From IMG/VR virus record IMGVR_UViG_2526164691_000021: a stretch of 14,170 nucleotides of DNA; one strand, written 5' to 3'. The stretch is from a virus (Duplodnaviria > Heunggongvirae > Uroviricota > Caudoviricetes). Positions 1 to 14,170 of the stretch are shown in pieces; position 1 is the first letter of the stretch; every line of letters starts with the position of its first letter. The translations under genes and the position numbers were made by a program. Under the pieces are notes generated by a model. The model made no database searches. It had not been told where the DNA came from and was given only the letters and a program-made list of their open reading frames with translations.

Positions 1-1284
1 TTACTTCTTCGCCTCTGCAACCACTTTACTACCCACGCCGCGGTTATTGTATTCCCACATGCGGTTGTAGTTAGTGTCATTCAGATTGCGCTGTATTTCG
101 TCGTTATCATCTACGCTGCCGGTATTACCCGCAAACGGACGATTAGAGATCACCGCATCGGCCCACGGTTTAGCCGTGTTAAAACCTTCGTTGATGGCGC
201 TATCACGGATCACCACCTGACCGTTGGTATTGGCATCAACATCCAGCGAGCGGCCCAGTTGCGCCACACCATCACCGAAAGCATTGAAACGGCTGTTTAC
301 GGCGAGGAAACCGTAGTAAATGTTGGACAGCGTAGCCGGTGCAAACACATACGCTTCTTGCTGAGTACGTGAGTTCACCACGCGGAATTCGGTGTTATCG
401 AACACCACTGCGCCGCGACCAGAAACGATATCCACATCCCCTTCAATGTAGCTGTTGGTCACCAGCGTACGCGGCTGACGATTCGTTTCCAGACGGTTCT
501 GCACACCGCTGTTGGTGACAAAGAAGGTGTTCTGACGACCGAGAATGTTAACGTTGTTAATCTGTACCTGGTCACCATCAGTACGCAGTGCCACCGCCGG
601 ATGGTTACCTGCATCTACGCTATCGCCCAGCGTGTTTTCGATGGTCAGATTTTGCAGTTGCAGGCCATTGTTTTGTGACCAGAAGACCGCAGAGCAGAGA
701 ACACCGATACTGTCGCTGCGTTTGCTCTGGCAGCTATCGTACATATACCACGCTGGTTTACCTGGCATATATTTGCCGCGCGGGTTGACGTCGTGACGCC
801 AGTCGGCAGGGCTCATGCCACCATCAAGGGAAAGCCCAATCTTCACATCAATCGGTTTTTCACCTGTACCGTACAGAGTAATTCCACCCGGAGCGGCAGG
901 GACATATACCGTTCCCTGATACTCACCAGGCATCACGGCAATATACTGGCGCTTGTTGGTACGCTTGATAATTGCCGCATCTACCGCCGCCTGAATCGTG
1001 GTATGCGTTACACCTTGAGTGCCCGCCGGGCCGACAACAAAGTCAGGTTGCGCAGGCAGGGTAATCGGGGAAGGATTCCACGCTGCTGCACCTGGTGTCA
1101 GGGATGCAAAATAGTGTTGAGCATCGAAATTCTGCGCTTCTTTTGCCGACAGAATCGGGCGAGAAGAGGTACCAGGCGCGGTTTGATCAGAAGGACGTTG
1201 ATCGGGCGGGGTTGAGCTACAGGCGGTCAGCGTCACGCCAAAAGCCAATGCCAGCGCCAGACGGGAAACTGAAAATGTGTTCAC
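1..1284 (-). CDS. ybhC: YbhC, outer-membrane lipoprotein of the pectinesterase-like family (host gene flanking attλ)
   Basis: 427-aa ORF with lipoprotein signal peptide and lipobox (…GVTLTAC SS); sequence matches my recollection of E. coli YbhC; GTG start at 1284..1282; the position next to the att core fits the known attλ location between ybhC and ybhB. Confidence 0.85.
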   Translation of the reverse strand: MNTFSVSRLALALAFGVTLTACSSTPPDQRPSDQTAPGTSSRPILSAKEAQNFDAQHYFASLTPGAAAWNPSPITLPAQPDFVVGPAGTQGVTHTTIQAAVDAAIIKRTNKRQYIAVMPGEYQGTVYVPAAPGGITLYGTGEKPIDVKIGLSLDGGMSPADWRHDVNPRGKYMPGKPAWYMYDSCQSKRSDSIGVLCSAVFWSQNNGLQLQNLTIENTLGDSVDAGNHPAVALRTDGDQVQINNVNILGRQNTFFVTNSGVQNRLETNRQPRTLVTNSYIEGDVDIVSGRGAVVFDNTEFRVVNSRTQQEAYVFAPATLSNIYYGFLAVNSRFNAFGDGVAQLGRSLDVDANTNGQVVIRDSAINEGFNTAKPWADAVISNRPFAGNTGSVDDNDEIQRNLNDTNYNRMWEYNNRGVGSKVVAEAKK

Positions 1285-1330
1285 AGGTTGCTCCGGGCTA
1301 TGAAATAGAAAAATGAATCCGTTGAAGCCT

Positions 1331-1345
1331 GCTTTTTTATACTAA
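1331..1345. other. attL: attL core (lambda att common core, O region) at the host-prophage junction
   Basis: Exact 15-bp lambda core GCTTTTTTATACTAA seen at 1331-1345; int ends 74 bp to the right, as expected for the B-O-P' junction; the A/T-rich P' arm (1346-1418) presumably carries Int arm-type and IHF sites. Confidence 0.85.
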
Positions 1346-1418
1346 GTTGGCATTATAAAAAAGCATTGCTTATCAATTTGTTGCAACGAACAGGTCACTA
1401 TCAGTCAAAATAAAATCA

Positions 1419-2489
1419 TTATTTGATTTCAATTTTGTCCCACTCCCTGCCTCTGTCATCACGATACTGTGATGCCATGGTGTCCGACTTATGCCCGAGA
1501 AGATGTTGAGCAAACTTATCGCTTATCTGCTTCTCATAGAGTCTTGCAGACAAACTGCGCAACTCGTGAAAGGTCGGCGGATCCCCTTCGAAGGAAAGAC
1601 CTGATGCTTTTCGTGCGCGCATAAAATACCTTGATACTGTGCCGGATGAAAGCGGTTCACGATGAGTAGATGCAATTATGGTTTCTCCGCCAAGAATCTC
1701 TTTGCATTTATCAAGTGTTTCCTTCATTGATATCCCGAGAGCATCAACATGCAATGTTGTAGGGATGGCAATTTTTACGCCTGTTTTGCTTTGCTCGACA
1801 TAAAGATATCCATCTACGATATCAGACCACTTCATTTCGCATAAATCACCAACTCGCTGCCCGGTAACAACAGCCAGCTCCATTGCAAGTCTTAGCCAAC
1901 ATGGTGATGATTCTGCTGCTTGATAAATTTTCAGGTATTCGTCAGCCGTAAGTCTTGATCTCCTTACCTCTGATTTTGCTGCGCGAGTGGCAGCGACCGG
2001 GTTTGTTGTTATATGGCCTTCAGCTATTGCCTCTCGGAATGCATCGCTCAGTGTTGATCTGATTAACTTGGCTGACGCCGCCTTGCCCTCGTCTATGTAT
2101 CCACTGAGCATTGCCGCAATTTCTTTTGTGGTGATGTCTTCAAGTGGAGCATCAGGCAGCCCCCTCCTTATTGCTTTAATTTTGCTCATGTAATTTATGA
2201 GAGTCTTCTGCTTGATTCCTCTGCTGGCGAGGATTTTTTCGTAGCGATCAAGCCATGAATGTAACGTAACAGAATTATCACTGTTGATTCTCGCTGTCAG
2301 AGGCTTGTGTTTGTGTCCTGAAAATAACTCAATGTTGGCCTGTATTGCTTCAGTGATTGCTATCCTCCTGTCTCGGCCTAATCCAAACTCTTTACCCGTC
2401 CTTGGGTCCCTGTAGCAGTAATATCCATTGTTTCTTATATAAAGATTAGGGGGTAAATCCCGGCGCTCATGACTTCGCCTTCTTCCCAT
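1419..2489 (-). CDS. int: Tyrosine integrase, lambda Int type
   Basis: 356-aa ORF, near-identical to lambda Int as I recall it (MGRRRSHERRDLPPNLYIRNNGYYCYRDPRTGKEF … catalytic region with HELRS and C-terminal Tyr); 5' end overlaps xis as in lambda. Confidence 0.97.
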   Translation of the reverse strand: MGRRRSHERRDLPPNLYIRNNGYYCYRDPRTGKEFGLGRDRRIAITEAIQANIELFSGHKHKPLTARINSDNSVTLHSWLDRYEKILASRGIKQKTLINYMSKIKAIRRGLPDAPLEDITTKEIAAMLSGYIDEGKAASAKLIRSTLSDAFREAIAEGHITTNPVAATRAAKSEVRRSRLTADEYLKIYQAAESSPCWLRLAMELAVVTGQRVGDLCEMKWSDIVDGYLYVEQSKTGVKIAIPTTLHVDALGISMKETLDKCKEILGGETIIASTHREPLSSGTVSRYFMRARKASGLSFEGDPPTFHELRSLSARLYEKQISDKFAQHLLGHKSDTMASQYRDDRGREWDKIEIK

Positions 2490-2685
2490 TTCTGATCCTC
2501 TTCAAAAGGCTACCTGTTACTGGTCGATTTAAGTCAACCTTTACCGCTGATTCGTGGAACAGATACTCTCTTCCATCCTTAACCGGAGGAGGGAATATCC
2601 TGCATTCGCGCACCCATCGACGAACTGTTTCAAGGCTTCTTGGGCGTCGCTGGCGTGCATTCCACTCCTGAAGTGTCAAGTACAT
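2467..2685 (-). CDS. xis: Excisionase Xis
   Basis: 72-aa ORF MYLTLQEWNARQRRPRSLETVRRWVRECRIFPPPVKDGREYLFHESAVKVDLNRP…, matching lambda Xis; overlaps the int start. Confidence 0.95.
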   Translation of the reverse strand: MYLTLQEWNARQRRPRSLETVRRWVRECRIFPPPVKDGREYLFHESAVKVDLNRPVTGSLLKRIRNGKKAKS

Positions 2686-2791
2686 CGCAAAGTCTCCGCA
2701 ATTACACGCAAGAAAAGCCGCATTGATGCGGCGATGGTAGGTCTGGATATCATTGAGCCATGAACAGGCCTCATCGAGTGTGAGGCTGTGG

Positions 2792-3136
2792 TTAGTCCTT
2801 TCGTAACTCGCTGATTCTCCTGTAAGTCTCTGGTGCTTTGTTTCCGTGTATCTTCATTTCAGACTTCAACAGAGCAACGAGGGAATCCCATTCGTTGAGG
2901 ATGCCTTTGAATGCCGGAACGCGCTTTGCAACCTTGTCGAATGAATCTCTGATTTCTGGAATCTTCTCAACAAGTGCAACGCATCGTCGGAAGTCTGCTG
3001 CGTCATGGGGAGCGCCGAAGTGATGACCATAGATATTCTTTTTCAGGCCACATGCGATTGAGGCAAGAGTTGCGCTACTGATGCCAACATCGCCAGTCGA
3101 TTGCCATTTCAAAACCTTCATAGACAAATCTGACAT
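2792..3136 (-). CDS. Hypothetical protein, 114 aa, unknown function
   Basis: ORF with ATG at 3136 preceded by GGAGA at a suitable distance; sits between xis and a small lambda-like ORF; no family recognised. Confidence 0.55.
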   Translation of the reverse strand: MSDLSMKVLKWQSTGDVGISSATLASIACGLKKNIYGHHFGAPHDAADFRRCVALVEKIPEIRDSFDKVAKRVPAFKGILNEWDSLVALLKSEMKIHGNKAPETYRRISELRKD

Positions 3137-3163
3137 TTCTTGTCTCCAATAAAAAAACCTCCA

Positions 3164-3331
3164 TCAGGCGGCTTGGTGTTCTTTCAGTTCTTCAATTCGA
3201 ATATTGGTTACGTCTGCATGTGCTATCTGCGCCCATATCATCCAGTGGTCATAGCAGTCATTGATGTTCTCTGCTTCGATAACTCTGTTGAATGGTTCTC
3301 CATTCCATTCACCTGTGACTCGGAAGTGCAT
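3164..3331 (-). CDS. Small hypothetical protein, 55 aa (MHFRVTGEWNGEPFNRVIEAENINDCYDHWMIWAQIAHADVTNIRIEELKEHQAA)
   Basis: Hand-translated; ATG at 3331 preceded by GGAGA with 7-nt spacing; not in the supplied ORF track (below its length cut-off); resembles a small ORF found right of xis in lambda, as far as I recall. Confidence 0.45.
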   Translation of the reverse strand: MHFRVTGEWNGEPFNRVIEAENINDCYDHWMIWAQIAHADVTNIRIEELKEHQAA

Positions 3332-3403
3332 TTATCATCTCCATAAAACAAAATCCGCCGTAGCGAGTTCAGATAAAAGAAATCCCCGCGAGTGCGAGGA
3401 TTG

Positions 3404-3688
3404 TTATTCATTGCCGATATTCACCTTTATCGCGAACACCTTTACCGGTTTATCACCGAAGTGCGGATGTGTGATTGTCTTGATTTCATATCCGTCATAC
3501 GGAACATCAATTCTGCGGCTGGAATCGTCGCGCTTCGGATATCCCTTTGTGATAATCAGGCGGTCATACTCCCGGAACATAATTCGCTTATTCCAATAGT
3601 CATTACACAGGCGATACTCTTCCGTTTTCTCTCCTCGAATCATGGCATCGAAGTATTCACCTTTGACGGCAAGTTGTAGGTTAGCCAC
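3404..3688 (-). CDS. ASCH / DUF3850-like small protein, 94 aa
   Basis: N-terminal pattern LQLAVKGEYFDAMIRGEKTEEYR resembles the DUF3850/ASCH (PUA-like fold) signature; strong SD (AGGAGG) before ATG 3688; 8-nt overlap with the upstream gene. Confidence 0.5.
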   Translation of the reverse strand: MANLQLAVKGEYFDAMIRGEKTEEYRLCNDYWNKRIMFREYDRLIITKGYPKRDDSSRRIDVPYDGYEIKTITHPHFGDKPVKVFAIKVNIGNE

Positions 3689-3983
3689 GGTTAACCTCCT
3701 GCGGAGTAGCCTTTACAAGCACTGGTGCAAATCCATCTTCATTAAGGTTATGAATATAGACTTCTGTTCTCCTGCGCTCTTCAACGTTTAATATTGTTTC
3801 TGGATCATAAACCCATACTTTCATTCGACTATTCCATGAAGAAATCGCTTCAGATCTAGTTCGTTTTTCTGGTCCTTGGGCACCACATTTGCATGACACA
3901 TAGCGCATTTTCCCTCTGATACTGAATGAGTATCCGATGTTAAGCACAGTGGAACCACAGAATGGGCAGCGATATAGATTCAT
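3681..3983 (-). CDS. Lar-family restriction-alleviation-like protein, 100 aa, with C-terminal extension
   Basis: N-terminal CPFCG…CxC…EAISSWNSR motif typical of the Lar family (Rac prophage Lar type); ATGA stop/start overlap with the upstream gene; SD AGGTGG. Confidence 0.55.
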   Translation of the reverse strand: MNLYRCPFCGSTVLNIGYSFSIRGKMRYVSCKCGAQGPEKRTRSEAISSWNSRMKVWVYDPETILNVEERRRTEVYIHNLNEDGFAPVLVKATPQEVNRG

Positions 3984-4597
3984 AAATCATCCACCTTAGG
4001 CGCAGCTGAGACAGCAACATTCCAGAACTCAGAAAACATATTGTATGCACCAGATAGATTGGAAGTAGCATACCCTCCAAGCTCACTTCTAATCTGAACG
4101 GCTCTCATCATTTCCGGGGTTAACTCCTTCGGCACCATAACCCAACCATCCGGAGTTACCGGAGAGTTGCCACCGGGAATATTTTCCGGAATATTTTGTT
4201 GTGCGTTTTGTGGTTGTTCTGATTTACCCTGAAGCATGGCGGCGCGGCAGGCGTTCCAGCCAGCTGTTCGCCCAAGCGCGTAAACTTCAGATGGATCAAG
4301 ATAATCAATGTCATGCCCGTCCTCATCGTCGTTCTCAGGTAATGCAGCAGGTACTACCGGTACTGGCGGAGCGGCGTAGACCTCAATAATTCCATTATCA
4401 ATAGGCCATTCTCCATCCTTGAGGTAGTCACTTGTGCCGTCAACTTGCTGTTCTGCAATGTGGAATGCACCTATTGGTTTTGCTTCCAGCGATGCCAGAG
4501 CAATCCGTGCCAGTTCCATTTGTTCGCCACTAGTAAGTCCGTTATCAAGCGGGGATTTAATGAACAATTCGATACGTTCTTTAGTGATAGTGCTCAT
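3980..4597 (-). CDS. Hypothetical protein, 205 aa
   Basis: ORF track gives 238 aa from an upstream ATG, but the ATG at 4597 (MSTITKERIELF…) has a strong SD (AAGGAGAG) and lies 1 nt after the stop of the upstream gene, so I call this start; acidic, no family recognised. Confidence 0.55.
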   Translation of the reverse strand: MSTITKERIELFIKSPLDNGLTSGEQMELARIALASLEAKPIGAFHIAEQQVDGTSDYLKDGEWPIDNGIIEVYAAPPVPVVPAALPENDDEDGHDIDYLDPSEVYALGRTAGWNACRAAMLQGKSEQPQNAQQNIPENIPGGNSPVTPDGWVMVPKELTPEMMRAVQIRSELGGYATSNLSGAYNMFSEFWNVAVSAAPKVDDL

Positions 4598-4598
4598 A

Positions 4599-5156
4599 TC
4601 ACTCTCCTTTGATGCGAATGCCAGCTGCGCTTGCTGATTCTTCATATGCGCGTTTAGCAGCGTTAAGGATTGCTGCCAGTGGCGTATAGCCGCCATCCAT
4701 TCGGATTGTGTTGTGGATGCCAGCCATTGTGTCGCGCAATTTGCTGTGGCTAGCAGACAGTTCTGCTATGCACTTCTCTGCGGCATCGGCTCGATCTTTT
4801 TCACGCTGGAACATTTTGTGAGTGCGGTCTATAGCTTCGATTCGTGCCGCTGATGTCTTCTGCACGGCTTCAAGCTCAACACGCAGCTTCCCAACCGTAA
4901 GAGCAATATCCTCGTTCTTCTGGTCGCGGCGTTTGATGTATTGCTGGTTTCTTTCCCGTTCATCCAGTAGTGCCAGCACGGTTTCTGGCCCGGTCAGAAA
5001 TTTGAAGGCGTTGAGCGCATCAATATCCACACCGTAATCCTTAAGTTCCTGTTCAGTTAACAAATCATCATCAACTGGCAACATTAACAGGCGTTCCATT
5101 GCCGGAATTGCACGCTCTGCCGCCTCACGCAGTGCCTGATAGTCAATCTTGCTCAT
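4599..5156 (-). CDS. Ead/Ea22-like coiled-coil protein, 185 aa
   Basis: Central coiled-coil region and C-terminal end (…AAGIRIKGE) resemble lambda Ea22 as I recall it; ATGA overlap with the upstream gene. Confidence 0.55.
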   Translation of the reverse strand: MSKIDYQALREAAERAIPAMERLLMLPVDDDLLTEQELKDYGVDIDALNAFKFLTGPETVLALLDERERNQQYIKRRDQKNEDIALTVGKLRVELEAVQKTSAARIEAIDRTHKMFQREKDRADAAEKCIAELSASHSKLRDTMAGIHNTIRMDGGYTPLAAILNAAKRAYEESASAAGIRIKGE

Positions 5157-5710
5157 TGGATGACTCCTTTACGAAGCTGTTCGGCGATATCTTCGAGAAC
5201 GCCATCAGAGAATGAACGGTCAAAATCGCCTTCCGGCGCATTGGCCATAAACTCAGTAGAGGTAAGAATCATCCGGGCAATATCAGCGGCGTTCTTCGCA
5301 GTATCATCAATAAAACCAGCTTCCCAGGCAGCCAGCATTCTGTTCGCCACAAAGTAAGCGCCCTCCTTGCGTGCTTCAGTCTTCACTTCAGCCAGAAAAG
5401 CATCGGTGGCTGGGGTTTCAGTAATATCATCTTCCCATTCGCTAAACTCCTCACGACAAAAGTCATTAAATTCCTTCTCAGATTGCTTAAGCGAGGAATT
5501 TTCAGCAGCCATCTTCGCGCATTTAGCCTCAAGGTTATCAATCGTGATTCCAGCAGAACGACACTCCCGCAACGCCGTTTCTAGTTTTGATTCAAGTTCA
5601 CCGAACTTACGGACAAGATATTCATCGTTTGTTTCGTCAACCTTTAAATCACTTGGGATGCATTTACCTTTCAGAAAACCATCCATCTCAATTAGTGTCA
5701 TTTGTTTCAT
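5153..5710 (-). CDS. Hypothetical acidic protein, 185 aa
   Basis: ORF track start (5728) is a GTG with no SD; the ATG at 5710 ([10 protein letters not shown]…) has GGAG/GGGAAG upstream and forms an ATGA overlap with the preceding small ORF, so I call 5710. Confidence 0.5.
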
Positions 5711-5871
5711 TTCTTCCCACTCCGCCACATCGCATTCAGATATTTGTTGTCATTAACAGAACCGAAACTCTTTCTCTTAAGCAATTCCTCTCTCGATGGC
5801 ATTGGCTTTGCGCGTTGGCGAATAATCATTTCTGCCGGAAGAATGCCGGGATTGTATGCAAGTCCTCTCAT
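5707..5871 (-). CDS. Small hypothetical protein, 54 aa ([54 protein letters not shown])
   Basis: Start chosen at the ATG at 5871 with GAGGAA SD; ATGA overlap with the downstream gene; the longer 104-aa track ORF overlaps the better-supported 97-aa gene in another frame. Confidence 0.4.
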
Positions 5872-5881
5872 GGTAAATTCC

Positions 5882-6175
5882 TCAGTCATTACTGATAGCG
5901 CCATAGCGTGAGCGGTAATTACGCAGGCGCGGGTCAATTTCAGGGAAGTGGGTATATGTGGCTTTGCGGAATGGTCGGATTGATGTCTGGTAAATTCGCT
6001 CGCGTTCTTCTTTCTCTGCAAGCCATATACAATGGCGAAATTCCTTTTCCTCTTTCGTTTCCTGCGGTAGCGACATTATCCGATCGTAGTTTTTTCTGAA
6101 TTTATCCAGCACCTCCGATACGGAATTGCCGGAACAGCGGCGCGCGTCATCCGCACCATACAGAGGCGCTGGCAT
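5882..6175 (-). CDS. Hypothetical protein, 97 aa; position and size are compatible with a P22 Abc2-like anti-RecBCD protein (speculative)
   Basis: ATG at 6175 with AAGGA SD; lies downstream of the Erf/SSB pair; Abc2 assignment rests on size and synteny only. Confidence 0.5.
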
Positions 6176-6198
6176 AATTAAATCCTTATTTTTCTAAA

Positions 6199-6582
6199 TC
6201 AGAATGGGATGGAATCGTCGTATACAGGAGTGTTCTGCTGGTTACTACTTTGCTGCTGCGGGCCATTTCCTGAAGCTGCAAATCCAATCTTTGCATTCAG
6301 TAATTCAAGAGTGATTGATTGACCATTTTGCCCCTGATAAACATCAACCCTGATGTTTTCTCCGGTAATTTCCACAATGCCACCTTCAACAAGAACACTA
6401 CGGTAGTAATCCGCTTGCGCTCCCGGCTTGGCAAATACAACGGCGCTGTAGTTTGTCCATTCTTTCTTTTTTGTCTGGCGATCGTAATACTGAACGCCAG
6501 CACGGATGTTGAATCCGATATTTTCCCCGGTCTGAAACTCTCTTGCGGGCTTGTTTAGTCTTACAGTAATCGAATGTGCCAT
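6199..6582 (-). CDS. SSB-like single-stranded DNA-binding protein, 127 aa
   Basis: C-terminal acidic tail …YDDSIPF resembles the SSB protein-interaction tail DDDIPF; start placed at ATG 6582 (MAHSITV…), overlapping the Erf stop (TAATG), with AAGGAG upstream. Confidence 0.55.
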   Translation of the reverse strand: MAHSITVRLNKPAREFQTGENIGFNIRAGVQYYDRQTKKKEWTNYSAVVFAKPGAQADYYRSVLVEGGIVEITGENIRVDVYQGQNGQSITLELLNAKIGFAASGNGPQQQSSNQQNTPVYDDSIPF

Positions 6583-7187
6583 TAAGCAGCAGCTCCTTCT
6601 AATTCGTCTCGTCTGATGTTGTAAACGTCCTGCGCTTTGTGCTGCTCCGGTGTACCTTCGAGCATCTTCCACGCTTTGGCGAACGCCTGTTTAAGCTCTT
6701 CTACGGTGTTTTTCTGCATTGCTGCGTCAGTGAATGCTTTTAGAACCTGTTCAGGTGTAGGTGATGGTTTTGATTGCTTTGCTGCTGCGTTCTGCTGATG
6801 TTTATGCTCGTCGGTATCTGCATCTTTCGCATCATCAATGCCGAATAAACCATTGAGGCAATACTTGCGTGCATAAGAGCTTGTAGCTCCCGTAACTTGT
6901 GCAGAATCCATTCCTTTCTTGCTTTCTTCCTCTCGTGCAAGAGCGGTTGCCGTATGACTGTTTTCGCCATCGGTAATAGTTGCCGTGGCTTTCACATAAT
7001 ACCGATCACCAATCAACACAACTTCATCGCTGATTGATAAAAACAGGCCATTCAGTAACGGCTTAACGCCTTCAAGAATATCTTCGCAGCTTCTGTATTT
7101 ATATTTGCCGAATGAGTTGTACTGATTCTTTGGCGCGTTCAGATTCTCCTGAATAGCTGCCAGTCTTGCGTAAAATTCTTTGCTCAT
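6582..7187 (-). CDS. erf: Erf-family single-strand annealing protein (P22 Erf-like), 201 aa
   Basis: MSKEFYARLAAIQENLNAPKNQYNSFGKYKYRSCEDILEGVKPL… and the SSYARKYCLNGLFGIDD motif match the ERF family / P22 Erf as I recall it; ATG at 7187 chosen over the TTG at 7217. Confidence 0.65.
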   Translation of the reverse strand: MSKEFYARLAAIQENLNAPKNQYNSFGKYKYRSCEDILEGVKPLLNGLFLSISDEVVLIGDRYYVKATATITDGENSHTATALAREEESKKGMDSAQVTGATSSYARKYCLNGLFGIDDAKDADTDEHKHQQNAAAKQSKPSPTPEQVLKAFTDAAMQKNTVEELKQAFAKAWKMLEGTPEQHKAQDVYNIRRDELEGAAA

Positions 7188-7197
7188 ATGATTGTTC

Positions 7198-7368
7198 TCA
7201 GAATGGACACGGCCCAAGGAAATAACGCTGATTTAATACTTCGACTCGGGACAAATTAAGGCATACCCGCATTCCTTCGCGGTCACCATTATGGCGATAC
7301 CAGAGAGCTTTCTGCGTGTACATGCGCCTCTGTAACTTGCTCTCCTTCACTGTGGTTGCAAGTGACAT
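7198..7368 (-). CDS. Small hypothetical protein, 56 aa (MSLATTVKESKLQRRMYTQKALWYRHNGDREGMRVCLNLSEVEVLNQRYFLGPCPF); position corresponds to P22 arf
   Basis: Hand-translated; near-perfect SD (GAAGGAGATATTC) before ATG 7368; directly upstream of erf; not in the ORF track. Confidence 0.4.
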   Translation of the reverse strand: MSLATTVKESKLQRRMYTQKALWYRHNGDREGMRVCLNLSRVEVLNQRYFLGPCPF

Positions 7369-7443
7369 GAATATCTCCTTCGTTACCGATTAATTCTTTC
7401 ATCTGACGAATGAATTCTTCGTCTGACCAGTTATCTGTAAAAC

Positions 7444-7596
7444 TCATTTCCTGCGATAACACGGAAGGTTGATAGCTGATTTCATCGCTTTATTTGCTTC
7501 AAGCCACATTTTTGAATCACCAATAAATCGGGCTATTACTGCCTTGTTCTGTGCAGCACGAAGCATCTGGTGATTGATGGCTATTTCATTGCGCAT
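7444..7596 (-). CDS. kil: Kil-like small protein, 50 aa (MRNEIAINHQMLRAAQNKAVIARFIGDSKMWLEANKAMKSAINLPCYRRK)
   Basis: Hand-translated; …IARFIGDSKMW… resembles the lambda Kil core (…IATFIGDEKMF…) from memory; position between the CIII-like ORF and the recombination genes matches lambda synteny; SD GAGG. Confidence 0.4.
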   Translation of the reverse strand: MRNEIAINHQMLRAAQNKAVIARFIGDSKMWLEANKAMKSAINLPCYRRK

Positions 7597-7712
7597 AATA
7601 AGACCTCAACTCTTTTCCATCCGTCACGTAATTTACGGGTGATTCGTTCAAGTAAAGATTCATTTAATTGGAAGGCACCCATGCGAGCGCCTCCCGCGAT
7701 TGCGTAAATCAT
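7581..7712 (-). CDS. cIII: CIII-like protein, 43 aa (MIYAIAGGARMGAFQLNESLLERITRKLRDGWKRVEVLYCAMK)
   Basis: Hand-translated; contains the ESLLERITRKLRDGWKR helix that I recall as the conserved core of lambda/HK022 CIII; AAGGA SD before ATG 7712; the C-terminus differs from lambda CIII and is shorter. Confidence 0.5.
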   Translation of the reverse strand: MIYAIAGGARMGAFQLNESLLERITRKLRDGWKRVEVLLCAMK

Positions 7713-7736
7713 GGGTGGTTCCTTATGTTGGTTTTA

Positions 7737-8597
7737 TTAGTAGGTTATTTTTGTTGCGAATAATTCGCCTTTTACGATGGCTGTTATGATATTTTTAGCA
7801 ACATCTTCTGATGCGCCAACCTTGATAAGGTCAGCAAGTATTTTGTTATTTACTTCTTTCCGGTGAGCTTTATCCTTTGCTCTACGCTCTTCTTCGTCCT
7901 TGATTCTTTTTTCTTCTGCTATTCTGGCTTGCTCTTTTGCTTCAGCCTCGCGCAGGATTCGTTCTGCCTCCTCCTGTGCTTTACGGCGTTCTGCTTCAAT
8001 TGCCGCATGCTTTTCTCTTTCAGCTCGTTCTGCTGCCTCTTTTGCTTCGCGCTGTGCTCGTTGCTCGGCTTCAATGCGTTCACGCTCTGCACGTTCCTCT
8101 GCGGCCTTAGCTTCTGCTTCTCGCCTTGCTGCTGCTTCAATTTCGGCTTTTGCCTTTGCTTCGGCTTCAGCTCTGGCTTTCTCTTCAGCTTCTCTTTTTA
8201 AGCGTTCTTCATGCTCTCGCTTTTCCTGCTCCGCTTTGAGTCTTGCCTCTTCTCTTTGGCGGTCAAATTCGCGATCCATCAAAATCGCTATTTCATGGTC
8301 AGACTCAATTTGCTTTGCGAGAGCTTCAGCTGCTGCCTTAGCTTCTTCTTCGGCTTTAATCCGCGCCTGTTCTTCCTCATAATCAGTAAGAGGCTGGCGC
8401 GCCTTGGCTTTCAGTTCATCAAGGCGATCGCGCACTGTCTTGCGGTTAGCATCAATTAGCTTTGGAATTTCCTTCAGTTCAGCAACAAGGTCTTTGCCAA
8501 GACCATCGAGATATGTTTTCGTCTGCGCAACTTTATACGCCAGATAAGCGATCTCCTTTCTGCCCTTTGCCGTTGTGATATCAGGCACAAAGGACAT
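7737..8597 (-). CDS. Hypothetical protein, 286 aa, with a long E/A/K/R-rich charged repeat region
   Basis: Long ORF; the central ~170 aa are EAEAKAKAE / ERAEREK-type low-complexity repeats, seen at DNA level as reiterated gcttc/gctgc units; no family recognised; weak SD at the called start. Confidence 0.55.
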   Translation of the reverse strand: MSFVPDITTAKGRKEIAYLAYKVAQTKTYLDGLGKDLVAELKEIPKLIDANRKTVRDRLDELKAKARQPLTDYEEEQARIKAEEEAKAAAEALAKQIESDHEIAILMDREFDRQREEARLKAEQEKREHEERLKREAEEKARAEAEAKAKAEIEAAARREAEAKAAEERAERERIEAEQRAQREAKEAAERAEREKHAAIEAERRKAQEEAERILREAEAKEQARIAEEKRIKDEEERRAKDKAHRKEVNNKILADLIKVGASEDVAKNIITAIVKGELFATKITY

Positions 8598-8715
8598 AAC
8601 TTCACGTTCAACCTTTTGAAGAATTTCTTCAATCTGGTCGGCAGACTAAATTACAGTCATTGCATTTGCTTTTTCAATAACAACTAAATCTGTTACTTCA
8701 CTCATATATCCTCCG

Positions 8716-8746
8716 TCAAAAAAATTGCCCTCACACTGGAGGGCAA
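8716..8746 (-). terminator. Intrinsic terminator-like hairpin on the leftward transcript (tL1-like position)
   Basis: 8-bp stem TTGCCCTC / GAGGGCAA (8725-8732 / 8739-8746) with 6-nt loop, followed on the - strand by a U7 tract (complement of 8716-8724). Confidence 0.45.
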
Positions 8747-8967
8747 AGAAGATTTCCAATAATCAGAACAAGTCGGCTCCTGTTTAGTTACGAGCGACAT
8801 TGCTCCGTGTATTCACTCGTTGGAATGAATACACAGTGCAGTGTTTATTCGTATGCCTGTCTTTTAACCACATCAGGCTCGGTGGTTCTCGTGTACCCCT
8901 ACAGCGAGAAATCGGATAAACTCTATTCACCCCTACAGAGAGAATGATGGAGATTCTGGATTTGCCC

Positions 8968-9873
8968 CTATATTTCCAGACACCTGTTATCACTTAACCC
9001 ATTACTGGCTTGCTGCCGTAGATATTCCCGTGGCGAGCGATAACCCAGTGCACTATGCGGATGCCATTCGTTATAATGCTCGAACGCCTCTGCAAGGTTC
9101 TTTGCTGCCGTTAACCCGTCTGGTTTGGGCATGACACTGATGTAGTCACGCTTTATCGTTTTCACGAAGCTCTCTGCTATGCCGTTACTCTCCGGACTCC
9201 GCACCGCCGTGCTCTTCGGTTCAAGCCCCAACATCCGGGCAAACTGCCGTGTTTCATTAGCCCGGTAGCATGAACCATTATCCGTCAGCCACTCTACTGG
9301 AGACGCCGGAAGCTCGTTGCCGAAGCGGCGTTCCACCGCTCCCAGCATGACGTCCTGTACTGTTTCACTGTTGAAGCCGCCCGTAGTGACCGCCCAGTGC
9401 AGTGCCTCACGGTCACAGCAGTCCAGCGCGAACGTGACTCGCAGTTTTTCTCCGTTATCACAGCGGAACTCGAACCCGTCAGAGCACCATCGCTGATTAC
9501 TTTCTTTCACAGCCACTCTGCCTGTATGTGCCCGTTTCGATGGCGGTACAGCAGGTTTTCGCTCAAGCAACAGCGCATTCTGGCGCATGATCCGGTAAAC
9601 ACGTTTGGCATTGATCGCAGGCATACCATCAAGTTCTGCCTGTCTGCGAAGCAGCGCCCATACCCGACGATAACCATACGTGGGCAGCTCTCCGATAACA
9701 TGGTGTATACGGAGAAGCACATCCGTATCATCAGTGTGACGACTGCGGCGGCCATCCATCCAGTCATCGGTTCGTCTGAGAATGACGTGCAACTGCGCAC
9801 GCGACACCCGGAGACAACGGCTGACTAAGCTTACTCCCCATCCCCGGGCAATAAGGGCGCGTGCGCTATCCAC
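8968..9873 (-). CDS. insD: IS2 transposase OrfB (InsD), normally made as an InsCD fusion by -1 frameshift
   Basis: 301-aa ORF with IS3-family DDE transposase sequence matching IS2 InsD; overlaps the insC 3' end in the -1 frame. Confidence 0.9.
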
Positions 9874-10196
9874 TTTTTTGCCCGTCCATATTCAACGGCT
9901 TCTTTGAGGAGTTCATTTTCCATCGTTTTCTTGCCGAGCAGGCGCTGGAGTTCTTTAATCTGCTTCATGGCGGCAGCAAGTTCAGAGGCAGGAACAACCT
10001 GTTCTCCGGCGGCGACAGCAGTAAGACTTCCTTCCTGGTATTGCTTACGCCAGAGAAATAACTGGCTGGCTGCTACACCATGTTGCCGGGCAACGAGGGA
10101 GACCGTCATCCCTGGTTCAAAGCTCTGCTGAACAATTGCGATCTTTTCCTGTGTGGTACGCCGTCTGCGTTTCTCCGGTCCTAAGACATCAATCAT
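9831..10196 (-). CDS. insC: IS2 OrfA (InsC), HTH regulatory / transposase N-terminal protein
   Basis: 121 aa starting [41 protein letters not shown]…; the track ORF extends 15 codons upstream, but the IS2 protein starts at the ATG at 10196. Confidence 0.9.
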
Positions 10197-10296
10197 CTGC
10201 TCTCCAATGACTAGTCTAAAAACTAGTATTAAGACTATCACTTAAATAAGTGATACTGGTTGTCTGGAGATTCAGGGGGCCAGTCTAGATTCACCG

Positions 10297-10836
10297 ATGA
10301 GTAACTGGTGGCAGGAACTATTACGTTTCTTCCTGCGTGGTCTTACGCTACAACAGTTAATTCATATGCTTATTATTTTAATTGCCTTGATAATAATCAC
10401 CCCAGCATCAATTAAAGAGTGGGTAGATATAAGGAACCCCGAAATACTTCCAGATCACTGGATGTATTACGCAATGCTTTTGTGTATCAGTTATGTTCTG
10501 AACAGGGGGATGGAGTTTATATTTCTGGCATCTTCAGACAGATATAAAAAATATCTCAGTAAGAGAGATGAGGCTAAAGTAATTGTGGAGACTGAGCGCC
10601 TATTCAATTCTCTGAGTATTCAGGAAAAAGAGGTTTTAGCATTTGCTGTTATGGCAAATAACAAAATCGTACTTAAGCACGGCGATCCGGTCGCTTTATC
10701 TCTTATGAGAAAAGGCCTTCTCCATCGCTCAGGTGTGACTTACAGCGCGTCAGGTAAAGAGAAATTTGTTATACCTGACGTCTGGTTCCATGAGTGTTAT
10801 ATGCGCTTTGCTGGTAAAGCTGATGAGCTAATTTAG
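10297..10836 (+). CDS. sieB: SieB-like superinfection-exclusion membrane protein (putative), 179 aa
   Basis: Two N-terminal hydrophobic helices (LIHMLIILIALIIITPA, WMYYAMLLCISYVL); size and position next to N, on the strand opposite the pL operon, match sieB of lambdoid/Rac prophages; family call from memory, unverified. Confidence 0.45.
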   Translation: MSNWWQELLRFFLRGLTLQQLIHMLIILIALIIITPASIKEWVDIRNPEILPDHWMYYAMLLCISYVLNRGMEFIFLASSDRYKKYLSKRDEAKVIVETERLFNSLSIQEKEVLAFAVMANNKIVLKHGDPVALSLMRKGLLHRSGVTYSASGKEKFVIPDVWFHECYMRFAGKADELI

Positions 10837-10859
10837 TTCCTCTACGGCGGGGGGGATCG

Positions 10860-11132
10860 TCACCTCGCTGTCAGTTGTTTTGATTTCCGGTAGCCTGCCG
10901 CGTAAATGGCTACGTTTGGAAGACAAGTTGAACCTTCATATTTTCTGGTCAACGTTGTCAGAGTTATAACTTCTGCTCTCATTGCTGGTTTGCGCTTGCA
11001 TTGCAAGACCACTCGTGAAGGGGTTGGCCTGTGTAGCTTGTCGGAGCTAATCGCCTCCTGACTTTGCAGGTTTGCGCGACGAGCTCTACGGCGAGAAGCT
11101 GCGGTGCCTTTAAATTCTGTTTTTCTGGACAT
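10860..11132 (-). CDS. N: N-like transcription antiterminator, 90 aa
   Basis: N-terminal arginine-rich motif (KGTAASRRRARRANLQSQ); C-terminus …IYAAGYRKSKQLTAR resembles P22 gp24 / phage 21 N from memory; ATG at 11132 with GGGAGGAA SD (the track ORF starts further upstream); lies downstream of nut-like boxA/boxB. Confidence 0.65.
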   Translation of the reverse strand: MSRKTEFKGTAASRRRARRANLQSQEAISSDKLHRPTPSRVVLQCKRKPAMRAEVITLTTLTRKYEGSTCLPNVAIYAAGYRKSKQLTAR

Positions 11133-11230
11133 AGATTCCTCCCGAATAAACTTTGGCGATGCAATCTCGAAGCTCCTCCTGAGACGGTTACTTCGGCATT
11201 GCATCCCACAGCTTATGTGGTTGGGTGATC

Positions 11231-11277
11231 TGGCTTTTCAGCCACGTAGTCGAGTGTTCGACGTTGTTTAAAGAGCC
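11231..11277 (-). promoter_or_regulatory. nutL: nutL candidate: boxA-like GGCTCTTTA and boxB-like hairpin UGGCU-GAAA-AGCCA
   Basis: On the - strand, boxA-like sequence (complement of 11268-11277) followed by the hairpin at 11231-11244 with a GAAA loop; located in the leader between the putative pL and N. Confidence 0.4.
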
Positions 11278-11322
11278 TGCCAGTCTGCTCCGTTTGGCTT
11301 ACAGCGTCCTGCTGATGAGTTG

Positions 11323-11372
11323 ACTTTATCGAAATGATAAACTGATGGCAATAGCAAAATGATAAATTGTTT
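11323..11372 (-). promoter_or_regulatory. oL/pL candidate: promoter TTGCCA-N17-TAAAGT overlapped by the dyad operator TTTATCGAAATGATAAA
   Basis: Perfect 17-bp dyad TTTATC-N5-GATAAA at 11325-11341; related AAAATGATAAATTG at 11358-11371; -35/-10-like hexamers on the - strand at 11351..11346 and 11328..11323. Confidence 0.4.
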
Positions 11373-11540
11373 GGGTTTTCAAATATCCTGTTGATTATTA
11401 TGGTTTTTTATTTGATTGCGGGAATTTATCAGAAGGAATGAAGAGACTTGAGGGGGATCAGAATTTCGTGGTTTAGAAAGTTGTATCTATCAATTTTTCA
11501 ATAAATACAATTGGTTAAGGTGTTATTAGGTGTGGGGATC

Positions 11541-11575
11541 GTGAGGCAAAGAAAACCCGGCGCTGAGGCCGGGTT
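11541..11575 (-). terminator. Intrinsic terminator at the end of the cI operon (tIMM-like)
   Basis: 8-bp GC-rich stem AACCCGGC / GCCGGGTT (11554-11561 / 11568-11575) with 6-nt loop, followed on the - strand by UUCUUUG. Confidence 0.5.
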
Positions 11576-11582
11576 CTGTCAT

Positions 11583-11723
11583 CTAACTTAAGTATCAAGC
11601 CGCTTTTTGTGAATGATTGATGTGAGCTTCAAAGTCGCGGCGTAGATTTTGAACGCGCTCTACACATCCGCGCATTTCAGCCAAAAGCTTACTAACGGCA
11701 GTATAGTCAAACGCTTTAGTCAT
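11583..11723 (-). CDS. Small hypothetical protein, 46 aa (MTKAFDYTAVSKLLAEMRGCVERVQNLRRDFEAHINHSQKAADYLS)
   Basis: Hand-translated; ATG at 11723 preceded by GAGGGG SD, 15 nt after the stop of the 120-aa gene; followed by the terminator above; not in the ORF track. Confidence 0.4.
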
Positions 11724-11738
11724 TTTTTTTCCCCTCGT

Positions 11739-12101
11739 TTAAATGTAAGGCTCAACATCAAGGGCTGCTATTGCTGCGCACAATGCGTCAGGATCGTCAG
11801 CATCGATGGCTTGAGCCAGGTCATTAGCCAGTATAAGTAACTTATCGATGACAGCGATTTCGCTGGTCTTATCTACACGAAAGTATGGGAGCAGAGCATT
11901 ACATACGTCTCTGAATGTCCGTAATTCTGCGACAACGTTCGAAAAGGTAGGATCTTTCTTACGAAGATCCACCAATGGCGCTACTTTAGCTGTTTTCAGC
12001 ATTGCACTAATCTCGCCAATCATTGTTCCATGCAGACGATTAAATTCATCAACAGCTCGGTCATGCAAGCTCTTGTTGATTGGCAATACGTTTTGGGTCA
12101 C
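11739..12101 (-). CDS. Hypothetical protein, 120 aa, in the cI-linked immunity-region cargo position (where lambda has rexAB)
   Basis: GTG start at 12101 with AAGGAG SD 8 nt upstream; predicted helical, acidic; no family recognised. Confidence 0.55.
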   Translation of the reverse strand: MTQNVLPINKSLHDRAVDEFNRLHGTMIGEISAMLKTAKVAPLVDLRKKDPTFSNVVAELRTFRDVCNALLPYFRVDKTSEIAVIDKLLILANDLAQAIDADDPDALCAAIAALDVEPYI

Positions 12102-12369
12102 TAACTATACTCCTTATATAGGTGTTCGCCAACAGATTTTCAATATGACTTGGGCGATTTCTGAACAATAAGCACGATTTAGCAATGATTAATTGATGTT
12201 AAGCACAAATATCTCTACATCGTGCATTTTTAACTATTTATACACATAAAATCTAATAAATGGATATAAACCTTATGATGATTTTTCTCAATCGAATTGA
12301 ATAATGATCTCTATCACATCACCCAAACGTCTCTTCAGGCCACTGGTTACCAGCTATGTGACGATGAAG

Positions 12370-13074
12370 TCACGAACTTTTCAGCCACTCCCTTGCCTCG
12401 ATGTCATCCAGATGGCGAGATTGCTTCAGAATACCAGCCACATACTCCACCTTTGCTACTTGATGATAAGGCAACGTTATTGGCCTGTGGTCCTGGTTGA
12501 TGCTTGTAAATTGGTATTCTCCATCTCTGTCATAGCCAAGAACTTTGATCATGTTGTGTCCTTCAACAGTTCTGACAAACACCTCATCCCCCGGGAATAC
12601 TTTGGTGTTAGGCTCAATGAGTACATATTCTCCTGATTTTATTCTGGGCCACATGCTGTCTCCTTTCACACGAAGACCAAAGGCATCTGGATCATCGCTA
12701 TAAATATTGAGCCACCCATCGCGCTCTTCGGTCATCTCGATGGCACCATCAACACCAAGAATTGCCTCACCAACCACGCGCACTAACCCTTTTCTTACCT
12801 GACCGACAAAAGTTAAAGAATCTGAGCATGATGCAATTGGTGTTACATCATGTACCAAATCAAGCCACCCATTAGGTAACCCAAGTGCGGCTTCGAATTT
12901 TCTTGCTAGTTTATCCCCTATGTTTCGAGTGCTTTTTTCACCGGAGACTTGCGTGAGTTGAGAAGGGCTAACTCCAAGCTTATCGGCAAAGCTTGCATTA
13001 GTGTTACCCGCGATTTTTTTATGCTCATCTAGCAAAAACGCCAGATTCGATTTGCGAATATCTTTGTTTTCCAT
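12370..13074 (-). CDS. cI: CI-type prophage repressor (N-terminal HTH, C-terminal S24 LexA-like peptidase domain), 234 aa
   Basis: N-terminal HTH region (…ASFADKLGVSPSQLTQVSGEK…) and C-terminal GDSMWP … MIKVL Ser/Lys motifs of the autocleaving S24 domain; divergent from a cro-like gene across an operator region. Confidence 0.9.
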   Translation of the reverse strand: MENKDIRKSNLAFLLDEHKKIAGNTNASFADKLGVSPSQLTQVSGEKSTRNIGDKLARKFEAALGLPNGWLDLVHDVTPIASCSDSLTFVGQVRKGLVRVVGEAILGVDGAIEMTEERDGWLNIYSDDPDAFGLRVKGDSMWPRIKSGEYVLIEPNTKVFPGDEVFVRTVEGHNMIKVLGYDRDGEYQFTSINQDHRPITLPYHQVAKVEYVAGILKQSRHLDDIEAREWLKSS

Positions 13075-13092
13075 CCCACGATTCTCCCTCTA

Positions 13093-13160
13093 TTTAGCAA
13101 ATGGATAAATATGCATTTTGATAAATCTTCATTGCGTTTTATTTATCAAAATGGTAAAGT
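13093..13160. promoter_or_regulatory. oR/pR (and presumably pRM) region with repeated operator-like dyads
   Basis: TTTAGCAAATGGATAAA (13093-13109) and TTTATCAAAATGGTAAA (13142-13158) fit the TTTATC-N5-GATAAA pattern seen in oL; inverted repeat CATTTTGATAAAT / ATTTATCAAAATG (13114-13126 / 13141-13153); candidate pR TTGCGT-N17-TAAAGT at 13132-13160. Confidence 0.45.
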
Positions 13161-13187
13161 CGCTCTGTGTGATAAACGGAGGCACTA

Positions 13188-13421
13188 ATGAGTAATGAAC
13201 TACTACGCTGGCGAAAAGAGGCTTCTAGTGAGGAATGGAAGCGACTCGCCGCATTAGCGAATACTTCAGTTGGCTATCTTGATCAGATTGCATATGGGTT
13301 TCGAAGAGCTTCCCCAGATAAAGCGAATGCAATCGAAGAAGCCACTCGTAATTTCACGGGTTATAAACCTGTGAAAAAGGAAAATCTGGTGTTCGTATCG
13401 CGTAGAGCATCAGCAGCATAA
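13188..13421 (+). CDS. cro: Cro-like HTH regulator of the YdaS (DUF1019) type, 77 aa
   Basis: Divergent from cI; GGAGG SD; …LAALANTSVGYLDQIAYGFRRASPDKANAIEEATRN… resembles Rac YdaS (…AIERATRG…) from memory. Confidence 0.65.
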   Translation: MSNELLRWRKEASSEEWKRLAALANTSVGYLDQIAYGFRRASPDKANAIEEATRNFTGYKPVKKENLVFVSRRASAA

Positions 13422-13428
13422 GTAACCC

Positions 13429-13474
13429 CGCTCTTTGTAACAACGGACATTCGTCCTACGTCGCTGAAAAGCGA
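13429..13474 (+). promoter_or_regulatory. nutR: nutR candidate: boxA CGCTCTTTG and boxB hairpin TCGCT-GAAAA-AGCGA
   Basis: boxA-like at 13429-13437 (lambda CGCTCTTAC); boxB-like 5-bp stem with GAAAA loop at 13461-13474, the same loop as lambda boxB; located between cro and cII. Confidence 0.5.
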
Positions 13475-13559
13475 GTTCCAAGATATCTGACCAACTAAGG
13501 CCATATGCGTTTCCACGCATACCTTTCAACTAGCTATTCACTATTGGAAATCTTAAGAA

Positions 13560-13859
13560 ATGGAACAAACAAGTTACAGCAAACTATCACAGCGTGATGT
13601 TGATCGCGCAGAAACAGATTTACTTATCAACCTGTCAACGCTTACCCAGCGCGGTCTGGCAAAGATGATTGGCTGTCATGAATCGAAGATAAGCAGAACG
13701 GACTGGAGATTTATTGCTTCGGTCTTGTGTGCTTTCGGAATGGCATCAGACATCAGTCCGATTAGCAGAGCTTTTAAGTATGCGCTTGATGGACTCACCA
13801 ATAAAAAACGCCCGGTGTGCAAGACCGAGCGTTCTGAACAAATCCAGATGGAATTCTGA
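13560..13859 (+). CDS. cII: CII transcriptional activator, 99 aa
   Basis: C-terminal …LTNKKRPVCKTERSEQIQMEF matches the lambda CII C-terminus (…TNKKRPAATERSEQIQMEF) from memory; HTH in the middle; positioned between cro and O. Confidence 0.9.
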   Translation: MEQTSYSKLSQRDVDRAETDLLINLSTLTQRGLAKMIGCHESKISRTDWRFIASVLCAFGMASDISPISRAFKYALDGLTNKKRPVCKTERSEQIQMEF

Positions 13860-13891
13860 GGGAATTACTGGATCAATCCACAGGAGTCATT

Positions 13892-14170
13892 ATGACAAAT
13901 ACAGCAAAAATACTCAACTTCGGCAGAGGTAACTTTGCCGAACAGGAGCGTAATGTGGCAGATCTCGATGATGGTTACGCCAGACTATCAAATATGCTGC
14001 TTGAGGCCTATTCAGGCGCAGATCTGACCAAGCGACAGTTTAAAGTGCTGCTTGCCATTCTGCGTAAAACCTATGGGTGGAATAAACCAATGGACAGAAT
14101 CACCGATTCTCAACTTAGCGAGATTACAAAGTTACCTGTCAAACGGTGCAATGAAGCCAAGTTAGAACTC
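13892..14170 (+). CDS. O: Replication initiator O, N-terminal 93 codons (3'-truncated by the window end)
   Basis: MTNTAKILNFGRGNFAGQERNVADLDDGYARLSNMLLEAYSGADLTKRQFKVLLAILRKTYGWNKPMDRITDSQLSEITKLPVKRCNEAKLEL matches lambda O from memory; AGGAG SD. Confidence 0.9.
   Translation, partial: MTNTAKILNFGRGNFAEQERNVADLDDGYARLSNMLLEAYSGADLTKRQFKVLLAILRKTYGWNKPMDRITDSQLSEITKLPVKRCNEAKLEL

Follow-up and report, generated by a model that had tools for sequence, protein, structure and literature searches.

Family assignment, mosaic architecture and candidate functions of a coupled early gene run in an Stx1a-converting prophage

Four consecutive minus-strand genes in the 14,170-nucleotide stretch of viral DNA analysed here (the window) are joined stop to start, raising the question of whether they form one functional set made in fixed proportions and what their products might do. 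A first-pass annotation of the sequence had proposed coordinated, stoichiometric expression of proteins which, apart from an Ea22-like coiled coil in one, had no recognisable function.

The four genes and their setting

Sequence comparison of positions 3600-6300 gave a 100% match to Stx1a phage records, and the window derives from an Stx1a-converting lambdoid prophage. The run lies in the pL operon 3' of gp33-Erf-gp31-Abc2, a prophage recombination module of HK446/HK75/P22-like type, and N, cI and cII are also upstream of it. The window matches the P22 order (erf, abc1, abc2, ORF56, eae, eaf, ead, eai, eaa ... xis, int), agrees in gene order with HK446 and HK75 too, and the position of the region is equivalent to exo-xis. 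Judged from gene order and homology, the run is on balance likely to be the P22-type ‘ea’ region of the N-antiterminated early-left (pL) operon of the Stx1a prophage. The setting is, as first supposed, a non-essential early-left accessory region, flanked by the counter-defence genes abc2, which is directly upstream and served as the anchor of our locus comparisons, and a lar-like gene downstream:

5882-6175, minus strand: abc2 (anti-RecBCD), PF11043 match (E 5.6e-63), 93% identity to P22 Abc2
5707-5871, minus strand: DUF2737 gene, 54 aa, pI 10.7, PF10930
5153-5710, minus strand: EaE/Oad2-family gene (product g185), 185 aa, pI 4.43, phrog_614
4599-5156, minus strand: Ead/Ea22-like gene, 185 aa, pI 5.56, PF13935
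3980-4597, minus strand: EaA-like gene, 205 aa, pI 4.25, P22 EaA homology
3681-3983, minus strand: Lar-like restriction-alleviation gene, 100 aa, TIGR03655 (E 5e-16) and PF14354
3404-3688, minus strand: ASCH-domain gene, 94 aa, last of the coupled run, named ASCH domain-containing protein by PGAP

All four reading frames of the run are present where the first-pass annotation had placed them, as are the junctions it described, ATGA at 5707-5710, 5153-5156 and 3980-3983 and TGA-t-ATG at 4595-4601, and the Shine-Dalgarno sequences of the run genes sit within the final codons of the gene before. The coupled run reaches past the interval originally marked, to the Lar-like gene, joined to the EaA-like gene by its 4-nt ATGA overlap, and to the ASCH gene, which overlaps the Lar-like gene by 8 nt. 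The first terminator-like hairpin of the run (3381-3402) follows the ASCH gene, and no promoter-like sites were found within the run on the coding strand; an Rfam search of the window returned no RNA family. Expression in this prophage is uncertain, because the pL operon of this window carries an IS2 element upstream of the run.

The start codons are identical in the NCBI PGAP annotation of the identical stretch in E. coli E2865. The run frames are real genes under purifying selection and not chance reading frames, as they have Pfam or PHROG matches, identical proteins on about 1000 contigs, and pairwise dN/dS of 0.19 (205-aa gene) and 0.21. On identical DNA PGAP nevertheless flags as incomplete the Ea22-like frame, the first 46 codons of the 205-aa frame and the Lar gene, and the Ea22-like C-terminal segment is rare (0/73 loci), as might be seen if the Ea22-like and 205-aa frames (and lar) were decaying recombination remnants. 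Such decay is very unlikely given that reading frames, ribosome-binding sites and coupling are all intact, that the identical proteins are so widespread and the 205-aa gene has so low a dN/dS, and that block mosaicism is normal in these families, for which reason the ‘partial’ calls are an expected artefact of best-hit annotation. Pseudogene flags of this kind in the region should be treated with caution as probable artefacts of mosaicism.

The view that none of the products was recognisable has to be revised, since each of the four can be assigned to a named family: DUF2737 (P22 ORF56), EaE/Oad2, Ea22 and EaA. NCBIfam names none of the four, its sole match being Lar in the neighbouring gene. 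The locus is ordinary, its DNA identical to that of deposited Stx1a phages and its four genes in named, functionally obscure families. The DUF2737 product (PF10930 match over residues 1-52 of the 53-position model, 98.3 bits with a cutoff of 25) has as homologues P22 ORF56 (72% identity), HK446 gp28 (96%) and HK97 gp38. The gene begins 10 nt past the abc2 stop and was found by tblastn in 80/80 Abc2-anchored loci; in related loci it adjoins abc2 or has one gp29-like gene between. A contig scan with DUF2737 itself recovered 5 loci only, too few for statistics, with abc2 just upstream in 5/5.

Architecture of the three larger proteins

The three larger proteins appear from their alignments to be modular, in each a conserved head is followed by a coiled coil or linker, then by a conserved hinge and a C-terminal domain that can be swapped. 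For the Ea22-like protein the resemblance first noticed is borne out by PF13935 (E 9e-30, residues 2-131, 104.5 bits with a cutoff of 27) and by a full-length alignment with lambda Ea22 (36% identity, E 3e-26). By alignment its layout appears to be a conserved N-terminus, a putative coiled-coil core (residues 59-98), a rare segment and a GIRIKGE tail, and it shares with lambda Ea22 and P22 Ead the N-terminus, the core LLDERERNQQYIKRRDQ.NEDIALTVGKLRVELE, the tail AGIRIKGE and the operon position. Lambda Ea22 consists of a short N-terminal part, a central coiled coil and a C-terminal domain (PMC7093339; PMC10834534), but this last domain (PDB 8DSX) is unrelated to residues 101-178 of the window protein: a search of 8DSX with the Ea22-like protein gave no match at E <1, whereas lambda Ea22 itself gave E 1e-51. 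The corresponding DNA at 4641-4860 is common to 0/73 other loci.

The EaA-like protein (‘Eaa protein’ in the source databases) comprises a P22-EaA-type N-terminus, a conserved middle block, the hinge GNSPVTPDGW and a 64-aa C-terminal domain. Its residues 1-80 are 54% identical to the N-terminus of P22 EaA (E 3e-21), both proteins are encoded downstream of ead, and in both the last domain is preceded by the hinge GNSPV(T/I)P(D/G)GW. P22 EaA is however 317 aa long, against 205 aa here, and its long middle region and C-terminal DUF551 (PF04448) are absent from the window protein, which has another 64-aa tail instead. A Pfam search with the 205-aa protein gave no match, DUF551 included; PF04448 is carried by close relatives that share the same first 150 residues, and the EaA-family alignment contains alternative N- and C-terminal blocks. 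A PDB sequence search with the 205-aa protein gave only marginal matches.

The EaE/Oad2-family protein, g185, divides into three parts:

5513-5710, minus strand: head, residues 1-66
5417-5512, minus strand: variable acidic middle, residues 67-98
5156-5416, minus strand: hinge and P22-EaE-type C-terminal domain, residues 99-185

Its phrog_614 profile match (E 2.9e-79) covers residues 1-184, and phrog_614 is the best family not only for g185 but for Oad2 (HK446 gp27), HK75 gp28 and P22 EaE; a member of the EaE family stands directly 3' of DUF2737 in the window, HK446, HK75, P22 and 52/75 loci. Oad2 and g185 are alike in following DUF2737 directly in the abc2 locus with a 4-nt overlap, in the N-terminal 66 aa (about 93% identical; 61% over residues 1-114 by BLAST), and in having the hinge and a tail of ...QLRKG..Q type. 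They differ in the middle segment and the C-terminal domain; it is P22 EaE that is 77% identical to g185 over residues 60-183. No Oad2-type C-terminal region was found in g185, as BLAST stops at residue 114 and an hhalign comparison of the EaE C-terminal domain profile with Oad2 aligned 19 hinge columns. The EaE C-terminal domain (about 85 aa, no Pfam model) was found in 247 representative protein clusters, and 86 diverse proteins with this domain, scanned against Pfam for informative fusions, gave only 3 Ead_Ea22 and 1 RNase_T. PDB searches with each of the three larger proteins and with the domain profile returned marginal coiled-coil or designed-repeat matches only. No deep alignments were obtained because the homologue search gave almost only near-identical E. 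coli sequences, and on these shallow alignments AlphaFold2 reached a pLDDT of 45.8 for g185 and 39.3 for the 205-aa protein, which does not confirm the head/coiled-coil/tail architecture of the former or the architecture of the latter.

Related phages contain many combinations of head, coiled coil and C-terminal domain, with the exchange points at short junction and hinge islands. The chimeras cross family lines: an EaE head occurs with the lambda Ea22 C-terminal domain and an Ea22 head with the EaE C-terminal domain, DUF551 follows EaE or Ea22 heads in some loci, and there is a 308-aa Ead_Ea22+DUF551 fusion. Such head and tail exchange among EaE, Ea22 and EaA at defined hinges predicts which part of the protein holds specificity.

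Coupling, co-occurrence and the junction and hinge islands

To place the junctions of the run among those of its relatives we used a comparison set of 75 distinct Abc2-anchored loci with 552 junctions, and profiled DNA sharing against 73 other loci. Overlaps of 4 nt are present at 163 of the 552 junctions (30%), and 76% are within 15 nt; tight coupling is the default in this operon and is not above the local norm. The step from coupling to a stoichiometric functional set, as originally taken, does not hold, since the overlaps are typical of the operon and the four genes assort independently. The co-occurrence check that had been suggested found the four-gene set in only 7/75 loci, and the set is not a conserved unit. 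It could still be argued that the four (or three) proteins make one stoichiometric complex, with coupling setting the subunit ratios: the stop/start overlaps are real, the order EaE-like, Ea22-like, EaA-like recurs in many loci, and inter-family fusions exist (including phrog_14548; bioRxiv 10.64898/2026.07.10.737580). We regard this as improbable, as coupling by default extends to the whole operon and so few loci hold this allele set, one or two of the genes are often missing or unrelated genes intervene, at least six different neighbours are seen downstream of the EaE-type C-terminal domain, and Oad2 is active when cloned alone (bioRxiv 10.64898/2026.07.10.737580).

What recurs among the loci is a series of short islands at gene junctions and domain boundaries:

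4595-4630, minus strand: junction island GGCATTCGCATCAAAGGAGAGTGAtATG, comprising the Ea22 tail ...GIRIKGE, Shine-Dalgarno AAGGAG, stop, 1 nt and start
5115-5185, minus strand: junction island, the EaE-family end (LRKGVIQ), ATGA overlap and first 14 Ea22-like codons
5381-5419, minus strand: intragenic hinge island at the EaE-family coiled coil/C-terminal domain boundary
4142-4172, minus strand: intragenic hinge island GNSPVTPDGW, before the swappable EaA-like C-terminal domain

The 36-bp match at 4595-4630 stops exactly at the ATG in many loci, and lambda holds the same 27 nt of this island. The C-terminal K/R-G-E tripeptide of Ea22 has been described as a motif of ‘unknown significance’ (PMC7093339). 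It is present here, where the protein ends in ...GIRIKGE and the codons AAAGGAGAG are the ribosome-binding site of the next gene. More widely, [KR]GE ends 52 of 627 open reading frames, and the next ATG is 1 nt past the stop in 46 of the 49 that have a gene downstream. The GIRIKGE tail is found on 33 different protein types; PQEVNRG, the tail of the Lar-like protein, whose codons contain the Shine-Dalgarno sequence of the following gene and its GTG start, is found on 7. For the Ea22 tripeptide, overlap with the coupling junction and the ribosome-binding site of the gene that follows offers a simple explanation.

The 5115-5185 island, with its Shine-Dalgarno AAAGGAG at 5164-5170, is common to about 45/73 loci at ≥80% identity, against only 2-6 for the flanking gene bodies. 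The 5381-5419 hinge gives a 33-58-bp match in 26-32 loci, is also present in Oad2 and HK75 gp28, and varies more at third codon positions (0.141) than at first (0.015) or second (0.010), which argues for constraint at the protein level. The 4142-4172 hinge is in 45/73 loci with a sharp end at 4142; its three codon positions are about equally conserved, and in relatives it is followed by alternative tails such as DUF551. Third-position variation is in excess in most islands; these are conserved as peptides, and any role as DNA recombination signals would come in addition.

From the positions of the breakpoints alone we infer that the islands act as recombination linkers. This recalls the boundary-sequence model of lambdoid mosaicism (summarised in PMC3233612), in which HK620 and Sf6 likewise have short conserved gene starts and ends with unrelated gene bodies between, one such sequence, bsq3, being annotated in the Sf6 record where the Ead/Ea22 gene begins; here, in contrast, several islands are intragenic, marking domain boundaries, and most are protein-constrained. 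Phage annealases are reported to recombine DNA across short homologies (PMC3945230). The islands may double as translation-coupling signals and as homology patches for Erf/Red-type annealase recombination, which would generate a combinatorial set of oligomeric scaffolds presenting variable target-binding tails.

Candidate functions of the run proteins

Two of the products are strongly acidic, as first noted: the upstream 185-aa protein has a pI of 4.43 (net -17) and the 205-aa protein one of 4.25 (net -18), while the Ea22-like protein (pI 5.56) is not strongly acidic and the 54-aa protein is basic (pI 10.7). A reading of the two as DNA mimics of Ocr/ArdA type that titrate DNA-binding host enzymes could also point to acidic patches at g185 residues 67-98 and 205-aa protein residues 81-140, and to the neighbouring anti-restriction gene lar. 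It derives only from a net charge of about -9 per 100 aa, a value usual for these families and common in a region where 10% of encoded proteins have a pI <4.5 and 37% a pI <5. The net charge of Ocr is some two- to threefold more negative. With no structural support (pLDDT 46 and 39, too low for shape to be judged), no PDB relatives by sequence, and one characterised relative, Oad2, that works by protein-protein binding, we consider DNA mimicry highly improbable.

The broader idea of counter-defence has direct support for one family, as g185 and the OLD inhibitor Oad2 are both in phrog_614. Oad2 (HK446 gp27, OLD anti-defence 2) binds P2 OLD and prevents its activation, and an HK75 homologue, 54% identical with a different tail, does not inhibit OLD (bioRxiv 10.64898/2026.07.10.737580). 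Because the tail of g185 is unrelated to that of Oad2 and the HK75 homologue is inactive, anti-defence activity is not simply transferable to g185. Most likely g185 would bind and silence a host- or prophage-encoded abortive-infection protein, as Oad2 does, one that phage interference with RecBCD (Abc2, gp33) would otherwise set off. Its target is probably other than P2 OLD itself, since the C-terminal domain is of P22-EaE and not Oad2 type. Co-presence of the EaE head with the OLD trigger gp33 showed no significant correlation (odds ratio 2.4, p = 0.22), and PADLOC gave no credible defence-model match, only marginal coiled-coil-type ones (E 0.0035 or worse). A very common EHEC prophage gene (5153-5710) shares its family with the OLD inhibitor that was characterised first, from which it differs in its tail, and g185 is a concrete candidate for defence-inhibitor screens.

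Deletion of ea22 in lambda and Stx phages moves development toward lysis (PMC7093339; PMC10834534), and the Ea22 homologue of the window would most likely act in the same way, as a coiled-coil oligomer biasing development toward lysogeny. Whether the run proteins generally act on host regulators, with Ea22 as their prolysogenic member, is more doubtful. Consistent with it are, besides the deletion phenotype, the full-length alignment of the window protein with lambda Ea22 and the exo-xis-equivalent position of the region. Such data are however for the Ea22 family only, the lambda-type C-terminal domain is missing from the window protein, the sole biochemically defined relative in the families of the run, Oad2, is a defence inhibitor, and the extreme cassette diversity suits an arms race better than conserved host regulation. 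We hold it as a possibility of low probability.

A speculative reading, also of low probability, is that EaE, Ead/Ea22 and EaA could constitute one combinatorial head/coiled coil/tail inhibitor library with a shared pool of C-terminal domains, each neutralising a different abortive-infection sensor of host or prophage. If this were true, the P22-EaE-type C-terminal domain would be a new anti-defence domain with a target that is not P2 OLD.

Action on host regulators and inhibition of defence are mutually compatible.

Gene run and prophage setting

Four consecutive genes, all on the minus strand, occupy 3980-5871, and the stop/start junctions described between them in the first-pass annotation are found at matching positions:

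5707-5871, minus strand: DUF2737 gene, 54 aa, pI 10.7
5153-5710, minus strand: EaE-family gene (g185), 185 aa, pI 4.43
4599-5156, minus strand: Ea22-like gene, 185 aa, pI 5.56
3980-4597, minus strand: EaA-like gene (g205), 205 aa, pI 4.25
5164-5170, minus strand: Shine-Dalgarno-like AAAGGAG, end of EaE-family gene
4602-4610, minus strand: Shine-Dalgarno-like AAAGGAGAG, end of Ea22-like gene
3991-3997, minus strand: Shine-Dalgarno-like AAGGTGG, end of EaA-like gene

Direct reading of the sequence gives ATGA junctions at 5707-5710, 5153-5156 and 3980-3983 and a TGA-t-ATG junction at 4595-4601 (Ea22-like to EaA-like gene), and a Shine-Dalgarno-like sequence is embedded each time in the final codons of the preceding gene. 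The 54-aa protein belongs to DUF2737 (PF10930), with 96% identity to HK446 gp28 and 72% to P22 ORF56. The EaE-family protein is 77% identical to P22 EaE over residues 60-183 and 61% identical to HK446 gp27 over residues 1-114, the 66-aa head being nearly identical; the Ea22-like protein matches PF13935 (E 9e-30) and aligns end to end with lambda Ea22 (36%, E 3e-26), and the 205-aa protein, named "Eaa protein" in the source databases, shares 54% identity with P22 EaA over the first 80 aa. The P22 order abc2, ORF56, eae, (eaf), ead, (eai), eaa ... xis, int is also that of the window, and the locus belongs to known kinds, with no feature categorically new. The EaE-family and EaA-like genes are under purifying selection (dN/dS 0.21 and 0.19, respectively, against alleles 92-94% identical). 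PGAP sets "partial" flags on the identical DNA of E. coli E2865, which are best explained by mosaicism, since frames and coupling signals are intact and selection is evident.

Every gene from N through int is on the minus strand, which places the run within the early-left pL operon. The chromosome side of the window holds ybhC, followed by int and xis (1419-2716), which match lambda at 97% identity; further on come cII, a putative cro, cI, N and sieB. With ybhC at the left end, integration is of the lambda type, beside this gene. The stretch 3600-6300 matches four Stx1a-converting phage records at 100% identity, as it does prophages of O26 and O103 EHEC genomes. The upstream neighbours of the run make up the recombination locus known from HK446 and HK75:

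7289-7447, minus strand: gp33 homologue
between the gp33 and gp31 homologues: Erf
6199-6582: gp31 homologue
5882-6175: Abc2

The gp33 homologue (52 aa) is 90% identical to HK75 gp33 and overlaps the kil stop codon by 4 nt. Downstream, a Lar-like gene is coupled to the EaA-like gene by ATGA, the ASCH gene follows with an 8-nt overlap, and a terminator-like hairpin at 3381-3402 closes the coupled run. The Lar-like ORF (3681-3983, minus strand, 100 aa) is composite, comprising a Lar zinc-ribbon (residues 1-53) and a 47-aa C-terminal part, which PGAP treats as a pseudogene and a separate protein, respectively; intact 98-100-aa Lar-like proteins are present in Sf6 and other loci. A 55-aa ORF at 3164-3331 (minus strand) is 100% identical to lambda orf55 (lambdap35).

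Coupling and gene content in related loci

From 80 IMG/VR loci anchored on Abc2, the 75 distinct ones were kept and their ORFs chained downstream of abc2, a procedure that recovers the window gene calls as far as the ASCH gene, orf55 being miscalled. The 552 junctions in the 75 loci include overlaps of 4 nt (163), 8 nt (37), 1 nt (26) and longer (30), and spacings of 0-3 nt (79) and 4-15 nt (84); such tight junctions, overlapping or spaced by up to 15 nt, make up 76% of the total. Coupling in the four-gene run is not special, and the run is an arbitrary slice out of a tightly packed operon.

DUF2737 is found by tblastn in all 80 Abc2-anchored loci, lying directly after abc2, or after an inserted gp29-like gene, in 69 of the 75 chained loci; Sf6 and HK446 are examples with one gene inserted between the two. 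Conversely, abc2 is just upstream in all five species-representative genome loci found via DUF2737, one Abc2 being only 75% identical. This suggests that DUF2737 is functionally tied to Abc2, in a sample biased toward close relatives. The three larger genes match the other loci (tblastn, 80 loci) only piecewise, the EaE-family gene over residues 1-43, 1-113, 1-142 or 1-185, the Ea22-like gene over 1-97 or its whole length at 35-40%, and the EaA-like gene from 1-46 up to 1-205. EaE-headed, Ea22-headed and EaA-like genes commonly follow one another in this order as a loose skeleton, in which members are frequently absent or other genes intervene; at least six different genes occur as downstream neighbours of the EaE-type tail. 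The window's own gene set occurs in only seven of 75 loci, apparently of the same prophage type. These data argue against the four genes as a fixed functional unit, and the earlier view that coupling implies coordinated stoichiometric expression is not supported.

Mosaic islands and junction tails

The depth of DNA matches of at least 80% identity over 73 non-identical loci reveals short islands separated by segments common to only 0-9 loci:

5600-5720: start of EaE-family gene, 45 loci
5381-5420: hinge of EaE-family gene (13 residues), about 28 loci
5121-5180: EaE gene end and Ea22-like gene start, 45 loci
4861-4980: Ea22 coiled-coil core, 36 loci
4581-4640: Ea22 tail and next start codon, 44 loci
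4481-4520: within EaA-like gene, 35 loci
4141-4180: hinge GNSPVTPDGW, 45 loci

Match ends are sharp, island 4595-4630 ending exactly at the next gene's ATG and island 4142-4172 at 4142, and protein alignments have the same block structure. Modules also cross families: the C-terminal domain of lambda Ea22 is found behind an EaE head, that of EaE behind an Ea22 head, and DUF551, the tail of EaA, behind EaE or Ea22 heads. Lambda and window ea22 have only three such islands in common. The pattern is mosaicism of the boundary-sequence type (summarised in PMC3233612), for which the Sf6 record carries an annotation at the corresponding gene, and the breakpoint positions suggest that the islands may act as recombination linkers. 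Recombination of diverged sequences by phage annealases is reported (PMC3945230). The islands are conserved peptides too, because third codon positions are more variable than first and second in most of them. Unlike the other islands, the GNSPVTPDGW hinge has three equally conserved codon positions, and a perfect 7-bp palindromic hairpin, CCGGGAATATTTTCCGG, adjoins it at 4173-4189; together (4142-4189) they may or may not reflect a signal in the DNA itself.

All Ea22 proteins end K/R-G-E, of "significance unknown" (PMC7093339). The window codons for this tail, AAAGGAGAG, are followed by TGA, 1 nt and the next gene's ATG. A [KR]GE ending is present on 52 of the 627 ORFs across the 75 loci, and where a downstream gene is present its ATG lies exactly 1 nt past the stop in 46 of 49. 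The GIRIKGE tail is borne by 33 different head-and-length types, EaE-headed proteins included. Tails LRKGGNQ, PLPEPPL and PQEVNRG behave likewise, the last, that of the window Lar-like protein, encoding AGGAGG and the GTG start of the ASCH gene. The K/RGE tail may be read as a putative junction element, a ribosome-binding and coupling signal and a boundary sequence in one, which would give the conserved tails a tidy explanation; lambda keeps the identical 27 nt, yet has no annotated gene directly after.

Candidate functions and neighbouring insertions

The strongest functional lead is the preprint on Oad2 (HK446 gp27), an inhibitor that binds P2 OLD and keeps it from being activated. According to this work the P2 OLD abortive system is triggered by gp33, that of HK75 included; Oad2 itself has P22 EaE as a relative and is occasionally fused to Ead/Ea22, and the HK75 homologue of Oad2, 54% identical, is inactive (10.64898/2026.07.10.737580). 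Because g185 resembles Oad2 in PHROG family (phrog_614), place after DUF2737, head and hinge, but has a tail of P22-EaE type, the 5153-5710 product is a candidate counter-defence protein, whose specificity would lie in the tail and whose target would be other than P2 OLD itself. This tail, about 85 aa long, is a domain in its own right and a concrete candidate for an anti-defence role. It is found in 247 representative protein clusters, almost always C-terminal and behind unrelated N-terminal parts, with no Pfam model and no PDB relative found. The presence of gp33 did not predict that of an EaE head, and structure models of g185 and g205 were poor (pLDDT 46 and 39).

Ea22 of lambda and Stx phages is a tetrameric coiled-coil protein favouring lysogeny (PMC10834534, PMC7093339), and the window homologue most likely behaves in the same way; the C-terminal domain of the lambda protein (structure 8DSX) is missing from it. 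Strong acidity, earlier ascribed to the 185-aa and 205-aa proteins, holds for g185 and g205 and not for the Ea22-like protein. The proposal of DNA mimicry, made from charge, is unlikely, a net charge of about -9 per 100 aa being ordinary for these families and this region.

The pL operon carries an inserted IS2 element (8951-10292) that separates sieB/N from the early-left genes and has the operon's orientation:

9831-10241, minus strand: insC
8968-9873, minus strand: insD
8965-8996 and 10247-10278: inverted repeats

The insertion may thus change how the run is expressed in this particular prophage; the Stx1a phage records 100% identical to the run do not cover the IS2 stretch. A Glu/Ala/Lys/Arg-rich ORF of 286 aa (7737-8597, minus strand) had no match in Pfam; its E2865 equivalent contains an internal stop and is annotated by PGAP as a "TolA" pseudogene, and a 322-aa version is present in related prophages. 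IS3-family (IS600-like) insertions inside the accessory region of E2865, between a 114-aa gene and orf55, and of strain 2014C-3051 indicate that this region tolerates disruption.

What the first reader, a model, noticed from the sequence alone, without database searches (positions are those of the whole stretch)
6199..7368. P22-type Erf plus SSB-like recombination module in a prophage with lambda-type int/xis and cII/O
Where lambda carries exo-bet-gam, this prophage has a small arf-like ORF, an Erf-family annealing protein and an SSB-like protein with a C-terminal …DDSIPF tail that resembles the host SSB interaction tail. The operon ends (int, xis; cII, O) look lambda-like while the interior does not, which is a clear mosaic-module exchange. 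The pairing of Erf with its own SSB-like partner is worth confirming.
Basis: partly seen in the sequence, partly recalled or inferred. Interest (0 to 1): 0.45.

Follow-up and report, generated by a model that had tools for sequence, protein, structure and literature searches.

The report
Erf plus phage SSB recombination module
This prophage carries the already-catalogued HK97-type recombination cassette (a strand-annealing protein, its own small single-strand-DNA-binding protein and an anti-RecBCD protein) in place of lambda's exo-bet-gam, so the finding is real but ordinary; the only fresh lead is that the annealing protein's short C-terminal domain seems to travel with the partner gene.

Summary
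On the minus strand, 7187-6582 encodes a 201-aa ERF-family protein (PF04404, E 2e-44). It is 100% identical to HK97 Erf and 75% to P22 Erf. Overlapping its stop (TAATG), 6582-6199 encodes a 127-aa protein with no Pfam hit. Several results mark it as a divergent SSB: PHROG 44 (E 3e-27), a confident predicted OB fold whose best matches are bacterial SSBs, a profile-profile match to canonical SSB (96%), a Q-rich linker and a conserved DDSIPF tip. It is 94% identical to HK97 gp40, which a 2025 paper already named SSB-1b. The "arf-like" ORF (7198-7368) is a real conserved small gene but not an Arf homologue. The weak Arf motif lies in the overlapping ORF 7289-7447. Int, Xis and O are about 98-99% lambda; cII is only 42%. 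The whole window is 100% identical to Stx1a prophages of O26-type E. coli. Verdict: an already known module, with function predicted rather than tested. New lead: the Erf C-terminal three-helix domain also occurs on Rad52, Sak4 and RecT cores, and its subtype tracks the next gene and the SSB tail.

The parts
7289..7447 (-). orf52: small ORF overlapping the kil stop (ATGA), with a weakly Arf-like N-terminus (MSFTDNWSDEEFI...)
   Evidence: PHROG 2123 at E 2.5e-41. Called by RefSeq. The N-terminal 23 aa are conserved in divergent modules (L168, L102), and there is a weak match to P22 Arf/phrog_2445 (E 0.04-0.07). No Pfam hit, including Phage_Arf.
It is a real conserved small gene directly upstream of erf, overlapping orf52 in another frame, with function unknown
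   Evidence: PHROG 1723 at E 9.4e-36. It has its own GGAG Shine-Dalgarno 6 nt before the ATG. The two-ORF arrangement recurs in nearly all of the 97 distinct upstream sequences among the Erf loci, and only HK97 has the two fused as gp42.1. It is 31-33% identical to 62-aa proteins at the same position in divergent modules. It is not homologous to P22 Arf.
6582..7187 (-). erf: ERF-family single-strand annealing protein, 201 aa
   Evidence: PF04404 at E 2.1e-44 over residues 5-143. PHROG 155 at E 2.1e-57. 100% identical to HK97 Erf and 74.6% to P22 Erf.
6591..6755 (-). Erf C-terminal domain (residues 145-199): a predicted three-helix bundle and the proposed partner/SSB-tail adaptor
   Evidence: AF2 pLDDT 87.5 with helices at residues 145-158, 162-176 and 181-199. 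Not covered by any Pfam model. P22 DNA similarity ends inside erf at 6711. The same domain occurs on Rad52/22, AAA_24/Sak4 and RecT cores.
6199..6582 (-). ssb-1b: 127-aa divergent SSB (HK97 gp40 family), translationally coupled to erf
6202..6225 (-). Acidic C-terminal tip VYDDSIPF of the SSB, following a Q/N/S-rich linker
   Evidence: Read directly from the sequence. The tip ends DDSIPF in 47 of 51 distinct SSB-1b variants in IMG/VR loci. D-D-x-[IP]-P-F is conserved in most distant homologues despite variable linker length.
   Evidence: PF11043 at E 5.6e-63 and PHROG 656 at E 7.7e-55. 92.8% identical to P22 Abc2. An AAGGA ribosome-binding site sits between the ssb stop and the abc2 start.
7444..7596 (-). 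kil (lambda-type), the upstream boundary gene of the cassette in the pL operon
   Evidence: PF06301 at E 1.7e-20. 54.5% identical to lambda Kil and unrelated to P22 Kil.

Best explanation
This is the HK97/HK022-type homologous-recombination cassette of a lambdoid Stx1a prophage. It is transcribed leftward from pL after cIII and kil.

Proposed working, by analogy with P22 and HK620:
1. Abc2 binds host RecBCD and converts it from a destroyer of linear phage DNA into a resection machine.
2. The 127-aa SSB-1b protein, an OB-fold SSB with a flexible Q-rich linker and a host-like DDSIPF tip, coats the resulting single strand.
3. Erf, a ring-forming Rad52-like annealing protein, is recruited to the SSB-coated DNA and anneals it to a complementary strand.
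4. The recruitment step is proposed to use Erf's C-terminal three-helix domain binding the SSB tip.

Shown here: the identity of the three genes, the predicted fold and architecture of the SSB, the translational coupling of erf and ssb, the conserved adjacency, and the co-variation of the Erf C-terminal domain with the next gene.

Inferred: ssDNA binding, the Erf-SSB contact, and the order of events.

The two small overlapping ORFs upstream (orf52, orf56) are conserved accessory genes of unknown role in the position of P22 arf.
For: - Gene identities: ERF, Abc2 and Kil hit Pfam far above their cut-offs, and PHROG families match all module genes.
- Erf is 100% identical to HK97 Erf, the SSB is 94% identical to HK97 gp40, and Abc2 is 93% identical to P22 Abc2.
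- Aromatic residues Y32, Y45, F50 and Y82 align with E. coli SSB W40, W54, F60 and W88 in mature numbering (the role of those residues in ssDNA stacking is from my own knowledge). These positions are invariant or always aromatic in 32 homologues.
- The linker varies in length while the DDxIPF tip stays conserved.
- Pairing: erf and ssb overlap as TAATG. An SSB follows every Erf with this C-terminal domain type in 155 of 155 IMG/VR loci. That is 149 SSB-1b (one of them frameshifted) and 6 canonical PF00436 SSBs.
- Distant SSB-1b homologues sit directly after ERF, Rad52/22 or Sak4-type annealing proteins in other genera.
- Precedents: the HK620 SSB in the same slot stimulates Sak4 annealing through its last 6 residues (PMC5928155). 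[quoted passage not shown] HK97 gp40 was classed as SSB-1b, and the anti-RecBCD+SSB+SAP cassette was listed as a functional type with 27 phages (PMC12315714).
Against: - No biochemical data exist for this SSB family, and the 2025 survey calls these SSBs unstudied.
- HK97's own gp40 ends DDSNPILI, so the tip is not strictly required for a viable phage, or that record carries a lesion.
- Frameshifted copies exist in HF4s and L162.
- P22 Erf works with no phage SSB.
- Co-inheritance of the C-terminal domain and the next gene could partly reflect simple physical linkage.
Confidence: 0.75

Rival explanations
1. The 127-aa protein is a general replication SSB of the phage. It supplements host SSB during lambda-type O/P-driven replication, and its position next to erf is incidental.
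For: It has all the hallmarks of a replicative bacterial SSB (OB fold, linker, host-like tip). It could therefore recruit host replisome partners that read the DDDIPF tip. Some homologues are not next to a recognisable annealing protein (L238, L241, L260).
Against: It lies in the early-left recombination cassette, not in the O/P replication module on the other side of the immunity region. It is translationally coupled to erf. It is adjacent to annealing proteins of three different folds across genera. Lambda itself replicates with host SSB alone (established knowledge).
Confidence: 0.12
2. The protein acts mainly as a tail decoy or end-protector. Its host-like DDSIPF tip titrates or redirects host SSB-interacting nucleases and helicases (ExoI, RecQ, RecJ, PriA), filling the accessory anti-nuclease role that Abc1 has in P22. 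On this reading it is not an Erf loader.
For: It occupies exactly the slot of P22 abc1, between erf and abc2. The tip is the most conserved feature after the OB core. Abc1 is reported to aid recombination by an unknown mechanism (PMC12315714).
Against: The aromatic positions that contact ssDNA in canonical SSB are conserved, which a pure decoy would not need. The sub-type of the Erf C-terminal domain tracks the IPF or PPF form of the phage tip. That points to a phage-phage contact rather than a phage-host one. Abc1 is an unrelated HTH protein.
Confidence: 0.08
3. The gene is a decaying passenger with no current function in this prophage.
For: Frameshifted or truncated copies occur (HF4s 94 aa, L162 78 aa), and HK97's copy has an altered tip. 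In this strain the prophage carries an IS element in the pL operon and several pseudogenes.
Against: The gene is intact here. Among the IMG/VR loci, 148 of 149 SSB-1b copies are full-length, giving 51 distinct full-length variants, of which 47 end DDSIPF. The family is conserved at 47-60% identity across Enterobacterales and metagenomic phages, with invariant core residues.
Confidence: 0.03

Closest known systems
Phage HK97 / HK022 early-left recombination region (gp42/42.1, erf, gp40, abc2)
   Same: Same gene order and essentially the same sequences. Erf is 100% identical, the SSB-like protein is 93.7% identical to HK97 gp40, and DNA identity is 95-97% over 90% of 5700-7800. HK97 gp40 is called SSB-1b, and the cassette type (anti-RecBCD + SSB + SAP, no nuclease) is listed for 27 phages in PMC12315714.
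   Different: HK97 gp40 ends DDSNPILI instead of DDSIPF. HK97 fuses the two small upstream ORFs into gp42.1 (83 aa), whereas the window and nearly all relatives keep two overlapping ORFs. The window's cassette sits in a Stx1a prophage with an IS element upstream.
Phage P22 recombination module (arf, erf, abc1, abc2)
   Same: Same order and position after cIII-kil. The Erf N-terminal annealing core is close to identical and Abc2 is 93% identical.
   Different: P22 has the HTH protein Abc1 where the SSB sits. The last ~48 residues of Erf are a different sub-type, with few identities. P22 Arf is not homologous to orf56 and only marginally similar to orf52. P22 Kil is unrelated.
Phage HK620 Sak4 + SSB(HK620) pair
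   Same: A phage annealing protein is followed in the abc1 slot by a phage SSB with an acidic ...PPF tip and then abc2. The SSB stimulates annealing and recombineering about 10-fold through its last 6 residues (PMC5928155). This is the best experimental model for how the window's pair would work.
   Different: The annealing protein is a RecA-fold Sak4, not ERF. The HK620 SSB is a different sequence type, which PMC12315714 calls SSB-2 and describes as not a homologue of bacterial SSB.
Lambda Red-beta C-terminal domain / lambda Orf (SSB-tip binders)
   Same: A small three-helix domain at the C-terminus of a Rad52-like annealing protein binds partner proteins and the SSB tip (PMC6393309). The Erf C-terminal domain is likewise predicted to be a three-helix bundle after a disordered linker.
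   Different: No sequence similarity was detected, and no specific structural match was obtained. Lambda has Exo and Gam and no phage SSB.

Membership tests
ERF superfamily (Pfam PF04404) | Profile match above the curated gathering score over the N-terminal annealing core | tested here: met
   151.6 bits against a cut-off of 25, E 2.1e-44, residues 5-143 on profile positions 1-146 of 153.
ERF superfamily (Pfam PF04404) | ssDNA annealing activity and ring-shaped oligomers | not testable with these tools
   Known for P22 Erf from the literature cited in PMC2896510. The window's core is close to identical to P22's.
Bacterial SSB family (Pfam PF00436) | Sequence-profile match to the SSB OB domain | tested here: not met
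   No Pfam family at E<=0.1. None of 120 homologues carries a precomputed SSB Pfam domain; the single Pfam entry among them is the unrelated PF00793. A profile search of 1.84 billion proteins returns only 217 clusters, not the canonical SSBs.
Bacterial SSB family (Pfam PF00436) | OB fold of the SSB type | tested here: met
Bacterial SSB family (Pfam PF00436) | Aromatic residues at the ssDNA-stacking positions (E. coli W40, W54, F60, W88) | tested here: met
   The hhalign register places Y32, Y45, F50 and Y82 at these positions. Across 32 homologues the counts are Y32 31/32, Y45 32/32, F50 32/32 and Y/F at position 82 32/32. The register comes from a profile alignment, not from a solved structure.
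Bacterial SSB family (Pfam PF00436) | Disordered low-complexity linker ending in an acidic hydrophobic tip (D-D-D-I-P-F) | tested here: met
   pLDDT is below 50 for residues 107-127. The linker is Q/N/S-rich and the tip is DDSIPF. The tip is conserved while linker length varies from about 20 to about 110 residues.
Bacterial SSB family (Pfam PF00436) | Homotetramer that binds ssDNA | not testable with these tools
   No multimer prediction or biochemistry was available.
SSB-1b (HK97 gp40 type, PMC12315714) | Close sequence relative of HK97 gp40, located inside the Rec module | tested here: met
   93.7% identity over 127 aa. The gene lies between erf and abc2.
P22 Arf (Pfam PF17585, PHROG 2445) | Profile match to Arf | tested here: not met
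   Neither orf56 nor orf52 hits any Pfam family at E<=0.1. They fall in PHROG 1723 and 2123, whereas P22 Arf is PHROG 2445. Only the N-terminus of the orf52/gp42.1 type reaches E 0.069 against PHROG 2445.
P22 Arf (Pfam PF17585, PHROG 2445) | Small ORF between kil and erf | tested here: met
   Both small ORFs lie between kil (7444-7596) and erf (start at 7187).
P22 Abc2 anti-RecBCD (Pfam PF11043) | Full-length profile match | tested here: met
   209.6 bits against a cut-off of 25, residues 1-97 of 97. 92.8% identical to P22 Abc2.
Lambda Red (exo-bet-gam) | Presence of exo, bet and gam homologues between xis and kil | tested here: not met
   No lambda DNA match between 5155 and 7614. The ORFs there match ERF, SSB, Abc2 and other families instead.

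The most novel reading that the evidence does not exclude
The last ~55 residues of Erf form a portable three-helix adaptor domain that no Pfam model covers. It has been shuffled among at least four unrelated annealing cores: ERF, Rad52/22, RecA-like Sak4/AAA_24, and RecT or RecE-RecT. It may act as the receptor for the C-terminal tip of an SSB, whether phage-encoded or host.

Its sub-types track the partner:
- The 'AWKxLxG' type goes with ...IPF tips.
- The 'WT[KS]xKLA' type goes with ...PPF tips.
- The P22 type goes with Abc1.
- SSB-1b proteins that lack a tip follow proteins that lack the domain.

If true, partner specificity in phage recombination cassettes is encoded in a swappable module. 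That module could be transplanted to re-target recombineering proteins.
Probability: 0.4. Interest if true: 0.55.

Novelty: already known. Interest (0 to 1): 0.25.

Why it matters
The cassette itself adds nothing new. It is the HK97/HK022 recombination module, present in hundreds of sequenced phages and prophages, and its SSB-like gene was already assigned by structure prediction in 2025.

It still matters modestly for two reasons:
1. This SSB family has never been tested biochemically. RefSeq still labels it 'hypothetical protein', so annotation could be improved.
2. The pairing rules seen here give a concrete, cheap experiment on how annealing proteins find SSB-coated DNA. The rules are that the annealing protein's C-terminal domain co-varies with the next gene and with the IPF or PPF form of the SSB tip. 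This question bears directly on the host range of recombineering tools.

Tried and rejected
1. A sequence search of the 127-aa protein and of its family profile against PDB sequences gave only insignificant hits (7cbs at E 0.58; Rim1 mtSSB at E 0.38). It was not used as evidence beyond noting that the Rim1 alignment falls on the SSB signature.
3. A protein search with the 64-aa C-terminal segment alone returned only fragments of the same Erf. It gave no information on distribution. tblastn against phage genomes worked instead.
4. I considered whether P22 Abc1 is a degenerate SSB. This was rejected: there is no similarity to the 127-aa protein, and Abc1 matches HTH/regulator PHROGs.
5. I considered whether orf52 and orf56 are a frameshifted single gene, as HK97 gp42.1 would suggest. 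This was rejected as the general state. The split overlapping arrangement is found in nearly all of 97 distinct upstream sequences. orf56 has its own Shine-Dalgarno and full-length homologues with independent N-termini.
6. Rfam found no RNA family in the window. The promoter/terminator scan showed nothing above chance inside the cassette.
7. The GTDB genome scan returned only 11 loci, too few for a phylogenetically corrected co-variation test.

Full report
**What the window is.** The 14.2-kb window is the left arm of a lambdoid prophage inserted at the lambda attachment site next to ybhC. It is 100% identical over its full length to the chromosomes of E. coli strains DEC9B, F2_407_2_2 and 7_33_46A. 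Apart from a ~1.3-kb insertion element, it is also identical to strains such as H19 and many O26:H11 isolates. The 5700-7800 segment is 100% identical to four deposited Stx1a-converting phages. RefSeq annotation of the same DNA lists, on the minus strand: int, xis, several small genes and pseudogenes, a DUF2737 gene, 'phage anti-RecBCD protein', 'hypothetical protein' (127 aa), 'ERF family protein', a 52-aa hypothetical, kil, cIII, a TolA-like pseudogene and an IS3-family element. These are followed by sieB, the repressor region, cII and the start of the replication gene.

**Checking the observation.** The three ORFs are present at the coordinates given.
- erf runs from the ATG at 7187 to a TAA ending at 6582 (201 aa).
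- The next gene starts with the ATG whose A is the last base of that TAA (TAATG). It runs to a TGA at 6199-6201 (127 aa, ending VYDDSIPF).
- After 23 bases that contain AAGGA, abc2 starts.
- Upstream, the kil stop overlaps the start of a 52-aa ORF (ATGA).
- A 56-aa ORF (7368-7198) starts within that ORF in another frame, behind a GGAG, and ends 10 bases before erf.

None of this is chance. ERF (PF04404) scores 151.6 bits against a cut-off of 25, Abc2 (PF11043) scores 209.6 bits and Lambda_Kil scores 72.6 bits. Every ORF of the block has a strong PHROG match.

**The annealing protein.** The 201-aa protein is 100% identical to HK97 Erf and 74.6% identical to P22 Erf. The alignment with P22 is nearly invariant through the annealing core and the linker up to ...PEQVLKAF. 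It then drops to scattered identities over the last ~48 residues. At the DNA level, P22 similarity covers 6711-7187 (78%) and resumes only at 6185 in abc2 (85%). The tail of erf and the whole next gene therefore form one block that differs from P22.

**The SSB-like protein.** Pfam finds nothing, and none of 120 homologues carries a precomputed SSB Pfam domain; the one Pfam entry in that list is the unrelated PF00793. Six lines of evidence nevertheless agree that it is a divergent SSB.
1. PHROG 44, 'single strand DNA binding protein', matches at E 2.7e-27.
2. An alignment of 32 homologues down to 47% identity shows a conserved ~100-residue N-terminal domain. It is followed by a Q/P/G-rich linker of very variable length and, in most members, a conserved D-D-x-[IP]-P-F tip.
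3. AlphaFold2 on this alignment gives pLDDT 83.7. The strand-strand-strand-helix-strand-strand topology is that of an OB fold, and the tail from residue 107 is disordered.
5. A profile-profile comparison with canonical SSBs gives probability 96.2% and E 2.2e-9.
6. In that register Y32, Y45, F50 and Y82 fall on E. coli W40, W54, F60 and W88, the residues known to stack on ssDNA (my own knowledge). These four positions are invariant or always aromatic in the family.

The family is small and distinct. A profile search of 1.84 billion cluster representatives finds 217 members at E<=1e-3 and does not reach canonical SSBs. The window's protein is 93.7% identical to HK97 gp40.

**What is already known.** A 2025 survey of 325 lambdoid phages (PMC12315714) states that HK97 gp40 has a predicted structure like bacterial SSBs and names it SSB-1b. 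It lists the combination anti-RecBCD + SSB + annealing protein without nuclease as a functional module type found in 27 phages. It also notes that these phage SSBs have not been studied experimentally. For phage HK620, the gene in the same slot encodes an SSB that stimulates the Sak4 annealing protein in vivo and in vitro through its last six residues (PMC5928155). For lambda, the C-terminal three-helix domain of Red-beta binds the last nine residues of host SSB, and this is needed for recombination (PMC6393309). The window's module is therefore a known kind, with a mechanism that can be proposed by analogy but has not been tested for Erf.

**The small ORFs.**
- The overlapping ORF (7289-7447) matches PHROG 2123 at E 2.5e-41.
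- P22 Arf belongs to PHROG 2445, and a Pfam Arf model exists (PF17585, seen in other loci). Neither window ORF matches that model.
- Only the N-terminus of the 52-aa ORF (WSDEEFI) resembles Arf (FSDEEFI), at E 0.04-0.07.
- Across 97 distinct upstream sequences from related loci, the two-ORF overlapping arrangement is the rule. HK97's fused gp42.1 is the exception.
- The 56-aa protein is 31-33% identical to 62-aa proteins encoded at the same place in divergent cassettes. One relative carries its C-terminal two-thirds behind a different N-terminus.

Both ORFs are therefore real genes of unknown function.

**Mosaic structure.**
- Lambda-like DNA: 1331-2716 (att core, int, xis; 97.9%), 3152-3407 (96.9%), 8719-8850 (99.2%) and 13794-14170 (end of cII and start of O; 96.8%).
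- Lambda-like proteins: Int 98.6%, Xis 98.6%, O (first 93 residues) 98.9%, but cII only 41.6% and Kil 54.5%.
- P22-like DNA is confined to short blocks, including abc2 and the erf core.

**An additional pattern: the Erf C-terminal domain.** I classified the IMG/VR loci recovered with Erf and with Abc1 as queries.
- Every annealing protein ending in the HK97-type tail (...ELKQAFAKAWKMLEGT.EQ.KA.DVYNIR.DELEG..) is followed by an SSB. This holds in 155 of 155 loci (74 distinct protein pairs): 149 SSB-1b, one of them frameshifted, and 6 canonical PF00436 SSBs with a DDDIPF-type tip.
- Every intact Abc1 neighbour ends in the P22-type tail (71 of 72 loci).
- The tail does not follow the core. Loci L089-L093 combine the P22-type Erf core and linker with the HK97-type tail and SSB-1b, and L089 and L090 also carry a P22-type Arf.
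- 65 of the Abc1 loci carry a Rad52/22 core (PF04098, E 7.5e-25) with the P22-type tail.

The segment is predicted as a three-helix bundle (pLDDT 87.5). The same domain is recognisable at the C-terminus of several other annealing proteins:
- a Sak4/AAA_24 protein in a Leminorella prophage, followed by SSB-1b;
- Rad52/22-core proteins in Yersinia, followed by SSB-1b;
- an Erwinia phage ATP-binding protein, and RecT or RecE-RecT proteins of epsilon15-like phages, which have no phage SSB.

At finer grain, five loci from Chimaeribacter, Rahnella and Serratia have SSB-1b ending in ...PPF. Their Erf tails share a distinct 'WT[KS]xKLA' motif, whereas ...IPF tips go with 'AWKxLxG'-type tails. Three SSB-1b homologues without any tip follow proteins without the domain.

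**Conclusion.** The finding is correct and well delimited, but it describes the known HK97/HK022-type cassette. Three things should be carried forward: a better annotation for the 127-aa gene, the corrected identity of the small ORFs and of Abc2, and the testable adaptor-domain hypothesis.

Noticed in passing
window 6591-6755 (-); loci L173, L240, L243, L244, L245, L255, L257: The ~55-aa C-terminal three-helix domain of Erf is recognisable on annealing proteins with four different cores (ERF, Rad52/22, AAA_24/Sak4, RecT and RecE-RecT). The conserved pattern is E-x-[ILV]-L-x-x-F-[TS] ... L-x-x-A-[FY] ... K-[AC]-x-[DQ]-[VI]-[YM]-x-[IV]-R-x-x-E-L. No Pfam model covers it.
   Followed up: partly
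L239, L246, L247, L254, L256 versus window, L248, L249, L240; L235, L236, L259: Sub-types of that domain track the tip of the downstream SSB-1b. 'WT[KS]xKLA' tails go with ...PPF tips (5 loci) and 'AWKxLxG' tails go with ...IPF/IPY tips. SSB-1b homologues with no tip follow proteins without the domain (3 loci). The lineages are few and related, so this is only suggestive.
   Followed up: partly
L002 1995-2384 (HK97 gp40), compared with window 6199-6225: HK97's own gp40 ends ...DDSNPILI rather than ...DDSIPF, unlike 47 of 51 distinct variants in related loci. The reference phage therefore carries an atypical, possibly defective tip or a sequencing lesion.
   Followed up: partly
window 7198-7447 (-): Two conserved small ORFs (52 and 56 aa) overlap by 80 nt in different frames between kil and erf. 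HK97 differs from the window by a 2-nt length change that fuses them into the 83-aa gp42.1. RefSeq calls only the 52-aa ORF here.
   Followed up: yes
window approx. 8956-10286: An IS3-family element (orfA/orfB with programmed frameshift, 32-nt imperfect terminal inverted repeats; it looks like IS2 from memory) is inserted just upstream of sieB. It lies inside the pL operon between the N region and cIII-kil-erf. Only 3 of the best-matching genomes carry it, and it could be polar on the recombination cassette.
   Followed up: partly
window 7737-8706 (-): A 286-aa E/K/A-rich coiled-coil ORF (PHROG 1376 and 21365, no Pfam hit) lies between cIII and the IS. RefSeq annotates it as a TolA-like pseudogene with an internal stop. 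Phage HF4s annotates its counterpart as 'antitoxin protein', with a note likening it to phi80 Agt.
   Followed up: no
window 3835-5157 (-): RefSeq marks three consecutive partial genes here (Lar family, a hypothetical, and Ea22-like). This indicates decay or rearrangement in the ea region of this prophage.
   Followed up: no
L003 1098-1382 (phage HF4s) and L162: Frameshifted SSB-1b genes (94 and 78 aa) occur in otherwise intact cassettes. HF4s annotates its truncated ORF as 'ssb protein'.
   Followed up: partly
window 8725-8746 (-), within 8719-8850: A strong terminator-like hairpin (8 pairs, T7 tail) lies in a 132-bp block 99% identical to lambda 33925-34056, upstream of the coiled-coil gene. 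It is the only convincing terminator-like site between the IS and abc2.
   Followed up: no
L096-L100, L102: Six loci pair the same HK97-type Erf tail with a canonical PF00436 SSB ending in a DDDIPF-type tip. In the two loci inspected this is followed by an extra nuclease gene (Rv2179c-like exonuclease in L096, a Cys-rich HNH-like ORF in L102) and a divergent Abc2-like gene. The SSB slot can thus be filled by two SSB families that standard sequence profiles do not connect.
   Followed up: partly

Follow-up and report, generated by a model that had tools for sequence, protein, structure and literature searches.

What kind of gene occupies positions 7737 to 8597 on the minus strand, and what could its product do for a phage? 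The locus lies in the window (the whole stretch of DNA that was analysed, 14,170 nucleotides from a virus of the Caudoviricetes), and the original prediction described it as a gene for a 286-aa protein dominated by a charged repeat tract. The ATG-to-stop frame of 286 aa in the ORF list of the window is real, but it is not the whole gene. The homologous coding sequences of phages mEp234 and Sf101 comprise 969 nt (322 aa) and start 108 nt further upstream than the 286-aa ORF. An ATG equivalent to their start is present in the window at 8705-8703 on the minus strand, with a GGAGG motif (8714-8710) 5 nt before it, and in mEp234, Sf101 and RefSeq the annotated CDS begins at the position that corresponds to 8705. 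When the window was aligned with the intact 322-aa genes of these two phages, the mean column identity was 99%, and there were no indels. Codon 20 (8648-8646), however, reads TAG in the window as against CAG in mEp234 and Sf101, and CAG stands at this codon in 46 of the 46 intact alleles examined. Because of this in-frame TAG, 7737-8705 is a pseudogene, and the 286-aa ORF starts within the ancestral gene, at Met37. What the window contains is a copy, inactivated by a nonsense mutation, of a 322-codon gene of the early left operon, in a lambdoid prophage beside ybhC. The concern, voiced along with the original prediction, that the region might have been miscalled was partly justified, since what was called as 286 aa is a gene of 322 codons interrupted early by an amber codon. 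The features of the gene and of its upstream flank are as follows.

7737 to 8705, minus strand: ancestral gene of 322 codons plus stop, PHROG 1376 family, a pseudogene here (alignment, PGAP, PHROG).
7737 to 8597, minus strand: 286-aa ORF, from the internal Met37 (ORF list).
8646 to 8648, minus strand: premature amber codon TAG, codon 20 (compared with alleles with CAG).
8703 to 8714, minus strand: ancestral start codon (8705-8703) and GGAGG ribosome-binding site (8714-8710), read from the sequence.
8716 to 8746, minus strand: hairpin resembling an intrinsic terminator (TTGCCCTCCAGTGTGAGGGCAA) with T-run, tL1-like, directly upstream of the gene; the hairpin itself spans 8746-8725.
8346 to 8705, minus strand: conserved N-terminal domain, residues 1 to about 120 (phmmer, conservation, AF2).
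7860 to 8384, minus strand: helical tract rich in E, A, R and K, residues 108-282, a variable-length spacer (composition, periodicity, AF2).
8262 to 8315, minus strand: conserved non-repetitive island within the tract (QIESDHEIAILMDREFDR), kept in divergent relatives.
7740 to 7865, minus strand: conserved C-terminal domain, residues 281-322 (HRKEVNN...G.S.E.AK..I.AI.KG.....I.Y; family-wide conservation).
8968 to 10196, minus strand: IS3-family transposase gene, between sieB and the terminator and so between pL/N and the gene (RefSeq annotation of DEC9B).

The placement of the gene directly after a tL1-like terminator had been recognised correctly, and the hairpin at 8746-8725 is kept in mEp234 and Sf101. 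By megablast, the region of the window corresponds to a lambdoid pL operon common to CUS-3, Sf101, Sf6, mEp234, HK544 and Stx1a phages, and across 8600-12300 the window matches, at 100% identity, a prophage adjoining ybhC in E. coli DEC9B. In strain E2865 as well as in DEC9B, RefSeq and PGAP mark the identical allele as a pseudogene ("internal stop"); in DEC9B, the label given to 7737-8705 is "cell envelope biogenesis protein TolA; internal stop". Relative to 46 intact 969-nt alleles, the changes private to the window allele are F19I, Q20*, S54Y, A203E and V315L. All five alter the protein (nonsense or non-synonymous) and none is synonymous, which fits decay after inactivation; S54, replaced by tyrosine in the window allele, is at least 90% conserved family-wide. 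The same prophage shows other wear: it has the IS3 insertion, and its lar and ea22-like genes are truncated (RefSeq annotation). The exact 80-mer carrying the amber was found in 111 of 510 matching E. coli records, about a fifth. The copy in the window is an ordinary, decaying and probably dead one, and in this prophage the gene would be non-functional or would at most yield a low-level product without the first 36 residues.

The architecture of the intact protein can be described from its relatives and from structure prediction. It is predicted to be a cytoplasmic, soluble, rod-like protein, consisting of an N-terminal domain of about 115 aa, an acidic spacer of variable length resembling a single alpha-helix (SAH) domain, and a C-terminal domain of about 45 aa. 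The N-terminal domain, previously estimated at about 75 aa, takes up about 115-120 aa of the full-length protein. It comprises two short helices, a loop with the motif VPDxxTAKGR and the start of a long helix with heptad-spaced hydrophobic residues, the heptad signal being detected in residues 55-103 (z=3.3-4.1). Its conserved basic residues are R49, K63, K71, K78, K82, R88, K89, R92 and R103. The charged tract, given before as about 170 aa, measures 175 aa (residues 108-282; E 28%, A 25%, R 16%, K 10%), and the C-terminal domain of about 40 aa stands as a conserved segment of about 40-45 aa.

AlphaFold2 (AF2) modelling of the 322-aa form (pLDDT 84) gave helices at 46-168 and 176-295, with a low-confidence break at 167-172 between them. 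For a natural 206-aa variant, modelled with an alignment of 115 sequences, the pLDDT rose to 92.6 and one uninterrupted helix spanned residues 46-179. In this variant, the N-terminal domain has helices at 12-20 and 22-37, the C-terminal domain has a helix at 184-195 followed by a tail, and the two lie at opposite ends, which gives the model the shape of a dumbbell or rod. Over the C-terminal domain, the pLDDT of the two models is 91-98. The earlier suggestion of a long charged helix that spaces two small conserved domains is therefore upheld by these models, which are of monomers and with which a single alpha-helix and a homo-oligomeric coiled coil cannot be told apart. An antiparallel hairpin of the SMC type was considered in view of the two helices of the 322-aa model, but it was dropped because the 206-aa variant forms a single straight helix that carries one domain at each end.

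ER/K single-alpha-helix domains serve as spacers in proteins such as myosin X/VI and caldesmon. The tract has the sequence marks of such a domain, namely dense i/i+4 salt-bridge pairs (60 pairs of opposite charge per 175 residues, or 0.34 per residue), an E+R+K content of 54% and no heptad hydrophobic core. Hydrophobic residues are very few beyond position 148, and heptad periodicity was absent throughout residues 97-285 (power z<2). Like SAH domains, the tract varies in length and is predicted to form an uninterrupted helix; unlike them, it is unusually rich in alanine (21-25%) and lies between two phage-specific domains, its helix being known by prediction. Across 115 relatives, the middle segment ranges from 45 to 257 aa (mean E 22%, A 21%, R 12%, K 9%), with a net charge of about -11, while the charge of the terminal domains is close to neutral or slightly basic. 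Fold searches matched the protein to no known fold and recognised no DNA-binding or protein-binding fold in either terminal domain, and a sequence search of the PDB returned only charged-helix look-alikes such as zuotin and cortactin.

The protein belongs to a very large, uncharacterised family of Proteobacteria phages. It matches PHROG 1376, labelled as function unknown, over its full length (residues 1-322, E=3.5e-110), while separate PHROGs cover its N-terminal and C-terminal halves. As had been supposed, the terminal domains belong to no recognised family: Pfam and the curated NCBIfam models contain none for the protein, 39 diverse members gave no meaningful Pfam match even at E<=10, and a literature search found no characterised homologue. 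A phmmer search with the N-terminal domain against 1.84 billion cluster representatives yielded 4,984 matches at E<=1e-3 and 3,503 at E<=1e-10. The family size is accordingly taken as at least 3,500 clusters (50% identity), these being the clusters with a homologous N-terminal domain. Distant members keep the three-part architecture, with the N-domain motifs VPDxSTAKGR, SKTYLDGxGK and RxPLTxWE and the C-domain ending HRxxIN...G....AK..V.AI..G.I....I.Y. Closer to the window, the gene 33 protein of Sf6 and the 'TolA' of mEp234, both in PHROG 1376, share with it 98-100% N-domain identity and the same three parts, and gp65 of Pseudomonas phage JBD44 is a further member with this architecture. Protein clusters of E. 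coli that are named TolA are 98-99% identical to the protein. Unlike these relatives, the window copy has the five private changes and the amber at codon 20, which interrupts the frame that a functional member would need.

A gene of this kind had been thought unusual in a phage early operon, which proved wrong. Its 5' end occurs in 503 of 5,426 complete E. coli genomes (about 9%), and the N-terminal domain in 157 of 50,697 phage genomes in addition to at least 3,503 clusters. Pseudomonas phages account for 58 of the 157 (D3, PAJU2 and JBD44 among them), and the other carriers infect Escherichia/Enterobacteria/Shigella, Vibrio, Klebsiella, Erwinia, Sinorhizobium and others. In one scan of genome contigs with a distant member, only a spurious match to the charged tract was obtained.

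The most informative feature of the family is one that the original prediction did not contain, namely that its linkage to recombinase genes is conserved. Downstream of the gene in the window comes the recombination module of the pL operon, within 5882 to 7712 on the minus strand (RefSeq annotation of the identical prophage, Pfam, PHROGs), with the following genes.

7581-7712, minus strand: cIII.
7444-7596, minus strand: kil.
7198-7368 and 7289-7447, minus strand: two small ORFs of 'recombinase' PHROGs.
6582-7187, minus strand: erf (Pfam ERF, E=2.4e-44).
6199-6582, minus strand: SSB-related ORF.
5882-6175, minus strand: abc2, anti-RecBCD (Pfam Anti-RecBCD_p2, E=5.6e-63).

Synteny was assessed in 230 related viral loci, in which ORFs were called, the family gene was located by HMM, and family members were grouped into 31 clusters at 70% identity. 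Neighbours were labelled from seeds checked by Pfam (ERF, RecT, Rad52_Rad22, AAA_24 for Sak4, YqaJ, DUF3799, SSB and exonucleases). In 27 of the 31 clusters, a labelled single-strand-annealing recombinase (SSAP) is among the called ORFs from -7 to +8. In 24 of these 27 it has a Pfam-defined SSAP fold, and in the other three the label comes from PHROG 11517 only, an unverified SSAP candidate. The SSAP gene is directly adjacent in nine clusters, and its exonuclease or SSB partner is adjacent in three more; no SSAP is nearby in three or four clusters (L010, L143, L144 and, in part, L159). Typical orders are family-RecT-YqaJ, family-ERF-YqaJ-SSB and family-Sak4-SSB-like, with the family gene usually just upstream of the SSAP gene. 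A metagenomic member lies between a DUF3799 exonuclease and AAA_24. In JBD44, gp65 is followed by genes for 250 aa and 208 aa, the same sizes as RecT and YqaJ after family members in loci L123 and L160. The family is thus syntenic with SSAP modules of at least four unrelated folds (Erf, RecT, Rad52-like and Sak4). Part of this synteny is uninformative because every pL-operon gene in lambdoid phages is near recombination genes; the adjacent-gene cases outside the lambdoid pL layout carry most weight.

In lambda, the gene order is gam-bet-exo. The family gene usually holds the position of gam, upstream of bet and exo, with respect to pairs of SSAP and exonuclease genes. According to a 2021 survey of Firmicutes phages (PMC8093625), the place upstream of erf-ssb or sak4 is taken there by Mu-Gam homologues, DUF2483, DUF1351 or Sipho_Gp157, which in the words of its authors 'implies their analogous function'. 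By positional analogy, the family appears to be their counterpart in Proteobacteria phages. It shares with lambda gam, the Mu-Gam homologues, DUF1351, DUF2483 and Sipho_Gp157 the place beside erf, recT or sak4 and their ssb or exonuclease partners; in contrast to them, it occurs in Proteobacteria phages and has a long charged spacer, and there is no detectable homology. Homology to DUF1351 (PF07083) was considered and rejected, as the window protein and 39 relatives gave no Pfam match to it at E<=10, while a protein of Enterococcus phage LG62, used as a positive control, matched at E=2.2e-18. A comparison of the family with a DUF1351 profile from Enterococcus phages by hhalign gave a probability of 0.6% (E=0.09), the DUF1351 profile being shallow (at least 49% identity), so that very remote homology is possible; a search for DUF1351 in Staphylococcus phages 80alpha and phi11 led nowhere. 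What DUF1351 and the family share is their position beside SSAP genes.

The best overall explanation, judged to have about an even chance of being correct, is that the copy in the window is dead and that the intact protein would be an accessory component of a phage recombination module or of recombination-dependent replication. Guilt by association points to an accessory tether or spacer of such modules as its most likely function. In a mechanism of this type, each terminal domain would have a partner of its own (DNA, SSAP, SSB or exonuclease, or a host factor), and how far apart the two partners are kept would depend on the rigid charged helix, at about 7-38 nm for a middle segment of 45-257 residues and 0.15 nm per residue. 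It is possible, although less than probable, that the protein is a hitherto overlooked and very widespread accessory subunit of phage SSAP systems in Proteobacteria, a length-tunable ruler or tether whose N- and C-terminal domains link the SSAP, SSB or exonuclease with DNA or with a replication or repair factor of the host and that works with Erf, RecT, Rad52-like and Sak4 proteins alike. In the first part of the long helix, the conserved, heptad-spaced basic residues K63, K71, K78, K82, K89, R92, K99 and R103 suggest, as a conjecture, binding of nucleic acid or of an acidic partner. P22, HK97 and HK022 have closely related Erf proteins, but none of the three is found in the 60 family-positive records that were listed out of 157, so that Erf would seem able to function without the gene. 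A C-terminal tail of about 40 aa shared by the SSAPs of these loci (Erf, RecT, Rad52-like and Sak4) was considered as a docking site for the protein; the Erf proteins of P22, HK97 and HK022 have the same tail, and the idea is unsupported because these phages are absent among the 60 listed records. By analogy with the C-terminal domain of Red-beta, the tail presumably binds SSB or an exonuclease instead.

Two of the rival explanations concern the identity of the product. A shortened but functional 286-aa protein might arise by re-initiation at Met37 or by amber read-through, as the mutation leaves an intact 286-codon frame and the amber allele persists in 111 E. coli records. It is nevertheless quite improbable: the sequence before Met37 has no obvious Shine-Dalgarno motif, the missing residues 1-36 include the conserved L7 and F19, the private substitutions all alter the protein, the highly conserved S54 among them, and clonal spread of the prophage in Shiga-toxin-producing lineages explains the persistence of the allele. 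Far less credible still is a true envelope protein of the TolA kind, reaching across the periplasm. The name TolA is used by PGAP and in several phage records, and the charged helical tract does resemble domain II of TolA in composition, with a long E/A/K-rich helical region in common. The likeness ends there, since the family has neither the N-terminal anchor nor the C-terminal domain III of TolA. No membrane segment or signal sequence was detected (the N-terminus is hydrophilic, and the highest 19-residue Kyte-Doolittle mean, 1.03, lies at the C-terminus), the TolA model TIGR02794 scored 9.6 bits against a cut-off of 59.45 (E=0.48), and neither a Pfam TolA domain nor a sequence or fold match to TolA in the PDB was found. 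Other records name the same family antitoxin, fibrinogen-binding protein or ribosome recycling factor, so the record names are arbitrary, and databases mislabel the family as TolA because of its composition.

The other two concern the role of the intact protein. Since the orders family-RecT-YqaJ and family-ERF-YqaJ mirror that of lambda, the protein could act like Gam, protecting linear DNA ends or inhibiting a host nuclease (RecBCD, SbcCD or another). In Firmicutes phages, Mu-Gam homologues are encoded at the corresponding place (PMC8093625), and the acidic middle segment is in keeping with such a role. However, the protein resembles neither lambda Gam nor Mu Gam/Ku in sequence or fold, the prophage in the window and its relatives already encode the anti-RecBCD protein Abc2, and the nearly neutral to slightly basic terminal domains are unlike a DNA mimic, which makes a Gam-like protein unlikely. 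Somewhat unlikely, too, is an accessory early gene unrelated to recombination, such as an anti-defence, exclusion or host-physiology modulator whose proximity to SSAP genes merely reflects operon layout. The slot between tL1 and cIII in lambdoid phages is a variable accessory region that a DUF2528 protein can fill instead in E. coli genomes; loss or inactivation of the gene comes easily, and some clusters have no SSAP nearby. Against this, SSAP adjacency holds outside lambdoid pL operons and across four folds, often without an intervening gene. Five family members gave no significant match to the PADLOC defence models (best E=0.0085, over the charged tract), although that library omits anti-defence proteins.

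The feature in the window is a pseudogene allele of a catalogued, uncharacterised family and hence is not novel in itself, whereas the link of the family to SSAP modules is a new, worthwhile and testable lead. The original observation is partly confirmed and its interpretation partly supported: the gene has 322 codons and an amber, the relation to TolA is rejected, and the spacer helix is retained. The family is among the larger phage protein families without a Pfam model, structure or known function, and thousands of genomes systematically carry it under the wrong name of TolA; the present result corrects the annotation of the gene. Its linkage to recombinases of four unrelated folds leads to a concrete hypothesis on an unstudied partner of phage recombination. 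If true, this would bear on recombination-dependent phage replication, and co-expression could improve recombineering and SSAP-based genome editing, in which host-range limits are blamed on missing partner proteins.

At the DNA level, the tract had been described as made of reiterated short units that would be prone to variation in length. The repetition is weak, and there is no clean array: the sole report of Tandem Repeats Finder (TRF) is a 6-nt period with 61% matches, and the families of direct repeats are 65-88% identical. The variation in length is borne out by comparison of homologues, as the E. coli relatives range from 245 to 333 aa (322 being by far the commonest length) and every indel lies inside the tract. 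The overlapping ORFs across the tract, suspected from the outset to be spurious, are best read as by-products of composition.

7863-8201, 7900-8382, 7937-8110 and 8211-8459, plus strand: four overlapping ORFs (ORF list).
7919-8140, minus strand: one overlapping ORF (ORF list).

Within the tract, the island (DHEIAILMDREFDR) is conserved in a sub-family, and its motif DH[EC][ILM]A[IL]LM[ND] is present in 17 of 150 cluster representatives.

Single-strand-annealing recombinases (SSAPs) of the Erf, RecT, Rad52-like and Sak4/AAA_24 types, whose folds are unrelated, have in common a homologous C-terminal tail of about 40 aa. In the prophage, this tail lies at the end of Erf, and homologous tails occur in neighbours of the family gene (PHROG 1376) in the related viral loci L013-L242.

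Window 6585-6761, minus strand: last ~59 aa of Erf, within which the C-terminal tail lies.

The tail follows the pattern ..EL..AF..AW..L.......R..EL..AA. By tblastn, 116 phage records, P22, HK97 and HK022 among them, have it on proteins annotated as Erf, RecT or RecA-like. It looks like a portable module, with partner binding as its putative role. It is independent of the PHROG 1376 family.

The same homologous tail is found on a PHROG 11517 protein, at least on its L047/L242 copy. This protein is listed in PHROGs with unknown function and has no match in Pfam.

L242 and L047 (position +4 relative to the family gene), L153 (-2) and L175 (-1): PHROG 11517 protein, ~176-194 aa.

It occupies the place expected for an SSAP, and its neighbours are DUF3799 or YqaJ exonuclease genes and SSB genes. 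The PHROG 11517 protein is a candidate SSAP, of a family not recognised as such so far. An SSB-related gene may also be present in the window.

Window 6199-6582, minus strand: "hypothetical protein", between erf and abc2.

This ORF has no Pfam match and matches the SSB profile phrog_44 with E=2.7e-27, covering only profile positions 89-228 of 271. Its product could be related to phage SSB, in a divergent or truncated form.

Among E. coli genomes whose match is confined to the flanks of the family gene, most have a DUF2528-family gene in its place, after the tL1-like terminator and before cIII. One genome, E. coli XH992, carries both genes together. Because of this substitute occupant and the co-occurrence in XH992, the evidence points to a cassette-like variable position. 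The public names of PHROG 1376 homologues differ from record to record and include TolA, colicin import membrane protein, antitoxin protein, fibrinogen-binding protein, ribosome recycling factor and coil-containing protein. These discordant names are annotation artefacts arising from the low-complexity tract.

The charged tract also contains a non-repetitive island.

Window 8262-8315, minus strand: island QIESDHEIAILMDREFDR in the family gene.

A sub-family, with 17 of the 150 cluster representatives, keeps the island; a 215-aa short variant has it, and other short variants lack it. It may serve as a binding motif.

The prophage is decaying at several sites beyond the amber codon of the family gene: RefSeq marks three further genes as truncated.

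Window ~3834-3983, minus strand: Lar-family restriction-alleviation gene.
Window ~4460-4597, minus strand: hypothetical gene.
Window ~4737-5156, minus strand: ead/Ea22-like gene.

Upstream, an IS3-family transposase gene cuts the family gene off from pL/N.

Window 8968-10196, minus strand: IS3-family transposase gene with a programmed frameshift, inserted with sieB on one side and, on the other, the terminator preceding the family gene.

The related prophage of E. coli E2865 is interrupted, at other positions, by copies whose IS3-family transposase closely resembles this one.

What the first reader, a model, noticed from the sequence alone, without database searches (positions are those of the whole stretch)
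8952..10292. IS2 inserted 5 bp upstream of the sieB-like start codon, inside the pL transcription path
A complete IS2 (8957-10287) is flanked by the duplicated pentamer GATTC (8952-8956 and 10288-10292). Removing it reconstructs …GATGGAGATTCACCGATG…, in which GGAG (8949-8952) is the natural SD for the sieB-like ATG at 10297. The insertion therefore separates that gene from its SD and its whole upstream region, and places 1.3 kb of IS DNA, transcribed in the same direction as pL, between N and the tL1-like terminator. Expression of the exclusion gene is probably abolished or rewired to an IS-derived promoter, and early-left transcription must rely on N antitermination to pass the IS.
Basis: seen in the sequence. 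Interest (0 to 1): 0.55.

Follow-up and report, generated by a model that had tools for sequence, protein, structure and literature searches.

The report
IS2 insertion silencing prophage sieB gene
An intact copy of the common mobile element IS2 has landed between the promoter and ribosome-binding site and the start codon of a phage-exclusion gene (sieB) in a decayed lambda-like prophage of E. coli, almost certainly switching that gene off; this is an ordinary event, one of at least eleven such insertions in this prophage across related strains.

Summary
Window 8957-10287 is an intact 1331-bp IS2, 97.7% identical to K-12 IS2A, with both reading frames and the frameshift site intact. It is flanked by the 5-bp duplication GATTC. 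The predicted empty site (...GATGGAGATTCACCGATG...) occurs exactly in related genomes. 65 E. coli genomes carry the uninterrupted region, and 3 carry this IS2.

Comparison with phage P22, whose record annotates a sieB promoter and RNA start, places the insertion in the sieB 5' untranslated region. It lies 28 nt after the start-site equivalent (8929), between the GGAG ribosome-binding site and the ATG (10297). That ATG aligns with the P22 sieB start. Promoter, RNA start and ribosome-binding site are therefore cut off from the gene. The IS2 end that carries an outward -35 faces away from sieB, so loss of expression is more likely than rewiring.

Two corrections. The "tL1-like" terminator is lambda tL2a, the 3' end of the LPR1 small RNA (131/132 identical). 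The prophage is a truncated remnant without late genes.

IS2 is transcribed in the pL direction, between N and LPR1, cIII and kil. Rho-dependent polarity relieved by N is plausible but untested. Low novelty.

The parts
8952..8956 (.). Left copy of the 5-bp target-site duplication GATTC. Its first G is the last base of the sieB GGAG ribosome-binding site (8949-8952).
   Evidence: A single copy is present in the empty site of NZ_CP027472.
8957..10287 (-). Complete IS2 (1331 bp). IRR is at 8957-8997 and IRL at 10246-10287. The transposase is read on the minus strand.
   Evidence: 97.7% identical to K-12 IS2A, with no indels and identical termini. PGAP annotates an IS3-family transposase with programmed frameshift.
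9831..10196 (-). IS2 orfA (InsA, 121 aa)
   Evidence: Identical in protein sequence to K-12 InsC1. Pfam HTH_Tnp_1.
8968..9873 (-). IS2 orfB (integrase-core/DDE domain). The A6G -1 frameshift site is at 9873-9879.
   Evidence: Pfam rve, rve_3 and HTH_21. A6G motif. 8 substitutions against K-12 InsD1, reading frame open.
10288..10292 (.). Right copy of the target-site duplication GATTC
8892..8922 (+). sieB promoter, now cut off from the gene. The RNA-start equivalent is at 8929.
   Evidence: 31/31 identical to the promoter feature 29690-29720 of the phage P22 record, whose annotated sieB RNA start is 29727. Also conserved in lambda, VT1-Sakai and SPN9CC.
8949..8952 (+). GGAG ribosome-binding site of sieB, 8 nt before the ATG in the empty site. 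It is now 1.34 kb away from the ATG.
   Evidence: Read from the sequence. It aligns with GAGA in the P22 leader.
10297..10836 (+). sieB-like gene (179 aa), with an esc-like in-frame internal ATG at 10366
   Evidence: Pfam SieB PF14163, 70.5 bits. 48% identical to P22 SieB over its full length. The ATG aligns with the P22 sieB ATG and 10366 aligns with the P22 esc ATG. The protein is the same accession, WP_000073663.1, as in empty-site genomes.
8721..8812 (-). LPR1-like small RNA ending at the tL2a intrinsic terminator (hairpin 8725-8746, then a U-run).
   Evidence: 131/132 identical to lambda 33925-34056. LPR1 and tL2a are described in bioRxiv 10.1101/2024.10.31.621285. Terminator scan. Fold z-score -3.6. 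The 5' end is only approximate.
10860..11132 (-). N antiterminator gene, convergent with sieB
   Evidence: Pfam N_peptide, 110.7 bits. PGAP annotation.
11231..11276 (-). nutL-like region: boxA-like GCTCTTTAA (11268-11276) and two hairpins, GTCGA-ACAC-TCGAC at 11249-11262 and tGGCtgaaaaGCCa at 11231-11244. Which of the two is boxB was not determined.
   Evidence: Read by eye. Not tested further.
11323..11351 (-). pL-like promoter (TTGCCA-17-TAAAGT)
   Evidence: Promoter scan. It lies next to the block homologous to the lambda region just right of oL.

Best explanation
A functional-looking IS2 transposed into a lambda/P22-type prophage remnant integrated next to ybhC. It landed in the 5' untranslated region of the sieB (superinfection exclusion B) mRNA, 28 nt after the RNA start and between the GGAG ribosome-binding site and the ATG.

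Shown: the element, its 5-bp duplication, the exact empty site in relatives, and the identity of the upstream block to the sieB promoter annotated in the P22 record.

Inferred: sieB, and the Esc-like product made from its internal start, are no longer expressed. Transcripts from the sieB promoter now enter 1.3 kb of IS2 antisense RNA with no ribosomes on it, which makes it a likely Rho target. Any transcript that does reach the ATG finds no ribosome-binding site within range. The IS2 end next to sieB (IRL) has no known outward promoter.

On the other strand IS2 lies in the pL operon in the sense direction, between N plus the antisense of sieB and LPR1/tL2a, a TolA-like pseudogene, cIII, kil and erf. 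It probably adds Rho-dependent polarity that N-modified polymerase can override.

The event is one of at least eleven independent IS insertions in the pL side of this decaying prophage, and is best read as neutral decay.
For: - IS2 anatomy and the target duplication.
- The empty site is exact in NZ_CP027472. 65 genomes are uninterrupted against 3 with the IS2.
- The P22 record annotates the sieB promoter at 29690-29720, the RNA start at 29727, the sieB ATG at 29758 and the esc ATG at 29830.
- In the alignment, window 8892-8922 is identical to that promoter, and the ATGs at 10297 and 10366 align with the P22 sieB and esc starts.
- SieB family membership.
- After insertion the sequence before the ATG is ...GGGGGCCAGTCTAGATTCACCGATG, with no purine-rich motif within 5-10 nt.
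- The outward -35 of IS3-family elements, including IS2, is in IRR (PMC9330008; PMC3299598). Here IRR is at 8957, facing away from sieB.
- There is no promoter-like site on the + strand between 9160 and 10297.
- IS2 carries Rho-dependent terminators in galEP3 (PMC8141534), and no intrinsic terminator motif was found inside it.
- The prophage is truncated in Q.
- Eleven IS events were mapped in this prophage.
Against: - There are no expression data of any kind.
- The promoter scan also fails to call the sieB promoter itself, so the absence of a predicted outward promoter at IRL is weak evidence.
- Readthrough from the sieB promoter across IS2 cannot be excluded. Non-canonical initiation at 10297, or initiation at the internal esc-like ATG (which lacks a strong ribosome-binding site in P22 too), also cannot be excluded.
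- The SieB protein is still identical to that of empty-site strains. That fits a recent event, but also fits continued function.
- I do not know which orientation of IS2 carries the Rho-dependent terminators relative to the pL direction.
Confidence: 0.85

Rival explanations
1. Rewiring rather than silencing. sieB or its Esc-like product is still made, driven by an IS2-borne outward promoter, a fusion promoter, or readthrough from the sieB promoter across IS2.
For: IS2 is known to create fusion promoters (ampC, acrEF, neoR; PMC9330008). No intrinsic terminator motif lies on the + strand within IS2. The SieB coding sequence is undamaged.
Against: The outward -35 lies in IRR, which faces the other way. 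The IRL-proximal TTGTCT (10260-10265) has no usable -10 at 16-18 nt, only GTCTAG or TCTAGA by eye. The promoter scan finds nothing there. The ribosome-binding site is lost whatever the promoter. A 1.3-kb untranslated antisense RNA is a typical Rho substrate (established knowledge).
Confidence: 0.1
2. Adaptive loss. Insertions into sieB are selected, for example because SieB abortive exclusion is costly or hinders productive superinfection by other lambdoid or Stx phages. On this view the IS2 allele is one of several convergent knock-outs.
For: Four of 11 independent IS events in the 7.6-kb segment fall in the sieB 5' UTR or coding sequence: IS2 at 8952-8956, IS600 with a deletion at about 10400, IS10 at 10590-10599, and an IS3-family element at 10688-10697. 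A fifth is 150 bp upstream. Binomial p = 0.0067 against the whole segment.
Against: The region was chosen after seeing the data. Against the pL side only, where all 11 events lie, p is about 0.05 (my estimate from the counts). A second cluster of three IS600 insertions lies between erf and kil, which shows general IS bombardment. sieB is slightly more AT-rich than the segment as a whole (39.6% against 44.0% GC), which may favour insertion. Only 60 of the 68 genomes were inspected.
Confidence: 0.1
3. The main functional consequence is on the other strand. IS2 acts as a polar block in the pL operon and reduces LPR1, cIII, kil and erf expression on derepression, or conversely pL readthrough drives the IS2 transposase during SOS induction.
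For: IS2 lies between N and the LPR1/tL2a block in the pL direction, sense to the transposase. IS2 carries Rho-dependent terminators. LPR1 is made only when the early-left operon is active.
Against: N, a nutL-like site and pL look intact, and N-modified polymerase overrides Rho-dependent and intrinsic terminators (established knowledge). The prophage cannot complete a lytic cycle in any case. There are no data on the orientation dependence of IS2 polarity here.
Confidence: 0.25
4. Assembly artefact: an IS2 copy wrongly placed in a repeat-rich genome.
For: The carrier genomes hold many IS2 copies: 15-18 places for the 3-kb query.
Against: Three separately assembled complete genomes carry the identical junctions. 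There is a perfect 5-bp duplication, and the excision product is exact in relatives.
Confidence: 0.01

Closest known systems
IS2 (IS3 family), e.g. IS2A of E. coli K-12 MG1655
   Same: 1331 bp, identical termini, 5-bp target duplication, orfA and orfB with an A6G frameshift site, InsA identical, 97.7% nucleotide identity.
   Different: 31 substitutions and 8 InsB amino-acid changes, so this is an isoform. PGAP names it only 'IS3 family transposase'.
galEP3 (gal3) IS2 insertion in the gal operon leader
   Same: IS2 sits in the untranslated leader of a gene or operon, separating the promoter from the coding sequence. Polarity is through Rho-dependent terminators inside IS2 (PMC8141534). From my own knowledge, lambda N relieves this polarity.
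   Different: Here the element disrupts two overlapping convergent transcription units at once: the sieB leader on one strand and the pL operon on the other. The relative orientation in galEP3 was not checked.
sieB/esc locus of Salmonella phage P22 (and sieB of lambda)
   Same: The gene is convergent with the N-type antiterminator. The promoter block is identical, the RNA-start context and start codon are aligned, the internal esc start is conserved, and the protein is 48% identical.
   Different: 179 aa against 192 aa. There is no detectable BLASTP similarity to lambda SieB, although the 85-bp promoter block is shared with lambda. No ral gene lies between LPR1 and sieB. The gene is interrupted from its leader by IS2.
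Lambda LPR1 small RNA / tL2a terminator
   Same: 131/132 identity, a GC-rich hairpin plus U-run, and a position in the early-left operon upstream of the ea10-equivalent gene.
   Different: In lambda ral and orf28 lie between LPR1 and sieB. Here only 3 bp separate the two conserved blocks, and IS2 lies about 150 bp upstream in the pL direction.
IS-mediated decay of prophages in EHEC (IS629 and IS600 in O157 and O26; from my own knowledge)
   Same: Many independent IS insertions and an IS-adjacent deletion in one defective prophage across related strains.
   Different: Nothing essential. This locus is another example.

Membership tests
IS2 (IS3 family insertion sequence) | Length about 1331 bp, with imperfect terminal inverted repeats of 41 and 42 bp ending TGGA... 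and ...TCTA | tested here: met
   1331 bp. The first 30 nt of IRL and the last 26 nt of IRR are identical to K-12 IS2A. IR lengths are taken from PMC3299598.
IS2 (IS3 family insertion sequence) | 5-bp target-site duplication | tested here: met
   GATTC is present on both sides and once in the empty site.
IS2 (IS3 family insertion sequence) | Two overlapping ORFs (HTH OrfA; DDE/rve OrfB) with an A6G -1 frameshift site | tested here: met
   Pfam HTH_Tnp_1 and rve/rve_3. A6G at 9873-9879. Both ORFs are open.
IS2 (IS3 family insertion sequence) | At least 95% nucleotide identity to the reference element (the usual ISfinder rule for the same IS, from my own knowledge) | tested here: met
   97.7% identity to IS2A with no indels.
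IS2 (IS3 family insertion sequence) | Transposition activity | not testable with these tools
   Indirect only: 15-18 matching places in carrier genomes against 4-7 in empty-site genomes.
SieB superinfection exclusion protein (Pfam PF14163) | Profile match above the curated cut-off | tested here: met
   70.5 bits against a cut-off of 26.
SieB superinfection exclusion protein (Pfam PF14163) | Full-length homology to P22 SieB, the member whose record carries the annotated promoter, RNA start and esc features | tested here: met
   48% identity, 73% positives, no gaps over 178 aa, E = 3e-56.
SieB superinfection exclusion protein (Pfam PF14163) | Locus organisation: convergent with the N-type antiterminator, its own promoter upstream, and an internal in-frame esc start | tested here: met
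   Gene order. Promoter 31/31 identical to the P22 feature, with the sieB and esc ATGs aligned.
SieB superinfection exclusion protein (Pfam PF14163) | Abortive exclusion of superinfecting lambdoid phages | not testable with these tools
   Needs a phage assay.
LPR1 sRNA / tL2a terminator of lambda | Sequence identity to lambda LPR1, with a 3' GC-rich hairpin plus poly-U | tested here: met
   131/132 identity. Hairpin of 8 pairs followed by TTTTTTT. Fold. Description in the paper.
LPR1 sRNA / tL2a terminator of lambda | Hfq-bound RNA of about 88 and 68 nt made during lytic growth | not testable with these tools
   No Rfam family matched in 8400-11600. Needs a northern blot.
   The hairpin matches lambda 33925-33951, between ea10 and ral, which the LPR1 paper calls tL2a. 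The position of tL1 itself is from my own memory.

The most novel reading that the evidence does not exclude
sieB may be a recurrent, selected target of IS-mediated knock-out in O26/O111/O103-type E. coli. Four of eleven independent IS events in this prophage hit its leader or coding sequence. Losing SieB abortive exclusion might be advantageous, for example by allowing productive superinfection by, or exchange with, other lambdoid or Stx phages. A second untested possibility is that the sense orientation of IS2 within the pL operon couples IS2 transposase expression to SOS derepression of the prophage.
Probability: 0.1. Interest if true: 0.4.

Novelty: already known. Interest (0 to 1): 0.15.

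Why it matters
The allele is a clean natural promoter-disconnect mutation of sieB. It also marks a small sublineage: 3 of 5426 complete E. coli genomes. It could serve as a ready-made sieB-off control for exclusion assays, and as a natural test of IS2 polarity and N antitermination upstream of the recently described LPR1 small RNA. Beyond that it illustrates routine IS-driven decay of a defective prophage and raises no new mechanistic question.

Tried and rejected
1. sieB as an IS hot spot. I mapped 11 independent IS insertions in the 7.6-kb segment. Four of the 11 lie in sieB, giving p = 0.0067 against the whole segment but only about 0.05 against the pL side, where all events lie. The region was chosen post hoc, and a second cluster sits between erf and kil. 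Enrichment is not established.

2. An IS-derived promoter for sieB. The outward -35 is in IRR, which faces away. The scan finds nothing near IRL. By eye, IRR plus its flank gives only a poor -10 (AATCTC) for a fusion promoter toward tL2a.

3. Similarity to lambda SieB. BLASTP finds none. The relationship is with P22-type SieB, although the promoter block is shared with lambda.

4. Rfam search of 8400-11600. Nothing relevant; only a sub-threshold sroD hit at the window edge.

5. The primary P22/lambda sieB paper (Ranade and Poteete, J Bacteriol 1993) is not held in the library. Promoter and RNA-start coordinates were taken from the P22 RefSeq annotation instead. The position of the sas antisense RNA could not be established, so the effect of IS2 on a sas equivalent is left open.

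6. The window differs from DEC9B by a single 1-bp gap over 14.17 kb. I did not pursue this.

Full report
**Observation.** The pentamer GATTC occurs at 8952-8956 and 10288-10292, and brackets exactly 1331 bp. The element ends in TGGATTTGCCCC... at 8957 and ...GGGGGCCAGTCTA at 10287. Compared with IS2A of E. coli K-12 it has the same length and identical termini. There are 31 substitutions and no indels (97.7% identity). InsA is identical and InsB is open with 8 substitutions. Pfam finds HTH_Tnp_1 in orfA and rve/rve_3 in orfB. The A6G frameshift motif is at 9873-9879. The transposase genes read on the minus strand, so IRL (10246-10287) abuts sieB and IRR (8957-8997) faces the other way.

**Empty site and distribution.** Joining 300 nt from each flank with one GATTC copy gives a sequence found exactly in NZ_CP027472 (...GATGGAGATTCACCGATGAGT...). 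Among 5426 complete E. coli genomes, 65 carry the uninterrupted region in that search. Three carry the IS2 at this place, all 100% identical over 3 kb: DEC9B, F2_407_2_2 and 7_33_46A. The window matches DEC9B apart from one 1-bp gap. The only imprecision is that the IS end is 9 nt, not 5, from the ATG.

**Context.** The prophage sits next to ybhC. It runs int, xis ... abc2, erf, kil, cIII, a TolA-like pseudogene, [IS2], sieB (+), N (-), two small ORFs, a cI-like repressor, cro, cII, O, P, ren and the nin genes. It ends in a truncated Q gene next to lpxR. It is therefore a defective remnant without lysis or structural genes. N is intact (Pfam N_peptide, 110.7 bits). A pL-like promoter lies at 11351-11323. 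A boxA-like GCTCTTTAA and two hairpins lie between pL and N.

**What the IS interrupts on the plus strand.** The 179-aa ORF is a SieB protein: PF14163 at 70.5 bits, and 48% identity to P22 SieB over its whole length. It shows no BLASTP similarity to lambda SieB.
- The P22 RefSeq record annotates the sieB promoter (29690-29720), the sieB RNA start (29727), the sieB ATG (29758) and the in-frame esc ATG (29830).
- In an alignment of P22, lambda, VT1-Sakai, SPN9CC and the reconstructed empty site, window 8892-8922 is identical to the P22 promoter.
- The RNA-start equivalent is 8929. The ATG at 10297 aligns with the P22 sieB ATG, and the ATG at 10366 aligns with esc.
- The 85-bp block 8854-8938 is also 94% identical to lambda 34396-34480, immediately upstream of lambda sieB.

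The natural leader is therefore 32 nt long (8929-8956 plus ACCG). IS2 sits at +28, between GGAG (8949-8952) and the ATG. After insertion the ATG is preceded by ...GGGGGCCAGTCTAGATTCACCG, with no ribosome-binding motif in range.

**Likely consequence for sieB (inferred).** Transcripts from the sieB promoter now enter IS2 antisense to the transposase, as 1.3 kb of untranslated RNA. Even full readthrough would meet an ATG without a ribosome-binding site. For IS3-family elements, including IS2, the outward -35 that builds fusion promoters is in IRR (PMC9330008; the Pjunc architecture is in PMC3299598). Here IRR points away from sieB. The consensus scan finds no promoter-like site on the + strand near IRL, although the same scan also misses the weak sieB promoter. 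I conclude that silencing of SieB and of the Esc-like product is much more likely than rewiring. The coding sequence is still identical to that of empty-site strains (WP_000073663.1), so the event is probably recent.

**What the IS interrupts on the minus strand.** IS2 lies in the pL operon in the sense orientation, after N and the antisense of sieB.

That block is 131/132 identical to lambda 33925-34056, between ea10 and ral. A 2024 preprint identifies this as the LPR1 small RNA, whose 3' end is terminator tL2a. LPR1 is made only when the early-left operon is active, and it up-regulates dnaN (bioRxiv 10.1101/2024.10.31.621285). The window's copy folds into a 5' hairpin, an unpaired AU-rich stretch and the terminator hairpin (z = -3.6).

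So the IS lies between pL/N and LPR1, cIII, kil and erf. IS2 is known to carry Rho-dependent terminators, as in the galEP3 reporter (PMC8141534). No intrinsic terminator motif was found inside it. N-modified polymerase should pass it, as it must already pass tL2a.

**Is sieB a special target?** The first search also showed other IS elements nearby, so I mapped insertions in a 7.6-kb segment (window 5300-14300 without the IS2) in 60 of the 68 genomes that carry it. There are eleven independent events:
- IS600 in abc2 (5975-5983)
- IS600 in erf (6909-6913)
- three IS600 insertions between erf and kil (7253-7274, 7375-7377, 7414-7418)
- IS600 in the TolA-like pseudogene (8154-8158)
- IS600 at 8799-8801
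- this IS2
- IS600 at about 10400, with a deletion reaching gene P
- IS10/ISVsa5 at 10590-10599
- a 1.3-kb IS3-family element at 10688-10697

Four of the eleven lie in the sieB leader or coding sequence. That gives a binomial p of 0.0067 against the whole segment, but only about 0.05 against the pL side, where all the events lie, and the test is post hoc. None falls in the N-pL-cI-cro-cII side. I read this as general IS bombardment of the dispensable arm of a dead prophage. A weak, unproven hint of excess in sieB remains.

**Comparison and novelty.** Every component is known and already annotated by PGAP: IS2, P22-type sieB/esc, N/nutL/pL, and LPR1/tL2a. The allele is analogous to the classic galEP3 IS2 leader insertion. 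Its value is practical. It is a natural sieB-off allele, a lineage marker, and a natural construct for testing IS2 polarity upstream of LPR1. Interest is low (0.15).

Noticed in passing
window 8719-8850 (minus strand; RNA about 8812 to 8721): A near-perfect copy (131/132) of the lambda LPR1 small RNA and tL2a terminator block. The same block matches in well over a thousand of the 2290 E. coli genomes hit by the empty-site query. Rfam has no family for it.
   Followed up: partly
window 5975-10697 (mapped in loci L003, L004, L009-L016): Eleven independent IS insertions (IS600 x8, IS2, IS10/ISVsa5 and a 1.3-kb IS3-family element) lie in the pL arm of this prophage across 68 genomes. None lies in the N-pL-cI-cro-cII arm. 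Four are in sieB and three are in the roughly 170-bp stretch between erf and kil.
   Followed up: partly
L009 (strain 10205), about window 10400 onward: An IS600 inside sieB is joined directly to the 3' part of replication gene P. This is an IS-adjacent deletion that removes N, the immunity region, O and part of P.
   Followed up: partly
whole genomes of DEC9B, F2_407_2_2 and 7_33_46A: The three IS2-bearing genomes show 15-18 matching places for the 3-kb query, against 4-7 in empty-site genomes. This suggests an IS2 copy-number expansion in that sublineage.
   Followed up: no
window 8851-8853 versus lambda 34057-34395: The ral/orf28 segment of lambda is absent. The LPR1 block and the sieB-promoter block are separated by only 3 bp here, as in VT1-Sakai. 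Other prophages keep ral between them.
   Followed up: partly
window 8895-8910 and 8929-8944: The direct repeat ACCCCTACAG(C/A)GAGAA brackets the sieB -10 region, and the second copy begins at the RNA-start equivalent. It is conserved in P22, VT1-Sakai and SPN9CC, and partly in lambda. Its function is unknown; it could be a regulator site or part of the sas-complementary region.
   Followed up: no
window 8808-8836: A 9-bp inverted repeat, GTGTATTCA-N10-TGAATACAC, lies at the 5' edge of the LPR1-like block. It is conserved with lambda. It could be an RNA processing or structure element.
   Followed up: no
window 7737-8705 (minus strand): The TolA-like coiled-coil gene that occupies the ea10 position has an internal stop in every genome inspected, and is annotated as a pseudogene.
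   Followed up: no
window 8945-8956 plus 10293-10299 (empty-site reconstruction): In the uninterrupted leader, a 6-codon upstream ORF (ATGATGGAGATTCACCGATGA) ends in a TGA that overlaps the sieB ATG. It is not conserved in P22, and IS2 splits it.
   Followed up: no
L017 (strain 03_3013), replication gene O region: A 39-bp length difference inside the O-like replication gene relative to other strains, probably iteron copy-number variation.
   Followed up: no

Follow-up and report, generated by a model that had tools for sequence, protein, structure and literature searches.

The window analysed here is the whole stretch of 14,170 nucleotides (IMG/VR record IMGVR_UViG_2526164691_000021), and it holds the left arm and the immunity region of a lambdoid prophage integrated adjoining ybhC in its host, E. 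coli. The gene order runs from int and xis through the early-left genes to an IS600-like insertion; sieB lies at 10297–10836 on the plus strand and N at 10860–11204 on the minus strand. The repressor gene cI (12370–13074, minus strand) encodes 234 aa with the Pfam domain Peptidase_S24 (LexA-like) and a helix-turn-helix (HTH), and its product belongs to PHROG 4. On the plus strand there are a cro-like gene (13188–13421) and cII (13560–13859). Operator-like repeats of the TATCnnnnnGATAAA type occur at both 11327–11367 and 13095–13159, which confirms oL and oR on either side; the oL repeats (repeat family D1/D2), related to those of oR, mark the N-side limit of the immunity region. In addition, positions 11304–11574 are 86% identical to a region of H-19B/ST2-8624 that is annotated with OL1-3.

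Between oL and cI, and on the same strand as cI, lie two small genes that we call A and B. Gene A (11739–12101, minus strand) encodes 120 aa, starts with GTG at 12101 and ends with TAA; its Shine–Dalgarno sequence, AAGGAG (12110–12115, minus strand), lies 8 nt upstream of the GTG. Gene B (11595–11723, minus strand) starts with ATG at 11723, exactly 15 nt past the TAA of A, and is preceded by the Shine–Dalgarno sequence GAGGGG (11731–11736, minus strand). An earlier note on this DNA had read the arrangement in the same way, with two genes downstream of cI, a 15-nt gap and good Shine–Dalgarno sequences. Its length of 120 aa for the first protein stands, but the 46 aa that it gave for the second does not, the ORF being one of 42 aa that ends with the TGA at 11595–11597. 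The note apparently read past this TGA to the next TAG, which explains its start coordinate of 11583. Read-through of the stop codon from A into B was also considered, both ORFs being in one frame here, and was dropped because the frame is not shared in Proteus phage Pm34. Positions 11300–12400 recur with 100% identity in 89 of 5,426 complete E. coli genomes, for the most part O26:H11/O103-type Shiga-toxin-producing strains and livestock (poultry or cattle) isolates, and in those genomes RefSeq labels both ORFs ‘hypothetical protein’.

Downstream of B, an intrinsic terminator on the minus strand (11547–11577) consists of a 10-bp G+C-rich hairpin (11552–11577) followed by UUCUUUG, with a folding energy of -18 kcal/mol; it was found by folding and missed by a simple scanner. 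Positions 11535–11575 are 100% identical to the element annotated as ‘Timm’ in HK542/HK244 and to that of H-19B, and they match many Stx phages. The immunity-region records of HK542/HK244 describe Timm as similar to the lambda terminator of the pRM, pRE and pLit transcripts. Judged by its sequence, this Timm homologue closes the cI-A-B unit before oL, as had been proposed, and serves as the slot's conserved 3′ junction. The terminator of this moron-like unit is the shared slot terminator and is not private to the cassette.

The 5′ junction of the slot is marked by the relic of a lambda-type cI 3′ end (12319–12357, minus strand), which sits just past the stop codon of the prophage's own cI. The relic translates to ...IAGNQWPEETFG and a stop codon, and the lambda-type cI proteins of the L013 and L022 prophages end in VIASQWPEETFG. 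The cassette extends over about 11578–12318, plus Timm. Among loci that differ in cI, homology begins at -221 to -256 from the start of A (~220–250 nt) and ends at the terminator. An inverted repeat (11439–11458 and 12318–12337; 80% over 20 nt) was tried as the ends of the cassette and rejected as a chance match, since the slot in fact ends at the cI 3′ relic and at Timm.

Repressors on one side of these junctions are varied. At least 20 S24 cI repressors (clusters at 90% identity) precede the cassette, and all of them carry the G-x-S-M motif. The L013 and L022 prophages have lambda cI itself and carry the cassette exactly where lambda has rexAB, which bears out the likeness to the lambda cI-rexA-rexB-tIMM architecture that had been drawn from the window. 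The deposited genome of AU5Stx1, a Stx1-converting phage, gives the complementary case: its cI is 99% identical (233 of 234 residues), its cro has the same size, and it shares both the relic and the stem of the terminator, with ~330 bp of unrelated sequence between them and the cassette absent. A phage with the same immunity and no module indicates that the cassette behaves as optional cargo. A and B thus form a discrete, optional and horizontally mobile two-gene cargo cassette (a ‘moron’) in the cI-to-Timm slot.

The two genes are kept together. In 41 of 41 loci, taken from phage, genome and viral-contig collections, a B homologue accompanies A in the order A then B, and all the more distant contexts examined in addition show this order. 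The genes are 6–37 nt apart, or overlap slightly where the mechanical call of the ORF begins early. Co-occurrence in other prophages, which the earlier note had proposed as a check, was therefore found in every locus examined, and the pairing, the lengths and both C-terminal motifs are kept down to ~30% identity, in Enterobacterales and beyond. A and B are adjacent co-directional small genes and an obligate pair among the loci examined. The dN/dS values are 0.04–0.07 for A, in cassette pairs near synonymous saturation, and 0.07 for B at the deeper divergences. These substitution patterns identify A and B as real genes under purifying selection.

Protein A is acidic in the window (pI 4.9) and across all lineages (pI 4.3–4.9). 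An AlphaFold2 model (pLDDT 82, pTM 0.72) is a bundle of four to five helices, with predicted helices at residues 5–40, 43–47, 53–73, 79–101 and 104–115, and no transmembrane segment is indicated in A, where the maximum 19-residue Kyte–Doolittle value is 1.22. A is thus predicted to be an acidic, soluble helical bundle, in agreement with the acidic and helical character first read from its sequence. The best-conserved element in the family alignment is the C-terminal L(C/G)xAIAALDxxPYI. K39 and D115 are the only widely conserved polar residues in the family and the remainder are hydrophobic, Ala or Pro; no conserved catalytic residues were found in the alignment. Such a pattern of conservation suggests that A is more likely a binder than an enzyme. 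A reading of A as a HEPN-like toxin was rejected, there being no conserved Rx4-6H or other catalytic motif. The A family is small: the protein matches PHROG 13858, a family with no assigned function (E 5e-73), and only 33 relatives were found among the 1.84 billion representative proteins searched, ~110–150 aa long apart from three obviously spurious or extended sequences.

Protein B matches PHROG 12503 (E 2e-26), which likewise has no assigned function, and its relatives are all hypothetical proteins of 37–44 aa from Enterobacterales. AlphaFold2 models it as a single long amphipathic helix at residues 7–41 (pLDDT 92), in which a nearly invariant cysteine, C20, lies within the hydrophobic seam; no transmembrane segment is indicated in B (maximum 19-residue Kyte–Doolittle value 0.34). 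B ends in -QKAA in the window, and among 27 distinct B variants 25 end in Ala-Ala and 18 in KAA. When C-terminal tags were screened without bias in E. coli, a terminal Ala-Ala proved to be the critical feature of ClpXP degrons, being present in 91% of the top 100 tags, and tags that were neutral or carried a positive charge were favoured (PMC10862746). In the same screen Ala-Ala alone was not always sufficient for strong degradation, and the preferred antepenultimate residue was Leu, where B has Lys (PMC10862746). The (K)AA tail of B resembles a ClpXP degron, and B may be a ClpXP substrate.

Searches for known families of A and B agree with the earlier statement that neither protein resembles RexA, RexB or any recognised family. 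Pfam gave no match for A or B of the window at E up to 1, and in a Pfam scan of 31 A homologues no family was matched by more than two members, all at E 0.002 or weaker. NCBIfam gave no match for either protein, PADLOC-DB v2 gave no family for either at E up to 10, and solved structures gave no match to A or B beyond a generic helical-bundle similarity. Profile matches to PDB sequences (designed helical bundles and coiled coils) were rejected as reflecting composition, not homology. The RefSeq accession of protein A occurs in none of the papers searched. Neither the A and B families nor their combination has been characterised, and no catalogued defence or toxin–antitoxin system matches them.

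The genes travel with an AT-rich leader of 217 nt (12102–12318, minus strand). In the window the full spacer between cI and A is 268 nt (12102–12369), AT-rich as had been described, with 27–31% GC compared with ~45% in the flanking genes; in the loci with lambda cI, A begins 217 nt after cI. Conservation in the final 45 nt of the leader far exceeds that of the coding sequence, and between the window and the L035 locus positions -21 to +11 are 97% identical while the proteins are merely 48% identical. Two sigma-70-like elements on the minus strand, recognised by conservation, overlap in this part of the leader (12104–12143): P1 with TTGAAA (12138–12143), 17 bp and TATATA (12115–12120), and P2 with TTGGCG (12127–12132), 17 bp and TATAGT (12104–12109). 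The Shine–Dalgarno sequence AAGGAG of A lies between the two -10 boxes. The hexamers and the exact 17-bp spacing are kept in nine divergent leaders, in the forms TTGnAA-17-TATATA and TTG-17-TATAGT, and the sequence of the spacer varies; P1 is recognisable also in Proteus phage Pm34 and in Xenorhabdus.

The suggestion of a separate promoter in the spacer is only partly upheld by these data. The conserved, 17-bp-spaced hexamers speak for it, but they overlap the Shine–Dalgarno sequence and the start codon, and a consensus promoter scan reports P2 only and finds sites in the window no more numerous than in shuffled sequence. From their conservation, P1/P2 may act as a promoter. Transcripts from P1/P2 would start at the Shine–Dalgarno sequence of A or past it and would lack the ribosome-binding site of A; such transcripts could translate B, which has its own ribosome-binding site, and hardly A. 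In lambda, pLit yields a rexB-only message, and a B-only transcript from the cassette is a speculative idea that recalls it. Further upstream, ~140 nt before the start of A, a weak and unscored -10-like box in TGTGTATAAAT context (12237–12242, minus strand), with no recognisable -35, shows in the alignment of divergent leaders as the conserved block GATTTTATG(T/G)(G/A)TATA.

On the coding strand between cI and A, the scan that also missed Timm found no terminator-like site, so that transcripts of pRM and pRE may plausibly continue into the cassette by read-through, as they do into rexAB. A structured leader or a small RNA in the 217 nt was tried and rejected. Rfam gave no match on the leader at gathering thresholds and noise below them, RNAalifold gave only a 6-bp hairpin with the Shine–Dalgarno sequence in its loop and no covariation, and single-sequence folds of the leader differ between loci.

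The module is also found in Citrobacter, Enterobacter, Serratia, Pantoea, Hafnia, Proteus, Xenorhabdus and others. Two P2-like lineages carry A homologues (30–34% identity) together with B between the P2-type C repressor and int, a position inside the lysogenic operon. Further sites are after an ImmA/IrrE metalloprotease gene, next to an integrase and, in one Zot-encoding filamentous prophage, after zot. Among 50,697 phage records only Proteus phage Pm34 carries the module, as gp26 and gp27 directly past the repressor gp25, and it was absent from the true plasmids searched. The repressor is out of view at a few loci (Xenorhabdus, a Saprospiraceae MAG contig and a Serratia locus). At the Serratia locus, the neighbour of the module is Arc/TraY-like. 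Temperate phages of unrelated kinds thus carry the module beside their lysogeny repressor. That unrelated lineages put the pair just past the repressor argues for a role in the lysogenic state, independent of any one immunity circuit.

The interval between cI and N was reportedly described as a hotspot by Degnan et al. in 2007. Published work treats it as a mosaic hotspot for lysogen-expressed exclusion cargo, including rexAB and bstA (PMC8585504, PMC7067206). The A/B cassette shares with lambda rexA-rexB the cI-Timm slot, the orientation, the terminator element and the presence of two genes co-oriented with cI. Like rexAB, it is optional among phages of identical immunity and is exchanged at conserved junctions. 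RexA of lambda has 279 aa, and RexB is a membrane protein of 144 aa with four transmembrane segments. However, there is no sequence similarity between A/B and RexA/RexB, and the PHROG families of A and B differ from theirs. Unlike the multi-pass membrane effector RexB, both A and B are modelled as soluble helical proteins with no transmembrane segment, and the cassette has a 217-nt leader of its own. BstA of the BTP1 prophage is lysogen-expressed cargo that, like the cassette, lies directly downstream of the repressor and ends in a Rho-independent terminator, but BstA consists of one large protein and its self-immunity element is DNA-encoded, and no homology to A or B was detected.

Other small two-gene systems show a different mixture of likeness and difference. 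As in type II toxin–antitoxin systems, A and B are small, adjacent and probably translationally linked genes on mobile elements, with one short helical partner, and the tail of B is degron-like; the antitoxin of Phd–Doc is degraded by ClpXP. However, A has no known toxin fold or catalytic motif, B has no DNA-binding domain, and the gene order, large first and small second, is reversed relative to most such systems. In TomB–Hha, a type VII-like pair, an acidic helical protein of ~120 aa is likewise encoded upstream of a small helical protein that bears a cysteine. In contrast to that pair, A and B give no Pfam match to HHA (PF05321) or YbaJ/TomB (PF10757), and B, a single helix, is half as large as Hha. 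In the scan of the 31 A homologues (E up to 0.1), the 25 families matched by most members included neither HHA nor YbaJ/TomB.

Taken from its sequence and setting, the cassette is a candidate new lysogen-expressed exclusion or toxin–antitoxin-like system. Our tentative reading, which we hold at somewhat less than an even chance, is that lysogens express it as cargo, and that A is an effector that works by binding and is controlled by a labile B, giving exclusion, abortive infection or prophage addiction. According to this model, the lysogen would express the cassette through transcription that reads on from the repressor promoters and probably also from its own promoter-like element. A would bind a conserved host or phage protein, and B would dock on A and control it. 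The (K)AA tail would make B a substrate of ClpXP, and since B would be labile, the balance of A and B would hang on continued synthesis of B. Loss of B, when another phage infects or the prophage is lost, would then free A, and freed A would lead to exclusion, abortive infection or post-segregational addiction, following a toxin–antitoxin-like logic. Indirect evidence for a function of this sort comes from the recurrence of the module in lysogeny operons of unrelated phages and from the degron-like end of B. Weighing against it are the empty PADLOC search, a tail that lacks the Leu preferred by ClpXP, a gene order and a want of DNA-binding antitoxin that are atypical of type II systems, and the overlap of the conserved hexamers with the translation start of A. 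A more specific version is doubtful, and less probable than the general one: in it, the pair would be a new two-protein immunity or addiction system, in which B, timed by ClpXP, gates a non-enzymatic A that sequesters a conserved host or phage protein through the invariant AIAALDxKPYI tail, and which unrelated phages (lambdoid, P2-like and filamentous) have recruited separately into operons of lysogeny.

The main rival to lysogen-expressed cargo is a modulator of the phage's own switch, and we consider it unlikely. The pair would then tune the lysis–lysogeny decision of its prophage, through repressor stability, induction or the exit from lysogeny, and would not serve in defence. RexA has recently been proposed to modulate the lysis–lysogeny switch. 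The module mostly adjoins a lysogeny repressor or an integrase, and a small ClpXP-labile protein could serve as a timer linked to SOS or proteolysis, both of which would suit this role. However, the neighbouring repressors are biochemically unrelated (at least 20 S24 cI types, the P2 C-type, ImmA-linked and filamentous), so that one pair is unlikely to recognise all of them, and AU5Stx1, with its 99%-identical cI and same-sized cro, does without the module. An altogether functionless pair of chance or decaying ORFs is scarcely credible. Such an origin would agree with the shortness of B and with the want of a family annotation anywhere, but dN/dS values of 0.04–0.07 at saturated synonymous divergence, and a pairing, lengths and C-terminal motifs kept to ~30% identity, exclude ‘no function’.

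Two further explanations draw on size and charge only. An effect on host physiology or virulence, through altered host gene expression in lysogens and in the manner of TomB–Hha, is improbable. The sizes, gene order, charge pattern and cysteine of the tomB-hha pair resemble those of A and B, with the nearly invariant C20 in B, and within E. coli the cassette is found mainly in Shiga-toxin-producing strains of the O26/O103 type and in isolates from livestock. However, neither Pfam HHA nor YbaJ/TomB is matched at E up to 1, B is modelled as a single 42-aa helix and not as the 72-aa four-helix Hha fold, and a comparison of the B profile with the H-NS coiled coil was insignificant (E about 4). We give equally little credence to A as an acidic, Acr-like inhibitor that shields the prophage or incoming relatives from host immunity, with B as its regulator. 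That A is small and acidic and has no catalytic residues, in a compact unit with its own leader and a terminator, would be in accordance with such a role. Against it, B has no helix-turn-helix and is too small for an Aca-type regulator, no structural match to known inhibitors was found, and a place in the lysogeny operon, in P2-like as in lambdoid phages, fits maintenance or defence better than early anti-defence.

Our results place a further kind of cargo in a slot with a long history. To our knowledge, rexAB is the oldest known prophage exclusion system, and the cassette is a third, unrelated occupant of the cI-to-N slot after rexAB and the more recent BstA. Lysogen cargo between cI and N was thus already known as a kind, and it is the A and B families that are uncharacterised. 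Natural phage pairs share their immunity with and without the cassette, and clean isogenic comparisons are therefore possible. Should the cassette prove to act in defence or addiction, the system would be non-enzymatic and very small.

The cargo slot between cI and Timm, the terminator that closes it, contains on its 5' side what is left of the 3' end of another, lambda-type cI (12319-12357, minus strand). This relic encodes ...IAGNQWPEETFG* and is placed immediately 3' of the stop codon of the prophage's own cI. The same relic is carried by the Stx1 phage AU5Stx1, whose slot content is different, and it marks where the slot has its conserved recombination junction on the 5' side.

Divergence within the cassette was uneven. 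Between the window and L003, a locus with an Enterobacter-type cassette, synonymous divergence was 1.19 in gene A and only 0.14 in gene B; from this difference, the 3' part of the cassette, comprising B plus Timm, seems to have been exchanged recently, which makes the cassette internally mosaic. In the window (11595-12101), A and B also share a reading frame, with a TAA and five codons between them; this common frame is probably a coincidence, because the relation is not preserved in the Proteus phage Pm34, which carries homologues of both genes.

A different partner arrangement may exist for the A homologue on one metagenomic contig (L053:287-1305), a single observation in which the protein has a 70-aa N-terminal extension and its gene overlaps a DUF6932/Pol-beta-nucleotidyltransferase-like gene by 4 nt. 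In many loci, an opposite-strand ORF of 65-78 aa lies just past the module and before N (L007:4568-4771, L009:4553-4759, L023:4657-4860 and others); the window has no such ORF between module and N.

Elsewhere in the window, an IS3-family (IS600-like) element (8784-10241) is inserted between sieB and a gene for a Glu/Ala/Lys-rich repeat protein (7737-8597), which RefSeq lists as a pseudogene of 'TolA'. The 77-aa product of the gene in the cro position (13188-13421), hypothetical in RefSeq, matched no Pfam family and gave only weak PHROG matches, to transcriptional repressors.

Among E. coli genomes, the cassette was found at 101 places in 89 genomes, and the two or three copies in some of them presumably belong to different prophages in one cell.
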